From assembly GCA_963847055.1 (NCBI GenBank), contig CAWJYE010000008.1, forward strand, positions 298,947-362,946: a DNA stretch of 64,000 bases, given 5' to 3'. Positions 1-64,000 of the stretch are shown piece by piece. Each line of letters starts with the position of its first letter. Positions within the stretch are counted from its first letter, which is position 1. A model generated the notes under the pieces. The model made no database searches, had not been told where the DNA came from, and saw nothing but the letters and a program-made list of their open reading frames with translations. Position numbers and translations under genes: made by a program. The stretch comes from an uncultured Solirubrobacterales bacterium (GTDB lineage: Bacteria; Actinomycetota; Thermoleophilia; Solirubrobacterales; Solirubrobacteraceae).

Positions 1-60
1 ACCGTGCCGCCCTGACTGGGATCCCGGCGCCGACACCGGCGACCCCGGCGGTGGTTTGAG

Positions 61-1203
61 GTGACCGAGGAGTCGACTCCAGACCTGCAACGCACCGCGT
101 TCGATACCGCGCAGCGAGACGCGGGTGCGACCTGGACCGACTGGGAGGGCTGGGCTTGGGCGGCCGATTTCGGCGATCCCGTGGCTGAGCACAACGCGAC
201 GCGGACGGCGTGCAGCCTGTGGGACGAGTCACCGCTTCGGAAGTGGGATCTGCGCGGACGCGACGCCGTCGCGCTGACCGACGCCCTGTTCACCAACGAC
301 ATGGCCGGGCTCGAGGTGGGCCAGGTCCGCTACGGCGCGCTGTGCGACGAGCAGGGCAAGATGATCATGGACGGCACCGTCTTCCGACTCGCCGACGACC
401 ACTGCATGTCGATCACCAGCTACGACTCAGACCTGGCCTGGTTTGAGCAGGTCGCCTCTGACCGGGGGCTCGAGGTGCAGATCGAGGATCACACGCCGCA
501 GATGCCCCACCTGCAGATCCAGGGCCCCAACGCCCGCAAGGTGCTCGGGCCGATCACCGAGGGCGTCGACGTCGACGCGCTGCGCTATTTCCGCTTCGTC
601 CACGAGGGCGTGCGCGTGGGCGGCGTCCCGGCCTGGGTGTCACGCACGGGGTATTCGGGCGAGCTCGGCTTCGAGGTCTACTGCTCCGTCGATGACGCGC
701 CCGAACTGTGGGATGCCGTGGTGCGCGCGGGCCAGCCTCACGGCCTGCGCCCGATCGGCCTGTCGGCGATCGAGATCCTGCGGATCGAGTCCGGCCTGCT
801 GTTCCCCGACATCGACTACTTCCCCCGTCAGACCGACCCTTACGAGGTCCGGCTTGACAACGTCATCAAGCTCGACAAGGCGGGCGACTTCGTGGGTCGC
901 GACGCACTGCGAGCGATCGCGGCTCAGGGCACTCCGCGGCTGCTGACGACCTTGCGGATCGAGGGGGACCAGCTGCCCGAGTACGGCGCTGCCGTCACCA
1001 GCGACGGTCGCGAGGTGGGGGTCGTCCGGAGTCCGTGCCAGAGCCCGACCTTTGATATGCAGGTGATCGGGATGACAACGCTGGAGCGCGACCTGGTGCA
1101 CGACGGCCAGCGGGTCGAGGTGACGGTTGGCGACGGTGTGGTCGGCGCCACGGTGGCGCCATTTCCCATCTACGACACGCAGAAGCGGCGTCCGCGCAGC
1201 TAA
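61..1203 (+). CDS. Aminomethyltransferase (GcvT/T-protein) family, THF-dependent demethylase-like
   Basis: 380 aa ORF with T-protein motifs (GQVRYGALCDEQGKMIMDG, QIQGPNAR, SRTGYSGELGFEVY, LRIESGL, PFPIYD). No gcvH/gcvP in window. Confidence 0.85.
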   Translation: MTEESTPDLQRTAFDTAQRDAGATWTDWEGWAWAADFGDPVAEHNATRTACSLWDESPLRKWDLRGRDAVALTDALFTNDMAGLEVGQVRYGALCDEQGKMIMDGTVFRLADDHCMSITSYDSDLAWFEQVASDRGLEVQIEDHTPQMPHLQIQGPNARKVLGPITEGVDVDALRYFRFVHEGVRVGGVPAWVSRTGYSGELGFEVYCSVDDAPELWDAVVRAGQPHGLRPIGLSAIEILRIESGLLFPDIDYFPRQTDPYEVRLDNVIKLDKAGDFVGRDALRAIAAQGTPRLLTTLRIEGDQLPEYGAAVTSDGREVGVVRSPCQSPTFDMQVIGMTTLERDLVHDGQRVEVTVGDGVVGATVAPFPIYDTQKRRPRS

Positions 1204-1976
1204 GCGTCCGCGACGTGGTCATGCGCCCGGGCCTGGTAGGCCTCGGCGGCGGCCACAAACCACTCGAACACGGCCGCGAAGCGAGCGTCGATCCGGCACT
1301 CCTCCTGCAGCTCCCATTGCACCCCGAGGACCGGGCTGCCGTCTAGCTCGATCGCCTCGACCACGCCATCCGGCGCCGTGGCCGTCGCGCGCAGCCCCGC
1401 GCCCAGCTCGTCCAACGCCTGGTGATGGAAGGAGTTGACGCTCGCGGCCGCGCCGCCGAGCGCGGCCCCGAGGATGCTCGATTCCTCCACGGCGATCGGG
1501 TGACGCGGATGGGGCGGGATCCGAGCGCCGTCCAAGGCCGCGCTCTCCATCCCCTTCCAGGCTTTCCAGCCCGGGTCTGAGGGGTGCTCGCGCGAGCGCG
1601 CGAGCAGGCGTACGTCCTGGTGCAGCGTCCCGCCGCGAGCCACGTTGAGGACCTGCATCCCGCGACAGACGCCGAGCACCGGCAATCCGCGATCCAGGGC
1701 GGCGGCCACGAGCGCAAACTCGAACTCGTCTCGGCGAGGCTCGGTCGCGGCCAGCAGCGGGCCGGGCGCCTGGCCGTAGCGGCCCGGGTCGATGTCGCGT
1801 CCGGGCGCGAGCACCACCCCGGCCAGGGGCTCGAGCGTGCCCGGCAGCGCCTCGGGGAGCTGGGCCAGCGTGACCGGCAGCCCACCGGCGGCGAGCAGCG
1901 GCCGCTGGATGCCCACCCCTCCGTAGTCGCCGAAGTCGTGCAGGCTCGCCGAGACGCCGATCAGGGCTCGCGCCAT
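1200..1976 (-). CDS. Gamma-glutamyl-amide hydrolase family (peptidase C26, PuuD-like class I glutamine amidotransferase)
   Basis: GRDIDP, EPRRDEFE, LGVCRGMQ (nucleophile Cys), VNSFHHQ, GVQWELQE. ATG at 1976 overlaps the upstream stop (TGATG). The usual HPE triad motif reads ELQE here. Confidence 0.8.
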   Translation of the reverse strand: MARALIGVSASLHDFGDYGGVGIQRPLLAAGGLPVTLAQLPEALPGTLEPLAGVVLAPGRDIDPGRYGQAPGPLLAATEPRRDEFEFALVAAALDRGLPVLGVCRGMQVLNVARGGTLHQDVRLLARSREHPSDPGWKAWKGMESAALDGARIPPHPRHPIAVEESSILGAALGGAAASVNSFHHQALDELGAGLRATATAPDGVVEAIELDGSPVLGVQWELQEECRIDARFAAVFEWFVAAAEAYQARAHDHVADA

Positions 1977-4129
1977 CAGGCGCCAACCTGCTCGGTGCTC
2001 GGCACCAGCGCTTCCTCGATCAATTCGGTCAGCTCGCGCAGCTCGATTCGCTCGGCGTTGCCCGAGGTCTTGATCGCGTCCTCGTACATGGTCACGTCCT
2101 TCGGGCACGAGACCACGAACAGCTCGACCTCGGGAAGGTCGACCGCCTCGCGGATGCGGTTCTCTGAGGGCCGCTCCTGACCGGGCTGATCGGTGATCCA
2201 GATTCGTCCGCCGCCCGCGCCGCAGCAGAACGAGTTGTCGCGGTTGCGCGGCATCTCGACCAGCCCGCAGCCCAGTAGTTCGAGAATCCTTCGCGGAGCT
2301 TCGTACTCACCCTGAAACCGGCCCAGATGGCACGGGTCGTGATAGGTCACCCGATAGGAGAGGCGGTCGCGCACCTGCAGACGACCGGCCTCGATCAGCT
2401 CGAGCAGCAGCGCCGTGTGGTGGCTAACCCTCCAGCTGCCGCCGAGCTCGGGATACTCGTTTCGCAACGTGTTGAGCGAATGGGGATCGCTGGTGACGAT
2501 CCGCTGAAACTCGCAGTCGTCGATCGTGGCGATGTTCTGCTCGGCCAGGGACTCGAACAGACCCTCCTCGCCGACCCTCCTCACGTCATTGCCCGAGTTG
2601 CGCTCGCCGTCGTAGAGGATCCCGAAGTCGACCCCGGCGGCGTGCAGAAGCCGCGCCAGCGAACGGGTCACCTGTTGGGAGCGCGGATCGAACGATGCGT
2701 AGTCCCCCACGAACCACAGCACATCGACCGGGTGCTTGCGGGCATCGGGGACATCGAAGTGCAGCTCCCGAGTCCAGCGACCGCGCTTGCGCCGGTTCTC
2801 GCCGAACGAGTTACCGGACTTGTGGATCACCTCGAGGGTCGACTGCAGGTTTGAATCGAGCTCGCCCTCCTCGACCAATCGCCGGCGCAGCTGGTTGATG
2901 ATTGGCGCCTGCTCGATCCCCACCGGACAGATCTCGACGCAGGCGTTGCACTGCATGCACGACCACAACGTCTCGGTCCTCACGCCGTCGGCTCCGATCA
3001 CGCCGGCGGTGAAGCCTCCACCGTCGGCGTCTCCGTCGAGCAGGGAACCGAGCAGGCCGCCGATGCCCGCGCCGGCCGCGGCGTGGTTGGACTGCTCGCG
3101 CAGCTCCAGGATCACGTCCCGGGGCGAGAGCGGGCGCCCGGTCGCGTTGGCCGGACACGCCTCATGGCACTTGCCGCACTTGGTGCAGGCATCGAGCTGG
3201 AGCAGGTGCAGGGGGCTGAAGTCGGCCAGAGCGCCGTAGCCGGCCGGCTCGTCGGCGCGCCCGGGAGCGATCGGGCGCAACCGCTTGCCCGCCATCGGAT
3301 CACGCAGCGCCAGCGAGAAGAAGCTGGTCAGCATGTGCGCGGCCTTGGTGTAGGGGATGCTGGCCACGAAGGAGATCGCCAGCAGCCCGTGAAACCACCA
3401 CAGCCCGTGACGGAGCCCCGCCAGCGTGCCACGGCCCAGCCCGCCCAGCGCCTGGGCCACGACCCAACCCCCGAACTGGGTAGCGCCGTAGCCGGGATGG
3501 TCCATCGCGATCCGCACCCCCTCGAGCACGAAGCCGGTCAGCGCGATCACCAGCAGCGCAATCACAAACCACCAGTCCCCGATCCTGTACACCCGGCGGT
3601 CGTACTGGGGATCGTCGCGGGCACGGTCGGGTCGCGAGTAGTCAAGCTTGGCGGGACGACCGATCGCGCGGCGGGCCATCATCACCAGCACGCCCGCGAC
3701 CAGGGCCGTGCCGAGGAGGTTGAGCACTTCCTTGTAGACGAGATAAAAGCCGCCCCGGAAGTAGTCCCAGCCGAACACCGGTGAGGTGAAGTCGGTATCG
3801 AAACCGAGGATCACCGTCCCGGCAAACAGCGTCAGAAAGCCGTAGAAGATGCCGCGGTGCGCCCAGCCGGCGGTCCGGTCACGACGCTCGATCGTCGCGT
3901 GGGAAAACAGCAACCGCGCACCCGTGGCCAGCCGCGGTGGCAGCTCGCGCCAGGGACACGGCGGCCAGGCGCCGCCCTGGCCGCGCCGGTACTTGACGAT
4001 CGGCCGCAGCACTCCGTAGACGAACACCGCCACCGAGGCCACCGCCAGCAGGTACCAGAGAACCTTGAGGACGGTGGCGAAGTGCCAGAAGACCGGGCGT
4101 GTCTCGGTGGCCGCGAGCAGGAGCGCCAT
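1976..4129 (-). CDS. Membrane Fe-S oxidoreductase, FadF/EtfD-like (NarI-like TM domain, 2x[4Fe-4S], CCG domains); probable ETF:quinone oxidoreductase
   Basis: N-terminal TM helices with His residues, CTKCGKCHEACP and CMQCNACVEICP, HDPCHLGR, CCGAGGG. Start reset to ATG 4129 (MALLLAATETRPVFW). Directly downstream of etfBA. Confidence 0.8.
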   Translation of the reverse strand: MALLLAATETRPVFWHFATVLKVLWYLLAVASVAVFVYGVLRPIVKYRRGQGGAWPPCPWRELPPRLATGARLLFSHATIERRDRTAGWAHRGIFYGFLTLFAGTVILGFDTDFTSPVFGWDYFRGGFYLVYKEVLNLLGTALVAGVLVMMARRAIGRPAKLDYSRPDRARDDPQYDRRVYRIGDWWFVIALLVIALTGFVLEGVRIAMDHPGYGATQFGGWVVAQALGGLGRGTLAGLRHGLWWFHGLLAISFVASIPYTKAAHMLTSFFSLALRDPMAGKRLRPIAPGRADEPAGYGALADFSPLHLLQLDACTKCGKCHEACPANATGRPLSPRDVILELREQSNHAAAGAGIGGLLGSLLDGDADGGGFTAGVIGADGVRTETLWSCMQCNACVEICPVGIEQAPIINQLRRRLVEEGELDSNLQSTLEVIHKSGNSFGENRRKRGRWTRELHFDVPDARKHPVDVLWFVGDYASFDPRSQQVTRSLARLLHAAGVDFGILYDGERNSGNDVRRVGEEGLFESLAEQNIATIDDCEFQRIVTSDPHSLNTLRNEYPELGGSWRVSHHTALLLELIEAGRLQVRDRLSYRVTYHDPCHLGRFQGEYEAPRRILELLGCGLVEMPRNRDNSFCCGAGGGRIWITDQPGQERPSENRIREAVDLPEVELFVVSCPKDVTMYEDAIKTSGNAERIELRELTELIEEALVPSTEQVGA

Positions 4130-4142
4130 GGCGGCTAGCGGC

Positions 4143-5105
4143 TCACGGGTCCAGCAGCCCCTCGAGCTCGTCGGCGATCTCGAACAGGTCCGCCACCGCT
4201 CCGTAATGCGCGACGCCGAAGATCGGCGCTTCCGGGTCGGTATTGACGGCGATGATCGTCTCCGCCGTGCGCATGCCCGCCAGGTGCTGGACGGCGCCGG
4301 AGATCCCGAGCGCCAGGTACACGCGCGGCTTGACCGTCTTCCCCGACTGACCAACCTGGCGCGCGCTCGGCATCCAACCGGCGTCCACGAGCGGACGCGA
4401 CACGCTGAGGGTCGCGCCCAGGCGCTCGGCCAGGGCCTCAAAGCGCGGAAGCTCGTCCTTGTCCTGGACGCCACGGCCGATCGAGACCAAGAACGGCGCC
4501 TTGGTGATGTCGACATCGCCCTCCTGCACCTCCTCAAAGCCCAGGTGCTCGGTGGCGGCCACCCCGTCGAGGGCCAGCTCCACCGTCCGGCTGGGTGGCG
4601 ATCCCCCGCCCGCGGCGGCCGGCTCGAAGGTCCCGGGACGAAGCAGCAGCAGCGTGCACGGCTTGCCCGGGAAGTCGAGCTCGAGGACGAGCTTGTCGCC
4701 GTAAGCGCCGCGCCCGGCGATGGGGCCGTCGTCGAAGGACAGCGAAGTGACGTCTGAGGCAAAACCCAGCCCTCGCCTGGCCGCCACGGCCGGCGCGCAA
4801 CCGAGCGCGTCGATCGTGTGACCGAGCAGCACCAGTCCGGGGCGCTCGGTCTCGATCAGCTCCTCCAGCGCCCGCTGGGCGACGTGGGCTTCGAAGTGCT
4901 CTTGGGGGGTCGCAACAAGCAGCAGCTCGTCCACCCCGTCGGCGGCCAGCGCCGCGGCGAAGCGCTCGGGCTGATGATCGATCACTGCCACCACCAGGCG
5001 GCCCCCGCACGACGGCTTGATCTGACGGGCGGCGCTGACGAGCTCCAGCGAGACGTCGCGCAGCTCTCCACGGCGGGTTTCGGCGACTACGAGCACGTCG
5101 CTCAT
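4143..5105 (-). CDS. etfA: Electron transfer flavoprotein alpha subunit
   Basis: VSIGRGV, SRPLVDAGW, QVGQSGKTVKP, ALGISGAVQHLAGM, AVNTDPEAPIF. Confidence 0.95.
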   Translation of the reverse strand: MSDVLVVAETRRGELRDVSLELVSAARQIKPSCGGRLVVAVIDHQPERFAAALAADGVDELLLVATPQEHFEAHVAQRALEELIETERPGLVLLGHTIDALGCAPAVAARRGLGFASDVTSLSFDDGPIAGRGAYGDKLVLELDFPGKPCTLLLLRPGTFEPAAAGGGSPPSRTVELALDGVAATEHLGFEEVQEGDVDITKAPFLVSIGRGVQDKDELPRFEALAERLGATLSVSRPLVDAGWMPSARQVGQSGKTVKPRVYLALGISGAVQHLAGMRTAETIIAVNTDPEAPIFGVAHYGAVADLFEIADELEGLLDP

Positions 5106-5905
5106 CCGGCTGCGCTCATCCGGTCGCGGACGATCTCGACGATCCGGCTGGCGAGCTGGTCAGGCGAACCGTCGAGCATCTCGGCGCCGCCTCCCCGCTC
5201 GGGCATTCTCAGCTCACGGCGCCGCGAGGCGGCCGCAGCGGCGAGCGCTCCCGCGTCGAGATCGAGCTGCTCGGGCGTGGTGACCTCGAGTGGCTTCTCA
5301 CGCGCCCGCTTGATCGCCCGCAGGTTGGCGTACCGAGGCTCGTTGATCCCGGTCTGGATCGTGAGCAGCGCCGGGGTGCGCACGCGCAGCACCTCTACCA
5401 GTCCGCCCTCGAGCTCGCGCTTGACAGTGGCGGTGGAGGCAGCGGCCGCGTACTCAAGATGCTTGACCACGGCCACGTGGGGCAGCTCGAGGTAGCCGGC
5501 CAGAGCCACGCCGGTAGCCCCGTTGACGGCATCCGAGGACTGCACGCCGCACAGCACGAGGTCGGGTGCCTCGCGCGCGACCGTGGCGGACAGAACACGC
5601 GCCACCGCGAGCGGATCGAGATCCCGGCAGTCATCGCTCCACACCCGGATGGCTCGGTCAGCGCCCATCGCCAGGCAGCCGAGCAGCGCCTCCTCGGACG
5701 GCTGGTCGCCGACGGTGATGACCACCACTTCGGAGTCGTCGCCCTCGGCCTGTTCGCGCAGGGCCAAAGCCGCCTCGAGCGAGAACGAGTCCCACTCGTT
5801 GAGCTCGGTTTGCACGAAGTCAGGGTCGACCCCCGAGCCGTCCTCGAGCAGCTCGAAGTCGTCGTCGAGCGCGGCGACCTGCTTGACCGGGACGACGACC
5901 TTCAC
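5102..5905 (-). CDS. etfB: Electron transfer flavoprotein beta subunit
   Basis: VPVKQV, LNEWDSFSLE, MGADRA, CGVQSSD, RELEGG, GINEPRY. Resembles the Methylophilus TMADH-partner ETF as I remember it. Confidence 0.95.
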   Translation of the reverse strand: MKVVVPVKQVAALDDDFELLEDGSGVDPDFVQTELNEWDSFSLEAALALREQAEGDDSEVVVITVGDQPSEEALLGCLAMGADRAIRVWSDDCRDLDPLAVARVLSATVAREAPDLVLCGVQSSDAVNGATGVALAGYLELPHVAVVKHLEYAAAASTATVKRELEGGLVEVLRVRTPALLTIQTGINEPRYANLRAIKRAREKPLEVTTPEQLDLDAGALAAAAASRRRELRMPERGGGAEMLDGSPDQLASRIVEIVRDRMSAAG

Positions 5906-5941
5906 GCGGGCTTCACCCGCTCCGGATCAGGGTCCGGACGC

Positions 5942-8134
5942 TTAGGCGACATCTACCGTGTTGAGCAGCTGAGCGCGGTAGTCGTCGTTGCTGCTCTCGC
6001 CCCACAGGCGCCGCTCGCGGATGAACGGAAGCGGCATCTCCGGATGCGGCGAGTCAATTTCCCTCGCCAGGCGATGGCCGTCGAAGACCGAGTCGACGAT
6101 CATCCGCGGCGCCGAAGCGTCGCCGATCACGTACAGCGCCTCGATCCCCTCCTGGGCCAGCCGCGCCGGGTCTGACTTGAGCTCGCGGTACAGCTCGTCG
6201 TCGGAGATTCGGGCCGTGCACAGCACCACGGTGTCGACCTCGAAGACCTCCTTGTGGGCCGGATTCCAGACGTTGTAGGCATGGCAGGCGCCCGGCTCGA
6301 TCCGCTCGAGCATCGTGTACGGGTGGATGCCGACGTTGAGCCGATGCAGATCGCGGTGCAGCATGGGAGCCTCGAGCGTGTACTCCATGTAGCCCGCGAT
6401 GTCCCCGGCCTGGGTGAGGAGCTGAACTTCGTGGCCCTCGCCGGCCAGCTTCTGGGCGACCGAGGCGCCCATGAAGTACCCCTCGTTCTCAAGCACGAGC
6501 ACGCGCTTACCGATCGTCTTGTTCCCAGAGACCACCTGATCGGGGGTCAGCTGCCAGTCCAGCGCCGCGTCGGCGCCCGGGATGGGCTCGTGCGTGGCCG
6601 CGTTGAGGCCGTCGGTGGCGTAATGACAGCCGGTCGCGACGATCACGATCTCAGCCCCGTAGTCGAGCACCTGCTCGGCGCTCAGGCGCGAGCCCGTATG
6701 CACCTCGACGTTTGACAGCTTGTCGAGCTGGATCTGGCGGTAGTTGACGATCCGGCTCCACTCGCCCAGGCCCCGGGCGGTACCGCGGAACAGGTTCTCC
6801 TTGCCGTCGGAATGCCCGAGCTTGGAGATCCAGTTCACGCTGCCGCCGATCTCCTTGGCCCCCTCGACCAGGTGCACGGCCGACATTTCGCGCTTGCCCA
6901 GCACCATCGCGCACTCCATCCCCGCCGGGCCGGCGCCGATCACCAGCACGCCCTTGTCACGGTTGGCGGCCGGGTGGAACTTCTCAGGATGCCAGCCGCG
7001 GCGGTACTCCTCGCCCGCGGTCGCGTTCTGGGTGCAGACCATGGGCGGGCCGCCGATCTCCCAGCGCGAAATGCACTGGTTGCAGCCGATGCACTCACGG
7101 ATGTCCTCGAGCCGGCCCTCGTCGATCTTCTGGGGCAGGAACGGATCGGAGATCGAGGGTCGCGCGGCGCCGATGATGTCGTACTGGCCCGAGTTGATGA
7201 TCGCGATCATGGTGTCGGGGTTCGTGATCCGCCCGACGCCGACGACCGCCTTGTCGGTGTGGTTGCCGGCCTTGACCTGGCCCGTGAACGGCTTCTCGTG
7301 GTTTTCCTCAAAGAAGCGTGAGGGACCGGCATTCTGGCCCCACTCTGCGATATCGCCGACCGTGAAGTCCCACAGGTCGACGAGATCATTGCAGTGCTCC
7401 ACGAACCGGATCCCATCCTCGCCCACCTGAATCGACGACGGTCCCAGCAGGTGGTCGACGGCGAACCGCGATGCGATCGCGCAGTCATCTCCGACCGCCT
7501 CGCGGACCTTGTACAGCGACTCGCGCCAGAAGCGGGCGCGGTTCTCAAACGAGCCGCCGTACTCGTCGGTGCGGCGGTTGTAGAACGGCGAGAGGAACTG
7601 AAACGGCAGGTAGGCGTGGGCGCCGTAGACGTAGATGATGTCGAAGCCGGCGTCGCGAGCACGGAGCGCCGCGTCGACGTACATCTGCTGGACGGTCGCG
7701 ATGTCGTCCTTGTCCATGTGGCGCGGGAAGATGTTGAGCTCGAAGTCCGAGGCGATCTGCGAAGGGCCGCGCGGCGTGGCCCGCGTTTCCATGCACGGGG
7801 CGTGGGGACCGCCGTACCACAGCTCGATGCCCGCCAGGGCACCAAACTCATGCAGGCGGTCGCACATCGCGGCCAGGTTGCGGACATCGCCTTCATCCCA
7901 GATCCGAGCCGAGACACGGGATGTGTCATCGGATTCGGGATGAATCGAGCAGTATTCGGTGCAGCACGCGCCCCAGCCGCCTTCGGCCTTCATGCCGCGG
8001 TGATAGGCCTGCATCCCCGGCTTCTCTGACCCGGCGCCGATGCAGTGAGGGACCTGGTAGAAGCGATTCTTCAGGGTCTTCGGTCCGATCTGGATCGGCT
8101 CGAAGAGGATGTCGTACTTCGGGTCGCGCGGCAC
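5942..8134 (-). CDS. tmd: Trimethylamine dehydrogenase (6-S-cysteinyl-FMN/[4Fe-4S] flavoprotein)
   Basis: N-terminus PRDPKYDILFEPIQIGPKTLKNRFYQVPHCIGAG is nearly identical to remembered Methylophilus TMADH. VPHC covalent-FMN Cys, VYGAHAY, AEWG, CIGCNQCISRWEIGGPPMVCTQNATAGEEYRRGWHPE are all present. Confidence 0.9.
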   Translation of the reverse strand: MPRDPKYDILFEPIQIGPKTLKNRFYQVPHCIGAGSEKPGMQAYHRGMKAEGGWGACCTEYCSIHPESDDTSRVSARIWDEGDVRNLAAMCDRLHEFGALAGIELWYGGPHAPCMETRATPRGPSQIASDFELNIFPRHMDKDDIATVQQMYVDAALRARDAGFDIIYVYGAHAYLPFQFLSPFYNRRTDEYGGSFENRARFWRESLYKVREAVGDDCAIASRFAVDHLLGPSSIQVGEDGIRFVEHCNDLVDLWDFTVGDIAEWGQNAGPSRFFEENHEKPFTGQVKAGNHTDKAVVGVGRITNPDTMIAIINSGQYDIIGAARPSISDPFLPQKIDEGRLEDIRECIGCNQCISRWEIGGPPMVCTQNATAGEEYRRGWHPEKFHPAANRDKGVLVIGAGPAGMECAMVLGKREMSAVHLVEGAKEIGGSVNWISKLGHSDGKENLFRGTARGLGEWSRIVNYRQIQLDKLSNVEVHTGSRLSAEQVLDYGAEIVIVATGCHYATDGLNAATHEPIPGADAALDWQLTPDQVVSGNKTIGKRVLVLENEGYFMGASVAQKLAGEGHEVQLLTQAGDIAGYMEYTLEAPMLHRDLHRLNVGIHPYTMLERIEPGACHAYNVWNPAHKEVFEVDTVVLCTARISDDELYRELKSDPARLAQEGIEALYVIGDASAPRMIVDSVFDGHRLAREIDSPHPEMPLPFIRERRLWGESSNDDYRAQLLNTVDVA

Positions 8135-8161
8135 GGTCTCTCCCTCCCTCAGCTCCCTCGA

Positions 8162-8177
8162 TGAACAAATAGGTTCA
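8162..8177. promoter_or_regulatory. Palindromic candidate operator upstream of tmd
   Basis: TGAAC-AAATAG-GTTCA in the short AT-rich gap about 28-43 bp upstream of the tmd start. Confidence 0.45.
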
Positions 8178-8187
8178 GGCCAAAGTT

Positions 8188-8673
8188 CTACCGGATCCGG
8201 TCGGCGCTGTCCACCGCTTCGGCCCTGTCGGGGGGGACCCTATCCGGCTCGAGCTCCCAGGTCGGCAGGTCGGCCAGCGCCTGGCGGTAGCGGCGTTTGT
8301 AGACCGGACGCAAGAACATCGACCAGGTCGTCGCGCCCAAGGCGACCACGACGAGACCGCCGAAGGCGCGCCCGGCGATGATGAACGCGACCACGCACAC
8401 GAGCGCCACAAGGCTGATCGCGATCGGCACCCGCCGGAAGCGCAGCTGCGTCCGGCGAATCTCGGCGTATTGCTCGATCGGAATCCGCGCCGTGTTCCAG
8501 ATCCGCCCACATTGCTCGCACGCCCAGCGCTCGCCGTAGTGAAGGTATCGGCGCTCACCGCACTCACAGGTGATCGTGATCGGAGGCCCGCGCCGAACCG
8601 ACCTGGGAACCGCCACCGGGTCGTCGTCCCTGGCGAGGGAGCCCAGAGCGCCGTCGGGGCTGCCGGCGCGCAT
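8188..8673 (-). CDS. Hypothetical protein: zinc-ribbon-like CxC...CxxC followed by two TM helices
   Basis: TCECGERR...WACEQCGRIW, then two hydrophobic segments. ATG at 8673 overlaps the upstream TAA (TAATG). Confidence 0.7.
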   Translation of the reverse strand: MRAGSPDGALGSLARDDDPVAVPRSVRRGPPITITCECGERRYLHYGERWACEQCGRIWNTARIPIEQYAEIRRTQLRFRRVPIAISLVALVCVVAFIIAGRAFGGLVVVALGATTWSMFLRPVYKRRYRQALADLPTWELEPDRVPPDRAEAVDSADRIR

Positions 8674-9119
8674 TAGTGCGCCGGGGGCTCCCAGCCCTCG
8701 AGCACGCTGCGCTGATAATCGGTCCCCACGGTCCGTGAGTCTTGCACCCACGGCCCGAGCTCGGGCTGCGGGAACTTGCAGTGCTGCTCTTTCAACGCGA
8801 TCCCGTAGGAGTTGCCCGACTGCAGGTGGCAGATCAAGACCTTGCGGGCGATCTCGTCCTCGCGCCCCGCCGGGATCGCGAAGTAGATCTTGATGAACGC
8901 GTTTGAGTAGCGGTCAAACACCGCCGGCACCCCGTCCTCGCTCAGCAGAACCACGTCCTCGAGCCAGTTGAGGTCGGCCCCCGGGGTAGCCGCGTTGAGG
9001 TCGATGTCCGACACCAGGCCCAGGTCTTCCTGGTAGGGAAAGCGCTTGCCCGACAGATATTCGGCGTCGATCGAGAACACCTTCTCGGGCTCAGAGAGAA
9101 CACGTCTCACCTCAGTCAT
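8673..9119 (-). CDS. Hypothetical soluble protein (148 aa), translationally coupled to mgsC
   Basis: Non-repetitive, globular-looking composition. ATG overlaps the mgsC stop (ATGACTGA). No motif recognised. Confidence 0.75.
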   Translation of the reverse strand: MTEVRRVLSEPEKVFSIDAEYLSGKRFPYQEDLGLVSDIDLNAATPGADLNWLEDVVLLSEDGVPAVFDRYSNAFIKIYFAIPAGREDEIARKVLICHLQSGNSYGIALKEQHCKFPQPELGPWVQDSRTVGTDYQRSVLEGWEPPAH

Positions 9120-10569
9120 GGACGCGCGCCCCGTCGCCCGCGCGCTGCGCGTCAGGCTCTAGATAGTCGATCGGGTTCTCGATGTGGCGCTCGAGCAGAC
9201 GCTCGATCCGGGCCAGGGTGCGCTCCTCCGAGACGCCGGGGATGTAGTCGGTGCCGGCCAGCGGGACGCGGGCCATGGCCGACGCCTCGACGGTCAGCGC
9301 GCACAGATCTTCGGGCTCGAGGCTGTGCACATCGGTCTTGCCGCACGCTCGGGCGAGCATCTGGCACTCCAGGGTCAGCGTGTGGAGGAAGTTGTAGACC
9401 CGGTCGGCGGCCTCGTCGACCACCAGCCGCCGGCGCAACTCGGGGTCCTGGGTGGTGATCCCCACCGGGCAACGCCCGGTATGGCAGTGGTAGCACTGGC
9501 CCGCGGGCACGCCGATTGTCCCCTCGTAGTCGGTGACGCCGGGGATCTCCTTATTGCAGTTCAGGGCCATCAGCGCCGAGTGCCCGATCGCGATAGCGTC
9601 GGCGCCGAGCGCCAGGCACTTGGCCACGTCGCCACCGTTGCGGATCCCCCCGGCCACCACGAGGTCGATCTCATCGACCAGCCCTACGTCTTCCAGCGCC
9701 CGGCGGGCTTCCGGGATCGCCGCCATGAGCGGAATCCCGGTCTCCTCGGCCGCAGTATGAGGGCCGGCGCCGGTCCCGCCCTCGGCGCCATCGAGGTAGA
9801 TGACATCGGGGCCGCACTTGGCGGCCATCCGCACATCGTCGTAGACCCGCGCCGCCCCCAGCTTGAGCTGGATCGGGATCTCATAGTTGGTCGCTTCCCG
9901 GACCTCTTGGATTTTCAGCGAGAGATCGTCCGGACCGAGCCAATCCGGGTGGCGGGCGGGCGAGCGCTGATCGATTCCGGCCGGTAGCGAGCGCATCTCG
10001 GCCACCTGCTCGGTCACCTTCTGGCCCATCAGGTGGCCGCCCAGGCCAACCTTGCAGCCCTGACCGATGAAGAACTCACACGCGTCCGCGAGCATCAGGT
10101 GATGAGGGTTGAAGCCGTAGCGGCTCTGGATCACCTGGTAGTACCACTTGGTCGAGAGCTCGCGCTCGGGAGGGATCATCCCGCCCTCGCCCGAGCAGGT
10201 GGCGGTACCGGCCATCGAAGCGCCCTTCGCCAGCGCCATCTTGGCCTCCAGCGAGAGCGCGCCGAACGACATACCGGTGATGTAGATCGGGATGTCGAGC
10301 TCGATCGGCTTGGCGGCAAACCGGCCGCCGAGCACGGTCTTGGTTTCGCATTTCTCGCGGTAGCCCTCGATCACGAACCGCGTCAGGGTGCCGGGCATGA
10401 ACATCAGCTCGTCCCAGTGGGGAATCTTCTTGAACATCGAGAAACCGCGCATCCGATAACGGCCAAGCTGTGACTTGACGTGGATGTCATCGATGACCTC
10501 AGGCGTGAAGATCCGGGAGTGTCCGAGGACGTTGTGGGCGCTCGGTGCGTTCTCGTCGGCAGTTGGCAT
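9112..10569 (-). CDS. mgsC: N-methylglutamate synthase subunit C (FMN-binding glutamate synthase family, GlxD-like)
   Basis: ITGMSFGALS, CSGEGG, GQGCKVGLGGHL, DQRSPARHPD, DGAEGGTGA, CYHCHTGRCPVGITTQDP. GGAGG RBS before ATG 10569. Follows mgsAB. Confidence 0.88.
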   Translation of the reverse strand: MPTADENAPSAHNVLGHSRIFTPEVIDDIHVKSQLGRYRMRGFSMFKKIPHWDELMFMPGTLTRFVIEGYREKCETKTVLGGRFAAKPIELDIPIYITGMSFGALSLEAKMALAKGASMAGTATCSGEGGMIPPERELSTKWYYQVIQSRYGFNPHHLMLADACEFFIGQGCKVGLGGHLMGQKVTEQVAEMRSLPAGIDQRSPARHPDWLGPDDLSLKIQEVREATNYEIPIQLKLGAARVYDDVRMAAKCGPDVIYLDGAEGGTGAGPHTAAEETGIPLMAAIPEARRALEDVGLVDEIDLVVAGGIRNGGDVAKCLALGADAIAIGHSALMALNCNKEIPGVTDYEGTIGVPAGQCYHCHTGRCPVGITTQDPELRRRLVVDEAADRVYNFLHTLTLECQMLARACGKTDVHSLEPEDLCALTVEASAMARVPLAGTDYIPGVSEERTLARIERLLERHIENPIDYLEPDAQRAGDGARVHD

Positions 10570-10580
10570 TTTCTGACCTC

Positions 10581-11402
10581 CTAGAGGACGAGCTTGCGCT
10601 CGGAGGGTTCGAGCGAGTCGTAGTTGTAGAGCTTCTTGCCGCACACGAACTTGGTGAAATGGGGCGGGGAGCCGAGCTCGTAAATGGAGAACTTGCGCTC
10701 GATCAGCTCGGTGTCGGCGTCCGTCCACTCCCCTTCGACGCAGTCGACGCCCAGTGACTTGACCTGGCCGGCGACGTAGATCTCGCCGTCGTACATCGAG
10801 TCGCCCAGCCCCGGTCCCACGTCGCCACACAGGATCTGGCGTCCGCGCTGCATCATGAAACCGGTCATCGAGCCGGCATCGCCGAGGGCGATGATCGTCC
10901 CGCCCTTCTGATCGATTCCGGTTCGGGCCCCGACCCGGCCCTTGATCACGAGGTCGCCACCGCGGATCGCGGCCCCGGTGAGCGAGCCGGCGTTGGAGTC
11001 GATCACCACGACCCCCGACATCATGTTTTCGCACGCCGACCACCCGACGCGGCCGGCGATGTGGACCTCAGGCCCGTCGATCATCCCGAGGGCAAAGTAG
11101 CCCAGGCTTCCTTCGAAGTTCAGCCGGCAGCGTGTGAGCAGGCCGGCGCCCAGCGAATGGCGGGCCCCTGGATTGCTGACCGTCACCTCGCGCACGCCCT
11201 GCTCATAGAGGAGCCAGCGCAGCTCGAGGTTGATCTGCCTGGTGGTGAGCTCGCGGGCGTCGAAGGTTGCCGAGGCGCCGTCGATCTGCGCCACGCGCGG
11301 AACGCGGGCGTCGAGCTCGACCAGCCCGCGGGCATCGAAGCGGGGCTCCTCGGGTGACGGGTACGAGTTCGGGGACGGGGTCCCCGTGGTCACCGGGTCC
11401 AT
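10581..11402 (-). CDS. mgsB: N-methylglutamate synthase subunit B (GXGXG/FwdC-like domain, GlxC-like)
   Basis: Repeated GxGxG beta-helix motifs (GRVGWSACENMMSG, GRVGARTGIDQKGG, GFMMQRG, GDSMYDGEIYV). Lies between mgsA and mgsC. Confidence 0.88.
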   Translation of the reverse strand: MDPVTTGTPSPNSYPSPEEPRFDARGLVELDARVPRVAQIDGASATFDARELTTRQINLELRWLLYEQGVREVTVSNPGARHSLGAGLLTRCRLNFEGSLGYFALGMIDGPEVHIAGRVGWSACENMMSGVVVIDSNAGSLTGAAIRGGDLVIKGRVGARTGIDQKGGTIIALGDAGSMTGFMMQRGRQILCGDVGPGLGDSMYDGEIYVAGQVKSLGVDCVEGEWTDADTELIERKFSIYELGSPPHFTKFVCGKKLYNYDSLEPSERKLVL

Positions 11403-12370
11403 ACCATCACCGTGCTCTCATAGGGGTCATAGGTCTCGATCTCGCGATCGATCACGGCTCGAATCGCCATCTCCTCGGAGGCCAGCGCGACCATGTCGTC
11501 GCCCTCGTAGAGAACCAGCGGCTTGGCGGCGAGCTCGTCCTTGGCCACGCCCAGCGCGTCCTGCGAGACACAGATGTAGGTGAAGACCCCGTCCAGGTCC
11601 TCGAGGCTGTGATGCATCGCGTCCTCCAGCGATTCTCCCGCGGCCATCCGGTCGGCCAGGTAGACGGCGATGATCTCCGAATCGCACATCGATGCGAAGC
11701 GGTGGCCGCGGGCCTCCAGACGCCGGCGCCACTGGTGGTAATTGGTCAGCTGGCCGTTGTGGACGACGGCGACGTCGGAGAACGGGTACGCCCAGTAGGG
11801 ATGCGCGTTGGCGATGTCAACATCCGATTCAGTGGCCATGCGCACATGGCCGATGCCGTGCGAGCCGAGGTAACCGTCGAGCTGGTAGGCGCTCGAGACC
11901 GTCCGCGCGTCCCCGAGATCCTTGACGATCTCGAGCGAGTGACCGAGTGACAGCACCTCGGTGTGCGGGACTGACTCGACGTGGTCAGCGAGCGTCTTGA
12001 GGTCACCCGCGTAGGCGACGGTGGCCGTGAAGGTGTAGTCGTTGGCGTCCTCGGTGCGCATGATCTCCGCTCCCGCCGCCCTCAGTCGCGCCTGCACCTC
12101 GTGGCGCCGGCGCCGGACGTCACCGGCGAAGTCCAGATCGCGGGCTGCGGTCGACTCGGCCAGGTTGATACGTACGGTCAGCTCCTCGCTGGGAGCGTGG
12201 TAGAGCGCGAACCCGGTCGAGTCCGGTCCGCGATGCTTCATCGACTGCAACATGCTGGTCATGTCACGGCCGATCCGGTGGGGTGTCTGAGCTGGCTCCG
12301 GCCGGTGGGACGGATGGGAACCAATTTCACCACTGCCGTTGCGGTAGATGATCCCGGCGATTCCGCACAT
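11390..12370 (-). CDS. mgsA: N-methylglutamate synthase subunit A (class II glutamine amidotransferase, GlxB-like)
   Basis: N-terminal MCGIAG, HRGPDSTG, GHVRMATES, AHPYW, VHNGQLTN, CDSE, DGVFTY. AGGAG RBS. Confidence 0.88.
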   Translation of the reverse strand: MCGIAGIIYRNGSGEIGSHPSHRPEPAQTPHRIGRDMTSMLQSMKHRGPDSTGFALYHAPSEELTVRINLAESTAARDLDFAGDVRRRRHEVQARLRAAGAEIMRTEDANDYTFTATVAYAGDLKTLADHVESVPHTEVLSLGHSLEIVKDLGDARTVSSAYQLDGYLGSHGIGHVRMATESDVDIANAHPYWAYPFSDVAVVHNGQLTNYHQWRRRLEARGHRFASMCDSEIIAVYLADRMAAGESLEDAMHHSLEDLDGVFTYICVSQDALGVAKDELAAKPLVLYEGDDMVALASEEMAIRAVIDREIETYDPYESTVMVWTR

Positions 12371-12400
12371 GCTCGTTCTCCTTTACGGCCGCGCCGGCCG

Positions 12401-13858
12401 TTAGGGCAGCACCTCGAGGTACTCGTCGCGTTCCCAGTCGGTCACGGCGGCGAGGTAGCGCTCCCATTCATCCCGCTTGTAATGGTTGAAGACCTTGTAG
12501 AGGCGACCCGGCATCGCGCTGCGGATGACCTCGTCGGCAGCCAGCGCCTCGAGCGCCGCGCCCAGGCTGTCGGGCACCTTTTCGATCTTCGCCCCCTGCT
12601 GGAGCAGGTCATAGGTGTTGCCCTGCTGTGGCGGCCCGGGATCAAGCTCACGGCGGACGCCGTCCAGACCGGCCCGGAGGAGCGTCGCCACGGTCAGATA
12701 CGGATTGCAGGACGAGTCGACGCCGCGATACTCAAATCGGCCGCCCGAGGCTACGCGCACCGTGGTGGTGCGGTTCTGCCAGCCCCAATTCTTGTAGATC
12801 GGAGCCCAGAAGCCGGTGTCCCACATCCGGCAGTAGGAGTTCACGGTCGGGTTGCCGACGCACATCAGGGCGGGGAAGTGCTCGAGCATGCCGCCGAGGA
12901 AGTGGCGCGCGAACTGAGACAGCTGGGCCGGACCCTCGGGATCGTGAAAGACGTTGTGTCCGTCCTCGTCCATGAGCGTGAAATGGTGATGGTGCCCATT
13001 GGCCGATACGCCGGTGAACGGCTTGGGCATGAACGAGGCCAGCAGGTCGTGCTTGCGAGCCACCGCCGCGCACACCTGGCGGTAGGTGGTGATGTTGTCG
13101 GCCGTGCGGAGCGGACGATCGAAGCGGAAGTTGAGCTCGAGCTGACCGGGGGCGTCCTCGTGGTCGCCGTAGCTCATGTCGAGGCCGAGCGCCTGTCCGT
13201 ATTGCACCACGTCGAGGAGCACGGGGCGAAGCTCCTCGAACTGGTGGATGTGGTAGCAGTAGGGCTTGGTCACGCCCTGCGGGATCTCGCCTGCCTCGGG
13301 TCGCTTGAGCCACATCATCTCGGGCTCGATCCCGATCAGGAACTGGCATCCGAGCTCCTGCTCGAAGTCGTGGGCGACCGCCTTGAGGTTCTGGCGCGGG
13401 TCGGCGTCCAGCAGCTCGCCGGTCTCGGTGTCGTAGCAGTCGCAATAGACGCGCGCGACCCGGCTGTCCCACGGCAGCACCGCGAAGGTGTCCAGGTCGG
13501 CGACCGCGGCCAGCTCTGATTCCTCGGGGCCGAAGCCGATGTAGTTGCCGTAGCGGTCGGTGAACAGGTTCGCGGTCGCGCCGTAGACGAGCTGGTAGCC
13601 CTTCTCCGCCACCTGTGCAAAGAAGGTCGACACAACGCCCTTGCCCATCACGCGCCCGGTGATCGAAACCTGCTGAAAGAAGACGTAGCGGATGCCCTCG
13701 GCCTCGATTCGCCGAGTCAGCTCCTCGATCTTGGCCGCTCGCCCCGGGGCGTTGCGGGCTTGCTCGAGCGTCGCGGGGGCCGGCTCAATCCGCGGCGAGG
13801 CGAGCACCGTCTGGACGTCGCCTCCGAACACAACCTCGTCTTGCCCAGCTGTCTGCAT
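12401..13858 (-). CDS. gmaS: Gamma-glutamylmethylamide synthetase (glutamine-synthetase-like amine ligase)
   Basis: GIEPEM, HEDAPGQLE, MPKPF..NGHHHH, NRTTTVR, RFEYRGVDSSCNPY. The flap motif is GFWAP (Trp instead of the Glu of GYEAP), typical of amine ligases. First gene of the mgsABC operon, with a GAGGAG RBS. Confidence 0.78.
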   Translation of the reverse strand: MQTAGQDEVVFGGDVQTVLASPRIEPAPATLEQARNAPGRAAKIEELTRRIEAEGIRYVFFQQVSITGRVMGKGVVSTFFAQVAEKGYQLVYGATANLFTDRYGNYIGFGPEESELAAVADLDTFAVLPWDSRVARVYCDCYDTETGELLDADPRQNLKAVAHDFEQELGCQFLIGIEPEMMWLKRPEAGEIPQGVTKPYCYHIHQFEELRPVLLDVVQYGQALGLDMSYGDHEDAPGQLELNFRFDRPLRTADNITTYRQVCAAVARKHDLLASFMPKPFTGVSANGHHHHFTLMDEDGHNVFHDPEGPAQLSQFARHFLGGMLEHFPALMCVGNPTVNSYCRMWDTGFWAPIYKNWGWQNRTTTVRVASGGRFEYRGVDSSCNPYLTVATLLRAGLDGVRRELDPGPPQQGNTYDLLQQGAKIEKVPDSLGAALEALAADEVIRSAMPGRLYKVFNHYKRDEWERYLAAVTDWERDEYLEVLP

Positions 13859-13880
13859 CCCCACTCCTCGCCTCGCACGC

Positions 13881-14011
13881 TTGACTGGACAAATTGGTAC
13901 ACGTGGCGTTATACCAAGCGCTCGTCGCGACCGCAAGCGGCGAGCTTGACCCCAGGCAGGGGACGGGCTACGCTATTGCGCTGTCCCCAATTCCGTTGCA
14001 CTATAGGCAAC
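13881..14011. promoter_or_regulatory. Divergent gmaS/mgdA control region with inverted repeats
   Basis: TTGGTA-N12-TACCAA (13894-13917), imperfect palindrome TGGACAAATTGGTACA (13886-13901), GTTGC-ACTATAG-GCAAC (13995-14011). Confidence 0.5.
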
Positions 14012-14027
14012 AAGAGGAGCACTGCCA

Positions 14028-15320
14028 GTGACCGCCCGCCTCCCCTCCTCCGTTCGCACCCTCGTCATCGGCGCCGGCGTTCACGGCCTCTCGACGGCCT
14101 GGCACCTGGCCCGCGACGGCGAGCCCGTGCTGGTGCTCGACAAGACCGATGTGGCGGCCGGCGCCTCGGGAATCGCCTGCGGGATTGTGCGCAACAACTA
14201 CTACCAGCCGGCCATGCAGGAGCTGATGGCGGCCTGCGTCGAGGTCTGGGAGTCCGAGGCCGAGGCCCTGCACTACCACCCCACCGGCTACATCGCCCTT
14301 GGGCCGTCCGCGCAGGAGGGTGACCTGTCAGAGGTGTTCGCCCGCCAGCAGCGGATCGGATATCCCTCGGAGCTGCACCTCGGCGAGGAGGAGGTCGCCC
14401 GCCACATGCGCGCGCTATATGACGACTGGCGCGCGCCCGGCCTCAGCGTGTGCCTGCACGAGCAGGCGGGTGGCTACGCCTTCAACCGGGAGTCGATGCT
14501 CGGGCTCGCCGGCCTCGCTCGCGGCGCCGGTGCGCAGATCGAGACCGGCGTGGAGGTGACCGGCTTTTCCTTTGACGGCGCCGGCGCGGTGCAGCGGGTC
14601 AGCACGAGCGCCGGCGAGATCGCCGTGGAGCAGGTTGTGGTCGCGGTTGGCCCCTGGATAGCCGCGCTGTGGTCGATGCTCGGTCTTCCCGACCGGCTCG
14701 ACGTCCGTCATCCCGACGGTCGCGTCGTGACCGACCAGCCGATGTGGACCTACTGGTACCTGCAGGAAGGTGAGGTCGACTTCCCGCCCGGGATCTTCGT
14801 GACCAACGATGGCCACGCCTCGCCGGTGCTGCACGTCGATTCTGATCAGCCCCTCCACGCCGACGATGGCGAGCTGATCACCAGCGAGCCCTGGGGGGTG
14901 TACTTCAAGCCCGACCGCGACAGCATTCAGGGCGGTGCCCAGCCGCTCGAGCTCGGCCACACCTTCGCAGTTGACCCCTATCCGACGGGGACGGTGGATG
15001 CCGGTTTCCCCGAGCTGTGGTCGGCCTCGCTGTCGCACTGCCTAAAGCGCTTCGAGGGCGCGCGAGGCCGCTACCGGCAGGCCCGCTCGGGCGGCGTGGG
15101 CGCGTTCACGGTGGACAACTTCCCGGTGTTTGACTTCCTGCGCCCCAACGTATTCGTGGCCGCCGACTCCAACCACGGCTACAAGATGATCGCCGTGGGC
15201 CGCGAGATCGCCCGCATGCTGGGCGGTGAGCACTCGTCATTGCTGCACCCGTTTCGCTACCAGCGTTTCGCCACCGGCGAGCTGCACCCGGTCTCCCACA
15301 GCCCCTACCCCTGGAGTTAG
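14028..15320 (+). CDS. mgdA: N-methylglutamate dehydrogenase subunit A (FAD oxidoreductase, SoxB-like family)
   Basis: GAGVHGLSTAWHL, GASGIACGIVRNNYYQPAM, ADSNHGYKM and C-terminal LHPVSHSPYPWS match remembered MgdA of NMG-pathway methylotrophs. Divergent from gmaS. Confidence 0.8.
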   Translation: MTARLPSSVRTLVIGAGVHGLSTAWHLARDGEPVLVLDKTDVAAGASGIACGIVRNNYYQPAMQELMAACVEVWESEAEALHYHPTGYIALGPSAQEGDLSEVFARQQRIGYPSELHLGEEEVARHMRALYDDWRAPGLSVCLHEQAGGYAFNRESMLGLAGLARGAGAQIETGVEVTGFSFDGAGAVQRVSTSAGEIAVEQVVVAVGPWIAALWSMLGLPDRLDVRHPDGRVVTDQPMWTYWYLQEGEVDFPPGIFVTNDGHASPVLHVDSDQPLHADDGELITSEPWGVYFKPDRDSIQGGAQPLELGHTFAVDPYPTGTVDAGFPELWSASLSHCLKRFEGARGRYRQARSGGVGAFTVDNFPVFDFLRPNVFVAADSNHGYKMIAVGREIARMLGGEHSSLLHPFRYQRFATGELHPVSHSPYPWS

Positions 15321-15402
15321 TGGTCGCTCGAGGTGCCGCTCGTCCGATCGCACCCACAAACCACGGTTGCGCCCGGGCCGTGCGGTCGCGTCCAGCCAGC
15401 TG

Positions 15403-16206
15403 CTAAGCCGGGCCGCAGGCCCCGCCCAGCGCCCGGCTGAGCTCAGAGGCGGCTTCGAGCAGAGGCTGACGGAGAGCCTTGCGGGCCGCCGAGGGCAGGC
15501 GAGCGGCCGGGCCCTGGATGCCGAGGATCGCGGCCAGCTCCCCGGCGCGGCCGAACACTGGGGCCGCGACCGCTCCCAGGTCCGGCTCACGCTCGCCGAC
15601 TGCCTCGGCCCAGCCCTGCTCGCGGACGCTCGCGAGCTCAGCCGCGAGCACGGCCGGATCGATGATCGTGCGCTCGGTGTAGGCAACCAGCGGGCGGCCC
15701 GGTGCGCGCGCAGACCCGGAGCCGTCGAAGGCGAGCATCACCTTGCCGGTGGCGGTCGCGTGCGGGACGCTGGGGCGTCCGACGCGCGCCATGCTGACCA
15801 CGCTGGACGACGAGGGGACGAAGTCGACCGTGATCGCCTCGCCATCGCCGGGGACCGACAGCGTAGCCGTCTCACCGGTGTCGGCGACCAGCTGCGCGAG
15901 CAGCGGCCGGGCCCGCCCGCGCAGGTCCAGCTGGGTGAGCACGCGATCCGAGAGCGCGACCAACTTGAGGCCGAGGCGGTAGGGGCCGCCGGGCGCCCGC
16001 TCGACCAGCCGCCCTTGCTCCAGCGTGGCGAGCAGCCGCGACGCGGTGCTCGCGTTGACGCCGATCTGCCGGGCGAGCTCGTTGACGCCCAGTCCCGCCT
16101 CGCTGGCCCCGAGCGCGTCGAGCAGCGCGATGGCGCGAGCCACCGAGCCCACGGGCCGGCGCGGCGAAGGGCGGTCACCGCCGTCCACCGGCGCCTGGCT
16201 GCCCAC
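15403..16206 (-). CDS. IclR-family transcriptional regulator
   Basis: GSVARAIALLDAL HTH, HATATGKVMLA, AVAAPVF. Confidence 0.92.
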   Translation of the reverse strand: MGSQAPVDGGDRPSPRRPVGSVARAIALLDALGASEAGLGVNELARQIGVNASTASRLLATLEQGRLVERAPGGPYRLGLKLVALSDRVLTQLDLRGRARPLLAQLVADTGETATLSVPGDGEAITVDFVPSSSSVVSMARVGRPSVPHATATGKVMLAFDGSGSARAPGRPLVAYTERTIIDPAVLAAELASVREQGWAEAVGEREPDLGAVAAPVFGRAGELAAILGIQGPAARLPSAARKALRQPLLEAASELSRALGGACGPA

Positions 16207-17060
16207 TAGCGGAGCTCGCGACGCGGAGGCGAGCCGTGGCTCCTGCCCGCGCGGAGACCACTTCGCTGGCCCGCTATGCGGGCTGGGGTGGGCGAGTCGA
16301 GCGAACGCATCACCATCACCTCGATCCCGCCGGGGGCGAAGAGATCACGGGAGAGCGCGACGCGCTCGTCGCGGCCGGCGAAGATCAGCTCCTCGAGCTC
16401 CAGGCCCGCGGTCGTCCGGCGGATCTCAAGCCGCTTCCCGGCTCGGTCCCGCGGCGTCAGCAGCGCCGGCATGACGCGGGTCCGCGCGTAGGCGATCGGG
16501 ACACCGGCGGCGATCAGCACGTCAAGCACCATCTCCCCGCGCTCCATGGCCGCGCGTACCAGCTCCAGCGAGGGGAGCTTGATCTCCGGGTGCACGACAT
16601 CAAACATCACCGCCGCCGGGGTGCCGCCGGCCAGCAGCGTGCGGGCCACGGTCACTGCCAGGGTATCCGGCTGCAGGCCCAGGACGCTACCCACTTCGCT
16701 GCCGACGGCGCGCCGCTGCACCCGGACGGCGGCAGCGGAGAGCACGACCCCCCGGCGTCGAGCTACCGACGAGTACGGCTCCAGGCGCTCGAGCCGCTCG
16801 TCAAAGGCGGCCGGCACGGCCATCCGTCCGACGAACGTCCCACTCCCCTGGCGGCGCACGATCTCGCCGCTCTCCTCGAGCCGCTGAAGCGCGCTGCGCA
16901 GCGTGCCGCGCGAGACGCCGAGCATCGCGGCGACCTCGTGCTCGGGTGGCAGCCGGTCGCCGAGCCGATAGCGCCCCGGGGCCAGCCAGTTGCGTAGCGC
17001 CCGTTCCGCTCCGTCAACAAGTGACGGGCGCCCGGCGGGTGCGGACACCGGTTGGTCCAC
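16206..17060 (-). CDS. GntR-family regulator (HutC/UTRA type)
   Basis: GDRLPPEHEVAAMLGVSRGTLRSAL...RRQGSGTFV plus a UTRA-like C-terminus. Start GTG 17060 (alternative ATG 17093). Confidence 0.88.
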   Translation of the reverse strand: MDQPVSAPAGRPSLVDGAERALRNWLAPGRYRLGDRLPPEHEVAAMLGVSRGTLRSALQRLEESGEIVRRQGSGTFVGRMAVPAAFDERLERLEPYSSVARRRGVVLSAAAVRVQRRAVGSEVGSVLGLQPDTLAVTVARTLLAGGTPAAVMFDVVHPEIKLPSLELVRAAMERGEMVLDVLIAAGVPIAYARTRVMPALLTPRDRAGKRLEIRRTTAGLELEELIFAGRDERVALSRDLFAPGGIEVMVMRSLDSPTPARIAGQRSGLRAGRSHGSPPRRELR

Positions 17061-17066
17061 AACCGG
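17048..17066. promoter_or_regulatory. Palindrome over the gntR start, probable autoregulatory operator
   Basis: CCGGTTG-GTCCA-CAACCGG. The core resembles HutC/DasR-type TGGTCTAGAC boxes. Confidence 0.5.
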
Positions 17067-17208
17067 CCGCCCTTTTGACGATCCCGTTGGCATCTGGTTC
17101 AGCGACTCCTACCACTCAGCGCGTCGCGGCAATCGTATTGGCAGGCACGGCGTCGGCGCGACTTTCAGGCCAGCTGGCTTCGGGCCGGCCGCGAGAAGCG
17201 AGCCGTCT

Positions 17209-17814
17209 CTACACCGATCCTCCGGTGGGTACGACGGCGGCCAGGGCCTGGCTGCGCGCCACCGCCGCGCGGCGAGCAAGGTCCTCGGCCTGGCGGCGGC
17301 GCAGGTCATCGCCGGCGTCGCCGAGGTTGAGCTCGACGAGCTCGACGGCGGATCGGCAGGCCGCCTCGGCGAGCAGGACCGCCGTAATGGCATCCCCGGT
17401 CAGGTGGGGGTTGCCGTGTCGGGCCAGCCCGGCTCCCAGCCCGGCCAACTCGGCGGCGGCGGCCGCGATCTCCAGCGGCGGGTCGGCGGCAGCCGAGCGC
17501 GCGGCCGCGATCTGCGCGGCGCGCGACTCGTCCCCGGCGGGCAGCGCGAAGGCCTCGAGCACCGGCGCGTAGGCCCGCAGGTCGCGATCGCCCAGTTCGA
17601 GCGCCTGGCAGCGCAGATCCGCGGCTCGCCGAGCGGTCTGCTGGGCGTCGGGGGCGAGATCGAAGCGGGCCGCCATCTGCACCAGCGCGGCGGCCAGTGC
17701 GCAGGCGGTGGCGGCGGCGCTGCCGCCCCCCGGCGCCGCCGTCCGCGCGGCGAAGCGCTCGAGCAGCTCGTTCAGCGGCAGCGCGGTCAGGCCGGGTGGA
17801 TCGCCGGCGCTCAC
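17209..17814 (-). CDS. fchA: Methenyl-THF cyclohydrolase / formiminotransferase-cyclodeaminase C-terminal family
   Basis: TAAPGGGSAAA, DRDLRAY, GNPHLTGDA. Abuts the fhs stop. Confidence 0.8.
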   Translation of the reverse strand: MSAGDPPGLTALPLNELLERFAARTAAPGGGSAAATACALAAALVQMAARFDLAPDAQQTARRAADLRCQALELGDRDLRAYAPVLEAFALPAGDESRAAQIAAARSAAADPPLEIAAAAAELAGLGAGLARHGNPHLTGDAITAVLLAEAACRSAVELVELNLGDAGDDLRRRQAEDLARRAAVARSQALAAVVPTGGSV

Positions 17815-19494
17815 CTAGAACAGCCCGACCGTGCGGCCGTCGGCGTCGATGTCGATGTTGAGAGCGGCGGGAGTCTTGCCCAACCCCGGCATCTGGGTGA
17901 TGTCGCCGCACAGCGGCACCAGCCACCCGGCGCCGGTGTAGGCGCGGATGTCGCGCACCGGGAGGGTGAAGTTCTCCGGGGCGTTGAGCAGCTGCGGGTC
18001 GGACGAGAGCGACAAGTGAGTCTTGGCCATGCAGACCGGGAAGTGACCGAGCCCTTCGCGGGTGAACTGGCCGATCTTGGCTTCGGCCTCGGGATAGAAG
18101 TAGACATCGCGGGCCCCATAGACACCCTTGGCGATCGCCTCGATCTTGTCCTGGATCGGCTCGTCGTCCCGGTAGAGCTGATGGAAGGTGTTGGGCTGCT
18201 CGCATGCCTCCACCACTGCCTCGGCCAGCTCGGCCGCGCCGGCACCGCCCTTGGTGAAGCCCTCGTTGGCCTCGGCCGCGAACGCCCCGTTCTCCATCGC
18301 CAGCCGCTTGACCAGCTCGACCTCTTCGTTGGTGTCACCGGGGCGGCGGTTGACCGCGACCACGGCGGGGACGCCAAAGGTCTTGATCGTCTTCAGGTGC
18401 CGGCGGACGTTGGCGAAGCCGACCTCGATCGCCTGCAGACTCGCGGCGCGGTCGACGCGCGGATCGTCCTCGATCCCGCTGTGATGCTTGATCGCGCGCA
18501 CGGTGGTGACCAGCACCGCCGCCGACGGGGTCAGCTTGCCGAAGCGGCAGACGATGTCAAAGAACTTCTCCATCCCCATGTCCGAGCCGAAACCCGACTC
18601 GGTGACGACATAGTCCCCGAGCTTCATCCCAACCATGTCGGCGATCAGCGAGTTGTTGCCATGGGCGATGTTGGCGAACGGCCCGCAGTGCATGAGGACC
18701 GGCTGACCCTCGAGCGTCTGCACGAGGTTGGGCTTGATCGCGTCCTTGAGGAGGACGGTCATCGCCCCCGCCGCGCCGAGATCCTCGGCCGTGATCGCGC
18801 GCGCGCCGTCAAACGAGTAGGCGGCCGTGATGTTGGCGATCCGCCGGCGCAGGTCCTGAAGGTCCCGGGACACCGCCATGATCGCCATCACCTCGGAGGC
18901 GGCGGTGATGTCGAAGCCGGTCTCCCGCGGGTAACCGTTGGCGCGGCCGCCGAGGCCGACGGCGATGTTGCGCAGGGCGCGGTCGTTCATATCCACCGCG
19001 CGCCGCCAGCCGACGCGCAGGGCGTCGATCTTGTGCGGGTTACCGTGCAGGATCGAGGCGTCGATCATCGCCGCCAGCAGGTTGTTGGCGGCCCCAATGG
19101 CGTGAATGTCGCCCGTGAAATGCAGGTTGAGGTCCTCCATCGGGACGACCTGGGTGAGGCCGCCACCAGCCGCGCCGCCCTTGATCCCGAACACCGGGCC
19201 GACCGATGCCTCACGCAGACAGGCCACCGGCTTGCGACCGATCACGCCCAGACCCTGGGTTAGGCCGACCAGCGTCGTGGTCTTGCCCTCGCCGGCCTTG
19301 GTGGGGGTCATGCCGGTGACACAGATGAGCTTTCCGTCCGGGCGGCTGGCGAGCCGGTCGAGCACCGAAAGGGCGATCTTGCCCTTGTAGCGCCCGTAAG
19401 GCTCGATCTCATCCGGCTCCAGGCCGGCGGCACTGGCGATCGACTCGATCGGCTGCAGTACCGCTTCCTGGGCGATTTCGAGGCTGCTCTTCAT
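17815..19494 (-). CDS. fhs: Formate--tetrahydrofolate ligase
   Basis: TPTKAGEGKTT, GPVFGIKGGAAGGG, NLHFTGDIHA, HCGPFANIAHGNNS, VTESGFG, CMAKTHLSLS, MPGLG. Confidence 0.97.
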   Translation of the reverse strand: MKSSLEIAQEAVLQPIESIASAAGLEPDEIEPYGRYKGKIALSVLDRLASRPDGKLICVTGMTPTKAGEGKTTTLVGLTQGLGVIGRKPVACLREASVGPVFGIKGGAAGGGLTQVVPMEDLNLHFTGDIHAIGAANNLLAAMIDASILHGNPHKIDALRVGWRRAVDMNDRALRNIAVGLGGRANGYPRETGFDITAASEVMAIMAVSRDLQDLRRRIANITAAYSFDGARAITAEDLGAAGAMTVLLKDAIKPNLVQTLEGQPVLMHCGPFANIAHGNNSLIADMVGMKLGDYVVTESGFGSDMGMEKFFDIVCRFGKLTPSAAVLVTTVRAIKHHSGIEDDPRVDRAASLQAIEVGFANVRRHLKTIKTFGVPAVVAVNRRPGDTNEEVELVKRLAMENGAFAAEANEGFTKGGAGAAELAEAVVEACEQPNTFHQLYRDDEPIQDKIEAIAKGVYGARDVYFYPEAEAKIGQFTREGLGHFPVCMAKTHLSLSSDPQLLNAPENFTLPVRDIRAYTGAGWLVPLCGDITQMPGLGKTPAALNIDIDADGRTVGLF

Positions 19495-19515
19495 CTCTCT
19501 CCTACCTCCACGGCG

Positions 19516-20730
19516 TTAGTGGCTGACAGCAGCGGCGGCGAGCTCAGAGACGAGCTTGTCCTCGTAGAAGCGCTCAAGGGCGAACGGTGCAATTAGGTCA
19601 GGCGTCCTACCGGTCGCCACGAGCTCCGCCAAGGTCTTGCCCACGATCGGGGCCGCTTTGAAGCCGTAAGTGCCCCAGCCGGCGCTGATGTGGAAGTTAT
19701 ATATCTCCGTTGTACCAAGGATCGGGCTGTAATCGGGAGACAGATCGCACAGACCGGCCCAACTGCGCAGCAGCCGAGCGCGCTCGAGCTGGGGAAAGAG
19801 CTCCATCGAATGGCGGCACACGTCCTGGAGGAAGTTGAGCGTGCCCTGCATCCGGTAGGTCGTCCAGGGTTCGATCTCGGCTCCCATCAGGAATTCGCCG
19901 CGATCGGTCTGGCTGATGTAAACGTGCATCTGGGAGGAGACGATGACCACATCGAGGAGCGGCTTGAGCGGCTCGGTCACGCACGCCTGGAGGATGTGGG
20001 TGGTGATCGGGAGCCCGACGCCGGCCATATCGGCGACCTGAGTGCTCCAGCCGGCGGTGCAGTTGAGGACCTGCCCGGCGGCCGTCGTTCCTTGGTTGGT
20101 CTCGACGTGAGTGATCCGGTTCCCGGTACGTCGCAACCCGGTGACGGTGGTGTTCTGGTGGATCTCTGCCCCGCCCGCGTCGGCGCTGCGGGCCAGGCCC
20201 CAGACCACGGCGTCGTGACGGATGATCCCGCCCGGGGGGTGATACAGCGCGCCCATGATCGGATGGATGGCGTGCGGGTTCTCGACCTGCATGGCCGGGG
20301 CGAGCTGCTTGATCTCATCGGGGTAGATCAGGCGCGAGTCGATGCCCTGGATGCGATTGACCTCGGCCCGGTTGGCCATCACGAACATCGCCCGGTCGGA
20401 GTGAGCGAGGGTCAGGTGGCCACACTGGGAGAACAAGAGGTTGAAGTCCAGCTCCTGTGAGAGTCCCTCGTAGAGCTTGACGCTGGCGTCGTAGAAGCGC
20501 GCGCCTTCGGGGGTTTTGTAGTTGGAGCGCAGGATCGTCGTGTTGCGCCCGGAGGCGCCTGACCCGATGTAGCGCTGCTCGAGGATGGCGACGTCAGTGA
20601 TCCCGTGATCGCGCAGGTAGTGCGCGGTGGCCAGCCCGTGGGAGCCGCCGCCGATGATGACCACGTCGTAGGAGCTCTTCAGCTGGGGCTGACGGCGCCA
20701 CATGCGGCGCTTGCGAAACAGGTCACGCAT
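19516..20730 (-). CDS. soxB: Heterotetrameric sarcosine oxidase family beta subunit
   Basis: GGGSHGLATA, GRNTTILRSNY, RHDAVVW (FMN-linked His position), GWGTYGFK, C-terminal AAAVSH. Confidence 0.88.
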   Translation of the reverse strand: MRDLFRKRRMWRRQPQLKSSYDVVIIGGGSHGLATAHYLRDHGITDVAILEQRYIGSGASGRNTTILRSNYKTPEGARFYDASVKLYEGLSQELDFNLLFSQCGHLTLAHSDRAMFVMANRAEVNRIQGIDSRLIYPDEIKQLAPAMQVENPHAIHPIMGALYHPPGGIIRHDAVVWGLARSADAGGAEIHQNTTVTGLRRTGNRITHVETNQGTTAAGQVLNCTAGWSTQVADMAGVGLPITTHILQACVTEPLKPLLDVVIVSSQMHVYISQTDRGEFLMGAEIEPWTTYRMQGTLNFLQDVCRHSMELFPQLERARLLRSWAGLCDLSPDYSPILGTTEIYNFHISAGWGTYGFKAAPIVGKTLAELVATGRTPDLIAPFALERFYEDKLVSELAAAAVSH

Positions 20731-21451
20731 GGCTGGACTCCGCGATCTCAGCCGGGGCCATGCTGGCCAGGGCGTCGGCTCCGATCGGCCGGGCGCCTAG
20801 ATGATGGCCGGCGTCGGCCACCACCGACCAGACGTACTCGGCGGTCGCCCAGCCGAACAGGAACAGGTAGCGTTGGGACGCCTCGCGGACCAGCACCGCT
20901 GGTTGGCGAGCGATCGAGCCGGGTCGCAGGGCCCCCACCGGAGTGCTCGAGGATCTCAGGTCCAGCGCGCTGAAGCGGGCGAAGACCTCGGTGGCCTGGG
21001 GGCCGACGATGGCCAGGGCCGCGAAGGTGGTGGACACGTCGACCACGCTCATGCCGGCGGCGCCCCGCTGCGCGCAGACCGCGGTCAGGCGCCCGCGCAG
21101 CGCCGCGGCCGGGGCCGGCTCGCCGATGACCAGTGCCCGGGTCGGGGTCAGCGGACACCACCAGGCGTCGTGCGCCCGGGTCGCGGTCCCAAGCTGCAGC
21201 GAGGAGCCCGCCAGCTCGGCGAGCTGCACAGCGGAACCCTGGAGTTCGAGCTTGCTCAGATGCGACACGTCGGCCCAGCCGGCCACGCGCTCGGCCGTCC
21301 GCCGCTCAGCCTCGGGGTCAGAGCCGTAGGCGGCGGCGACGTTCCAACCGGACCGGAGTTCGAAGCGAGCGCCCTCGTCGGCGGCGCTGGCCTCCATCGG
21401 CGAACGTGCCACCGCCGTGCTCGACGCGGGGACGAGAAAGTCGAGGCTCAT
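20723..21451 (-). CDS. soxG: Sarcosine oxidase family gamma subunit
   Basis: ADVSHLSKLELQG, VVDVSTTFAALAIVGP, AEYVWSVVADAG. Coupled to soxA and soxB. Confidence 0.75.
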   Translation of the reverse strand: MSLDFLVPASSTAVARSPMEASAADEGARFELRSGWNVAAAYGSDPEAERRTAERVAGWADVSHLSKLELQGSAVQLAELAGSSLQLGTATRAHDAWWCPLTPTRALVIGEPAPAAALRGRLTAVCAQRGAAGMSVVDVSTTFAALAIVGPQATEVFARFSALDLRSSSTPVGALRPGSIARQPAVLVREASQRYLFLFGWATAEYVWSVVADAGHHLGARPIGADALASMAPAEIAESSHA

Positions 21452-24330
21452 CACGAGCGCAGCACCTCCCCCTCGGGGTCATAGAAGGGCTTGGTCTGGA
21501 TCTCGGCCTCGAGCCTGCGCCCCTCGTCGGAGATCGCGATCCTGGCACCGTCCCGAGCCAGCGCGTCGGGCACCCAGGCGAGACCGATCGTGCGCCCGAG
21601 CACCGGGGAGTGGCGTGAGCTGGTGACCTGGCCGGCGGGCGTCCCGTGCTCATCCACGACCACGGCCCCCTCGGTGGGCACGTCGCCGCCGGGCAGCGTA
21701 AAGCCGACCAGTCGGGTGGACGGGGTCTGCTCTTCGTAGTGCTCCAGCGCCCAGCGTCCGATGAAATCCTGTTCCTTGTCGAGCTTGACGATCCAGGGCA
21801 TCGCGGCGCCGAACGGAGTTGATTCCGAGTCAGTGTCCTGGCCAACCAGGATGTGCATCTTCTGCAGGCGCAGGATCCGTTGGGGCTCAAGTCCGAACGG
21901 CCGCAGCCCGTGCGCGCGCCCGGCCTCCATCAGGGCATCCCAAATGTGCTCACCGTAGGCGGCTGGGAAGTGGATCTCGTAGCCGACCTCGCCGACGAAG
22001 CCGATGCGCAGGATCAGGCACGGCACGCCGGCGATCTCACCCTGCTGGCCATCGAGATAAGGAAAGGCGTCGTTGGACATGTCGAGGTCGCAGACGGCGC
22101 CCATGATCTCGCGGGCCCGGGGACCAGCCAGGTTGACGGCGGCCAGACCCTGGGTGACGTCGGTGAGGTGGACGCGGCTTTCCCAGTCGGCCAGCCACCA
22201 CGAGAACCACTCCTCGACGGCGCCGGCGCCGCTCGAAGTGGTCGTCACGTAGAACGTCTCTTCGTCGATCCGGCATACGGTGCCGTCGTCGACGATCCGG
22301 CCGGCGTCGGAGCTGATCACCCCGTAGCGGATCCGGCCTGGCTTCAGGTTCGAGAAACGGTTGGGATAGAGGCGATCGAGAAACTCGCCGGCGTCGGGAC
22401 CACGGACGATCAGCTTGCCGAGCGTCGAGACATCGATCAATCCCGCGGCCCGGTTGACGGCCAGCGCCTCACCCTCGGGATCGCCGTAGTCGTAGGCGCG
22501 CAGCCAGTCCCCAGCCCACTTCACGCTCGCGCCGAGCGCGCGATGGCGCCCGTGGAGAGAGGAGCGTTTGGCGGGCTCGACCGGCCGGCCCCCGAGGATC
22601 CCCATCGGCACCGACACCCAGGGCGGCCGCGCGGTCGTCGTTCCCACCGAGCTCAGGTCCTGGCCGGTCCCGGCCGCCATCAGGCGCACCGAGGGCAGCT
22701 GGCACATGCGCCCCTGGCACGGTCCCATGGTCACCGTCGTGTAGCGCTTGGCGAGCTCGATCGAGTCATAGCCCTCGGCGATCGCGTAGTCGACATCTTT
22801 GCTGGTGACGTCCTCGCACAGGCAGGCGAAGCACTTGCCGCGGTTCGAGCCGCTGACCGGCGGTGCCACCGCCAGGTCGGGGGCCTGCGCTCGGAGCGCG
22901 GCCAGGTCGTCGGCGAGCTGCCGGGCATCGGCGGGCGAGGCAGAGCTCTCGAGCCCCAACGCGTGCGCTGCCTGGAGACCGGCCAGCTGACCCGAACGCG
23001 CGATCTCGGCGTCACCCTGCACGCCGATCACCTCTCCGGCCGCGTAGACATCCTCGGGCAGCTGGTCAAGCGCAAAGTGACCCCGGGTGGGGTCGTAGAC
23101 GCTGGTCGCCCCCGCCTGGTGCAGCAGTGAGGTCGCCGGCGTGGTGCCGCCCGAGACGACGAGCAGATCACAGCCGAAGCGATGGCCCTCGGTGCTCCCC
23201 AGCGGAGCTATCACGACCTCGCGCACACCCTTGCTACCGCGCGCCTCGAGCACGGTGTGGCCGCTGAACACTGCGATCCCCTCACGCCGCAGGCCGCGGG
23301 CGAGCGCGCCCGCCTCGGGGCGCAGATCGGCGATGGCAGCGATCTCGACCCCCGCTTCGCGCAGTGCCCGGGCAGCGAGCAGACCGCGGTCCGAAGTGGT
23401 GGCGATCACCGCCCGCTTACCCGGCGCGACCGCGAACAGCGAGGCCAGGCGGCAAGCGCCACCGGCGAGCATCACGCCGGGAAGGTCGTTTCCGGCGAAC
23501 ACCAGCGGCTGCTCGATGACGCCGGTGGCGAACACCAGCTGCGCCGCCCGCACCTGATGCAGAGTGTCCTGTTGCCAGACCGCCACCAGCCCGTCGAAGC
23601 AGCCCAACGCGGAGCCACCGGCCAGGATCTCCACTCCCGCCCCGGCGACGCGCGCCGCCAGCTCGGCGGTGGCGGCGGCGGCCGCGGGCTCGAGCAGCTG
23701 CTGACCGCCCGGAGCGGGCCCCTCGTCAGCCAGCACGACGTCAGCTCCCAGCTCAGCGGCGGCGCGAGCTGCATTGAGTCCGGCCAGGCCCCCGCCGATG
23801 ACAAGCACATCGGCGTGACGGCGGCGGTACTCGGTCCGCCACTCGCGGTCGGCTTGCTCGTGGCGCAGGCGCCCGAGCCCGGCGGCATTGCGGAGGATCT
23901 TTTCGTACAGCGGCCACAGCCGGCGGGGACGAATGAAGGTCTTGTAGTAGAAGCCGGGGGGCATGAAGGGCCCGCCGACCAGGTCGGTGGCGCGCATCGC
24001 GTCGAACTCGAGTGCGGGCAATGCGTTGAGATGCTCGACCTTGATCCCCGGACGCACCGGCTCCACGCACGCGCGCGCTCCGGGGGCCCCGTCGATCGCC
24101 ACCAGGCAGTTGGGACACTGGCCGGCGCAGCACATGAGGCCACGACGGCGGTGGTACTTGAAGCTGCGCGAGAAGGTCCGCTGCCCGGCAGCGAACAGCG
24201 CCGAGCCGATCGTGTCGCCGGCGTAGGCCTCGACGCGCCGGCCGTCGAAGGTGAAGCTGACCGTCTGGGAGCGATCGATGCGCTGGCCGGCGCGGGCCGG
24301 TAGGCGCTCGCCGGGCGCGCGGGCGCTCAC
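21451..24330 (-). CDS. soxA: Sarcosine oxidase family alpha subunit with two Cys-rich [2Fe-2S]-type motifs
   Basis: FTFDGR, SRSFKYHR, GFYYKTF, IGGGLAGL, KRYTT, C-terminal GcvT-like THF domain (DVSTLGK, RIGFVGEVGYE, FYDPEG). GTG start at 24330 overlaps the soxD stop. Confidence 0.9.
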   Translation of the reverse strand: MSARAPGERLPARAGQRIDRSQTVSFTFDGRRVEAYAGDTIGSALFAAGQRTFSRSFKYHRRRGLMCCAGQCPNCLVAIDGAPGARACVEPVRPGIKVEHLNALPALEFDAMRATDLVGGPFMPPGFYYKTFIRPRRLWPLYEKILRNAAGLGRLRHEQADREWRTEYRRRHADVLVIGGGLAGLNAARAAAELGADVVLADEGPAPGGQQLLEPAAAAATAELAARVAGAGVEILAGGSALGCFDGLVAVWQQDTLHQVRAAQLVFATGVIEQPLVFAGNDLPGVMLAGGACRLASLFAVAPGKRAVIATTSDRGLLAARALREAGVEIAAIADLRPEAGALARGLRREGIAVFSGHTVLEARGSKGVREVVIAPLGSTEGHRFGCDLLVVSGGTTPATSLLHQAGATSVYDPTRGHFALDQLPEDVYAAGEVIGVQGDAEIARSGQLAGLQAAHALGLESSASPADARQLADDLAALRAQAPDLAVAPPVSGSNRGKCFACLCEDVTSKDVDYAIAEGYDSIELAKRYTTVTMGPCQGRMCQLPSVRLMAAGTGQDLSSVGTTTARPPWVSVPMGILGGRPVEPAKRSSLHGRHRALGASVKWAGDWLRAYDYGDPEGEALAVNRAAGLIDVSTLGKLIVRGPDAGEFLDRLYPNRFSNLKPGRIRYGVISSDAGRIVDDGTVCRIDEETFYVTTTSSGAGAVEEWFSWWLADWESRVHLTDVTQGLAAVNLAGPRAREIMGAVCDLDMSNDAFPYLDGQQGEIAGVPCLILRIGFVGEVGYEIHFPAAYGEHIWDALMEAGRAHGLRPFGLEPQRILRLQKMHILVGQDTDSESTPFGAAMPWIVKLDKEQDFIGRWALEHYEEQTPSTRLVGFTLPGGDVPTEGAVVVDEHGTPAGQVTSSRHSPVLGRTIGLAWVPDALARDGARIAISDEGRRLEAEIQTKPFYDPEGEVLRS

Positions 24331-24668
24331 CGGGTCGGCTCCGCAGCTCCGCCGACCGCGCCCGCTCCGTCGGATCCACCATTTGGCCCACCCGCCCGCG
24401 CGCCCGCCGCAGGCACCTCGGCCGGGCGGGCGGTGAAGAACACGTGGTTGGTGGTCGTGTCGCGCTCGGCGATGAACCAGGCGCGACACCCGGAGCGATG
24501 AAACCACCACTCGCGCTGGATCCCAGCCGTGTTGCGGCGGAAGTAGTTGTAGGCGCTGAGCTCGCGGAAGCTGGGACGAGCCGGGGGTCGAGGCGAGAGT
24601 TCGCCCCCGAAGGCGAAGTCAGTGACCTCGCGTGCGCCGCAGTTTGGGCACGTCAGGACGAACGACAC
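24327..24668 (-). CDS. soxD: Sarcosine oxidase family delta subunit
   Basis: CPNCGAR...EWWFHRSGCRAWFIAERDT Zn-binding pattern. Confidence 0.9.
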   Translation of the reverse strand: MSFVLTCPNCGAREVTDFAFGGELSPRPPARPSFRELSAYNYFRRNTAGIQREWWFHRSGCRAWFIAERDTTTNHVFFTARPAEVPAAGARAGGPNGGSDGAGAVGGAAEPTR

Positions 24669-24675
24669 CCCGCGG

Positions 24676-24743
24676 ACGCTACGACCGCGGACTGATCCTG
24701 TCCAATATCGATTCTGCGACTATTGATCTGCGTTTGCTATCAA
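24676..24743. promoter_or_regulatory. soxD leaderless -10 box and LysR-type operator
   Basis: Minus-strand TAGCGT (24676-24681) lies 7 nt upstream of the soxD GTG. TTGAT-N11-ATCAA (24723-24743) has T-N11-A geometry, next to the divergent lysR. Confidence 0.55.
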
Positions 24744-24755
24744 AGGACCCCAGCC

Positions 24756-25637
24756 GTGGAACTACGCCAGCTTCGCTATTTCGTCGCCGTCGCCGAGGAG
24801 CTTCACTTCCGTCGCGCGGCCGCGCGCCTGCATGTGTCCCAGCCGCCCATCAGCCAGCAGATCGCCCGTCTCGAGCGAGAGTTGGGCTGCCGCCTTCTCA
24901 ACCGCACCCAGCGACGGGTCGAGCTGACCGCGGCCGGCGAGGCGTTCCTGCGCGACGCCCGGGCGATGCTGGGCGAGCTCGAGGTCGCGGTGGCCACCGT
25001 GCGGCGGATCGACGTCGGCCAGGCGGGATTGCTGAGGATCAACTTCGTCGGCTCGGCGCTGCTATCGATCGTTCCCGGGATCGTCCAACGCTTCCGCCGC
25101 GGGCGGCCGAACGTCGAGATCGAGCTCCGCGAGCGCTCGACGCTCGCGCAGCTGCGGGCCCTGACCGCCGGGGTCGTCGACGTCGGGCTGGTGCGGCCCC
25201 CGATCGACCCCGACGATGGGCTCCGGACCGAGGTGGTGATGCGCGAGCGCACCGTGGCCGCGATCCCCGCCGGTCACCCGCTGGCCAAGCTGCGGCGGGT
25301 GCCGCTTGCGCGCCTGGCCGCCGAGCCGCTGGTCCTGTTTCCGCGCGAGCAGGCGCCCGGCTACCACGACCTCCTCACCGGCCGGCTCGCCGCTACCGGC
25401 ACCTCGCCACAGGTCGTCCAGTACGCGCCCGAGATGCTGACCATCATCGGCCTCGTCGCCGCCGGGATCGGCGTCTCCCCGGTTCCCGCCTCGGTCGCCC
25501 GGCTGGCGCTCGACGGGGTCACCTACCGCCCGCTGGTGGGCGCACCCGACACCGAGCTGCTGGCGCTCACGCGCGCCGGCGATGAGTCGCCGTTAGTGAG
25601 GGCTTTCCTCGCCGACGCCCGTGAGCACCGGGATTGA
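24756..25637 (+). CDS. LysR-family transcriptional regulator
   Basis: ELRQLRYFVAVAEELHFRRAAARLHVSQPPISQQIARLE. AAAGGA RBS before GTG 24756. Confidence 0.95.
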   Translation: MELRQLRYFVAVAEELHFRRAAARLHVSQPPISQQIARLERELGCRLLNRTQRRVELTAAGEAFLRDARAMLGELEVAVATVRRIDVGQAGLLRINFVGSALLSIVPGIVQRFRRGRPNVEIELRERSTLAQLRALTAGVVDVGLVRPPIDPDDGLRTEVVMRERTVAAIPAGHPLAKLRRVPLARLAAEPLVLFPREQAPGYHDLLTGRLAATGTSPQVVQYAPEMLTIIGLVAAGIGVSPVPASVARLALDGVTYRPLVGAPDTELLALTRAGDESPLVRAFLADAREHRD

Positions 25638-26615
25638 GTCCGGGCGCCGCCGGCGGGCCTCGATCTGCTCGAGCTTGGCCAGCAGGCTCTCGGCCATCCT
25701 GATCGAGGCGGCGTCGATCAGCCGGCCGTCGAGCGAGACGGCGCCCTTGCCCTGGGCCGCCGCCTCCTCCATCGCGGCGACGATCCGGCGGGTCTTCTCG
25801 ACGATCCGCTCACTGGGCGTGAACACCTCGTTGGCAAGCTCGATCTGGGACGGGTGGATAGCCCACTTGCCCTCGTAGCCAAGCACGGCCGCCCGGCGGG
25901 CGGAGGCGAGATAGCCGTCGGGATCGGTGAAGTCCCCGAACGGCCCATCGATCGGACGCAGCCCGTAGGCCCGGCAGACGACCGCGATCCGCGCCAGCGC
26001 GAAGTGCCACTGATCGCCCAGGTGGCGCTCGCGCTCGCTCGCGCCATCCGCGTCGGCGAGCATCGCATAGTCCGGGTTGGTGCCCCCGATCGAGGTCGTG
26101 TGGCTCTGGATCGAGGCGGCGTAGTCGGCGACCCCGAAAACCATCGCCTCCATCCGCTCCGGACATGCCCGCGCGATCTCCTCACAGTTGACCATTCCGA
26201 TGGCGGTCTCGATCAACACGCTGATCGCGATCCGGCCACCCAGTCCGATCGCGTCCTCGATCTGGCTGAGCAACGTCGCCACCAGGTGGATGTCGGCGCC
26301 GCAGCTCGCCTTGGGGATCATGATCGAGTCCAGGTGGCTGCCCGCCTGCTCAACGACGTCGACGAGGTCGCGATAGCAATAGCGCGTGTCGAGACCGTTG
26401 ATCCGCAACGAGACTGAGCAGCCCGACCAGTCCTGCTCGCGCAGCGCGTCGATCACGTTGCGCCGCGCCTGCTCCTTGTCATCGGGGGCGACCGCATCCT
26501 CGAGGTCGAGCATCACGATGTCGGCTCCGGCCCTCGGAGCCTTCTCCAGCATCCGGACGTTGCTGCCCGGAACAGCGAGCTCACTGCGATGAAGGCGCGT
26601 CGGCGTCGGGCTCAT
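25593..26615 (-). CDS. mcl: Malyl-CoA/beta-methylmalyl-CoA lyase (CitE-like superfamily)
   Basis: RLHRSELAVPGSN, LDLEDAVAPDDKEQAR, RINGLDT, FGVADYAAS, RAYGLRPIDGPFGDF, GKWAIHPSQI, AVSLDGRLIDAASIRMAE closely follow remembered Methylorubrum MclA. Confidence 0.87.
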   Translation of the reverse strand: MSPTPTRLHRSELAVPGSNVRMLEKAPRAGADIVMLDLEDAVAPDDKEQARRNVIDALREQDWSGCSVSLRINGLDTRYCYRDLVDVVEQAGSHLDSIMIPKASCGADIHLVATLLSQIEDAIGLGGRIAISVLIETAIGMVNCEEIARACPERMEAMVFGVADYAASIQSHTTSIGGTNPDYAMLADADGASERERHLGDQWHFALARIAVVCRAYGLRPIDGPFGDFTDPDGYLASARRAAVLGYEGKWAIHPSQIELANEVFTPSERIVEKTRRIVAAMEEAAAQGKGAVSLDGRLIDAASIRMAESLLAKLEQIEARRRRPDSIPVLTGVGEESPH

Positions 26616-26650
26616 GGGTCGGCGAAGTAGAGCGTCTGGTTACCGTGATT

Positions 26651-26678
26651 ACAAATTCAATTCTTTAGATGAATTTGT
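26651..26678. promoter_or_regulatory. Perfect 9-bp inverted repeat in the mcl/aminotransferase divergent promoter
   Basis: ACAAATTCA-N10-TGAATTTGT within a markedly AT-rich patch. Confidence 0.6.
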
Positions 26679-26729
26679 TCCAAACTTCGATGAATCAGCT
26701 CGGGCGGCTGGGGTAGACTCGCCTCGCCG

Positions 26730-27881
26730 ATGGCCGATCCCAACGCCTTTGCTCCCCTTGATCCGCCTGAGCGACTGCTCTGTGGACCCGGCCCGAGCAA
26801 CGTCACGCCAGTCGCGCTGGCGGCCATGCAGCGACCGCTGCTCGGGCACCTCGACCCCCATCTGCACGAGATCATGACCGAGTTGGTCGGCCTCTTGCGA
26901 GCGGCCTACCAGGCCGCGGGCGGCCTGGTGCTGCCACTTCAAGCGACCGGGACCTCCGGGATGGAGTGCGGTCTGGCCCACCTGCTCGAGCCGGGCGATA
27001 CCGCGATTATCGGCGTGAACGGTTTCTTCGGACGCCGGGTGGTCGAGATCGCCGGCCGGCTGGGCGCCAAGGTCGTGCCGGTGAACGCCGACTGGGGCTG
27101 CCATGTGTCCAACCAGCAGCTGCTTGAAGCCCTCGACGCGCACCCCGACGCGCGGCTGATGGCGGTCATCCACGCCGAGACCTCGACCGGGGTCCGGCAT
27201 CCCCTGGCCGAGCTCGGAGACGAGCTGCGCGACCGCGAGGTGATGCTGATGGCCGACTGCGTGACCTCGCTGGGTGGCGTCGAGCTCGACTTCGACGGTT
27301 GGGGAATCGACTTCGCCTACTCCTGCACGCAGAAGTGCCTTGGTGCCCCGCCCGGCATGTCTCCGGTGGCCGTGTCGGACCGCGCGCTGGAGCGGATCAA
27401 GGCGCGCACGCATCCAGTCTCCTACTCGCTCGACCTTGAGCTGCTCGAGCGTTTTTGGGTCAAGCGCCCCGCCGTCTACCACCACACTGCCCCGGTGCTC
27501 CACATCTATGCGCTCTACGAGGCCCTGCGCGAGGTGGCGAGCGAGGGCCTGCGGGCTCGCTGGGAGCGCCACAACCGGGCCGGCTCCTACCTCCAGGACG
27601 AGCTGAAGGCGCGGGGCCTCGAACTCCTCGCCGAGCCCGAGCACCAGCTGGCCCCGCTGACCGCGGTGCGCGTCCCCGAGGGGGTCGACGGCCCGCACGT
27701 GCAGGCGCGCCTGCTGCGCGAGCACCGGATCGAGGTCGGCGGCGGGCTTGGCCCGGCGGCGCCGGCGATGTGGCGGATCGGGTTGATGGGCTACAACGCC
27801 CGCATCGAGATCGCTGACCGGGTTCTGGCGGCGCTCGACGCCGTACTCGCTGACGAGCCCGCGCTGAGTCCCACCGCCTGA
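26730..27881 (+). CDS. Class V PLP aminotransferase, alanine/serine--glyoxylate aminotransferase type
   Basis: LLCGPGPSN, GHLDP, TGTSGME, IHAETSTGV, DCVTSLGG, YSCTQKCL (PLP Lys), YHHT, WRIGLMG. Confidence 0.88.
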   Translation: MADPNAFAPLDPPERLLCGPGPSNVTPVALAAMQRPLLGHLDPHLHEIMTELVGLLRAAYQAAGGLVLPLQATGTSGMECGLAHLLEPGDTAIIGVNGFFGRRVVEIAGRLGAKVVPVNADWGCHVSNQQLLEALDAHPDARLMAVIHAETSTGVRHPLAELGDELRDREVMLMADCVTSLGGVELDFDGWGIDFAYSCTQKCLGAPPGMSPVAVSDRALERIKARTHPVSYSLDLELLERFWVKRPAVYHHTAPVLHIYALYEALREVASEGLRARWERHNRAGSYLQDELKARGLELLAEPEHQLAPLTAVRVPEGVDGPHVQARLLREHRIEVGGGLGPAAPAMWRIGLMGYNARIEIADRVLAALDAVLADEPALSPTA

Positions 27882-27896
27882 CCGACCGCTCGCGCC

Positions 27897-28793
27897 CTAC
27901 GGGCTGGCCTGGGGAGGCGAGGCCTCAGCGGCCTCAGCGGACGCACTGCCTTGGGCGCGAGCCGCCGCGAGCGTGTTACCGAGCAGCATGGCGATCGTCA
28001 TCGGGCCGACCCCACCCGGCACCGGAGTGATCAACCCGGCGACCTCGACCGCCGAGGCGAACTCGACGTCACCCACCAGCCCCGCCCCGGTCCGGTTGAT
28101 GCCGACGTCGATCACCGTCGCGCCCGGCTTGATCCAGCTGCCCTTGACCATTTGCGGGCGCCCGACGGCAGCGATCAGCACGTCGGCCCGGCGGCAGACC
28201 TCGTCGAGATCCCGGGTGCGAGAGTGGCACGTGGTGACGGTGGCGTTCTCGGCCAGGAGGAGTGCGGCCACCGGCTTGCCGACCAGATCCGAGCGGCCCA
28301 CGATCACCGCCTCGGCTCCCTCGAGGGCCACCTGGTAGCGGCGCAGGAGCTCGATCACGCCCGCCGGCGTGCACGGCCGCAGGCCCGCAAGCCCCTTGGC
28401 GAGCAGGCCCGCGGACACGGGCGTGAGCCCATCGACGTCCTTGCCGGCGTCGATCAGAGTCGTCAGGAAGGAGCCGTCAATGTGTTCGGGAGTCGGCAGC
28501 TGCAGGAGGATGCCGGAGACGAGGTCGTCGCCGTTGAGCTCGTGTATGAGCGTCTGCACCTCGGCCTGCGTGGCGCTGGCGGGAAGATCGTGGGCGAATC
28601 CCTCGATCCCCACCTCCGTGCACGCCCGCTGCTTGCCGGCCACGTACACGGCCGAGGCGGGATCTTCTCCCACCAGTACGGTGGCGAGCCCGGGCCGGCG
28701 GCCACCTTGCGCGCACCATGCGTCAATCGCCGCGCGAACTTCCGCACGCACCTGGGCGGCGATCGCCTTGCCGTCGATTATCTGGGCGCTCAT
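27897..28793 (-). CDS. folD: Methylene-THF dehydrogenase/cyclohydrolase
   Basis: IIDGKAIA, YVAGK, GILLQLP, KDVDGL, PCTPAG, GRSDLVGKP, VIDVGIN, TPVPGGVGPMTIAML. Confidence 0.97.
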   Translation of the reverse strand: MSAQIIDGKAIAAQVRAEVRAAIDAWCAQGGRRPGLATVLVGEDPASAVYVAGKQRACTEVGIEGFAHDLPASATQAEVQTLIHELNGDDLVSGILLQLPTPEHIDGSFLTTLIDAGKDVDGLTPVSAGLLAKGLAGLRPCTPAGVIELLRRYQVALEGAEAVIVGRSDLVGKPVAALLLAENATVTTCHSRTRDLDEVCRRADVLIAAVGRPQMVKGSWIKPGATVIDVGINRTGAGLVGDVEFASAVEVAGLITPVPGGVGPMTIAMLLGNTLAAARAQGSASAEAAEASPPQASP

Positions 28794-28820
28794 GACAAGA
28801 ACTGGTAGATAAAGGTTGCC

Positions 28821-30233
28821 GTGCCGACGACGATCACCCTACCTGGCGCGTCCGGAATCCGGGGGGCGATCGACGTGCTGCGCGTTCCGCTGCCCGGGGC
28901 GCTGCCCGTGGCCGAGGCGTTGGCGCAGCTCAGCTGCGAGCGGCTGCCCTTCGCGCTCACCGGGAGCTGGGCGGGCGGAGGCGCGATCCTCGGTTCCGAA
29001 CCGATCGCGGTGGCCGCCGACGACGCCGATCCGCTCGTGACGCTTGATGACCTTCCCTCCTGGGCGGGCCCTGCGCCGAGCGGCGCCGTGGGCGGGGGCT
29101 GGTTTGGCTGGCTCGGCTATCGGCTTGGGCGCCGGATCGAGCGCGTACGCAGCGGTCCGCCGCGCCCGGTGGTGTTGCCCGAGTTTCACCTCGCCTTCTA
29201 CGACCACGTGCTGCGCCTCGACGCCGACGGGCAGTGGTGGTTCGAGGCTCTGATCAGCGACGCCCGGCGTGCCGCGCTCGATGCGCGCCTGGCGCAATTG
29301 CGTACTCTGGTGACTGGGCCGGCACTGGCGGGGCGACCCTATGTCGCACCGCCGCCGCTCACCCTCGCCCGAGCCGCCGCTCAGCACCATCTCGATGCGG
29401 TCAGCGACTGCCGGGCGCGAATCGCAGCCGGCGAGATCTTCCAGGCCAACCTGTGCGTGCGACTCGAGTCCCGATGGCAGAGACCGCCGACCGAGCTGTT
29501 GGCTCAGGCCCTGACCGGCACCACCCCGCCCTTCGGCGCCGCCTTTCACACCCCGCGGGGCGGGATCGCCAGCCTCTCGCCCGAGCTCTTCCTGCGCCGC
29601 CGCGGCGAGCATGTTGTCACCGCCCCGATCAAGGGCACAATCGTCCGCGAAGCCGGACCGGCGGCCGCGGGCGCCCGAGCCCGGCTACTCGCCTCGAGCA
29701 AGGATGCCGCCGAGCACGTGATGATCGTCGACCTGATGCGAAACGATCTCGGGCGCGTTTGTCGCTACGGCTCGATCGAGGCGCCCCGCGCCCCCACCGC
29801 CGAAGCCCTCCCCGGCCTCTGGCATCTCGTCTCCGAGGTCACCGGGCGACTGCGCCCAGCGACCGGCAACGCTGACCTGCTCCGGGCCACCTTCCCCCCC
29901 GGGTCGGTCACCGGCGCCCCCAAGGTCCAAGCACTGCAGGTGATCGCCGCGCTGGAGGGGAGCGAGCGAGAGGTGTACACGGGCGCGATCGGGTACGCCA
30001 GCCCGGTCGCTGGGCTCGAGCTCAGCGTGGCCATCCGGACCCTCGAGGTCCATGACGGCGCCCTGTGGCTGGGAGCCGGCGGGGGCATCGTCGCCGACTC
30101 CGATCCCCAGACCGAGCTCGAAGAGGCCCTCGCCAAGGCCCGGCCGGTGGCCGACGCGATCGGGACCACGGTGGCTGTGGAGCCCGCGCCCAGATCAGCC
30201 GCGACCCCGGCTCGTGGTGTCCCCGATGCCTGA
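28821..30233 (+). CDS. pabB: Aminodeoxychorismate synthase component I (chorismate-binding)
   Basis: GEIFQANL, SLSPELFL, APIKGT, KDAAEHVMIVDLMRNDLGR, FPPGSVTGAPK, GAGGGIVADS. Confidence 0.85.
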   Translation: MPTTITLPGASGIRGAIDVLRVPLPGALPVAEALAQLSCERLPFALTGSWAGGGAILGSEPIAVAADDADPLVTLDDLPSWAGPAPSGAVGGGWFGWLGYRLGRRIERVRSGPPRPVVLPEFHLAFYDHVLRLDADGQWWFEALISDARRAALDARLAQLRTLVTGPALAGRPYVAPPPLTLARAAAQHHLDAVSDCRARIAAGEIFQANLCVRLESRWQRPPTELLAQALTGTTPPFGAAFHTPRGGIASLSPELFLRRRGEHVVTAPIKGTIVREAGPAAAGARARLLASSKDAAEHVMIVDLMRNDLGRVCRYGSIEAPRAPTAEALPGLWHLVSEVTGRLRPATGNADLLRATFPPGSVTGAPKVQALQVIAALEGSEREVYTGAIGYASPVAGLELSVAIRTLEVHDGALWLGAGGGIVADSDPQTELEEALAKARPVADAIGTTVAVEPAPRSAATPARGVPDA

Positions 30234-30948
30234 CCGTCCCGATCCGGCGCTGGGCGTATTCGAGACGCTGCTGGTCAGCGAGGGACGGATCCACGACCTC
30301 GACGGTCACCTCCAGCGCATGGATAGTTCGCTGCGCCAGCTGTACGGCCTGGGCCGGCCGGCCCGGCACCGCGACGAGCTCGAGGCACGAGCGGCCACCC
30401 TTTCGGGGTGCAACCGGCTCCGGGTCGACGCCATCCCCCGCGACGGTGTGCTGGAAATCGAATTGACGTCGTCGCCGCTGGCGCCCGGGCGGGGGGCTGG
30501 GGTTGTCGGCACGCCCGTGCTCCTACCGGGCGGCCTGGGGGAGCACAAGTGGCGTGATCGCCGGTGGCTCGAGGCCGTGAGCACCAGGGACGACGTCCCG
30601 CTCTTGATGGACGCTGACGACTGCCTGCTCGAAGCGGCGTGGGGAAATCTCTGGCTGCGGGATGGGGATCGCCTGATCACGCCGGCCGCCGACGGACGAC
30701 TGCTGCCCGGAGTGACCCGCGCGGCGCTGATCGAGCTCGCACCGACGCTCGGCTTCACGGTCGCCGAGGAGCCCGTCTCGCTCGCATTCGCGGTCGAGGC
30801 GTGCGAGGCCTTCCTCACCTCCTCGCTGCGTCTGGCCGTGCCGGTGACCGTCGCGCCGGACGCCGTCCCGAGGCCGGTCCCGAGCTCGCCGAGCCCGGAA
30901 CTCGAGGGCATCCGCGAGGCGCTCCGTCGCAAGCCCAGTGAGCCATGA
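30226..30948 (+). CDS. pabC: Class IV aminotransferase, probable 4-amino-4-deoxychorismate lyase
   Basis: GVFETLL, HLQRM, GEHKW, LEAAWGNLW, LLPGVTR, FLTSSLR. Overlaps the pabB stop. Confidence 0.7.
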   Translation: MPDRPDPALGVFETLLVSEGRIHDLDGHLQRMDSSLRQLYGLGRPARHRDELEARAATLSGCNRLRVDAIPRDGVLEIELTSSPLAPGRGAGVVGTPVLLPGGLGEHKWRDRRWLEAVSTRDDVPLLMDADDCLLEAAWGNLWLRDGDRLITPAADGRLLPGVTRAALIELAPTLGFTVAEEPVSLAFAVEACEAFLTSSLRLAVPVTVAPDAVPRPVPSSPSPELEGIREALRRKPSEP

Positions 30949-31150
30949 CTGCTGTTCAGAGCCCGATCGTCGGTCAGAACCGGGACGGCTGAGCCGGGCG
31001 ATGTCGCCCGCCATGCCCGAGCGCCTGCGGATCGTCGGACCCACCCACCTTCGTGTGCGCCGCGCCGCGATCGCCTGCGGTCCGCTCGCTGACGCGGCCG
31101 AGGCGCGAATCGTCGCGCCCCCGAGCGCGCGCTGACCGTACAGTCCTGGC

Positions 31151-31702
31151 GTGCTGATCCGCCACGCCGATCCCGCTGCCGACGCCACCGCCTGCGCCGC
31201 GATCTACGCCCCATCGGTACTCGAGGGCGTCGCCTCGCTGGAGGAGCGCGCGCCCAGCCCGGAGGAGATGGCCGCGCGGATCGAGACCACCTCGGCGGCC
31301 TACCCGTGGCTGCTTGCCGAGCTCGAGGGCGAGCCGGCCGGGTACGCCTACGCGACCGGGCACCGCTCGCGATCGGCCTACCGCTGGAGTGCCGACACGA
31401 CGGTTTACGTTTCTCCCCGCCATCATCGGCGGGGCGTCGGACGGGCGCTCTACCAGGCCCTGTTCGAGCTCCTCACGGCCCAGGGTCTGTACGTGGCGTG
31501 CGCCGGGATCACGCTGCCCAACGACGCCAGTGTCGGGCTCCACCAAGCGATGGGCTTTGAGCTGATCGGCGTCTACCGCGCGATCGGCTACAAGCGCGGA
31601 CAGTGGCGCTCGGTGGGCTGGTGGCAGGCTCAGTTACGCGTGCCGCGCGCCGGTGACACGCCCGCCGAGCCCGGGCCGCCGGCCCGGCTTGACGCGCCGT
31701 AG
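31151..31702 (+). CDS. GNAT N-acetyltransferase, phosphinothricin acetyltransferase (YncA/Pat) family
   Basis: IYAPSV, SLEERAP, HRSRSAYRWS, TVYV, RRGVGRALY, ITLPNDASVGLH, GYKRG. TACAGT-N6-GTG suggests a leaderless start. Confidence 0.9.
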   Translation: MLIRHADPAADATACAAIYAPSVLEGVASLEERAPSPEEMAARIETTSAAYPWLLAELEGEPAGYAYATGHRSRSAYRWSADTTVYVSPRHHRRGVGRALYQALFELLTAQGLYVACAGITLPNDASVGLHQAMGFELIGVYRAIGYKRGQWRSVGWWQAQLRVPRAGDTPAEPGPPARLDAP

Positions 31703-31704
31703 CG

Positions 31705-33195
31705 CTACTCCGTCTCGGTCAGGACCGGCTCGCCGGCAACTCGGTCGGCTCGGTCGGGGCTACTCGCGGCGAGGGTGGGAGTTCGCGGCATCGCGGTCTC
31801 GGCGAGCGGGGTGGTGGCCTCCGATCCCGAGCCGGTGGCCTCGATTCGGCGGTCAGATCGGCGCCGGCCGGCGGGGCGGCCGTCGGGGCGGCCGTCGGGG
31901 GCAACCACTCGTATCAGGGCTTGCACGATCTCGGGATCAAACTGGGATCCGGCGTTCGCCAGCAGCTCGGCCAGCGCCTGGTCGTGCGAGCGGGCCTTCC
32001 GGTAGGAGCGATCGGTTCGCATCGCATTCCAGGTGTCACAGCAGGAGATGATGCGGGCCTCGAGCGGGATCTGGTTGCCGGCCAGTCGATCGGGATAACC
32101 CTCGCCGTCCCATCGCTCGTGGTGAGAGCGGACGATCTGGCCTACCTCGAGCATGAATCCGCCGACGCGCCGGAGCATCTTCTCGCCTTCCAGCGTGTGC
32201 GTCTTGATGAGCCGCCACTCGTTTGGATCAAGCTTGCCGGGCTTGTTGATGATCTCCTTGGGAATCGCGATCTTGCCGACATCGTGCAGCAGCGCGCCAA
32301 ACTCGAGGTTGCGCCGGCTCTCGGCGCCGAGACCAAGCTGATCGGCCACTGCCAGCGTCAGCCCGACGACCCCCTGGGTGTGCTCGCCGGTATAGCCATC
32401 GTCGGCCGCGATCACGTCCCCGAGCAGGAGGGCCGTCCCGCGATAGGTGTCATTGAGCTCCAGCAGGCTCTTGAGGCGGCGCTGGCGCTCGTGGGCGAAC
32501 ATCGCCATCAGCCCGAGGAGGGGAACCACGGCGATCACTGCGGCCGGGGCCGCATGAAGCTCCTCGGCCACGACCAGCCCCACGCCCGAGAGCGCGGCGT
32601 CGATGAAGTAGACCCAGCTCTCGCTCAGCTGCGAGCGGATGCGAGCGCCCCGAGCGATTTTGAAGTACACCGCTGAGGCCGCGAAGTCGCCGAGGAACTG
32701 CGCCGCGAGCGCGGCGATCAGCAGCCCCGGGCCCGCGTCGCGCGGCTCGACGTTGGCGAGCGCGAAGACCACCACAGGCCCGATCACAAACCACGCGTTG
32801 CTCGGCGTCCGCAGGAGCTTGCTGAGGCCGATCCGGCCCGCGACGACGTCGGGCAGACGAGCGGCCGCCAGGGCCACGACCACGGCGAGCGGTACCAGCG
32901 CGACCGGCGCGGCGAACAGCAGCGGGACGAACGCCAGCTGGGTTACGACCGTAAAGCCGAACGGGGTGTCAAAGCGCACCCGCGACGCGAGCGCCAACAC
33001 GGCCATGCAACCCACCGCGACCGCGGGCGCAAAGCCGTGCGGTGGTTGCAGCCACCACACGCCGAACACCGCAGTAGCGAACAGGACCCCAACCAGGGTC
33101 TCAGCCAGCAGCTCACGTCGCGTCATATCCGAAGACGCCCGGCGGAGAGTGTCGGCGAGGAGCTCCTGCTCCTCGAAGCTTGGATCCAGCGCCAT
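31705..33195 (-). CDS. Membrane-anchored HD-GYP cyclic-dinucleotide phosphodiesterase
   Basis: N-terminal multi-TM region, then YTGEHT, LLHDVGK, HHERWDGEGYPDRL, RIISCCDTWNAM. Confidence 0.9.
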   Translation of the reverse strand: MALDPSFEEQELLADTLRRASSDMTRRELLAETLVGVLFATAVFGVWWLQPPHGFAPAVAVGCMAVLALASRVRFDTPFGFTVVTQLAFVPLLFAAPVALVPLAVVVALAAARLPDVVAGRIGLSKLLRTPSNAWFVIGPVVVFALANVEPRDAGPGLLIAALAAQFLGDFAASAVYFKIARGARIRSQLSESWVYFIDAALSGVGLVVAEELHAAPAAVIAVVPLLGLMAMFAHERQRRLKSLLELNDTYRGTALLLGDVIAADDGYTGEHTQGVVGLTLAVADQLGLGAESRRNLEFGALLHDVGKIAIPKEIINKPGKLDPNEWRLIKTHTLEGEKMLRRVGGFMLEVGQIVRSHHERWDGEGYPDRLAGNQIPLEARIISCCDTWNAMRTDRSYRKARSHDQALAELLANAGSQFDPEIVQALIRVVAPDGRPDGRPAGRRRSDRRIEATGSGSEATTPLAETAMPRTPTLAASSPDRADRVAGEPVLTETE

Positions 33196-33335
33196 TCTGA
33201 GGCCAGTTATCGGCACGGCGCCGGGCAGTCTTAAAGATCGCGCCGGCGGCGGCGGCCCGCTCGAACATATGTCGAGTTTTCAGCTAACCCCCCTTTAGGC
33301 CTTGCCGCCGGGGCCGATGAGCCAGCTAAATCAAA

Positions 33336-33416
33336 ACTGAAAAGGGCAAACCTGGCGCGAGCCAGGGACGCAAAGCTAGAGGTCTCGGCAAGGGCTGAGA
33401 TAGCTCGGCCGCCAGT
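33336..33416 (+). ncRNA. c-di-GMP-I (GEMM) riboswitch aptamer
   Basis: GGGCAAA, P2 CCTGGC-GCGA-GCCAGG (GNRA loop), GACGCAAAGC, AGCTA/TAGCT and TCTCGGC-AAGG-GCTGAGA P3, ACTG/CAGT closing. Lies in sense just upstream of the RBS of the 33442 gene. Confidence 0.88.
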
Positions 33417-33441
33417 GCACACCACGGAAGGTGCGTACAGA

Positions 33442-34074
33442 ATGAAGCTGTACCTTTTCAGCCGTCGCCCCCGGGTCCTGGGGGCAGTAATCGCTGGGGC
33501 CGGCCTGGTGTCCGTACTCGCCTCCGGGGCCCCGGCTCAAGCAGCGTTGATCTCGACCAGCGCCTGCGACAACTCAGCGCTCACCCAGCCGTTTCAGCGC
33601 TGGGGCGACACGTCGTCCTACAAGTTGATCGCGGGTGGGTCATTCGAAAGCGGTGCCCCCGGTTGGACGCTTAGCAACGGCGCCCGGGTCGTCGCCGGTA
33701 GCGAGCCCTACGGTGTCACCGGCTCGGTCGGGAAAGCCTCGCTCTACCTACCCGCGGGGGCATCGGCGCAGTCGCCGCTCACCTGCGTCAACGCCGCCTA
33801 CCCCACCTTCCGCTTCCTGGCGCGCAACGACTGGACGCTCTCGGCCGTGCTCGTCCAGGTGGTCTACAGCGTGCCGCTGGTCGGGCCCGTCGCGGTTCCG
33901 GTCGGCGGGGTCGCCCTGAGCGGCACATGGCAGCCCACGATCCCGATGCTCACCGCGTCGGCGGTCCCGGGCTTGCTCGACGGCGGAACGACGCCGGTGG
34001 CGCTGCGGTTCACCGCTCTGCTCGGCGCGTCACACATCGATGACGTGTTCGTCGACCCACGCATGCACTACTGA
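33442..34074 (+). CDS. Secreted hypothetical protein, CBM/galactose-binding-like jelly-roll suspected
   Basis: Signal peptide ending in APAQA, GGSFE..GW motif, two Cys, C-terminal HIDDVFVDP. GGAAGG RBS. Confidence 0.7.
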   Translation: MKLYLFSRRPRVLGAVIAGAGLVSVLASGAPAQAALISTSACDNSALTQPFQRWGDTSSYKLIAGGSFESGAPGWTLSNGARVVAGSEPYGVTGSVGKASLYLPAGASAQSPLTCVNAAYPTFRFLARNDWTLSAVLVQVVYSVPLVGPVAVPVGGVALSGTWQPTIPMLTASAVPGLLDGGTTPVALRFTALLGASHIDDVFVDPRMHY

Positions 34075-34096
34075 GCCAGTGACACACGACAAGCCA

Positions 34097-34133
34097 CGAC
34101 GGGCCTCGCCGCTTTCCGGCGCGGGGCCCGTCG
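34097..34133. terminator. GC-rich stem-loop between convergent genes
   Basis: CGACGGGCC...CTTTC loop...GGCCCGTCG. No poly-U tract. Confidence 0.6.
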
Positions 34134-34160
34134 CGCGTTAAGCCACCGGACCCTCCGCCC

Positions 34161-34367
34161 CTAGCGGCGGCGTTCCTCGAGTATCAGGGCCAGCGTCGGA
34201 CAGGCGTCAACGGCCCGACGGGCGAGACCGAGGAGCTCGGAGGGGACCGCAGACTCGTCGAGTATCGGGTAGCCCCAGTCGTCGAGGCGGATCAGCTCGG
34301 GGAGGAGCTCCGCGCACAGGCCATGGGCGTCGCACATGATCGCGTTGACACGCAGGTGGGCACTCAT
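34161..34367 (-). CDS. Small ferredoxin ([3Fe-4S]-type)
   Basis: CDAHGLC...AVDACPTLAL. Confidence 0.85.
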   Translation of the reverse strand: MSAHLRVNAIMCDAHGLCAELLPELIRLDDWGYPILDESAVPSELLGLARRAVDACPTLALILEERRR

Positions 34368-35683
34368 CGGGCCGCCGCCCGACCGACCGCGGTCTTCGGG
34401 CGCGCCGACCGAGCGCCGACCACGGCACCGCTGAGCGGGAGCCCGGCTGGCCGGGCGACGCAGCGTTCCCGGCGGTGATGCTCGAGCTGATGGCCGAACA
34501 CGCTCAGCGCGCTCTCCACAAAGCGGGCGGCGCCGTCGGGGTGATGGCAGGCGCCGCGGCCCCGGATCTCGGCCGTCCAGCGGCGCAGACGCTCGATCTC
34601 CCGGGGCTCAGCCACGCCCTGCGCGAGCGCTTGGACAGAGTCGGCGATCGCGCGCAGGCCGAACACGCAGGGACCGCACTGTCCCGCCGACTGGTCGGCA
34701 AGGTAGCCGACGATGCGGGCTGACTCGTGCAGACCACAGGCACTTTCGCCCAGGGCGATCAGCACGCCGGAACCGAGGGCGCAGCCCACGCCCCGCAGTT
34801 CCTCGCGGGAAAGGCGAAGCCCGAGGGCGCGGTCGGCCTGCACCCAGGTGCCGAAGTAGCCGCCGACGAGAAGGGCTTGCAGAGGCTCGGTGGCGCCGCC
34901 GGCGGCCGCCAGCAGGTCGACCATCGGCGTGCCGAAGGCCAGCTCGTAAACCCCGGGCGTGTGAACCGCGCCCGAGATCGTGACCAGGGCCGAGCCGGGA
35001 TCGGCGTCGCTGCCGAGCTCGCGAAACCAGTCGGGACCGAAGCGGGCGATGAGAGCCATCTGCGCGCAGGTCTCGCAGTTCTGGACCAGGGTCGGGCGCC
35101 CCCCCAAGCCCCGCTCGTAGGGGCGCGGCGGGACGAAGGTCGGCTTGGCGATCCCCCGGGAGAGGAAGTTCAGAACGGCTGTCTCCTCACCCGTCACGTA
35201 GCCCTCGGGCCCGGCCACCACTGAGAAGGCGATCCTCTCGTCGTCGCGGACGGCCGCGGCCCCCTCGAGTGCCCTGATGACGGCCGGGGTGCCGTCGCCG
35301 ACCTTGATCATGACCTCGCGGGCGCCAACCGCACGGGCAGCCAGCACCGCCCCATCGAGGACGAGATGGGGTAGCCGAGCGAGCAGTAGGTGGTCCTTGG
35401 CACTGGCCGGCTCGGTCTCGGAGCCGTTGACGACCACGGTCGCCGCGCCGCGCCGCTCGGCGACCGAGCGCAGCTTGACCGCGGTCGGGAAGTCAGCTCC
35501 ACCGCGACCCCGCAGGCCGCTGCGGTGCACGAGATCGATCAGCTCGGGGACGGCGATTTGGGGCATCGGCCCGTGGACGGCGCGGTGATCGGCGAGGGTC
35601 ATGGTCGCCCCCGGCGGACCGAGGCCAGCGAGCAGGCGCGGGAGACCGGACGGGCCGCCAACGGCACGAGGAGGACGGCTCAT
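34364..35683 (-). CDS. Stand-alone NuoF/NqrF-like FMN/NADH-binding Fe-S flavoprotein
   Basis: GLRGRGGADFP, NGSETEP, YVTGEETA, NCET, SAGQCGPC...GACHHPDG. No other nuo genes nearby. Confidence 0.85.
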   Translation of the reverse strand: MSRPPRAVGGPSGLPRLLAGLGPPGATMTLADHRAVHGPMPQIAVPELIDLVHRSGLRGRGGADFPTAVKLRSVAERRGAATVVVNGSETEPASAKDHLLLARLPHLVLDGAVLAARAVGAREVMIKVGDGTPAVIRALEGAAAVRDDERIAFSVVAGPEGYVTGEETAVLNFLSRGIAKPTFVPPRPYERGLGGRPTLVQNCETCAQMALIARFGPDWFRELGSDADPGSALVTISGAVHTPGVYELAFGTPMVDLLAAAGGATEPLQALLVGGYFGTWVQADRALGLRLSREELRGVGCALGSGVLIALGESACGLHESARIVGYLADQSAGQCGPCVFGLRAIADSVQALAQGVAEPREIERLRRWTAEIRGRGACHHPDGAARFVESALSVFGHQLEHHRRERCVARPAGLPLSGAVVGARSARPKTAVGRAAAR

Positions 35684-36777
35684 TGGCTTCCCAGCGAAGC
35701 GGTGAGCGAGCCGGACACGGTACCTGTTTGCTGATCGATGTTGAGGCGCACCCTGAGGGTCAGGGCGCGACCGCCGCCCTTGACCTTGGCCACGAAGTCC
35801 TGACCCGCGAGTGAGCTGATCTGGCCGGTCAAAACCGGCGACAGACCGGTCTGGAGCAGGTCCACCTGGCTGCCGGTCATCGAGAGCCCGCCGCCGGGGA
35901 TCGGAGCCCCGGCCAGCCGGACCCGAAGCCGGCCGCGGGCGCCGCCGCTCACGCGCAGGTCGAGATCGACCAGGGCTCCGCCGGCCACGCTGTTCTGGAC
36001 GACGCTCCCCGACAGATTGGCCGTGAAGGGCCTGGGCGCCGCCGACCGCCCCGGGACCGGCGTGCTCGCGCGCACGACCCGCGCCGGCGTGGCCGTAGCG
36101 AGTAGGGTCGCGGGCGTCCCGGCGCGCTTGGCCCAGCCTTTCTCAAGCGGCCCGAGCAGGGTGAAGACGACGATGCCGACCGGCACGATCACAGTGAGCG
36201 CGATCGCGGAAGCACGGAGCCCGGTCGGGCTCCACTCGGCGCGGGCCAGGCGCAGGCCGGCCGCTGCGGAGACGAGCGCGACGCATGCCGCCGTGAGAGC
36301 GAGCATCCACCAGACCTTGGTGTCGCTGCCGGTGCCGAGGCCGTGCAGCACTGCCACTGGCCAGCTGGCGTAGGCGAACCAGTGAACGGCCCGCCAGCTC
36401 TGATACCCGAGCCGGCGCCGAGCCAGGCTGGTGACGGTCAGCGCCAGGATGAGGTCAAAGGAGAGCGCGCCGAGCCCGAGCCAGAGCGGACGGTAGCTGG
36501 CGCCGAAGGGGATCACGGCGGCCGTAAGCGAGATCGGCGCAAAGGTATCCAGCACGCTGGTGGCGATGTGGATGAGGAGAAAGACGACGACCATCAGCGA
36601 CACGTCACGGTGCACGGTCTCGACCGCGAACCGGGGCCAGCGGCCGCCGGAGACGCGCATCGAGCCGGCGATGCCGATCACCACGCTGGCCGTGAGCAGT
36701 ACCAGCGAAACGGCTCCTGACCCGCGGGTCAGGTACCAAGAGATGCTCGGGCCGGCCGTCGCCAGGGGGGTGATCAC
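35680..36777 (-). CDS. Ferric-reductase-like (MsrQ-type) diheme membrane protein with C-terminal soluble extension
   Basis: WYLTRGSG, four His (VHRDVS, IHIATS, VHWFAY, LHGLG), GTGSDT. GTG start overlaps the apbE stop. Confidence 0.82.
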   Translation of the reverse strand: MITPLATAGPSISWYLTRGSGAVSLVLLTASVVIGIAGSMRVSGGRWPRFAVETVHRDVSLMVVVFLLIHIATSVLDTFAPISLTAAVIPFGASYRPLWLGLGALSFDLILALTVTSLARRRLGYQSWRAVHWFAYASWPVAVLHGLGTGSDTKVWWMLALTAACVALVSAAAGLRLARAEWSPTGLRASAIALTVIVPVGIVVFTLLGPLEKGWAKRAGTPATLLATATPARVVRASTPVPGRSAAPRPFTANLSGSVVQNSVAGGALVDLDLRVSGGARGRLRVRLAGAPIPGGGLSMTGSQVDLLQTGLSPVLTGQISSLAGQDFVAKVKGGGRALTLRVRLNIDQQTGTVSGSLTASLGSQ

Positions 36778-37724
36778 GCCACTGCCCTGACAACTGCCGC
36801 GGCCGGCAGGTCGTCGCCAGCGGCGGGCCAGCCAGCCACGTGTCGCACGCGTCCGGCGGCGTCGACGAGGCGGCTCGGCAGCCCGACCGCCTCGAGCCAA
36901 CCGGGGGCGCGCTCGCCGCGGATGATGGCGGCGGTGCTGGCGATATTGGCATCGAGGCAGCTCGCCGCGGCGACGCTGACCGTCTGCCAGCCAGCGGACA
37001 CGGGACGCCCGCTGGCCGGGTCGAGCAGGTGATGGCGGGCCTCGCCCTGAGTGTGCCAGCGGCGTGTGGTGGTGCTCGAGGTAGCCAGGCCGCCGGACGC
37101 GATCGTGATCGTCTGGCCGGGGGCATCGAGCCCGGAGCGGTGATCGGCCGTCACACGGATCAGCCAGCCGGGGGTGGGCGCGGGACCGGCGGTGGCCATA
37201 TCGCCGCCGAAGCTGATCAGGACACTGCTGCCGGTGGCCTCGTGCACCGCGGCGGCAGCCTGGTCGGCGGCCAGTGCCTTGGCGGTCGCGCCGAGGTCGA
37301 GGATCACGCGCTCGGGCAGCGAGATGGTGCTCGCGACCGGGTCTATCCGGATCGCCCGCCAGCCCGGTAGCGAGGCGAAACGCAGCGAGCCGCCCCGACC
37401 ATCCAGACCCAAGTCAAAGTCGCGGTCGTAGCCGAGCGCGATCAGCGCCGCGCCCAGCGAGGGATCGACGTCACCGTCGGTGAGCGAGGCGGCGCGCAGC
37501 GCGGCCTGCACGGCCTCCAGGAGCAGCGGCGATACGCGCGTCGGGCGCCCCCCGGCCCGGTTGAGCGCGCTGATCTCCGAGTCGTCGCGAAACCGCGAGC
37601 AGGCGTGGTCAAAGGCGTCCACGATTCGCTGCACGACCGCGACCACTGCTGTGAGCTGCTCGCAATCGGACGTCACCACCGATGCCGTGCTTCCGAACGC
37701 CGGAAAGCTGGCAGACGCGCTCAA
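36774..37724 (-). CDS. apbE: FAD:protein FMN transferase
   Basis: CSRFRDDSEIS, TDGDVDPSLG, LDLGATAKA, GGDM, LATSST, HHLLDPASG, ANIASTAA. Confidence 0.9.
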   Translation of the reverse strand: MSASASFPAFGSTASVVTSDCEQLTAVVAVVQRIVDAFDHACSRFRDDSEISALNRAGGRPTRVSPLLLEAVQAALRAASLTDGDVDPSLGAALIALGYDRDFDLGLDGRGGSLRFASLPGWRAIRIDPVASTISLPERVILDLGATAKALAADQAAAAVHEATGSSVLISFGGDMATAGPAPTPGWLIRVTADHRSGLDAPGQTITIASGGLATSSTTTRRWHTQGEARHHLLDPASGRPVSAGWQTVSVAAASCLDANIASTAAIIRGERAPGWLEAVGLPSRLVDAAGRVRHVAGWPAAGDDLPAAAVVRAVA

Positions 37725-38125
37725 GAGCCTCCGGACACCGCGGGTGCGGGCGCCGACTGCGCGGGCACGGAGTGGGGCGTCGCGGCCTGCGTCTGGGGTT
37801 GGGCGGGGGGGGCCGGCTGCGGCGCGCTTGCGGGGGCACCCAGACCGAGTTGTCCGGCGCTGGCCAGGGGGGGCATCGTGGCCTGGGAGCTGCCCGCGTT
37901 ACCGGAGACAGTGGCCACCGACGCCGACGCCCGGAGGTAGTGCTTGGCGCCGAGCGTCCGGCCAGAGGCGGCACTGACCACGCCGGCGACGGCGACCGTC
38001 AACGCGCCCGCGCCAATCACCGTCACGCCGCGAACGCGGGCGAGCCGGGCAAGCGCAGCCTCACGCTTACGCTGGGCGCTGGCCCGGTCGGGCCGCGGGC
38101 CTGGATACATGCCGGTGGACACCAC
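37721..38125 (-). CDS. Small exported Pro/Ala/Gln-rich protein ending in VSGGS
   Basis: Arg-rich N-region, one TM/signal helix, low-complexity linker, C-terminal AVSGGS. Its stop overlaps the apbE TTG. Confidence 0.7.
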   Translation of the reverse strand: MVSTGMYPGPRPDRASAQRKREAALARLARVRGVTVIGAGALTVAVAGVVSAASGRTLGAKHYLRASASVATVSGNAGSSQATMPPLASAGQLGLGAPASAPQPAPPAQPQTQAATPHSVPAQSAPAPAVSGGS

Positions 38126-38174
38126 TAAACCTTGACTGGAGTCGATCAGATCAGGCTAAGAGAAGTATGAGAGT

Positions 38175-39539
38175 TCAGGCACTGCGGTGGGAAGACACCG
38201 GCAAGCGGATGGTGAACTGAGAGCCGGTGACCGAGATCGTGCCGCCATGGCCTTTGACAGTGGCCGCCACGATTGACAGCCCGAGCCCCGATCCGGGGCG
38301 CTCGGAGGCCTCCGGGGCCCGCCAGAAGCGTTCAAAGACGCGGTCACGGTAGCTCGGATCGGGACCGGGACCCTGATCAGATACCGACAGGATGGCCTCC
38401 GTGGCGGTGGCAGCGAGCGCGACCGTGACCAGGCCTGCGGCTGGACCATGACCGAGACCGTTTTCGATCAAGTTGGCCAGCGAGCGGCGTAATGCCGCCT
38501 CGTCGCCAGTGACAGTCACCTCGGCGAGCGGGCCGGCATGTACGCGTTCGGGGTCCTGGTCGTCGAGCACCGAGCGCACCAGTGGCGCCAGGTGCACAGG
38601 GGTGGCTTCCAGCGCGGTGGCGGCGGCCCGCTCGAGGGTCAAGAGCGCATCGACCAGGCGCGCCAGGCGGCTGGCATCCAGGCGCAGCTCCTCGAGCACC
38701 TCGGGTTCCGCACCGTGGCGGGCGGCGTACTCGACGTTGCCCAGCAGCGAGGTCACGGGCGTGCGCAGCTCGTGCGAGGCGTCGGCCAAGAAGCGCCGCT
38801 CACCCGTGCGGGCGTCCTGGAGCGAGGACAGCATCCGGTTCAGGACTCCGGTCAGGCGCCCGATCTCGTCCAGGGTGGTCGGCTCGGGCAAGCGTCTTGC
38901 GGGGTCAGCGGTGCGCTCGATCTCGCCTGCGGCGGCGGCCAGGCGCCGCAATGGCCCCAAGCCCCGGCGGGTGAGCAGCGCCGCGGCCAGCGCAGCGAGG
39001 ACAACGACGCCGGCGCCGCTGAGGGCGACCACGGCACCGAGGTTGGAGAGCGTGTGGGCGATGTCCGCGGTGTCGGCGCCGACTACGACCGCTCCGCCGG
39101 AAGCCGATCCGGTGACGTCGGCGATGGGCGCGGCGTAGACGCGGAAGGGGCGATTGCCGAGGTGGATGTCCTCGAAGCCTGTGCGACCCTGGAGCAGCGC
39201 CGCCCGGACCAGCCGGTCCTGGGGCAGCAGCCGGGCACCGAGGGCCAGCGAACGGGCCAGGATGCGTCCCCGGGCGTCGATCACCTCGACTGCGAGCTGG
39301 CGTCCGGAGGCGGTGCTTTCGAGCGCCCCGGGCTCAGTCAGGACCGCCGGGGCCGAGACCGCGAGCTGGGCAACGTCCTCGGCGCGCTGGCGCAATGACG
39401 TGTCCAGGGAGCCCCGCAGCTCGTCACCGACCACCACCACGGTGATGATCGCGAACACGGCCACGGCGGCCAGGATCGTCGCTGCGGTGGCCGCTGCGAG
39501 GCGCGCGCGGAGCGTCCGGAACGGCCTCAGGGCCGACAC
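38175..39539 (-). CDS. HAMP-domain sensor histidine kinase (MprB-like)
   Basis: Two TMs, DEIGRL..VLNRML HAMP, DASHELRTP, NLIENG, VSDQGPG, GSGLGLSI. Confidence 0.92.
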   Translation of the reverse strand: MSALRPFRTLRARLAAATAATILAAVAVFAIITVVVVGDELRGSLDTSLRQRAEDVAQLAVSAPAVLTEPGALESTASGRQLAVEVIDARGRILARSLALGARLLPQDRLVRAALLQGRTGFEDIHLGNRPFRVYAAPIADVTGSASGGAVVVGADTADIAHTLSNLGAVVALSGAGVVVLAALAAALLTRRGLGPLRRLAAAAGEIERTADPARRLPEPTTLDEIGRLTGVLNRMLSSLQDARTGERRFLADASHELRTPVTSLLGNVEYAARHGAEPEVLEELRLDASRLARLVDALLTLERAAATALEATPVHLAPLVRSVLDDQDPERVHAGPLAEVTVTGDEAALRRSLANLIENGLGHGPAAGLVTVALAATATEAILSVSDQGPGPDPSYRDRVFERFWRAPEASERPGSGLGLSIVAATVKGHGGTISVTGSQFTIRLPVSSHRSA

Positions 39540-39634
39540 GGGCCGCCAAAACGCATCAAAGTTGTGTTTTCATCATTAAGCGGGGCAGTTCCGAGTAAGA
39601 TCGTCTCCGGATCACACACCACGGATGGTTGCTG

Positions 39635-41353
39635 ATGTCTCCTGAACAGGCAGGGTCGGCGGCCTCGGCGCGCGTTCTGTTGATCGAAGACGATCCCCGC
39701 GCGGCGATGCTGATCGGCGAGATGCTCCGAGCGGCATGGGCTCAAGGGCTGGTCATCGCCCACGCCCAACGCTTCGCCGACGCCACCCAGGAGCTGATCG
39801 ATCACGGCGCCACCTGTGTCCTGCTCGACATTCCTGCCGATGATCCCGATCCGCTGCGCACGCTCGAGGCGCTGCGCAGCGCTGCTCCCGATGTCCCGGT
39901 GATCGTGCTCTCGGACCGGGCCGACGAGGACTTCGGCCTGGCCGCGGTCACAGCCGGCGCCCAGGATTTTCTGCGCACGGCAGAGCTGAACCCCGTCTTG
40001 CTGGCTCGCGCCGTGCGCTACGCGATCGAGCGCAAGCGCTCGGAGGTCGATCTCGCCCACCAGGCGCTGCACGACCCGCTCACCGGGCTGCCCAACCGCG
40101 CCTTGTTCATCGACCGCCTGACCGTGGCCCTGGATCGCTCGCGTCGCACCGGCGCGCCCGTCGCCGTGCTGTTCCTCGACGTGGACACCTTCAAGCAGAT
40201 CAACGACACGATGGGGCACGCGGCGGGGGATCAGCTCCTCACCGTGCTGGCCGATCGCTTCCACCCCATGCTGCGCCCGATGGACACCGTCGCGCGCTTC
40301 GGGGGCGACGAGTTCACGTTCCTGTTCGAGGAGCTCGAGTCCGAGCGCGAAGCGGTGCTGATCGCCGAGCGGATAACCCGCGCGGCGAGCCAGCCACTGA
40401 TGCTCGGCGACGGCGAGATGACGGTCGCGGTCAGCATCGGGATCGCGATCGTGAGCGATCCATCCGTCACCCCCGACTCGGTGATTCGTGACGCCGATAC
40501 GGCCATGTATCGCGCCAAGGAGCGAGGCGGGGCGCGCTTTGAGCTCTACGACGAGAACTCGCGCCACCGCGCCAGCGAGCGGCTCGAGTTCGAGGACGCG
40601 CTCCGTCAAGCCCTCGAGCGTTCCGAGCTGCGGGTGCACTATCAGCCCCAGGTCACCCTCAACGGCGAGACCGGACTGTCGGGCTTCGAAGCCCTGGTCC
40701 GCTGGGAACACCCCCAGCGCGGCTTGATCGACGCGGCGGAGTTCCTCGCCCTGGCCGAGTCGACCGGGCTGATCGTGCCGATCGGTTTGTGGGTGCTCGG
40801 ACAGGCGCTGCGCCAGGTCGCCCGGTGGCGCCAGTCGCGCCCGGGGATCACCGTCTCGGTCAACCTGTCGGCTCGCCAGCTCGCCGACCCGGGGCTGGTG
40901 GCGAGCCTGGCAACGGCGATCGACGACAGCGGGGCCGATCCCGGCGTGCTCTATCTCGAGGTCACCGAGGACACCGTGCAGAAGGATCCCGAGCTCGCCG
41001 AGCGGATGCTGGAAGCGTTCAGCCAGCTCGGCGTCAAGCTGGCGGTGGACGATTTCGGCACCGGTCACTCTTCCGTGCAGAGCCTGCGCCACCTGCCGCT
41101 GGAGGCGATCAAGATCGACCCTTCCTTTGTGGCCGGCCTGGGGGCCAATCCCGACGACGCCGCGCTGCTCGGGGCGCTGGTCGAGCTCGGGCATGCGCTG
41201 GGCGTAACGGTGGTCGCCGAGGGGGTCGAGACCGATACCCAGCTCGCTCACCTGCGAGACCTGGGCTGCGACGGCGCCCAGGGGTATCTGTTCAGCCGCC
41301 CGCTCCCCGAGGACGGCGTCCACGCCCTGCTCGGGCCGGGGGTCATGAATTGA
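39635..41353 (+). CDS. REC-GGDEF-EAL diguanylate cyclase/phosphodiesterase
   Basis: REC domain, HDPLTGLPNR, RPMD I-site, RFGGDEF, FEALVRW, SVNLS, LEVTE, DDFGTG, IKID, AEGVET, QGY. Confidence 0.95.
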   Translation: MSPEQAGSAASARVLLIEDDPRAAMLIGEMLRAAWAQGLVIAHAQRFADATQELIDHGATCVLLDIPADDPDPLRTLEALRSAAPDVPVIVLSDRADEDFGLAAVTAGAQDFLRTAELNPVLLARAVRYAIERKRSEVDLAHQALHDPLTGLPNRALFIDRLTVALDRSRRTGAPVAVLFLDVDTFKQINDTMGHAAGDQLLTVLADRFHPMLRPMDTVARFGGDEFTFLFEELESEREAVLIAERITRAASQPLMLGDGEMTVAVSIGIAIVSDPSVTPDSVIRDADTAMYRAKERGGARFELYDENSRHRASERLEFEDALRQALERSELRVHYQPQVTLNGETGLSGFEALVRWEHPQRGLIDAAEFLALAESTGLIVPIGLWVLGQALRQVARWRQSRPGITVSVNLSARQLADPGLVASLATAIDDSGADPGVLYLEVTEDTVQKDPELAERMLEAFSQLGVKLAVDDFGTGHSSVQSLRHLPLEAIKIDPSFVAGLGANPDDAALLGALVELGHALGVTVVAEGVETDTQLAHLRDLGCDGAQGYLFSRPLPEDGVHALLGPGVMN

Positions 41354-41378
41354 CGCGCAACCCCGCGCCTTGCAGGGC

Positions 41379-42047
41379 CTAAGCGCGAAGCACGAACCCC
41401 GCGCCTCGCAGGGTGCGGATCAGGGGTGGATCGCCCAGCTTGCGGCGCAGGCGGGTGACATAACGGTCGACAACGTTGGCTTCGGCGGCGCCGCCCCAGA
41501 TCTCGTCGATCGCCCGCTCGCGGGTCACGGTGCGCCCGGGCCGGCGCAGCAGCAGCTCGAGCAGCGCCGCCTCGCGGCCGGTCAGCTCGATCGTGCGAGG
41601 GCCGCGAGTGGCTGTGCGGGTGGCCAGATCGAGCCCCAGATCGGCGTAGGCGAGACGTTCCTCGGCCCCCTTGCCCCGGCGCGTGAGGGCCCGCAGGCGC
41701 GCGATCAGCTCGGGTACGGCGAACGGCTTGACCAGGTAATCATCGGCGCCCGCCTCGAGACCAGCGACACGATCAGCCACCCCGTCGCGGGCCGTCAGCA
41801 TCAGGATCGGGGTGGGCAGCCCGCGGCTGCGCAGCCGCCGACAGACCGAGAGGCCATCGATGGCGGGCATGGCGACGTCGAGGACGATGACATCCGGGGC
41901 GTTGCGCTCGGCGGCAAGCAGGGCGGCGCCGCCGTCACCGGCCACCGTGACGTCATAGCCCTCCGCGCTCAGCGTGCGGGCCAGCATCCGACGCAGGGGC
42001 GGGTCGTCATCGACGACCAGCACCCGCTCGCCCGGCTGGCTGGTCAT
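41379..42047 (-). CDS. OmpR/MprA-family response regulator
   Basis: VLVVDDD, VLDVAMP, LMLTARD, GADDYLVKPF, LIRTLRGAGF. ATG overlaps the permease stop. Confidence 0.95.
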   Translation of the reverse strand: MTSQPGERVLVVDDDPPLRRMLARTLSAEGYDVTVAGDGGAALLAAERNAPDVIVLDVAMPAIDGLSVCRRLRSRGLPTPILMLTARDGVADRVAGLEAGADDYLVKPFAVPELIARLRALTRRGKGAEERLAYADLGLDLATRTATRGPRTIELTGREAALLELLLRRPGRTVTRERAIDEIWGGAAEANVVDRYVTRLRRKLGDPPLIRTLRGAGFVLRA

Positions 42048-42868
42048 CCACCAGCCACGTCGCGGCGAATGAAGACCAGGAACGCGGCGCTGATGGCCGG
42101 CACCGCGTAGAGCAGGCATACCCAAACTGCCCGGATGATCGGCGCCCAGTCGATCGGGGTGCGCAGCAGTCCCTGCCAGGCGTTGAACTGGGTGCTCAGC
42201 AGGTAGGGCTGAAGGCCGGTCAGGCCGGGCAGGATCCCGATCAGCTGAAAGAGCAGCGAGACCATCAGCGTCCCGACCACGGCGGCAGCGCTGTTGCGCG
42301 TTATCGAGGAGAGCAGCAGGCCGATACAGACGATGGCGGCGATCGGGATCAGGTACACGAGTAGGCTCACATAGACGAGCTCGGTCGCCTTGGGCGCGGA
42401 GACGATCGTGCCCGAGAGGCTCTGCAGCGAGTGGTAGCCCGACTGGACGCTCCCGGCGATTACCGCCACCGTACCGGACAGCAGGATCGCGGTGATCGCG
42501 TAGGTGACGGCGGCGAGGGCTTTGCCGGCGAAGATCTGCCAGCGCTCGAGCGAGCGGGTGAAGATCGTCTTCAGAGTGCCGTTGTGGTCCTCGGAGGCGA
42601 AGATGTCTCCCGCGACCAACGCGGTGATGAGCGGGAACATCCACACCGCGCCGAACAGCAGCAGCACGAGCGGCACGGCGAGACCGCTGCGATCCAGGTA
42701 TGAGGAGAACGCGAAGTCACCGCCGCGGTCGGGCCCGTGGTGGCGGAAATGGATCGCGAGCACGAACAGGATCGGGACGATGATCGACGCCCCAAGACCG
42801 AGATAGGTCCGCTTCTGGTGACGGAGCTTGAACAGCTCCCAGCGGTAGACGGTCGCGGTGCCCGGCAT
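42044..42868 (-). CDS. ABC transporter permease
   Basis: Six hydrophobic segments, SEDHNGTLKTIFTRS EAA-like loop. Coupled to the ATPase. Confidence 0.88.
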   Translation of the reverse strand: MPGTATVYRWELFKLRHQKRTYLGLGASIIVPILFVLAIHFRHHGPDRGGDFAFSSYLDRSGLAVPLVLLLFGAVWMFPLITALVAGDIFASEDHNGTLKTIFTRSLERWQIFAGKALAAVTYAITAILLSGTVAVIAGSVQSGYHSLQSLSGTIVSAPKATELVYVSLLVYLIPIAAIVCIGLLLSSITRNSAAAVVGTLMVSLLFQLIGILPGLTGLQPYLLSTQFNAWQGLLRTPIDWAPIIRAVWVCLLYAVPAISAAFLVFIRRDVAGG

Positions 42869-43872
42869 CAGCTCGCCCCCTCACCGGCGTGGGCGGGCTG
42901 GAGCGCCGGCGCGTCCGGCGCGCCCGCTTCGCCCTCGGTGAACGAGAAGAACAGATCCTCGAGCGTTACGCTCTGCGGCGCCAGCGCGTGGATCAGGGCG
43001 CCGGCTTCGACCAGCGCGCCAGACAGTTCCGCCACCGCCGCTTCGTCGGCGGTGAAGAGAATCCGGCCGTGCTCGTCGACGTGCACGTCGGCGACCCCGC
43101 GTTGGGCGCGGCAGACGGCCACGGCGCGCTCGTCATCGGTCGTCTCGACGCGGTACGTGGTGCCGGCGGCGCCGCGCTGGAGCGCCGCGATCTCGCCCTC
43201 GTAGACGATCCGCCCCGAGCGGACGATAGCCACTCGGTTGCAGACGTCCTCGACTTCGGCCAGCAGGTGGCTGGAGAGCACAACGGTCATGCCCTGACCG
43301 GCCAGGCTGCGGATCAGCAGGCGCATGTCGCGCATGCCGGCGGGGTCAAGCCCAGTGGTGGGCTCGTCCAGGAGCAGGAGCTTGGGCTGACGCAGCAGCG
43401 CGGCGGCGATCCCGAGCCGTTGGCGCATGCCGTGGGAGTAGCCGCCGACCCGGTCCTTGGCGCGGCTGGCCAGCTCGACAGTGTCGAGGGCCTCGTCGAT
43501 TCGCTCGCCGGCGCCCCCGCCGTCGTAGGCGGCCAGCATCTCGAGGTTGCGCCGGGCACTGAGATACGGATAGAAGGTCGGTGCCTCGACGAAGCCGGCC
43601 ACACCCTCCAATGCCGCCACGCTCTGTAGCGGGTCGCGCCCGAACACGCGGACGCTGCCCTCGGTCGGGCGGATCAGGCCGAGCATCATACGCAGCGAAG
43701 TGGTCTTGCCGGCGCCGTTGGGGCCCAGGTAGCCATAGACGTCGCCGGTGTGGACGGTGATGTCCACACCGGCGACGGCGGTCAGCTCGCCGTAGCGCTT
43801 GACCAGGCCCCGGACCTCGAGCGGTGCCGGACCCGACGCGGGGGCCGAAACCGGGACCGGTTCGGAGCTCAC
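42868..43872 (-). CDS. ABC transporter ATP-binding protein
   Basis: GPNGAGKTT, YSHGMRQR, LLLDEPTTGLD, SSH. Confidence 0.95.
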   Translation of the reverse strand: MSSEPVPVSAPASGPAPLEVRGLVKRYGELTAVAGVDITVHTGDVYGYLGPNGAGKTTSLRMMLGLIRPTEGSVRVFGRDPLQSVAALEGVAGFVEAPTFYPYLSARRNLEMLAAYDGGGAGERIDEALDTVELASRAKDRVGGYSHGMRQRLGIAAALLRQPKLLLLDEPTTGLDPAGMRDMRLLIRSLAGQGMTVVLSSHLLAEVEDVCNRVAIVRSGRIVYEGEIAALQRGAAGTTYRVETTDDERAVAVCRAQRGVADVHVDEHGRILFTADEAAVAELSGALVEAGALIHALAPQSVTLEDLFFSFTEGEAGAPDAPALQPAHAGEGAS

Positions 43873-45095
43873 AGTGCCCGGGCGGCGGCGTCGGCGGCCG
43901 CCGAGGGCACCGAGCCGAGCACCGTGTAATCGACGCCGTTGCGACTGAAGTGGACCACCGTGCCCAGCGCCGTGTCGAGCTCGGTCCCGGTGGCCCCATT
44001 GATCGAGACGGTCGGCAGGCTGAGGCCGCCCTGGCTGCTCTGGCCGCTGCTGCCCTGGGGCGAGCTCGGGCTCTTGGTGGTGGTTGCCTTCTGCTCGATG
44101 ACCGCAATGGCGCCCAGGCCCTTCCCGTAGGTCACCACCGCGGCTGACTTGCCGCCCCAGTCCAGCAGCGTGGCGCTCTGGCGCGGTAGGCCAACCAGGC
44201 CGCTCGGTGCGACGAGCGAGAAGGGCAGCTTGGCCCGGACCGCAGCGACACCGTGGACAGCGCTGTGCTGGGCGTGGTTGCCGGCCTTGGCAGCCTTGCC
44301 GGCCCTGGCCGCGGCCTGCCCGGTGGCGATCTTGACCACCTTGGATCCGGCCGGGGGCGAGACGGCGAAGCTAGAAGCTGGCACGGCGCCGTAGGAGACG
44401 TTGGTCGCCTTGAGCTCAAGCACCGGGGTGGCGTTGCCGCGGGCGTAGACGGCGATCCGCAGCGGCACGCCGCGGACGGCATCCCAGGCCAGCTGGGCTG
44501 AGCCGAGCAGCCCTCCGGCGTGCTTGGGACCGATGCTGACGGTGTAGGCGGGTTGCCCGCCGACGTTGCTCGGGGTCGCCCCAGACACGCCAGCGTGCTG
44601 CATGAGCTTGCTCAGCTCGGTCTGGATCTGATCGATCGTGGGCAGGGCATCGGCGTTCTTGGCCCCAGCGCCCTTGGCCTTGCCCCAATCGGCCGGAAGG
44701 GTTCCCTGGTAGACGGTGTGCGAAGACGGCTCTGCGATCCAGAACGAGCGGCCGTTGACTACCACCTGGGCGTCCCCGCTGGCTGACTGCAGCTCGAGCC
44801 GGAGACGGTCCTTGGCCAGCCACAGACGCCCGGTGGCTCCCGTCAGGAGCGGGTCTGAGCCTTGCAGGCTGGAGGCGTCGATCAGGTGGTTGGTAAAGGT
44901 GATGTCAGCCGAGATGCCCCGGACAGCCGGCGCGGCCAGCGCCGCGCGGACGGCGGCGGCCAGCGGCTTGGGTCTGGGCACGGAACCGGAGCCCGAAGCG
45001 GCGACCGCGATCGCGCTTCCGGCGACGATTGCCGCGATCAGACCAGCAAGTGCGGCCAGTAGCCGCCGGGTCGAAGCTGTACGCAGAAAGCTCAT
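43869..45095 (-). CDS. Exported LolA/LppX-like lipid-carrier-fold protein
   Basis: Signal/anchor helix, GRLWL..RLRLEL, DAQVVVNG..FW, AWDAVRG.PLR, SFAVSPP: a LolA-like pattern. Confidence 0.6.
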   Translation of the reverse strand: MSFLRTASTRRLLAALAGLIAAIVAGSAIAVAASGSGSVPRPKPLAAAVRAALAAPAVRGISADITFTNHLIDASSLQGSDPLLTGATGRLWLAKDRLRLELQSASGDAQVVVNGRSFWIAEPSSHTVYQGTLPADWGKAKGAGAKNADALPTIDQIQTELSKLMQHAGVSGATPSNVGGQPAYTVSIGPKHAGGLLGSAQLAWDAVRGVPLRIAVYARGNATPVLELKATNVSYGAVPASSFAVSPPAGSKVVKIATGQAAARAGKAAKAGNHAQHSAVHGVAAVRAKLPFSLVAPSGLVGLPRQSATLLDWGGKSAAVVTYGKGLGAIAVIEQKATTTKSPSSPQGSSGQSSQGGLSLPTVSINGATGTELDTALGTVVHFSRNGVDYTVLGSVPSAAADAAARAL

Positions 45096-45202
45096 GATTC
45101 ACAACCGCCTTTCTTGAACGCCTCGTCCAAGATCGCAGACCAGCTTGAAATTACTCTGACAGACGGGCTGGGCCGGCCTCGGCGCGCTACCGTCGCACCA
45201 GC

Positions 45203-46078
45203 ATGTGCCGTCTGTTCGGGATGAGTGGCGGGCGCGAGCCCGTGTCGGCGACCTTCTGGCTGCTCGAGGCGCCCGATTCGCTGGCCGCTCAGAGCCGGCG
45301 CGAGCCCGACGGCACCGGGCTCGGCCGGTTTGACAGTCACAACCGGCCGGTGGTCGCCAAGCAGCCCCTGGCCGCTTACGAGGACCAGGACTTCGCCCGC
45401 CAGGCGCAGGAGGTCAAGTCGCGCACCTTCGTTGCCCACGTCCGTTACGCGTCCAACGGCGGCCTCACAATCCAGAACACGCACCCCTTCGAGCAGTCCG
45501 GGCGCCTGTTCGCGCACAATGGGGTGATCGGAGATGTGCCCGCCCTCGAGCGCGAGCTCGGCGACGCGATGTCCCTGGTCTTGGGTGACACCGACTCCGA
45601 GCGCTTCTTCGCCCTCGTTACGCGCGAAATCGCCCGGGGCGGGGACGTCGGCGAGGGAATCGCGGCCGCCTGCCGCTGGGTGGCTGAGCACCTGCCGGTG
45701 CTCTCGCTCAACTTCGTCCTCATCACGCCCCAGGAGCTGTGGGCGCTGCGCTATCCCGACACCCACGAGCTGCACGTGCTCGAGCGCGTCCCGGGGGGAC
45801 CGAGCGGGGGGCGACATCTCGAGCACGCCAGCGCGCGCGGCAGCATCCGCGTACGGTCCGGCGACCTGCGCCAGCGCGCCGCCATAATCGTGGCTTCGGA
45901 GTGCATGGACGAGGATGCGGGCTGGCGCGCAGTCATGCCCGGAGAGCTACTGCACGCCGGTCCCGACCTCGAGCTGACGTCGCAGCAGCTGTTCCACGGG
46001 CCTCCTGCTCATCTTCTGACCCTGGCCGACCTTGATCCCAAGGCGGCGGCGTCCCAACGAGCCTCCGAGCGAACATGA
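45203..46078 (+). CDS. Class II glutamine amidotransferase (EgtC/YafJ-like)
   Basis: MCRLFG, DGTG, AHVRYAS, NTHPF, FAHNG, GDTDSE, ASE. Confidence 0.88.
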   Translation: MCRLFGMSGGREPVSATFWLLEAPDSLAAQSRREPDGTGLGRFDSHNRPVVAKQPLAAYEDQDFARQAQEVKSRTFVAHVRYASNGGLTIQNTHPFEQSGRLFAHNGVIGDVPALERELGDAMSLVLGDTDSERFFALVTREIARGGDVGEGIAAACRWVAEHLPVLSLNFVLITPQELWALRYPDTHELHVLERVPGGPSGGRHLEHASARGSIRVRSGDLRQRAAIIVASECMDEDAGWRAVMPGELLHAGPDLELTSQQLFHGPPAHLLTLADLDPKAAASQRASERT

Positions 46079-46113
46079 TCGCGGCCAGGCCCGCGTTCTG
46101 GGACGGCTGAGCC

Positions 46114-46770
46114 GTGAGCGGCTCCACCAGCCTGGTCTACCGCAGCGCCCACGGCTATGAGCTCGTCATGCGCGTCCTCTACGGCCGCCATTACGGCGCC
46201 CGCCTGCGCGCCGTGGCAGAGCAGGTTCCGGGCGGCAGCTCGATCCTCGAGCTGTGCCCCGGTCCGGGGGCGCTCTACCGTCGCCACCTGCGCGGCCGCG
46301 CCTGCGCCTACACCGGAGCTGATGTCAATCCCGAATTCGTGGCCCGCCTGCGCCGTTTGGGAGCAAACGCCGTCGTGCTCGATCTCAGGGGCCCGGATCC
46401 GCTGCCCGAGGCCGATGTGATCATCATGCAGGCCAGCCTCTATCACTTCCTCCCCAGGGCTGACAGGATCGTTGAGCGGATGCTGGGCGCCGCGCGAGAG
46501 CGGGTGATCGTCGCCGAGCCAATCCGTAATCTCTCCAGCAGCCGGCTCCCCTGGCTCGCGGCGCTTGGGCGCCGGGGGACCGATCCCGGATCTGGCAGCG
46601 GTCACGAGCAGCGCTTTGACGAGCCGGCCCTAGACCAGCTGATGGCCGCCTACGGCGAGGCGATCGTGACGGCGTTCACGATTCCCGGGGGTCGGGAGAA
46701 GGTGTTTGTCCTCGACCCTCGGCGCCCGGGGTGCCCCGAGCCGCGGGCGCATCAGCCGAGGCCGAGCTGA
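46114..46770 (+). CDS. Class I SAM-dependent methyltransferase
   Basis: ILELCPGPG motif I, GADVN, ADVIIMQASLYHF, RVIVAEP. Confidence 0.75.
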   Translation: MSGSTSLVYRSAHGYELVMRVLYGRHYGARLRAVAEQVPGGSSILELCPGPGALYRRHLRGRACAYTGADVNPEFVARLRRLGANAVVLDLRGPDPLPEADVIIMQASLYHFLPRADRIVERMLGAARERVIVAEPIRNLSSSRLPWLAALGRRGTDPGSGSGHEQRFDEPALDQLMAAYGEAIVTAFTIPGGREKVFVLDPRRPGCPEPRAHQPRPS

Positions 46771-47752
46771 GAGCGGGGACCGACTCCTCGCGCAACTCGG
46801 GTCCCTCGGCTCGGGCATCGATCAAGAACAGCGGGCGATCCTTGACCTGGTCGAAGATCCGTCCCACGTACAGGCCGACCACCCCCACGCTGACCAGAAT
46901 CAGCCCGGCCAGCACCAGGAGGAGGACGGCCAGGCTCGTGTATCCGGGAACCGTCTGGTTGGGCGCGGCGAAGTAATCCGCCACCTCGAACAGGGCCAGC
47001 CCGATGCCCACGGCCGCGACCACGAAGCCGACCAGCACGACCATCCGCAGCAGCACCGTGCTGCGAAAGAACATCCCGTCCAGCGCGACGTGAACCAAGC
47101 GGCCAGGTGTGTAGGCGCTCTTGCCGGCATGTCGGGCCGAGTGCTCGATCTCGACCGTGGTGGAGTCAAAGCCGAGCCAGTCCAGCGCGATCATGTACTC
47201 GCGGTCTTTGTCGCGCAGGCGCAGGAAGGCCTGGACGACGCGCTCCGAGATGAGGCTCAGGGTGCTGTAGTCAGGCGAAGTCTCGGTCTCAAGCGTGAGC
47301 CGGCGGTAGAGCCGACTCCCCCATCGCTTGAGGGCAGGGTGATGCCGGTCGCGCCGGACCGTGCGAACCACGTCGAAGCCCTCGTGGGCCGCGGCCCATA
47401 AGCGGGGGATGTCCTCTGGCGCCTCCTGTAGATCGCAGTCCATCACGGCGACCCAGCGGCCGCGAGCCTCCGAGAGACCGGCGGTGATCGCCGCGTGCTG
47501 ACCGAAGTTGCGGCTCAGGCGCAGCGCCTTGACGTGGCTGTCGGTCCGGGCCAGGCGCTGCAGGACGCTCCAGCCGTCGTCCAGGCTGCGGTCGTCGACG
47601 AACACCAACTCGTAGCCGCTGGTGATGCCGGCCACACTCCTGGTCAGCCGCTCGTGGAGCGCGTCCAGGCAGCCCGCGCAGGCGTAGACCGGGACGACCA
47701 CGCTGAGCTGCACTTCGCCCGTGCGCGGGGGGGTGCCCATGGTGTGCGCCAT
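46676..47752 (-). CDS. GT2 polyprenyl-phosphate glycosyltransferase (ArnC/GtrB-like)
   Basis: SVVVPVY, VFVDDRSLD, LSRNFGQHAA, MDCDLQ, two C-terminal TMs with GYTSL. Confidence 0.9.
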   Translation of the reverse strand: MAHTMGTPPRTGEVQLSVVVPVYACAGCLDALHERLTRSVAGITSGYELVFVDDRSLDDGWSVLQRLARTDSHVKALRLSRNFGQHAAITAGLSEARGRWVAVMDCDLQEAPEDIPRLWAAAHEGFDVVRTVRRDRHHPALKRWGSRLYRRLTLETETSPDYSTLSLISERVVQAFLRLRDKDREYMIALDWLGFDSTTVEIEHSARHAGKSAYTPGRLVHVALDGMFFRSTVLLRMVVLVGFVVAAVGIGLALFEVADYFAAPNQTVPGYTSLAVLLLVLAGLILVSVGVVGLYVGRIFDQVKDRPLFLIDARAEGPELREESVPALSSASADAPAARGTPGAEGRGQTPSPDPRES

Positions 47753-47818
47753 CTTGGCAGCGACGATGACGTGCGTCCAGTGGCGAATGGGTTGCGCTTG
47801 TGTGAGCGCTGGGTTGGA

Positions 47819-48985
47819 TCAGCGCTTGCCTGCGACTGTGAAGCGCAGCTGGCGATAGTTAAAGCCGTAGGCTCCGGAGCAATCGAGATGGGGAGCGCAG
47901 CCGGCGAAGTTGGCCGCCCACTTGAGCCACAGCGAGCGGCCGTTCCGGCTGATCCACTGAAGCGGAAAGCCGGCACCGTAGCCGTTGGTGGGACCGAAGT
48001 AGGGCTCGCGGGCCACGAACGAGAATGGTCCCCACGGGTGCGGGGCGCTCAGGATCACCAGTTCGGAGCCGTTGCGCCACACGCCAGGCGGCGTGGCCCC
48101 GTAGGACCAGGTGAAGGTGAGCAGGTACTGGTGCAGCGGCGAGTCATATGCCATCTGCGGGTAGGTGATGTGCCCCGGCCAGCTCGCGATCGGCGCGGCG
48201 GCGGTCACGTCGGAGCCGAACTGGGGCACGCCGCCCGGCATGGCCGAGATCCACTGCCACTTGCTGGGGTCGGTCATGGCGGCCACGTCGGGCCGGCTGC
48301 GCCCCATGATCAGCCCGCTGGCGTTGAACTCGCGATCGGTGGCGAGCGCGTACACCCAGCCGTCGGCGTAATAGCCGCCTCGGCCCCTGATCACCCAGCT
48401 GAGGTTGCCCAGCGGGGCCGGAAACCGGTGTCCCCCCGCCTGCCAGCTCTCGCCGAAATTGGACGAGTAGGCGATGCCGGCCAGGCCCGTGAACGGGCCG
48501 TTGGTCCCCCAGCTCCAATCGTTCTCCTGGGTAGCGAAGAGGATCTTCTGAGCTTCGACGAGACCACTCGAGTAGTAGGGCCCGAGCGGACCGGCCCAGA
48601 GCGAGGGGTTCTTGCGGATCTCGGGAAACGTGTGGGGAGCCGGCTTGGTCGGATCACCGACGTGGGCGATGCGGATGTGGGGCGGCCTCCCCATCACCCG
48701 GGCCAGAGACTGCTTCCACACCTCAGTCGAGCCGGAGTCGCTCTCCCCGTCGTTGATCATCGTGTACTGATTGCCATCGCTGGACCAGACGGTGGGCAGG
48801 ATGTCTCCGACCTGGTTGGTCGGCGGCGCGTAGCGCGGGCCCGTCCACTTGGCGCCGAGGATCAGCGAGCTCGAGGGAAAGGGCGAGTCGTTGCTGCGCA
48901 GCAGCGTGCCGCGGGCCAGCGCAGGCACCAGCAGCAGCCCCAGCAGGGCCACAGCCAGGACAGAGATTTGGGAAGCGCGGGGCAA
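47819..48985 (-). CDS. Secreted beta-propeller-like protein (DUF4185-like, tentative)
   Basis: Signal peptide, GDILPTVWSSDG, YSSNFGESW (Asp-box-like), APHPWGPF, Trp-rich. Confidence 0.55.
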   Translation of the reverse strand: MPRASQISVLAVALLGLLLVPALARGTLLRSNDSPFPSSSLILGAKWTGPRYAPPTNQVGDILPTVWSSDGNQYTMINDGESDSGSTEVWKQSLARVMGRPPHIRIAHVGDPTKPAPHTFPEIRKNPSLWAGPLGPYYSSGLVEAQKILFATQENDWSWGTNGPFTGLAGIAYSSNFGESWQAGGHRFPAPLGNLSWVIRGRGGYYADGWVYALATDREFNASGLIMGRSRPDVAAMTDPSKWQWISAMPGGVPQFGSDVTAAAPIASWPGHITYPQMAYDSPLHQYLLTFTWSYGATPPGVWRNGSELVILSAPHPWGPFSFVAREPYFGPTNGYGAGFPLQWISRNGRSLWLKWAANFAGCAPHLDCSGAYGFNYRQLRFTVAGKR

Positions 48986-49062
48986 GCACGGCGAATTAAA
49001 GCGGCGCGGCGGTCAGATCGGCGTCAGTAGGGCGCCGCGGCTGTCGGATGGTGGGCGCTGGC

Positions 49063-50691
49063 TCAGCGTCCGCGCGGCTGCGTGAAGATGAGCAACGCGC
49101 GCGGTGTGTGCAGGAAGTAGCGCGGGGCTGACCGGGCCAGCGCGGCGATGCTCACCCACCGGGGACGATCAAGCAGGAAACGAGCCACGATGAAGTTGGC
49201 GACCCGCATCCGTGACAGCAGCCGGGCCCCTGGGGGGGCGACGGTTCGGGGTACCGCGGGCCCCCGTCGACGCCGGCTCGCGTCCCGGCGGTCACCGGGT
49301 GGGTTGGTGGCCTCCACTGCCGCGCCGCCCCCGCTGGGATGCTCGCTGGCCAGAGCGATGTGCTTGGTTGCGCCGACGATGTCCACCTCGCTGATCAGGA
49401 CACGCCGCCCCCGGGGCTGGGCCCAGCTCACCCCCGGCAGGTAGATCTTCAGGGGCTGCGCGGTGGTCCCGTCGGCAGCCAGAACTGCCCGCGGGCGCAG
49501 CGCCGGACCCAGCGCGCGAGCCACGTTGCGCCAATTGGCACGCTGGAGGAAGGGATGGGTCTGCACCTCGATGGCCGCGGCGGCGAAGCCGGCCAGTAGG
49601 AGTACTGCCACGATTGCTCCAAACCGCGCCAGCCGAGGCGCCGTGCACGCCGCGCCGAGGACGGTCATGACCGGCACCAGGGCCGGAATCTCGTTGCGCG
49701 ACAGGAAGTAGTCCTGACCGACGGCACCGAGGATCAGGGGGCCGATGAACACGCAGGCTGCCACCACGAAGGCAATGAGCGCACCCTCCCGCCGCTCGCC
49801 CTTGGCGCTGCCCAGCCAGACCAGCAGCGAGGTGACAACGAGCAGGACCGCCCCCAGGGCAAGCCCCTGGTCCAGCGTGGTTCGCCGGTACAGATTGCTG
49901 CCCACCCATTCAACGGCGGCCATCGAGATCCGGGAGGTGAGCGGAACCCTCGCGATCCATGCCGTGCCGTGGCTCGCCGAAGTGTCGGCGATCGCGAACG
50001 GGAGCATGGCCAGCTGCGCCACTGCGACCACGGCCACCGCCCCGGCGGTGCCCCGGGTGCGATGGCGCCAGAGAAGCAAGAGCGCCTGCGGCGCGATCGC
50101 GAAACCGGCGAAGAAATGGGTCATCACGGCCAGGACCGAGAACGCGGTCCACGCGAGCAGGTTGCGTCGCGACGGAGCCCGGAGGGTCCGCGCAAAGAAC
50201 ACGAAGCCGGCACCCGTGAGGGCGGCCAGCAGCATGTAGGAACGGGCTTCCTGGCCGAACCAGATGGCGAACGGGTTGACGGTAATCAGGGCCGCGGCCA
50301 CCAGGCCGGCCCGGCGCGAGACGAGCTCGCGCGTCGCCGCGTAGGCGATCGGCACCAGCGCCACGCTGGCGATCGCCGACACGGCCCGCAAGGCCACCGG
50401 GCCCGTCCCGAACAGCTTCGCCCACACCCAGAGCACGACGAAGTAGAACGGCGGCGTTACCTCGACGGTGGTCACCGTGTGGAACATGGCTCCGAACGGC
50501 AGCCGCATCTCGTAGGCCGTCAGCGCTTCGTCGGCCCACAGGCTCTGGTTGTTGATGACCACGATCCGAATCACGGCCGCGAGCGCGACCAGCGCGCCGA
50601 GGATCACCGACTCGGTGCTCAGCACCCGACCCCCGACGGTTATCCTCTGACGCCGGCTGACCCCCGAGACCGGGTACTCCGAGGTGCTCAC
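49063..50691 (-). CDS. GT-C fold membrane glycosyltransferase (GT39/ArnT/PMT-like)
   Basis: SLWADEA, PPFYF, QEARSY, THFFA, about 11 TMs, periplasmic tail with NWR. Confidence 0.85.
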   Translation of the reverse strand: MSTSEYPVSGVSRRQRITVGGRVLSTESVILGALVALAAVIRIVVINNQSLWADEALTAYEMRLPFGAMFHTVTTVEVTPPFYFVVLWVWAKLFGTGPVALRAVSAIASVALVPIAYAATRELVSRRAGLVAAALITVNPFAIWFGQEARSYMLLAALTGAGFVFFARTLRAPSRRNLLAWTAFSVLAVMTHFFAGFAIAPQALLLLWRHRTRGTAGAVAVVAVAQLAMLPFAIADTSASHGTAWIARVPLTSRISMAAVEWVGSNLYRRTTLDQGLALGAVLLVVTSLLVWLGSAKGERREGALIAFVVAACVFIGPLILGAVGQDYFLSRNEIPALVPVMTVLGAACTAPRLARFGAIVAVLLLAGFAAAAIEVQTHPFLQRANWRNVARALGPALRPRAVLAADGTTAQPLKIYLPGVSWAQPRGRRVLISEVDIVGATKHIALASEHPSGGGAAVEATNPPGDRRDASRRRRGPAVPRTVAPPGARLLSRMRVANFIVARFLLDRPRWVSIAALARSAPRYFLHTPRALLIFTQPRGR

Positions 50692-51836
50692 CGAGCCAGC
50701 AGCTCCCGCAGCGCCGCGACCACGTCGTCCTGGTCGGCCGCGGTGATCTTGGGATCCAGCGGCAGGCTCAGCGTGCGCTCGGAGATCGAGGTGGCGACGG
50801 GAAAATCCTCCGGGGCCAGGCCGTAGCGGTCACGATAGTAGGGATGCAGGTGCACGCCGCGGTAATGCACTCCGGTCCCGATCCGCCGTGCATGGAGCCC
50901 GCCCAGGAGCGCGTCGCGGTCCAGAGGGGCGTCCGGCGCGACCATGATCTGGTAGAGGTGGCGGGCGTGGCGGGTGTTGGGCTCGGCCGGGGGCGGCGTG
51001 GTCAAGGGCAGGCCGGCGAGCAACTGGTCATAGCGCTCCCAGAGGGCGGCCCGGCGATCGATCCAGCCATCGAGCTGGGGCAGCTGGTGCAGTCCCAGGG
51101 CGGCCTGCACGTCGGTCATGTTGTATTTGTAGCCTGGTCGGACGACCTCGTAGTGCTTGAAGCCCGCGTCTGAGAAGCGCTGCCAGGCCCCGAGGCTGAG
51201 GCCGTGCAGGGCGAGACGCTCCACCTCCTCAGCGAGCTCGGCGCTGGCGGTGAGCAGGGCTCCGCCCTCGATTGTGGAGATGTTCTTGGTGACGTAGAAC
51301 GAGAACGCGGTGACGTTCCCGAACGCCCCAATGCGACGGCCGTGCCACTCGGCGCCGATGGCGTGCGCAGCATCCTCGACGATCCGCAGGTCGTGGCGTT
51401 GCGCCAGGCCAGCGAGGCGATCCATGTCGATCGGGCGCCCGGCCAGGTGCACGGGCATGATCGCGCGAGTCCGCTCGGTGATTGCCGCTTCGGCGGCCTC
51501 GAGGTCCATCAGCCCCGTGCCCGGCTCGCTGTCGACCAGCACCGGAGTCGCTCCGGCGTGCTCGACGGCGTTGGCGGAGGCGACGAAAGTCATAGCCGGT
51601 ACCAGGACCTCGTCGCCGGCCCCGAGCCCGAGAACCTCAAGGGCGAGGATCAGCGCGGCAGTGCACGAGGAGACACAGCGGGCGTGCGGGGCGCCTACGT
51701 ATTCGGTTAGCATGGTTTCGAAGCGTCCGACCTTGGGTCCGGTCCCGATCCAGCCAGAGCGCAGGGACGCGACGACCTCGGCGATCTCGTCCTCGCCGAT
51801 CGTCGGACTCCCGAATATCAAGAAGTTCTCCCGCAT
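50688..51836 (-). CDS. DegT/DnrJ/EryC1/StrS sugar aminotransferase (ArnB-like)
   Basis: SGWIGTGP, SSCTAAL, VEDAAHA, FSFYVTKNISTIEGG (PLP Lys), GYKYNMTD, LSLPL. Confidence 0.93.
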   Translation of the reverse strand: MRENFLIFGSPTIGEDEIAEVVASLRSGWIGTGPKVGRFETMLTEYVGAPHARCVSSCTAALILALEVLGLGAGDEVLVPAMTFVASANAVEHAGATPVLVDSEPGTGLMDLEAAEAAITERTRAIMPVHLAGRPIDMDRLAGLAQRHDLRIVEDAAHAIGAEWHGRRIGAFGNVTAFSFYVTKNISTIEGGALLTASAELAEEVERLALHGLSLGAWQRFSDAGFKHYEVVRPGYKYNMTDVQAALGLHQLPQLDGWIDRRAALWERYDQLLAGLPLTTPPPAEPNTRHARHLYQIMVAPDAPLDRDALLGGLHARRIGTGVHYRGVHLHPYYRDRYGLAPEDFPVATSISERTLSLPLDPKITAADQDDVVAALRELLAR

Positions 51837-52027
51837 ACATGTACGGTGGCCAGGATGGCCCGGGACCGACCCGGGCGCTGTGCGCGCGCCCGATTCCTCG
51901 CCCCCTGGTGACCGTACCCGGCACGCAAGCGGGCCGGTCTAAGGGGCGGATAAACGCGGGGCGGCGATCCGGTTAGCCCCATGTGTGCGTCTTCCCGGCC
52001 GGCCGCGGTGTGGCAGGATCGGACGCG

Positions 52028-53380
52028 ATGACAACCGCGCCCCTCCCCCCCGGCCCCCGCCTGCCCCGGCTGCTGCAGACGGTCGGCTTTGTGGTCGGCG
52101 GGGCCCGCTTCTTGGAATTCTGCCGGCGGCGCTACGGCGACGCCGTCACGTTCGGGACGCTGTTTGACGAGCGCTTCGTGATGGTCTTCGATCCCGAGCT
52201 GGTCAAGCAGATCTTCCAGGGGTCAAATGCTCAGCTGCACGCCGGCGAGGCCAACGCTCTGCTCGGCCCGATCCTCGGCGAGCGCTCGGTGCTGCTGCTC
52301 GACGGGGCCGAGCACCTGCGCCACCGCAAGCTGATGCTGCCCGCTTTCCACGGTCGCCAGCTGGCCGCCCACGCCGAGATCATGCGGGCCGCCACCGACC
52401 TCGAGATCGACAGCTGGCCGGTGGGTCAGCCCTTCCCGCTGCTGCCGAGCATGCAGTCGCTGACCTTGCGGATCATCCTGCGCGCGGTATTCGGGTACGA
52501 GCCCGGAGCCGCCGAAGCGCAGCTGCGCGGCCGGCTGCGCGCCATGGTCGAACCCCTGGCCCGGCCCCGCGGGATGCTGATGGTCTCGGCGCTGCTGCGC
52601 GGCCGCGGCGATCGGCGGGGCGCGCTCGAGTTCGAGGCCCGCAAGCGGACCGTGGACGAGATCCTCTATGAGGAAATTGCCCGCCGACGCCAGGAGCCCG
52701 ACCTGGCCGAGCGCGACGATGTCTTCTCAGCTCTGCTCCTCGCCCGCGACGAGGACGGGACCGCGCTCGACGATCAAGAGGTCCGCGACGAGCTGCTCAC
52801 CCTGCTGCTGGCCGGCCACGAGACGACCGCTACCGGACTGGCCTGGACGCTTGACCTCCTGCTGCACGACGAGCGGGTGCTCAGAGTCGCCCGCGGCGGG
52901 GAGGAGCGCTACCTGGACGCCACGGTGAAGGAGGCTTTGCGGATCCGCCCGGTGATTCCCGGGGTGGGAAGAGTCGTGCGCGGTCAGCCTTTCCATCTCG
53001 GCCCGTACGAGGTTCCGCCGGGAATCGAGATCAACCCGTCGATCCGGACCATCCACCGCCGCGGCGAGCTCTACCCCGAGCCGACCCGCTTCCGGCCCGA
53101 GCGGTTCCTGGGGGTGGGCGGGTCTCCGGTCCCCGACACCTATACCTGGATTCCGTTCGGGGGCGGGACCCGGCGCTGCCTTGGCGCGAGCTTCGCGCTG
53201 ATGGAGATGCGGATCATCCTCGGCCGGGTGCTGGAGCGGACCCAGCTCACCGCCGTCGACGACCGGCTGGCCAAAGCCCAATTCCGCGCCATCACCCTGT
53301 CGCCCAAAGGCGGGGTCCGTGTCTGTCAGTCCCGCGCCCCGCTACCGGCGCTCGTCCCCGAGCGCGAGCCGGTCGCCTGA
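52028..53380 (+). CDS. Cytochrome P450
   Basis: LLLAGHETT (I-helix), EALR, PERF, PFGGGTRRCLG (heme Cys). Confidence 0.96.
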   Translation: MTTAPLPPGPRLPRLLQTVGFVVGGARFLEFCRRRYGDAVTFGTLFDERFVMVFDPELVKQIFQGSNAQLHAGEANALLGPILGERSVLLLDGAEHLRHRKLMLPAFHGRQLAAHAEIMRAATDLEIDSWPVGQPFPLLPSMQSLTLRIILRAVFGYEPGAAEAQLRGRLRAMVEPLARPRGMLMVSALLRGRGDRRGALEFEARKRTVDEILYEEIARRRQEPDLAERDDVFSALLLARDEDGTALDDQEVRDELLTLLLAGHETTATGLAWTLDLLLHDERVLRVARGGEERYLDATVKEALRIRPVIPGVGRVVRGQPFHLGPYEVPPGIEINPSIRTIHRRGELYPEPTRFRPERFLGVGGSPVPDTYTWIPFGGGTRRCLGASFALMEMRIILGRVLERTQLTAVDDRLAKAQFRAITLSPKGGVRVCQSRAPLPALVPEREPVA

Positions 53381-53383
53381 CGC

Positions 53384-54940
53384 TCAGCGAGAACCGGTCG
53401 CGTAGCGGATGATCGAGAGGTCGGTCAGCCACTCCACGGGGGAGACATCGTCGGTGTAGACCGTCCCGCCCGACAGCGCCGGGCGCAGGCGGGCGCTGAC
53501 TGCGGCGAGCAGCGAGCGCAGGCCGACGGGGACCCCTGCGTGCGCGGCCAGCATCCGGGCGCTCGAGAGGGGACGCCGTCTGGCCAGCACGAGTGAGTTG
53601 TCGGGACTGAAGCGATCGCGGACTACGACCGGAAAGGCCGCGTGCAGCGTGGCCGAGACGACCTTCTCCAGCGCATCGGAACCCGGCAGGTGCCCGACGT
53701 TGATAATCAGCACCCCGCCCGGATTCAGGTGCGTGCGAACCACGGAGAAGAACTCGCGCGTGAGGAGATAGAACGGGATGTAGGGCTGGCGGTAGGCATC
53801 GAGGAAGATCGCGTCGTAGCGGACGCGGCTGGCCTGTAGCCAGGGCCGGGCGTCGGCGGTGTAGAGATGCAGGCGCGGGCCGCTGAGATGAAAGAGACGG
53901 CGCCCGAGCTTCGAGAGCTCACCATCGAGCTCGACCGCGTCGACCCGCGTCCACGGGAAGTAGTGCCCGTAGGCGCGGGCGATGGTCCCGGCGGCATCCC
54001 CGAGGATGGCGATTCGCCGCGGGGGGGCCACGCCGCCCGCCCCGGGCAAGACCAGGAAGTCGTCCCAGTAGCCGCCGGTGAGAAAGCTCCCCGGCTGATA
54101 GAGGGAGTGGATCGCCACTCCTTCGTTGAGCTGAAGCCAGCGCACGCCGCTTGGAAACTGGACCACCCGGGCGTACTGGTATGCGGTCTCGGTCTCATAG
54201 ATGACGCGTCCGCCATTGACATCGGCGCCGATCGCCGCCGGCGGTATGGCCAGCGCCCCCGCCAGCGCCAGCGGCACGAGCAGATAGCGGCGCGCGCCCA
54301 GGCCGACCGCGGCCACCAGCGCGAGGGCGAGCGCAAAGACAAGGAAGGTCCGGTGGGTGCCGATCAGGGGGATCAGCAGCAACGCCGCCAGGAACGTCCC
54401 GGCGAGCGAACCGACAGTCGAAATCGCGTACAGGCCGCCCGTCGTGCGCCCGGTATCGGCCAGGCTGGCCACGCTCAAGCGGTTGGCGTAGGGCGCCACC
54501 GTACCCAGCAGCATCACCGGCACGGCCACCAGCACGAGCACCGCCGCCAGCGAACCCAGGAAGGCCCCGACCGAAAGCGAGCCCAGCGCGGCGACCGAGA
54601 GGCGCAAGAACGGTCCCGAGACGAAGGGAACGATGGCGAGCAGGACGCCCGCCAGCAGCACGACCGCGCACAGCCCGCCCAGGGTGGGACGACGATCGGC
54701 GATCCGGCCGCCGATCGCGTAGCCGGCCGAGAGGGCGATCAGCACGGTGGCAATCGTGTTGGCCCAGATGATCGTCGACGCCCCAAAGTAGGGCGCGAGC
54801 AGGCGGGCGGCCGAGATCTCCGCGCCCAGACTGGATGCCCCCACGGTGAACACGACCGCCCGTAGGAGCAGCGGACGGTGTCGGGGTGGCACGGCGCGGG
54901 GCGCAGGAGTGGTGGCGGCGACCTCGCCGGCCGGGAGCAT
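53384..54940 (-). CDS. Fused MFS-like membrane domain / spermidine-synthase-like methyltransferase
   Basis: EISAARLLAPYFG, TM region, ETAYQY, LGDAAGT, VELD, DARPWL, FLDAY, VYTDD. Confidence 0.85.
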   Translation of the reverse strand: MLPAGEVAATTPAPRAVPPRHRPLLLRAVVFTVGASSLGAEISAARLLAPYFGASTIIWANTIATVLIALSAGYAIGGRIADRRPTLGGLCAVVLLAGVLLAIVPFVSGPFLRLSVAALGSLSVGAFLGSLAAVLVLVAVPVMLLGTVAPYANRLSVASLADTGRTTGGLYAISTVGSLAGTFLAALLLIPLIGTHRTFLVFALALALVAAVGLGARRYLLVPLALAGALAIPPAAIGADVNGGRVIYETETAYQYARVVQFPSGVRWLQLNEGVAIHSLYQPGSFLTGGYWDDFLVLPGAGGVAPPRRIAILGDAAGTIARAYGHYFPWTRVDAVELDGELSKLGRRLFHLSGPRLHLYTADARPWLQASRVRYDAIFLDAYRQPYIPFYLLTREFFSVVRTHLNPGGVLIINVGHLPGSDALEKVVSATLHAAFPVVVRDRFSPDNSLVLARRRPLSSARMLAAHAGVPVGLRSLLAAVSARLRPALSGGTVYTDDVSPVEWLTDLSIIRYATGSR

Positions 54941-54946
54941 CGAAGC

Positions 54947-54956
54947 AGATTAGGCT
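54947..54956. promoter_or_regulatory. Overlapping back-to-back -10 elements
   Basis: AGATTAGGCT contains TAATCT on minus (6 nt before ATG 54940) and TAGGCT on plus (11 nt before ATG 54968). Confidence 0.5.
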
Positions 54957-54967
54957 CTCGGCCCACG

Positions 54968-55291
54968 ATGCTGCTCTACAACAACGCCCTGTCGGGCAAC
55001 TGCTACAAGGTTCGCCTGCTGCTCGCTCACCTCGGGCTCGAGTACCAACGCCGTGAGCTGGACGTGTTTGACCGCTCCAATCGGCCCGACGTGCTAGGCG
55101 ACCGGAACCCGGCGCTGCGGGTCCCGACGCTTGTTTTCGACGACGGTCGCGCCCTGGCCGAGTCCGGCGCCATCCTGTGGCACCTCGCCGAGGGCAGTGA
55201 GTACCTCCCCGAGGACAGCTTCGAGCGCGCCCAAGCCCTGCAGTGGATGTTCTTCGAGCAATTCCCCGGACCTAGGCGGCGAGCCCGATAA
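54968..55291 (+). pseudogene. Glutathione S-transferase family, C-terminally truncated
   Basis: SGNCYKVRL, NPALRVPTL, LAESGAILWHL, QWMFFEQ, then similarity stops (FPGPRRRAR*). The all-helical C-domain is absent and I found no continuation before 55365. Confidence 0.75.
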
Positions 55292-55364
55292 CCCCGCGGT
55301 GCCCACCTGGGGTGGCGGCAGCTCGCCGAGCTCCGAGCTCGTCCCCGGGTAAGCTGGCCGAGTC

Positions 55365-56579
55365 ATGCGTGAGGCGCTGATCTGCGAGCCGCTCCGCACT
55401 CCGGTCGGCCGCTTCGGCGGCGTGTTTCGTGACGTGCCGGTGACCGACCTGGCGGTGACGGTCATCAAGGCGGTCATCGAGCGGACCGGGCTGCCCGTGA
55501 AGCAAGTTGACGACGTCCTGCTCGGTCAGGCCTACGCCAACGGCGAAGCCCCGGCACTGGGCCGGATCGCCGCCCTGGATGCGGGGCTGCCGGTCGAGGT
55601 CCCGGGGCTGCAGATCGACCGCCGCTGTGGATCGGGGCTGCAGGCCGTGATCGAGGCCGGCATGCAGGTCCAGACCGGGGCCGCCGACCTCGTTCTGGCC
55701 GGAGGTGCCGAGAGCATGAGCCAGACCGAGCTCTACTCGACGGCGCTACGCTGGGGCGCGCGTTCGGGCGGTGCCATGCTCGAGGACCGCCTCGTCCGGG
55801 GGCGGGTGACGGCGGGGGGCGCGAACTACCCCGTGCCTGGAGGCATGATCGAAACGGCAGAAAACCTGCGGCGGGAGTATTCGATCCCGCGCCAGGAGCA
55901 GGACGAGCTCGCCCTGCGCTCCCACCGGCGCGCGGTGGAGGCCCAGAGTCGCGGGGACTTCGCCCAGGAGATCGTGCCCGTCGAGGTCAGAGATCGCAAG
56001 AACGCAACCCGGACCGTTGAGCACGACGAGCACCCCCGGGCCGATGCCACGCTCGAGGGCCTGGGCGCCCTGCGGCCGGTCATGAGCCGCAAGGACCCCG
56101 AGGCAACCGTCACCGCCGGCAATGCCAGCGGCCAGAACGACGGCGCGGCCGTGTGCGTGGTAACCCACGCGGGGCGGGCGGCTGAGCTCGGCCTGCGACC
56201 CCTGGCCCGGCTGGTCGGCTGGGCGGTGGCGGGTGTGGCTCCCAAGACGATGGGGATCGGCCCGGTCCCAGCCACGGCGAAGCTGCTTGGCCGCACCGGA
56301 CTGACGCTGGCCGACATGGACCTGATCGAGCTCAACGAGGCGTTCGCCGCGCAGGCGCTCGCCGTCCTGCGCGAATGGGATCTCCCCGACGGCCTGAAGC
56401 GCGTCAACGTCAACGGCTCGGGAATCTCGCTCGGCCACCCGATCGGCGCCACTGGCGGTCGGATCCTGGCCACCCTGCTGCGTGAGCTCAATCGTCGCGA
56501 GGGCCGCTATGGCCTGGAGACGATGTGCATCGGCGGCGGTCAGGGCCTGGCGGCGATCTTCGAACGCGTGCCTGCGTGA
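55365..56579 (+). CDS. Acetyl-CoA C-acyltransferase (thiolase)
   Basis: RRCGSGLQA, GGAESMS, VTAGNASGQNDGAA, ELNEAFA, GHPIGATG, MCIGGGQG. Confidence 0.96.
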   Translation: MREALICEPLRTPVGRFGGVFRDVPVTDLAVTVIKAVIERTGLPVKQVDDVLLGQAYANGEAPALGRIAALDAGLPVEVPGLQIDRRCGSGLQAVIEAGMQVQTGAADLVLAGGAESMSQTELYSTALRWGARSGGAMLEDRLVRGRVTAGGANYPVPGGMIETAENLRREYSIPRQEQDELALRSHRRAVEAQSRGDFAQEIVPVEVRDRKNATRTVEHDEHPRADATLEGLGALRPVMSRKDPEATVTAGNASGQNDGAAVCVVTHAGRAAELGLRPLARLVGWAVAGVAPKTMGIGPVPATAKLLGRTGLTLADMDLIELNEAFAAQALAVLREWDLPDGLKRVNVNGSGISLGHPIGATGGRILATLLRELNRREGRYGLETMCIGGGQGLAAIFERVPA

Positions 56580-57817
56580 GCACGGGCCCAGGAGCGCCTG
56601 GCAACGCAGGGCATCTCGACGCCGACCGCGACGGCGCGACGCTGCGCGAAGTGATCGAGGCGCTGGCGCCGATCGAGCGTCGCGCCGGTGCGCCGGGCGA
56701 GCGCCAAGCAGCCGAGTGGATCGCGCAGCGCCTGGCTGACGCCGGGTGCCGGGCGGCGATCGAGGAGGAGCAGTTCCTGGACGGCTACGCCCGCGTGATC
56801 GGACGCCTGGCCGCGGCCAGCACCGCGGCGGGCGCGAGCGCCCTGGTGAGCCGGCGCGCGCGACGACTGGCCAGCGCCGCGGCCACCGCGGTGACGCTCG
56901 CCGTCGCCGATGACATCTCCAACGGCCCCCGGGTGTTCCGGCGGGCCACCTCGCCCCGCAAGACGACCTGGAACGTGGTCGGGTGCTGCGGCGACGAGCG
57001 CGCGCAGCGCACCCTGGTCCTGCTCGCCCACCATGACGCGGCACCGACCGGGAAGATCTTCGACGATCGCTTGCAGACCTGGTTCGGAGAGCGGTTTCCC
57101 GGAATCCTGGAACGGATCGACACCTCGCTGCCGCTGTGGTGGACGATGCTCGCTGCCCCGGCGCTGGTCGCGGTGGGCGCCGCGCGCGGGCGGCGGGGAA
57201 TGCTCGGCGCCGGTCTCGCCACCTCGGCGCTCAGCGTGGCCGCCCTCGAGGACATCGCGCGCAGCCCGATCGTCCCGGGCGCCAGCGACAACCTGACCGC
57301 GGTGGCGATTCTGGTCGCGATCGCCGAGCGGCTGCGGAGCAATCCGATCCCAGGCCTGCGTGTGATGCTGGCCTCGTGCGGCGCCGAAGAGGTCGTCCAG
57401 GGTGGGATCTACGGTTTTGCCCGCCGCCACTTCCCCGAGCTCGACCGTGAGCGAACCTGGTTTCTGAACTTGGAGACGCTCGGCTCTCCGAAGCTGATCC
57501 TGCTCGAGGGCGAAGGGCCGGTGGTGATGGAGGATTACCACGACCGTGACTTCCGCGACCTGATCGGCCGGGTAGCGCAGCGCGCCGACGTACCGTTGCG
57601 GCGCGGGATGCGGGCGCGCAACTCAACCGACGCCGTACTCCCCAGCCGTGCTGGCTACCCGACCGCGACCCTGGCCTCGATGACCCGTTACAAGACCCTC
57701 GCCCACTACCACCAGATGTCTGACACGCCCGAGAACGTCGACTACCGCACCGTCGTCCAGGCGCTGGTCGTTACTGAGGCGGTCGCGTGGGAGCTCGCCA
57801 CCAGTCCCTGGCTCTGA
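56576..57817 (+). CDS. M28-family Zn peptidase with membrane insertions
   Basis: AHHDA, GASDN, GAEE, NLETLG, YHQMSDT. GTG overlaps the thiolase stop. Confidence 0.8.
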   Translation: MSTGPGAPGNAGHLDADRDGATLREVIEALAPIERRAGAPGERQAAEWIAQRLADAGCRAAIEEEQFLDGYARVIGRLAAASTAAGASALVSRRARRLASAAATAVTLAVADDISNGPRVFRRATSPRKTTWNVVGCCGDERAQRTLVLLAHHDAAPTGKIFDDRLQTWFGERFPGILERIDTSLPLWWTMLAAPALVAVGAARGRRGMLGAGLATSALSVAALEDIARSPIVPGASDNLTAVAILVAIAERLRSNPIPGLRVMLASCGAEEVVQGGIYGFARRHFPELDRERTWFLNLETLGSPKLILLEGEGPVVMEDYHDRDFRDLIGRVAQRADVPLRRGMRARNSTDAVLPSRAGYPTATLASMTRYKTLAHYHQMSDTPENVDYRTVVQALVVTEAVAWELATSPWL

Positions 57818-57880
57818 GCTCCCGCCGCGGCCGGCGCGCCTAACCCGCGCGCCGGCGCGCTGCCCGCGTCCGGGACCGGC

Positions 57881-60499
57881 TCAGCCCACCCTCGAGCCTG
57901 CCCCGCGAACGTACGCCTGGCGAGGCACCGGCATCCGCGCCCGGCGCCCGCGCACCGACTCCCAGATGGCTCGGTTCAGCGCTGACTGCGGAGCGGAGTC
58001 CTGTTGATTGAAGTTCCAGTGCGCCGACTGCTTGGCCATCGGCGAGCTGGCAGTGTTGACCGGCGAGCCTGGGTCGCCGAACGGGGTGACCGTCGGTTTC
58101 AGGGCCTCGTAGGGCGCGAACCTCGGATGCTCGGTGAACGATCCCCACAGCTTCGCGGCGCGGGCATCGAAGATGCTCATCGGCGGCAATCCGAGGACCC
58201 CCTCGATCGTCGCCACCATCGACGCGGTGTCGTAGTGCGTGGAGTCGACGCGCCCAGTCTGGGTGTAGGGGCTGATCGCCAGCGCCTCCGTGCGGTGGGC
58301 ATCCACGTGATCGGGACCGTCCTGGGCATCGTCTTCGGTGACCACGATCAGCGTGTTCTTCCAGTAGCGGCTGTGGGACACGACCTGGACCATGCGTCCG
58401 AGCGCGGCGTCGTTGTCGGCCACCGTCGCCACGGGGGTCGGCGCGCCCGGCCCGGTGCCGGCGGTGTGGTCGTTGGGCAAGCGCACGATCGACAGCGACG
58501 GCAGGTTGCCGTTTTGCGCGAAGGCCCGGAACTCGCGTTCCCACTCGGGCTCGCGCTGGGTGTGATCGGAGCACTTCATGTTGAACCCCGGATAGGAACC
58601 GTCCACGTGGTCGCCGAAGCGCGGGTCGAGGTGAGTCGTGGTCGACGTGTTGCCAGTGCCAGTGCAGAAGCCGGGCACCGGCGTCGACTCCCCGTAGACA
58701 CGGAAGCTGACGCCGTGCGCGTAGGCGTTGTCCCACAGGTAGCCGACGGTCTGGGCCGCCGGTCCGCGGGGCACGGTCGGATCCGAGGCCAGTGGCTCGG
58801 ACGCGAACAGCTCCGACGGCGGGGTCAGCTCGAAGTCGTAGCTGCGCTGGCCTGACCGCGGCGATGGCGAGTAGTTGATCGGCCAGCCCGCCTGGACGTA
58901 GTCAGGCGCGTTGGCCTGATCGGTCCAGTTGTGGCCGTCGGCCGACACCTCGGCATTGGCGTAGAAGTTGTCCAGCGTCGTGAAGCGCCGCGCCAGGGCG
59001 CGCGTGTTGGGGGCCGAGTTGTCGCCGAACAGGTTCAGGGCCGGATCGCCGTTGCCCTTTCCGAGGCTGCCGAAGATCTGGTCATACGTCCGGTTCTCCT
59101 TGATGATGTAGATCACGTGCTTGATCTGTTGCGCCCCGGCCGGCTTGGGGACCGCGCGGGCGTACACCTGGTTGTTGGCGAACACGCGACGGGTGAGGTG
59201 CTGGAGCTTTTCGCGCGTGGGCACCTTGGTGACCTGGACCGTGGCCTTGATCATCGAGCCGGTGTACTGGGGGTCAGAAGCCCCGTCCTTGCCCTTGGGG
59301 ACCTGATCGCGCGCCGGATCCAGGGGTGGGCAGGCAGGCGTGCCCTGCAGGGGTGACAGCGGCCCGCACCGGTTGGCTCCCGCGCCGGCGCCGCGATCGT
59401 TGACCACCGCGAGGTGCCTGCCGTCCGGGGTGATCGAGACCGAGGTCGGATACCAGCCGGCGGGGATGAAGCCCTCGACGCGGCGCTCGTTGAGGTCGAC
59501 AACAGCCACCGCGTTCTCGCCCGCCTCTGCCACGTACAGAGTCTTGCCATCGGGGCTGACCGCGAGCCCGTCGGGCATCGCTCCCTTGGGGCCGTGCACG
59601 AGCGAAACGTCAATCGTGGCCGCAAGCGTGTCGGTCTTGGTGTCGATCACCGAAACCGTGTCACTGTTGGCGTTGGCGGTGTACATCTCGTCGCGCTTAG
59701 GGTTGGCGGCGATCGCGCCGGGATGGTCGGCCTGGAGGGGATTGGTGAGCGGCGACAGCGTGATGTCTGTCGTCTTGTGCTGGGTGGCGGTATCGATCAC
59801 CGACACCGAGCGCCCCATCCAATCGGTGACGTACGCCTTGTCACCCTGGCGGTCGAAGGCCACGCCGAGCGGATACAGCGCCGGGCCAAGGTCGACCGGC
59901 GGCCCGGTGACCTGGTTGGTCGCGGGGTCGATCACGGTGACCTGGTGCCCAGGAGGATTGAGGTTGTTGGCGGCCGGCGCGGCCAGGTTGTTGGCCACGT
60001 ACAGGCGGTCGCCGAGCGGCGTGTGGCCGTAGGCCAGCCCGGCCGGGAAGTTGGGAACCGGGATGTCGGCGGTCGGCTGCAGGTGCCCTGCGACCACGTT
60101 GTAGGTATGAACAACGTTCTGGCCGCCACCCGCCACCCACGCCCGGGTCCCGTTGGGGGAGAAGACGACGCCGTAGAAGGTCGCCTGGCCCTGATAGCCA
60201 TCGTAAGGGACGTAGTCGCCGCGCTGGCGCGAGGACAGATCGAACAGATCGGCTGACTGAATCCGCGCCGCGCCGCTGGAGGCGGCGAGAAGCTGGCTGC
60301 CGTCGGGGGACAGGGCCGCGCCGAGCGGACCGACGAACCCGGGGTCGGTCTGCGAGACGCCGAACTCGTGGCCGGCGGGATCGATCGTCCACCCGGTGGG
60401 AATCAGCGGACTCGAGTGACTGGACTCCGCCAGCGCCGAGCCGGGGGCGAGAAATAGAGCAAAAGCGCAGCACAAAGCCACGGCGAAAACGCGACGCAT
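57881..60499 (-). CDS. Secreted YncE-like beta-propeller / alkaline-phosphatase-superfamily phosphoesterase
   Basis: Signal peptide, repeated SVSVID/PDGK.LYV blades, IIKENRTYD, DNFY..AEVSADGH, LPNDHT, EDDAQDGPDHVDAHR. Confidence 0.88.
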   Translation of the reverse strand: MRRVFAVALCCAFALFLAPGSALAESSHSSPLIPTGWTIDPAGHEFGVSQTDPGFVGPLGAALSPDGSQLLAASSGAARIQSADLFDLSSRQRGDYVPYDGYQGQATFYGVVFSPNGTRAWVAGGGQNVVHTYNVVAGHLQPTADIPVPNFPAGLAYGHTPLGDRLYVANNLAAPAANNLNPPGHQVTVIDPATNQVTGPPVDLGPALYPLGVAFDRQGDKAYVTDWMGRSVSVIDTATQHKTTDITLSPLTNPLQADHPGAIAANPKRDEMYTANANSDTVSVIDTKTDTLAATIDVSLVHGPKGAMPDGLAVSPDGKTLYVAEAGENAVAVVDLNERRVEGFIPAGWYPTSVSITPDGRHLAVVNDRGAGAGANRCGPLSPLQGTPACPPLDPARDQVPKGKDGASDPQYTGSMIKATVQVTKVPTREKLQHLTRRVFANNQVYARAVPKPAGAQQIKHVIYIIKENRTYDQIFGSLGKGNGDPALNLFGDNSAPNTRALARRFTTLDNFYANAEVSADGHNWTDQANAPDYVQAGWPINYSPSPRSGQRSYDFELTPPSELFASEPLASDPTVPRGPAAQTVGYLWDNAYAHGVSFRVYGESTPVPGFCTGTGNTSTTTHLDPRFGDHVDGSYPGFNMKCSDHTQREPEWEREFRAFAQNGNLPSLSIVRLPNDHTAGTGPGAPTPVATVADNDAALGRMVQVVSHSRYWKNTLIVVTEDDAQDGPDHVDAHRTEALAISPYTQTGRVDSTHYDTASMVATIEGVLGLPPMSIFDARAAKLWGSFTEHPRFAPYEALKPTVTPFGDPGSPVNTASSPMAKQSAHWNFNQQDSAPQSALNRAIWESVRGRRARMPVPRQAYVRGAGSRVG

Positions 60500-60618
60500 C
60501 GGCAACCTCCCTGCCTGGAACGTGGACCCAGACCGAAATCTAAGAACCGCGCCGTCCGGAGCGTGTTACCGGCTTGTGGGTCAATTGCGAACTTCTCGTG
60601 ACCGCGTGCGCGGACGGC

Positions 60619-61116
60619 TCAGGACTCGCTTTGCAGCTGACCGGCCAGGGCCAGCCGCTGACCCCACGCAAAGACGTTCTTCTCGGTGTGGAGGTGCATG
60701 AATGTCTCGGTGTCACGAACGTCGGCGTCGGAGCGGATCGTGTCGCTGATGATTGCCACCAAATCGGCTTCGCTTCGACAGACGATCTCCACCAGGAGGT
60801 CAAACGACCCGGCGGTGATCACGACCCATTCGATCGCTTCCTCCCGGGCCAGGCGAGCGGCGACGAGGCGAGGATCGCCGCTGACACGGACGCCCACGGT
60901 AGCCACCACGGCTCGGCCCAAGCGCAGGGGATCACTAATCGCGACGATCCGCATGAGGCCGGACTCGCGCAGCCGGTTGACGCGTTGGCGAGCGGCGGCT
61001 TCCGACAGGCCGACGGCTCGACCGAGCTCGCCGTAGGAGCGTCGGCCATCGGCTTCCAGGAGGGCGATGATCGTTTCATCGACGGCGTCGATCGAGGCCG
61101 GCTGTTTAGACGACAT
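60619..61116 (-). CDS. Lrp/AsnC-family regulator
   Basis: DGRRSYGELGRAVGLSEAAARQRV, ITAGSFDLL. GGAGG RBS. Confidence 0.93.
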   Translation of the reverse strand: MSSKQPASIDAVDETIIALLEADGRRSYGELGRAVGLSEAAARQRVNRLRESGLMRIVAISDPLRLGRAVVATVGVRVSGDPRLVAARLAREEAIEWVVITAGSFDLLVEIVCRSEADLVAIISDTIRSDADVRDTETFMHLHTEKNVFAWGQRLALAGQLQSES

Positions 61117-61213
61117 CTGCACCTCCCGAAACCAGCTCTACGATTTTAGTTGCATTCATGATGTTATGCCACTAATCTAGTCGATACCATGTACTCGAGC
61201 AAAGGATAGCTTC

Positions 61214-62791
61214 ATGGAAGCAACCCGTGCCACGCTCCCCGCCCAGGCCCCGCCGCCCGCGCCGGCCACCCGCCCCGGCAAAGGACTGAAGTCGGGAGCG
61301 ATCGGCGCCGTATCCAACGTCGTCATCGGCGTGTCGTCCACCGCGCCGGCCTACAGTCTCGCTGCGACGCTGGGGGCGATCGTGGCGATCAAGGGCATCG
61401 GGCTGTTCGCCCCCGCTGTGCTGGTCGTGTCGTTCCTGCCGATGCTGTGCATAGCACTCGGTTACTACTACATGAACCGGGCCGACCCGGACTGCGGGAC
61501 GACGTTCGCCTGGGTGACGCGGGCGATGGGGCCCCGCTTGGGCTGGCTCAACGGATGGGTGATCGTGGCGGCCGACATCGTGGTCATGGCAAGCCTGTCT
61601 CAGATCGCGGGGACTTACACGTTTCTGCTCTTTGGCGCCGATTCCCTCGCCAGTTCGACGCTCGCCGTCACCGCCGTCGGCGTGGTGTGGATTTTCGGGA
61701 TGGTGGCCATATGCCTGCTCGGGGTCGAGCTGAACGCCAAGACCCAGGCGATTGCGCTCGGTGCCGAGGTGACCATCCTGGCCGTGTTTGCCGTCGTGGC
61801 GTTCGTCAAGGGGGCCACCACGTCGCCGCCTGGCTACGTCGCGCCGGCGCTCGCCTGGATCGACCCCTTTCACATCCCCACCTTCAGCGCCCTGATCAAC
61901 GGGGTCCTGCTCGGCCTGTTCATCTACTGGGGCTGGGACGCCGGCGTGGCGGTAAACGAGGAGTCACACGACTCGGCCTCGGGACCCGGCCGCTCAGCGG
62001 TGATCAGCACGCTGCTGCTGGTGGCCGTGTTCGTGGTCGTCTCCTTCGCGGCCCAGTCCTACTCCGGCCCGCAGTTCCTGGTCAGTCACTCACGCGACGT
62101 CCTCAGCGCTCTCGGGGCCCGGACGTTCGGCTCGGGCTGGGACAAACTGCTGATCCTCGCCGTGCTCACGTCGGCGGCGGCGTCCACACAGACGACAATC
62201 CTGCCGACCGCTCGCACCACCCTGTCGATGGCTCGGTGGGGTGCGATACCGGAGGCGTTCGGCAAGGTCCATCCGCGCTTTCAGACGCCGTGGGTGTCGA
62301 CGATCAGCTTCGGGATCGTCTCGATTGCCTGGTTTGTGGGCCTCGAGGCGTTGAGCAAGAACGTCCTCGTGGATTCGGTCACGGGGCTGGGGTTCCTGAT
62401 TGCCTTCTACTACGGCTTCACCGGGCTGGCGTGCACGATCTACTACCGGCGCACGCTGCTGCGCAGCGTCAAGAACTTCTGGTTCGCCGGCGTCATGCCG
62501 CTGCTCGGATTCCTGGCCCTGGGGTTTGTGTTCGTGCGCGCGTATCTCAACTACAGCCAGAGCGGCGCGGGCGCGTCGCCGCCGCTCTTGGGCGTCGAGA
62601 TTCCGATCGTGATCGGAATTGGGTCCGTGCTGCTCGGGCTCGTGCTGATGATCCCATCCGCCGCCGCCTACCGCGGTGGGTACTTCCGGCGCCGCCCCGA
62701 GGTCGCGGCGCCCAACGCCCTGGAGCTCGCCCCCGACCACCAGCCCCACCTGTCCAAGGACCCCCATCCCAACCACACCCGCCATCGGTGA
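61214..62791 (+). CDS. APC-family amino acid/polyamine permease
   Basis: STAPAYS, PDCGTTFAWV, FIYWGWD, NEES, ARWGAIP..FGKVHPRFQTP, about 12 TMs. Confidence 0.92.
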   Translation: MEATRATLPAQAPPPAPATRPGKGLKSGAIGAVSNVVIGVSSTAPAYSLAATLGAIVAIKGIGLFAPAVLVVSFLPMLCIALGYYYMNRADPDCGTTFAWVTRAMGPRLGWLNGWVIVAADIVVMASLSQIAGTYTFLLFGADSLASSTLAVTAVGVVWIFGMVAICLLGVELNAKTQAIALGAEVTILAVFAVVAFVKGATTSPPGYVAPALAWIDPFHIPTFSALINGVLLGLFIYWGWDAGVAVNEESHDSASGPGRSAVISTLLLVAVFVVVSFAAQSYSGPQFLVSHSRDVLSALGARTFGSGWDKLLILAVLTSAAASTQTTILPTARTTLSMARWGAIPEAFGKVHPRFQTPWVSTISFGIVSIAWFVGLEALSKNVLVDSVTGLGFLIAFYYGFTGLACTIYYRRTLLRSVKNFWFAGVMPLLGFLALGFVFVRAYLNYSQSGAGASPPLLGVEIPIVIGIGSVLLGLVLMIPSAAAYRGGYFRRRPEVAAPNALELAPDHQPHLSKDPHPNHTRHR

Positions 62792-62819
62792 CCGCACCGA
62801 GAACTGCTCGGAGGAGCCC

Positions 62820-63860
62820 ATGATCAATCCCATGTCTCGCTGGGCGATGTTCGGCGAGAAGCCCGATTACGCCGGCCTGCTCACCTACTCAGCACTGCCG
62901 TACACCGAAGACCCGGCGGAACTCGCCGGCGTCGACGCGGCGATCGTAGGAGCACCCATGGACGACCTCGTCTCTGACCATCCCGGAACACGACTGGGAC
63001 CCCGGGCGATTCGCGGCGCCAGCATCCAGCCGGGCCGCCACCTCGAAGCCGGCCTTGACCCCTATGCCGTGTTGCGGGTCGTTGACTTCGGCGACGCAGC
63101 CGTGCTTCCGGGCGACCCGGTCCGCTCCCACGCTGCGATCCGGCAGACCGTGGAGCAGGTACTGGCGGCGGGAGCGATCCCGATCGTTCTCGGCGGCGAT
63201 CACTCGATCGCCGAACCGGACATCCGCGCCTGTGTCGCGCACCATGGGCCGGTCGGCCTGGTTCATTTCGACACCCACACAGACACGGGCAGCACGGTCT
63301 TTGGCGTCGCTGTGTCCCACGGCACCCCGATGTACCGGCTCGTGAGAGACGGCCAGGTCGACCCCGCTCACTACCTCCAGATCGGGCTGCGCGGCTACTG
63401 GCCCGGCGAGGAGGCCTTTCGCTGGCAGCGCCAACAGGGCATCACCTCGCTGTTCATGCACGACATTCGCGAGCGTGGGATCACCGATGTCGTGCAGCAG
63501 GTGATCATCACGATGGGCGACCGCCCGTGCTTTCTCTCCGTCGACGTAGACGTGCTCGACCCCGCCTTCGCGCCCGGTACCGGCACCCCCGAGCCCGGTG
63601 GCATGACCTCGGTCGATCTTCTGTGGGCGTGCCGGACCCTCGCCCAGGAGCTGAGACTCGTCGGAGTGGACGTCGTCGAGGTAATCCCGACTGGGGTTGG
63701 CTCAAGCGACATCACCGCCCTCGTCGCCTCCCGGATCGTCCACGAGACCCTGACCGGAATCGCCCAACGCCGAGAGTCCGAGCGGACGCCCGCGGGCAAC
63801 GGCGACGAGGTGACGTCTCACCGCCACGCGCGTGTAGGGAGGTGGCCGGCCTCCGGCTAG
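62820..63860 (+). CDS. Ureohydrolase (agmatinase/guanidinobutyrase family)
   Basis: GTRLGPRAIR, GGDHS, HFDTHTD, SHGTP, SVDVDVLDPAFAPGTGTPEPGG. GGAGGAG RBS before ATG 62820. Confidence 0.9.
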   Translation: MINPMSRWAMFGEKPDYAGLLTYSALPYTEDPAELAGVDAAIVGAPMDDLVSDHPGTRLGPRAIRGASIQPGRHLEAGLDPYAVLRVVDFGDAAVLPGDPVRSHAAIRQTVEQVLAAGAIPIVLGGDHSIAEPDIRACVAHHGPVGLVHFDTHTDTGSTVFGVAVSHGTPMYRLVRDGQVDPAHYLQIGLRGYWPGEEAFRWQRQQGITSLFMHDIRERGITDVVQQVIITMGDRPCFLSVDVDVLDPAFAPGTGTPEPGGMTSVDLLWACRTLAQELRLVGVDVVEVIPTGVGSSDITALVASRIVHETLTGIAQRRESERTPAGNGDEVTSHRHARVGRWPASG

Positions 63861-64000
63861 GCGGCGACCGCCGCGACCATCGCGGCCGGGCGCCATAGCG
63901 CATCGTCGCCCAAAGGTTCGCGAACGGCGCGGCCGCCGGCGACCAGTTCGATCAGCGCCGCCTCGGCTGCCTGGCGATCCGGGGCATCGTTGCCCTTCGC
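63857..64000 (-). CDS. C-terminal end of a gene running off the window (hypothetical, possibly DsbA-family-associated tail)
   Basis: Open frame AKGNDAPDRQAAEAALIELVAGGRAVREPLGDDALWRPAAMVAAVAA*, convergent with the ureohydrolase. Confidence 0.45.
   Translation of the reverse strand, partial: AKGNDAPDRQAAEAALIELVAGGRAVREPLGDDALWRPAAMVAAVAA

Follow-up and report, generated by a model that had tools for sequence, protein, structure and literature searches.

This locus raises the question of what a malyl-CoA lyase (Mcl) and a glyoxylate aminotransferase (AGT), encoded divergently on either side of a short spacer, do in a soil actinobacterium of the Solirubrobacteraceae (order Solirubrobacterales). 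The earlier note offered two options: in one direction the pair would regenerate glycine for a serine cycle, in the other it would assimilate sarcosine-derived glycine through glyoxylate and acetyl-CoA into malyl-CoA. It had placed both open reading frames correctly in the window, by which we mean the whole stretch of 64,000 nucleotides that was analysed, and it was also right that glyA, hpr, gck and mtkAB are absent from the window. The genes referred to here are the following.

24723..25637, (+) strand: LysR-family regulator (PF00126 and PF03466)
25593..26615, (-) strand: mcl, predicted (S)-malyl-CoA/beta-methylmalyl-CoA lyase of the Rhodobacter/Methylobacterium type, 340 aa (PF03328, PDB matches and residues)
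26730..27881, (+) strand: agt, predicted AGXT-type class V (PLP) glyoxylate aminotransferase, 383 aa (PF00266 and PDB matches)
27897..28793, (-) strand: folD, methylene-THF dehydrogenase/cyclohydrolase (PF02882 and PF00763; NF010783, 358 bits against a cut-off of 333)

The mcl and agt ORFs have a coding signature (GC3 0.87-0.88) that fits a genome of 69% GC, and the ATG codons of both line up with the start codons of their relatives. In a profile search Mcl was found to belong to the HpcH/CitE family (PF03328, 136.7 bits, residues 11-255). Its best solved relative is the M. extorquens malyl-CoA/beta-methylmalyl-CoA lyase 5ugr, with 411 bits over 313 aligned residues and an identity of 61% counted in the first 103 aligned positions, or about 60-65% overall as judged by eye. 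Rhodobacter Mcl1 (4l9y) scores 329 bits, while CitE-type chains reach at most 119 bits and malate synthase 32 bits in the PDB search. These scores bear out the claim that Mcl closely follows the proteobacterial methylotroph enzyme, and it does not group with non-Mcl CitE proteins. The alignments with 5ugr and 4l9y extend to residues 318-319, that is, they include the C-terminal lid domain. None of the NCBIfam equivalog models is passed by Mcl (citE, 189 bits against a cut-off of 443; RipC, 172 against 375; haloarchaeal Mcl, 120 against 500). The catalytic and Mg-binding residues of Rhodobacter MCL are Glu44, Asp45, Arg76, Glu141, Asp168 and Asp299 (PMC3832036); mapped with the residue list of that paper through the 4l9y alignment, they correspond to E39, D40, R71, E136, D164 and D301 of Mcl. 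All six catalytic and metal residues are thus kept, and the lid position is an Asp, not a Glu. Judged by its sequence, Mcl is a genuine malyl-CoA/beta-methylmalyl-CoA lyase. In a quick tree it falls within a Thermoleophilia clade with 99% support, and soil metagenomes contain hundreds of Mcl homologues with >80% identity.

The partner is a class V aminotransferase (PF00266, 102 bits in the profile search), whose PLP lysine, K202 within SCTQK, aligns with the SQK motif of 1vjo. This Nostoc alanine-glyoxylate aminotransferase is also its best PDB match (360 bits), ahead of human AGXT (~275 bits) and PucG (238 bits). The Sga of methylotrophs resembles plant AGT1. With the plant (Arabidopsis) SGAT 6pk1, AGT gives only 123 bits, well under its AGXT-type matches, and the Sga type of serine-cycle methylotrophs is on this score rejected; of the earlier label 'AGT/SGAT-type' only the first half survives. 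No NCBIfam equivalog is passed by AGT (BhcA, 180 bits against a cut-off of 650). From these matches AGT is AGXT-type, with serine or alanine as candidate amino donor. We recognised no further AGXT/SGAT-like gene in this genome, and at E 1e-25 or better the other class V paralogue (C5:326472-327566) matches no PDB entry.

The two genes diverge from a single spacer, which contains a conserved element.

26616..26729, no strand: 114-bp spacer between the divergent mcl and agt, 51% GC against 69% GC for the genome
26665-26680, mcl strand (-): conserved AT-rich motif GAACAAATTCATCTAA, candidate operator
26651..26680, (-) strand: element that includes the motif, with a 9-bp inverted repeat, ACAAATTCA (26651-26659) and TGAATTTGT (26671-26679), separated by an 11-bp gap

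The mcl ATG is preceded at about 45-60 bp by the core ACAAATTCATC in 15 aligned related loci of both neighbourhood types, with 1-3 substitutions in some of them, for example L029, L034, L035 and L041; the inverted repeat form is described for this genome. The AT-rich motif or the inverted repeat may serve as an operator. Across the 3.57-Mb genome the 11-bp core occurs exactly only this once, and the 16-mer has only two weak matches elsewhere, with 3 mismatches each. A shared promoter had been proposed for the pair; a sigma-70 promoter scan of 26616-26729 found no consensus-like site.

The neighbourhood in the window is a C1 island, with gmaS/mgs-like genes, a Sox/Mgd-like operon, Fhs, Fch-like and FolD genes, and a TMADH-like gene with ETF. 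The LysR gene is convergent with mcl, which it overlaps by 45 bp, and divergent from the mgd (Sox-like) operon over 54 bp. It is kept beside mcl in 18 loci and shares only ~30% identity with the CbbR-like LysR found next to agt in other Thermoleophilia. An alternative frame to the left of mcl (24632-25585) was rejected, as it has no family match and GC3 supports the LysR frame instead. On the other side folD is convergent with agt and adjoins it in 16 loci. In G011, a genome of the same genus, AGT and the entire island are present but Mcl is not, and we found no remnant of it there; Mcl is therefore dispensable in that genome.

Among related loci AGT adjoins Mcl in 59 of 84, so the adjacency is far beyond chance. 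In Solirubrobacterales and Thermoleophilaceae the two genes diverge; in Gaiellales and other Actinomycetota they are co-directional, with AGT ahead of Mcl. The G035 cluster has the order Mcl-PRK, LysR, AGT-Hpr-GlxK; G057 and G015 combine Hpr, GlyA, LysR, PRK, a family III CoA-transferase, AGT, Mcl and Ppc; and in another actinobacterial lineage (L095-L102) the order is (Hpr)(Ppc)-AGT-Mcl-MtkA-MtkB. Ppc immediately follows Mcl in L029, L031, L042 and L044, and in the Thermoleophilia of family f6 a family III CoA-transferase lies directly upstream of AGT-Mcl-Ppc. In a class sample of 61 genomes all six with this Mcl also have GmaS or RuBisCO, against 16/61 overall.

We therefore favour the forward, serine-cycle reading, because the companions of the pair in relatives are Hpr, glycerate kinase, GlyA and Ppc, joined in one lineage by mtkAB. 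With a probability of roughly 0.55, we propose that Mcl-AGT is a glyoxylate-to-glycine node that feeds C1 assimilation of the serine-pathway type in a methylamine island. Mcl would cleave (S)-malyl-CoA, and possibly beta-methylmalyl-CoA, to glyoxylate and acetyl-CoA or propionyl-CoA, and AGT would aminate the glyoxylate to glycine with serine or alanine as donor. Attached to a trimethylamine/methylamine island (N-methylglutamate pathway, FolD, Fhs, Fch), the pair would supply glycine as the C2 acceptor, which GlyA would join with methyl-derived methylene-THF to give serine. Such assimilation could be cyclic or open (co-assimilation), and the malyl-CoA might come from either of two SucCD pairs or from a third, divergent SucCD-like pair. 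The analysis establishes what the two enzymes are, their catalytic residues, their conserved pairing and its clusters in relatives; which way the flux runs, which amino donor is used and where malyl-CoA comes from are inferred.

Of the two options in the earlier note, the forward serine cycle is thus the better supported, although canonical MtkAB is lacking here. The genome search that it had called for found glyA, an hpr candidate, GlxK genes as candidates for the gck step, and ccr, and found neither canonical mtkAB nor icl nor an Mcl2-type malyl-CoA thioesterase. There is one GlyA (515 bits), a GRHPR-type reductase (C5:1298934-1299854, 274 bits to 2cuk) that is 49% identical to the Hpr of the clusters, two Ppc genes, and two GlxK as candidate glycerate kinases; no glycerate kinase of the MOFRL type (GckA) was found in the genome. 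GlyA, the Hpr candidate, GlxK and Ppc all lie outside the window in non-C1 contexts, and around glyA, malate synthase and the Hpr candidate we found only housekeeping or unrelated genes. With the MtkA model NF010647, whose cut-off is 604 bits, this genome scores 390, 372 and 178 bits, and its candidates are at most 44% identical to the Mcl-linked type of MtkA, which occurs in none of the Mcl-positive Thermoleophilia sampled. The genome has three SucCD-like pairs, two canonical ones, which pass the SucC and SucD models, and one divergent. Tried as MtkAB, the SucCD-like pair on C1 falls under every cut-off and co-distributes with ccr, not with this Mcl, so it is no more than a candidate. The second canonical pair, beside Ppc, was rejected in this role: it passes the SucC and SucD models and is 78% identical to the first. 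This duplicate occurs in this genome only among the sample, and it is therefore not a conserved partner of Mcl-AGT; the neighbours of this SucCD pair look like an oxalate set, with an Oxc-like TPP enzyme and a Frc-like CoA-transferase. The family III CoA-transferase of the clusters has no orthologue in this genome, where its best match is 36% identical. Malyl-CoA thioesterases (Mcl2) form a clade marked by a Glu that replaces the lid Asp (PMC3832036), and the genome has no such enzyme, as all three of its CitE-family proteins keep the Asp. The earlier note would have given up its reading in the absence of both malate thiokinase and malyl-CoA thioesterase, and the genome comes close to this, since only the non-canonical SucCD-like candidates remain. 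A cyclic pathway is also not proven because the genome has malate synthase, ccr, a second lyase, form I RuBisCO and glyoxylate carboligase (gcl); with CbbX, two PRK, Hyi and GlxK also present, C1 units could enter as CO2 and glyoxylate could have other routes.

The lack of a dedicated malate thiokinase also agrees with the opposite direction, in which AGT would deaminate glycine to glyoxylate and Mcl would condense this with acetyl-CoA to malyl-CoA, which leads to malate. Both enzymes are reversible (PMC3832036), a reversible SucCD-like ligase could recover ATP from malyl-CoA, and 13 loci have GcvT-like/demethylase-type genes, possible sources of glycine, close to the pair. We nevertheless consider this direction improbable. 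The Glu of the Mcl2 clade is missing from all three CitE-family paralogues, malate synthase and glyoxylate carboligase would make a route through the lyase redundant, and the genes that accompany the pair in relatives (Hpr, GlxK, GlyA, Ppc and MtkAB) are those of the forward cycle. Supply from sarcosine, as first suggested, is a weak proposal, because the Sox-like enzyme near mcl is encoded 7 kb from the gmaS/mgs genes and so would regenerate glutamate, not glycine.

The genome lacks isocitrate lyase (ICL) and has Ccr (495 bits against a cut-off of 379) with a B12-dependent mutase 5 kb from ccr, and the M. extorquens homologue of Mcl works in both the serine cycle and the EMC pathway. Mcl might then be a beta-methylmalyl-CoA lyase for C2 assimilation, with AGT merely draining some glyoxylate to glycine. 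We regard this as quite unlikely, since the distribution of Ccr does not track this Mcl: it occurs in nine of nine sampled genomes of the two closest families, with or without Mcl, and is lacking in both Mcl-positive genomes of family f6. The likelier EMC lyase is a second, Chloroflexus-type enzyme (493 bits to 4l7z) encoded 17 kb from ccr; the two genes between them were considered as mcd/mch and are MoaA-like and DipZ-like instead, so that mcd and mch were not located at this site. No EMC cluster is known in which mcl is paired with an aminotransferase. Disposal of glyoxylate from the RuBisCO oxygenase product, as glycine and malyl-CoA, is similarly doubtful: PRK and CbbR-like LysR genes flank the pair in 19/84 and 24/84 loci, this genome has its own form I RuBisCO, CbbX and PRK genes, and Mcl of the CBB autotrophs Nitrotoga and Gallionella is 67-69% identical, in some with an AGT homologue nearby, but the three genomes with PRK-flanked clusters (G035, G057 and G015) have no RuBisCO large-subunit match of any form, five RuBisCO-positive sampled genomes lack this Mcl, and here the cbb cluster lies elsewhere and a known salvage route (gcl, hyi and glxK) is encoded ~13-17 kb from the RuBisCO gene.

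Returning to the glyoxylate-to-glycine node, the pair is real and represents an Mtk-less form of a known system. The lack of a canonical malate thiokinase points to some other malyl-CoA-forming step, which would also matter to the engineering of malyl-CoA-glycerate and serine-cycle pathways (PMC5964204). More tentatively, we speculate that soil Thermoleophilia may have a serine-cycle variant for the methyl groups of methylated amines that does without malate thiokinase. Activation of malate would fall to a divergent SucCD-like ligase in Solirubrobacterales or, in another family, to a family III CoA-transferase; the place of Sga would be taken by an AGXT-type enzyme, and a PRK-family kinase would be a conserved member even without RuBisCO; if so, this kinase implies a step absent from the textbook cycle. 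The Solirubrobacterales and their relatives in the Thermoleophilia rank with the most common Actinomycetota of soils and have few cultured members. The classical description of methylotrophs among the actinobacteria is that they use the RuMP pathway, and a literature search turned up no relevant paper on a serine cycle or malyl-CoA lyase in Solirubrobacterales or Thermoleophilia. If the pair feeds glycine to methylene-THF, methylamine-derived carbon would be assimilated, not merely oxidised.

Four known systems can be compared with the one described here. Mcl belongs to the same lyase subgroup as Mcl1 of Rhodobacter sphaeroides, which acts in the EMC pathway (4l9y, 329 bits), and keeps all its catalytic residues, but here there is no Mcl2-type paralogue, Ccr does not co-occur across relatives and an aminotransferase is paired. 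In Chloroflexus aurantiacus, with its 3-hydroxypropionate bi-cycle and succinyl-CoA:malate CoA-transferase, malyl-CoA can form without a thiokinase, as it could here. The CoA-transferase upstream of AGT-Mcl-Ppc in family f6 and the Chloroflexus-type lyase elsewhere in this genome are parallels, whereas Mcl of the window is of the Rhodobacter/Methylobacterium subgroup, the genome lacks an orthologue of the cluster CoA-transferase and it has no sign of a 3-HP bi-cycle. In M. extorquens AM1 (Methylobacterium/Methylorubrum) the qsc genes are sga-hprA-mtdA-fch and mtkA-mtkB-ppc-mclA, and their regulator QscR is a LysR/CbbR homologue. The window resembles this system in an Mcl ~60-65% identical to MclA, a linked glyoxylate aminotransferase, THF C1 enzymes (FolD, Fch-like and Fhs) and a LysR gene as neighbours; ICL is absent, and a Ccr-based route might regenerate glyoxylate here too. 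The present genome differs in the lack of MtkAB, in an aminotransferase of the AGXT and not the Sga type, in GlxK-type kinases without a MOFRL GckA, in scattered hpr, ppc and glyA, and in its host, a Thermoleophilia actinobacterium in which RuBisCO and Gcl are present as well. The L095-L102 island of uncultured soil Actinomycetota is co-directional and continues with MtkA-like (567-577 bits to NF010647) and MtkB-like genes, while the pair in the window is divergent and has neither, and the Mcl of the two fall in separate clades; like the window, however, this island has an AGT, 52-60% identical, directly beside an Mcl that is 67-69% identical.

The malyl-CoA lyase (Mcl) and glyoxylate aminotransferase (AGT) genes of this window lie back to back on either side of a 114-bp spacer (51% GC), in the arrangement that the earlier note described.

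25593-26615, minus strand: mcl, 340 aa, HpcH/CitE family
26730-27881, plus strand: agt, 383 aa, class V aminotransferase with PLP lysine K202

Among all solved structures, Mcl matches best the malyl-CoA/beta-methylmalyl-CoA lyase of Methylobacterium extorquens (5ugr, 411 bits) and Mcl1 of Rhodobacter sphaeroides (4l9y, 329 bits), against 175-182 bits for Chloroflexus-type lyases and at most 119 bits for CitE-like proteins. The proposed closeness to the proteobacterial methylotroph enzyme is thus borne out. Residues were placed through the 4l9y alignment and the residue list of Zarzycki and Kerfeld (PMC3832036): E39 and D40 map to the water/Mg network, R71 to the catalytic Arg, E136 and D164 to the Mg ligands and D301 to the C-terminal lid. 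In the malyl-CoA thioesterase clade the lid position is a Glu (PMC3832036). Since it is Asp here, the window protein is predicted to act as a lyase, not as a hydrolase of the Mcl2 type. Judged by the Mcl gene, the nearest among the best 80 of 545 relatives are MAGs from Solirubrobacteraceae and Solirubrobacterales (class Thermoleophilia). In a quick, midpoint-rooted ML search the window Mcl falls inside a clade of 50 Thermoleophilia sequences (99% support) that stands apart from proteobacterial and other actinobacterial Mcl, which argues for a probable long residence in the lineage over recent import. The aminotransferase had been called AGT/SGAT-type, of which only the first half stands: it matches best 1vjo, the alanine-glyoxylate aminotransferase of Nostoc (360 bits), followed by human AGXT (~275 bits), and reaches just 123 bits with 6pk1, the serine-glyoxylate enzyme of plants.

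We put the probability that this pair serves a serine pathway in the forward direction at slightly better than even, about 0.55. Mcl would make glyoxylate, AGT would convert it to glycine, and GlyA would join methyl-derived methylene-THF to the glycine to give serine. The strongest evidence on function comes from the gene neighbourhoods of relatives. A one-genome-per-species scan found 545 Mcl relatives, the best 80 of which were combined with four loci taken out of the sampled genomes to give the 84 loci compared. An AGT orthologue adjoins mcl in 59 of these; in some 40 loci from Solirubrobacterales and Thermoleophilaceae the two genes point away from each other, and in Gaiellales and other Actinomycetota they run the same way, with AGT first. 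The window's block PabB-FolD-AGT-Mcl-LysR-(Sox/Mgd-like operon)-Fhs is seen again in about 15 genomes among the best 80 of the 545 relatives. Three other Thermoleophilia genomes have richer clusters: the order is Mcl-PRK, LysR, AGT-Hpr-GlxK in G035, and Hpr, GlyA, LysR, PRK, family III CoA-transferase, AGT, Mcl, Ppc in G057 and G015. Ppc immediately follows Mcl in four further loci. A separate actinobacterial lineage (loci L095-L102) has (Hpr)(Ppc)-AGT-Mcl-MtkA-MtkB, and its MtkA-like proteins reach 567-577 bits with the MtkA model. The clustered partners glyA, hpr, glycerate kinase, ppc and mtk (malate thiokinase) belong to a serine cycle running forward, not to glycine breakdown, and the window locus is a minimal, Mtk-less, divergent form of this pairing.

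The CoA-transferases of G057 (L128:8180-9424) and G015 (L129:6328-7833) match PF02515 with 387 bits, are 78% identical to each other and have succinate-hydroxymethylglutarate CoA-transferase as best PDB match. The gene lies directly upstream of AGT-Mcl-Ppc in G057 and two genes upstream in G015, with a LysR gene between it and AGT; both genomes are without ccr and without the divergent SucCD pair described below. The enzyme is a candidate succinyl-CoA:malate CoA-transferase replacing malate thiokinase.

The mcl/agt spacer carries the motif GAACAAATTCATCTAA. Its core is conserved in 15 aligned relatives, some of which differ from it by one to three substitutions, and sits roughly 45-60 bp ahead of the mcl start. 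In the window's genome the motif forms one of the two arms of a 9-bp inverted repeat; the genome holds no second exact copy of the 11-bp core, and only two weak three-mismatch matches to the 16-mer occur elsewhere in it. We read this motif as a putative local operator. The LysR gene beside mcl and the mgd operon are transcribed away from each other with 54 bp between them, which makes that operon the regulator's most obvious target.

The surroundings of the pair are a methylated-amine and folate C1 island, comprising a TMADH-like flavoprotein with ETF, a GS-like (GmaS) gene with GATase and GXGXG (Mgs) genes, a stand-alone DAO oxidoreductase, a Sox/Mgd-like alpha, gamma, beta operon, formate-THF ligase with an FTCD_C (Fch-like) protein, and FolD and PabB. 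If the Sox-like enzyme is of the N-methylglutamate-dehydrogenase type, it would yield methylene-THF and glutamate, not glycine, which weakens the earlier proposal of sarcosine-derived glycine. The closest sampled relative, G011 of the same genus, retains the whole island (FolD, AGT, LysR, Mgd operon, Fhs, GmaS), with an AGT 75% identical to that of the window.

L124:10998-14645: region of G011 with 1.7 kb between AGT and LysR in place of mcl

The 1.7 kb between AGT and LysR holds two small ORFs without family match, and no Mcl or mcl remnant was detected in G011. This relative, with island and AGT but without the lyase, shows that Mcl is an accessory, losable part. Across 61 sampled Thermoleophilia genomes, with presence scored at 66% identity or more, window-type Mcl occurs in only six. 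GmaS or RuBisCO is found in all six, against 16 of the 61 overall, a co-occurrence among related genomes that is no formal test. The Mcl-linked MtkA type occurs in none of the six.

The earlier note proposed a genome-wide search for serine-cycle genes, which we carried out on this genome (3.57 Mb, 69% GC, 10 contigs, completeness score 100%; the window is C8:298947-362946). One GlyA is present, as is a GRHPR-type glyoxylate/hydroxypyruvate reductase (contig C5:1298934-1299854, 274 bits to 2cuk) that shares 49% identity with the reductase from the relatives' Mcl-AGT clusters. There are two GlxK-type glycerate kinases and no MOFRL kinase, two PEP carboxylases, malate synthase, and a Ccr above the curated cut-off with a B12 mutase 5 kb away; ICL is absent. 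No canonical MtkAB was found: with the MtkA model NF010647 (cut-off 604) the hits score 390, 372 and 178 bits, the first two SucCD-like pairs pass the SucC/SucD models, and the candidates are at most 44% identical to MtkA-like genes downstream of mcl in other bacteria. Nor does any of the genome's three CitE-family proteins carry the thioesterase-type Glu. The joint absence of malate thiokinase and thioesterase, which the earlier note named as refuting the pathway, is therefore nearly complete on canonical grounds, with three SucCD-like pairs left (C5:704460-706621, C5:1057008-1059120 and C1:72180-74356). For the cycle to close, some enzyme would have to form malyl-CoA and glyoxylate would have to be regenerated; otherwise the route could be open, co-assimilating C1 into serine with malate from central metabolism.

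The second canonical SucCD pair (C5:1057008-1059120) is 78% identical to the first, a duplication seen only in this genome among the 61. It lies in a run (C5:1051673-1063685, locus L104) of Oxc-like TPP enzyme, Frc-like family III CoA-transferase, ADP-forming acyl-CoA synthetase, SucCD, MFS transporter and Ppc that may be an oxalate-utilisation set. On contig C8 (40264-43295; L105:4264-7295, minus strand) lies the gene for a 604-aa protein whose N-terminal part is an HpcH/CitE domain (125 bits) and whose further ~380 residues have no Pfam match; this unusual fusion is followed by a family III CoA-transferase gene.

The pair could instead salvage glyoxylate for the Calvin cycle. A bona fide phosphoribulokinase (PRK) gene flanks it in 19 of 84 loci (the cluster PRK scores 306 bits to NCBIfam PRK07429, cut-off 236) and a CbbR-like LysR in 24. 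The window's genome has a Calvin-cycle cluster within some 28 kb of C5 (388333-416251; L122, L123) with form I RbcL (768 bits), CbbX, two tandem PRK genes and a CbbR-like LysR. However, G035, G057 and G015 have the PRK-flanked cluster but no match to a RuBisCO large subunit of any form, and five RuBisCO-positive genomes of the 61 lack window-type Mcl. Moreover, the RuBisCO gene of the window's genome has gcl, hyi and glxK at a distance of about 13-17 kb. In the three RuBisCO-less genomes, which are 97-98% complete, one being a single contig, the PRK-family gene and CbbR-like LysR lie within the Mcl/AGT/Hpr/GlyA/Ppc clusters (L127:10794-11750, L128:7076-7972 and L129:15339-16265, respectively). 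The C5 region also holds GlxK, urate oxidase, glyoxylate carboligase (872 bits, above cut-off), a hydroxypyruvate-isomerase-like gene, an IclR/BhcR-like regulator and a second Ppc.

Mcl might alternatively be the lyase of the ethylmalonyl-CoA pathway, whose reductase Ccr this genome has. Yet Ccr occurs throughout the sampled genomes of the two nearest families, with or without window-type Mcl, and is missing from the Mcl-positive genomes of a further family (f6). Contig C1 carries a second set of candidates: 

C1:79945-81009 (L010:17946-19010), minus strand: second malyl-CoA lyase, Chloroflexus tri-functional type, 493 bits to 4l7z and 490 to 6kin
C1:72180-74356 (L010:10181-12357), minus strand: divergent SucCD-like pair, beta subunit 245 bits to SucC and 179 to MtkA

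Around this second lyase, ccr is found at 17 kb, a B12 acyl-CoA mutase at 10 kb and the divergent pair at 6 kb; the beta subunit of that pair falls below both the SucC and MtkA cut-offs. The pair has exactly the distribution of ccr in the sample (5/5 and 4/4 genomes of the two nearest families), usually 14-40 kb from it, and could be the ligase that joins CoA to a C4/C5 dicarboxylate of the ethylmalonyl-CoA pathway, or to malate. The Chloroflexus-type set, not the window Mcl, is likely the ethylmalonyl-CoA machinery, and the genome thus carries both structural subgroups of Mcl. The reverse direction of the Mcl-AGT pair is chemically possible, but would be redundant with malate synthase plus Gcl and lacks a recognisable thioesterase.

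Returning to the forward serine pathway, Mcl and AGT are ordinary members of known families, and we found no literature that connects the serine cycle or malyl-CoA lyase with Thermoleophilia. What is unusual here is the consistently missing malate thiokinase, the AGXT-type enzyme in what would be the Sga role, and the host group itself.

Follow-up and report, generated by a model that had tools for sequence, protein, structure and literature searches.

The DNA analysed here contains a canonical c-di-GMP-I (GEMM-I) riboswitch aptamer, which, in a reading held with moderate confidence, acts as a translational ON switch by means of a competing helix that involves codons 4-7 of the downstream gene. 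The window, by which the whole analysed stretch of 64,000 nt is meant, derives from contig CAWJYE010000008.1 of assembly GCA_963847055.1, assigned to an uncultured Solirubrobacterales bacterium (Solirubrobacteraceae). It has a G+C content of 69.5%, and its sequence is seen again in soil metagenomes among public reads. The Solirubrobacteraceae belong to the class Thermoleophilia of the phylum Actinomycetota, and all relatives are Solirubrobacteraceae or Solirubrobacterales, in agreement with the actinobacterial host that a preliminary description had proposed. A well-supported c-di-GMP-I riboswitch is thus placed in Thermoleophilia, a little-studied and mostly uncultured soil class of Actinomycetota. 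The class of riboswitch is already known and detectable with Rfam, and the window element is a further member of it. Three aspects go beyond routine annotation: a misleading variant label, a pair of HD-GYP and riboswitch genes that is conserved across the order, and an expression platform that appears to reach into the open reading frame (ORF) with a footprint in codon usage. For comparison, 80 genome loci (one of which, L062, is truncated) and 80 metagenome loci were retrieved, and an alignment of 73 distinct ortholog aptamers (A2) was made.

When the whole window is searched with all 4227 Rfam models, a single match reaches gathering level, at 33336-33417 on the forward strand, which belongs to the clan c-di-GMP-I (CL00126). 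The match covers the full model (positions 1-80) of RF03167 with 65.4 bits (gathering score 59; E 3.3e-13), and thus lies above the threshold below which the preliminary description would have given up the assignment. The elements of the aptamer are the following.

33336..33417, + strand: c-di-GMP-I (GEMM-I) aptamer, from Rfam cmscan and from RNAalifold on 73 orthologs
33336..33339, + strand: 5' strand of P1, ACUG, with its partner CAGU at 33413-33416, from the Rfam structure line
33344-33352, + strand: motif GGGCAAACC, read in the sequence
33345, + strand: equivalent of G20, which recognises G-alpha, from alignment to the RF01051/RF03167 consensus; G in 73/73 aligned orthologs
33351..33366, + strand: P2 hairpin of 6 bp with the GNRA loop GCGA at 33357-33360; 99.8% of cells paired
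33367-33376, + strand: motif GACGCAAAGC, read in the sequence
33372, + strand: equivalent of A47, where a G would define the 'GGC' variant; A here and in 73/73
33374..33410, + strand: P3 hairpin with AGAUAGC, a bulged A and an AG bulge, without the 11-nt tetraloop receptor
33412, + strand: equivalent of C92, the Watson-Crick partner of G-beta; model position 75, invariant in 73 orthologs

The secondary structure is strongly conserved. Over the 73 aptamers, 90.7% of the cells are paired in the GEMM-I structure, compared to 30-40% when the partners are slid along the alignment, and none of 500 shuffles attains the former value. Five of the six P2 pairs show compensatory changes, while in P1, where 81% of the cells are paired, one pair shows an AU-to-GC change. 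RNAalifold, applied unguided to the 73 orthologs, recovers P2 and P3, and the alignment shows no variation in the AAA internal loop or in the AAA linker. [quoted passage not shown] It also fits the original description of GEMM RNAs (PMC1950547), with a GYRA loop that lacks the 11-nt receptor and with bulges near the base of P3. The GEMM-I motifs listed in the preliminary description are all present at their positions in the window, and its identification as GEMM-I is borne out by the clan match above gathering level, by the retention of the element in about 76 of 80 orthologous loci, and by the covariation in P2. The closing pair of P3 next to the pocket (33374/33410; A2 columns 40/81) is A-U in 28 orthologs and an A.C mismatch in 45, the window included; the mismatch represents a lineage-specific departure from the Rfam consensus.

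The aptamer core is located upstream of the ortholog of the same gene, at the same position, in 76/80 genome loci, and it is also found in most metagenome loci. Its 3' end lies 25 nt before the ATG in the window, a 5' regulatory position that is common to about 76/80 loci. In one locus, L019, the aptamer is detected by the covariance model only, and two of the 80 genome loci (L055 and L065) contain orthologous genes that are not preceded by an aptamer. Together these observations identify the window element as a genuine, ordinary c-di-GMP-I riboswitch aptamer.

The best-scoring model is not the one expected. The preliminary assignment to the Rfam c-di-GMP-I group stands at the level of the clan, but the top model is RF03167 (c-di-GMP-I-GGC) and not RF01051. 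We take 'GGC' to denote G20/G47/C92, as opposed to the canonical G20/A47/C92, on the basis of a comparison of the two consensus sequences. The variant was reportedly defined by Weinberg et al. (2017, in PNAS), and its name is read here as referring to positions 20/47/92. The RF01051 consensus contains ...GGGGACGC-A-AAgCc..., and that of RF03167 contains ...GGGACGC-G-AAgCc...; the A or G after GACGC is the sole difference in the pocket, since both have the G that precedes the paired GC (G20) and the C immediately ahead of the 3' strand of P1 (C92). The window carries G20, A47 and C92 at 33345, 33372 and 33412, which is the pocket of RF01051. An A at the position equivalent to A47 is found not only in the window and in all aligned orthologs, but also in every aptamer found among the metagenome loci.

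A GGC variant with an altered pocket and perhaps another ligand is therefore very improbable, although RF03167 gives the best score both for the window and for 15 of 20 tested orthologous loci (59.7-68.4 bits; RF01051 is best in the other five, with 41-65 bits). All 20 loci carry A at position 47, and for one and the same orthologous element the best match alternates between RF03167 and RF01051, so the RF03167 label reflects similarity of the scaffold and not of the pocket. The similarity to the variant includes the P3 scaffold (GCcAcGGguCuc...GacAGCC) and a P1 that lies within the model. A second family of the clan passed its own gathering score on the window; it is probably RF01051 (gathering score 35 bits), the window score of which is hidden by the clan competition in Rfam. 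Because of the A at position 47 and the canonical pocket, the window element is filed here as an ordinary c-di-GMP-I aptamer. As a warning for annotation, clan competition in Rfam can evidently name RNAs with a canonical pocket as the orphan 'GGC' variant.

An equally slight probability is assigned to a 3'3'-cGAMP sensor of the GEMM-Ib type, or to a bispecific sensor, which would be built on the same scaffold. The roles of G20, A47 and C92 are described in the literature (PMC6140456; for C92 also PMC11705072), and an A at position 20 would suggest 3'3'-cGAMP (PMC6140456). The Geobacter GEMM-Ib riboswitches for c-AMP-GMP have a fold identical to that of the window aptamer, but they carry the A at position 20 (PMC6140456), whereas the window family has G, with the exception of a single ortholog. 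Alignment to the RF01051/RF03167 consensus confirms the G that had been noted at 33345, and its invariance in the 73 aligned orthologs upholds the earlier prediction of c-di-GMP rather than cGAMP as the ligand. In addition, the conserved neighbouring gene encodes a member of the HD-GYP family of c-di-GMP enzymes, which argues against a cGAMP sensor. Ligand binding by the window aptamer is very likely. The exceptional ortholog, L019 (L019:1876-1950; AAAAGAGCAAACC), has at position 20 the A that is linked to 3'3'-cGAMP in GEMM-Ib, and its coding sequence (CDS) reads CTC where the complementary element described below has CTT; as it comes from a single 2.6-kb contig of a metagenome-assembled genome, its A20 could reflect either genuine variation or a fault in the assembly.

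Downstream of the aptamer, three further elements are relevant to the mechanism of control.

33415..33438, + strand: Shine-Dalgarno (SD) hairpin directly 3' of P1, stem GUGC-CACC/GGUG-GCAC, RNAfold -9.8 kcal/mol
33426..33433, + strand: SD region GGAAGGUG, read in the sequence, 8 nt before the ATG, conserved
33453..33461, + strand: CCUUUUCAG in codons 4-7 ('DC'), the perfect complement of CUGAAAAGG (33337-33345)

In the region 33100-34300 no site resembling an intrinsic terminator is present, which accords with the lack of a poly-U terminator noticed earlier. The distance from P1 to the ribosome binding site (RBS) had been given as about 10 nt, and with the end of P1 at 33416 and the SD sequence (GGAAGG) at 33426-33431 the gap indeed amounts to 9-10 nt. 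Since a terminator is absent and the SD hairpin directly adjoins P1, control is likely to be exerted at translation initiation, as had already been supposed. The SD hairpin has the composition GUGCACACC-ACGGAA-GGUGCGUAC, which positions the GGAA of the SD sequence in the loop and GGUG in the stem, with the ATG 8 nt further downstream; the two base pairs at its bottom extend into the 3' strand of P1. The hairpin is conserved in the clade of the window and covaries with another clade (CACC/GGUG versus AGCC/GGCU). The same design, with AGCC...GGCU or AGCCU...AGGCU, recurs in other clades, and in the second clade the anti-SD sequence AGCCU overlaps the 3' strand of P1.

The segment CUGAAAAGG comprises the 5' strand of P1, J1/2, G19 and G20, while its complement CCUUUUCAG is read in the ORF as tAC CUU UUC AGc. 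The duplex of the two would have 9 bp and a calculated energy of -10.6 kcal/mol, compared to -1.8 for P1. A fold in which this long-range helix is enforced reaches -56.9 kcal/mol, less than 1 kcal/mol from the minimum free energy (MFE, -57.8) and 7.6 kcal/mol below the aptamer fold (-49.3). The helix forms part of the unconstrained MFE structure in three orthologous loci (L010, L032 and L061); in the MFE structure of the window itself, codons 4-7 pair with the 5' arm of P3 and not with the 5' strand of P1. As the helix consumes the 5' strand of P1 together with G20, it is mutually exclusive with P1 and the pocket. The helix is newly described in this analysis. The expression platform accordingly appears to reach beyond 33441, the end given in the preliminary description, into codons 4-7.

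Codon usage points in the same direction. Among 28 distinct CDS of the clade of the window, codons 5-7 show no synonymous variation at all (Leu CTT 28/28, Phe TTC 28/28, Ser AGC 26/26), whereas 86 other codons with a conserved amino acid have a mean synonymous entropy of 0.98 bit. CTT is moreover rare in these genes, where it accounts for 3.2% of the Leu codons elsewhere. From these patterns, selection on codons 4-7 apparently acts on the RNA and not on the peptide.

A perfect complement of at least 7 nt is present in the first 60 nt of the CDS in 39/77 loci, as opposed to 2/616 control windows, although these loci are related sequences and represent only a few independent events. The complement occurs in several registers, as CCUUUUCAG at +12, as (C)CCUUUUCA at +17 and as UUCAGUU at +4, in differing peptide contexts, and the metagenome loci L088, L093 and L112 add further contexts. 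In group C the complement lies at +4, adjoining the start codon. In L032, five A residues in the aptamer strand are matched by five U residues in the CDS, and in L084 an A-to-G change retains a G-U pair. In L055 (L055:2780-3040), aptamer and complement are both lost, while the SD hairpin is kept and the codons now read GGA CUA AUC AGC. The changes on both sides in L020 are not compensatory, and neither are those in L019. In 25/77 genome loci, about a third, a complement of at least 5 nt is absent from the first 60 nt of the CDS; these loci have an anti-SD sequence overlapping the 3' strand of P1 as an alternative platform. A more far-reaching reading is proposed only tentatively, its chance as a whole being put slightly below even: in Solirubrobacterales, codons of the ORF would have become the competitor of P1 that occupies G20, independently in three or more registers (+4, +12 and +17), which would constrain synonymous sites and the conserved N-terminal 'LFS' and would yield a switch that turns ON a secreted glycan-binding protein inherited together with an HD-GYP phosphodiesterase. 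If the helix with codons 4-7 proves true, it would provide a clear example from nature of a riboswitch with its platform inside an ORF, and its measurable footprint in codon usage could serve to find similar platforms elsewhere.

A mechanism can be envisaged on this basis. Without ligand, CUGAAAAGG would pair with CCUUUUCAG in the 9-bp long-range helix or, in the window, possibly in the nearly isoenergetic variant with the 5' arm of P3. The ligand-free helix would destroy the pocket and enclose the SD hairpin, the AUG and the first codons in one structured domain. c-di-GMP would bind probably during transcription, before the ORF strand emerges, and would lock P1 (ACUG/CAGU) and the pocket, leaving +12..+20 free. 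The released coding-region strand may then ease initiation, which would make the element an ON switch. The locus would in this way constitute a small c-di-GMP module of a degrading enzyme and a c-di-GMP-induced extracellular protein, as follows from the HD-GYP gene being the conserved partner.

The direction of switching is less firmly indicated than the nature of the aptamer. When the aptamer is enforced in models of the 73 leaders, the RBS window opens further in 56 of them (mean unpaired 0.53 versus 0.43), which favours activation by c-di-GMP over its opposite, a translational OFF switch in which P1, stabilised by the ligand, stacks on the SD hairpin and reinforces the masking of the SD, with the ligand-free long-range helix as a permissive or neutral state. 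Such stacking is geometrically conceivable, as P1 (end 33416) and the SD hairpin (start 33417) are contiguous and could be coaxial. The SD proper, moreover, is more open with the aptamer enforced in only 30/73 leaders. For the window, both modelled states leave the SD roughly half paired, and enforcing the aptamer makes the SD less accessible (0.33 unpaired versus 0.50) and likewise the AUG (0.68 versus 0.93); only +12..+20 gain in accessibility, and the overall gain is small (0.40-0.43 versus 0.53). A helix that begins at +12 or +17 also lies at the margin of the 30S footprint or outside it. An OFF direction is reported for Vc2 (bioRxiv 10.1101/617340), which among translational c-di-GMP-I switches has been studied best. 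Against inhibition by the ligand stands the design of other clades, where the competitor of P1 is an anti-SD sequence or a +4 strand by the start codon, both of which have ON-switch logic; an OFF switch would also leave the strong selection on codons 4-7 unexplained.

Alternatively, the main output might be Rho-dependent termination or mRNA stability, with the helix between the 5' end and the CDS protecting or exposing the 5' end or Rho-loading sites. The lack of an intrinsic terminator is compatible with this idea, 5'-end-dependent decay could respond to a helix in which the outermost 5' part of the leader is tied up, and control of RNA stability is reported for Vc2 in the same source (bioRxiv 10.1101/617340). 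The conserved SD hairpin and the complements at +4 to +20 point instead to the initiation region, and an output of this kind is considered improbable. Because the window gains little accessibility and none at the SD proper, c-di-GMP is proposed to turn translation ON with moderate confidence only, an OFF switch being unlikely yet carrying appreciable weight, and the remainder falling to Rho or stability control.

Several known systems offer points of comparison. The add adenine riboswitch of Vibrio vulnificus is a translational ON switch whose RNA, when no ligand is bound, engages a strand of the aptamer in pairing with the initiation region. By analogy, the window riboswitch would likewise rely on a P1 that is stabilised by the ligand and competes with a helix masking the initiation region; it would differ in that codons 4-7 provide the masked strand, whose partner is the 5' strand of P1, while the SD resides in a separate hairpin. 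With Vc2 (Vibrio cholerae, upstream of tfoY) the window riboswitch has in common the aptamer class, the pocket G20/A47/C92, the AAA linker and an action at the post-transcriptional or translational level without a classic terminator. In contrast to Vc2, however, which has a GAAA tetraloop and its receptor, the window aptamer has a GCGA loop without receptor, a competitor of P1 inside the ORF, a host of a different phylum and a predicted ON rather than the OFF direction reported for Vc2 (bioRxiv 10.1101/617340). Bc1 and Cd1 (Bacillus and Clostridioides) have the same aptamer class and likewise control surface or extracellular functions, but they use rho-independent terminators (PMC11218506, PMC9262584), of which none was found for the window riboswitch.

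The two genes on either side of the intergenic region are the following.

33442..34074, + strand: downstream gene for a 210-aa secreted protein with a signal peptide, two conserved Cys and a CBM-like beta-jelly-roll
31705..33216, - strand: divergent HD-GYP gene for a predicted membrane-anchored c-di-GMP phosphodiesterase (Pfam HD_5)

The 210-aa protein has 1475 homologs, of which those with a named source are from Solirubrobacteraceae or from metagenome-assembled genomes of Actinomycetota, and no sequence match in Pfam, NCBIfam or the PDB. Its AlphaFold (AF2) model (pLDDT 66) has an all-beta core at residues 45-205, for which Foldseek retrieves jelly-rolls of the CBM4/6/16/22/61 and MAM types with E-values of 5e-6 to 1e-3 and target-normalised TM-scores up to 0.65. 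A secreted glycan-binding or adhesion protein is a reasonable though weak guess from this predicted fold. High c-di-GMP is usually linked to adhesion and matrix functions, and the induction of a secreted binding protein by an ON switch would be in keeping with this link. The secreted protein of CBM-like fold, partnered with the HD-GYP enzyme, is a first likely c-di-GMP effector output in Thermoleophilia. A Tat signal (SRR) was also considered for the conserved N-terminus and was ruled out, as most orthologs have SRH.

The HD-GYP protein consists of 503 aa with a hydrophobic N-terminal half. It matches Pfam HD_5 (PF13487) with an E-value of 5.6e-38 and contains the motif HHERWDGEGYP (SHHERWDGEGYP), which corresponds to HHExxDGxGYP; as judged from its sequence, the gene at 31705-33216 on the reverse strand is thus of the HD-GYP type, as the preliminary description had it. 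According to tblastn, the HD-GYP ortholog adjoins the riboswitch gene in 74/80 loci, mostly in divergent and sometimes in downstream arrangement, whereas the remaining neighbours in the window are common only to the two closest relatives; HD-GYP and riboswitch genes therefore form a conserved pair.

Among these other neighbours, the genes at 34364-37724 on the reverse strand, for a NuoF-like FMN/4Fe-4S protein, a ferric-reductase-like membrane protein and ApbE (flavin transferase), form a neighbourhood found only in the two closest relatives, L001 and L002. About 6 kb downstream of the riboswitch, at 39629-41353 on the forward strand, an ORF of 574 aa has the motifs RFGGDEF and EALVR, and its product is probably a GGDEF-EAL protein of c-di-GMP turnover, which would accord with a c-di-GMP module at the locus.

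The intergenic region contains one further conserved element.

33260..33276, no strand assigned: motif CTCGAACATATGTCGAG, conserved in the intergenic region with the family form TCGAACA-NN-CGTCCA; candidate for a shared operator or promoter element

Loci of both clades carry the motif in the stretch that separates the divergent HD-GYP and riboswitch genes, and they agree in its distance to the aptamer, which it precedes by about 60-75 nt in most loci; within the window the motif is unique and not enriched. It resembles half of the actinobacterial SOS/Cheo box, and a LexA/SOS box was rejected for TCGAACA-NN-CGTCCA, as the match is restricted to that half and the window has no further copies. 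A scan of the intergenic region for sigma-70 promoters gave no match. At 33313-33320 of the window and at the equivalent sites in L023-L079, two sequences are seen: the clade of the window keeps CCGAT(G/C), some 20-27 nt ahead of the aptamer, and the second clade has the sigma-70-like TTGCC-N17-CATGCT in its place; from the sequences, the type of promoter seems to differ between the clades. A sigma-28/WhiG-type promoter, considered on the basis of GCCGATGA (33313-33320), was discarded, as the orthologs have no TAAA at the required spacing of about 15 nt.

The public reads that cover the locus are soil-metagenome DNA contigs; one contig designated 'RNA-Seq' spans both divergent genes and is therefore uninformative on the start of transcription. 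Soil-metagenome contigs align with window positions 33342-33433 in a match that is confined to the aptamer, after which they diverge; this similarity suggests that the same aptamer scaffold may also occur upstream of other genes in related organisms.
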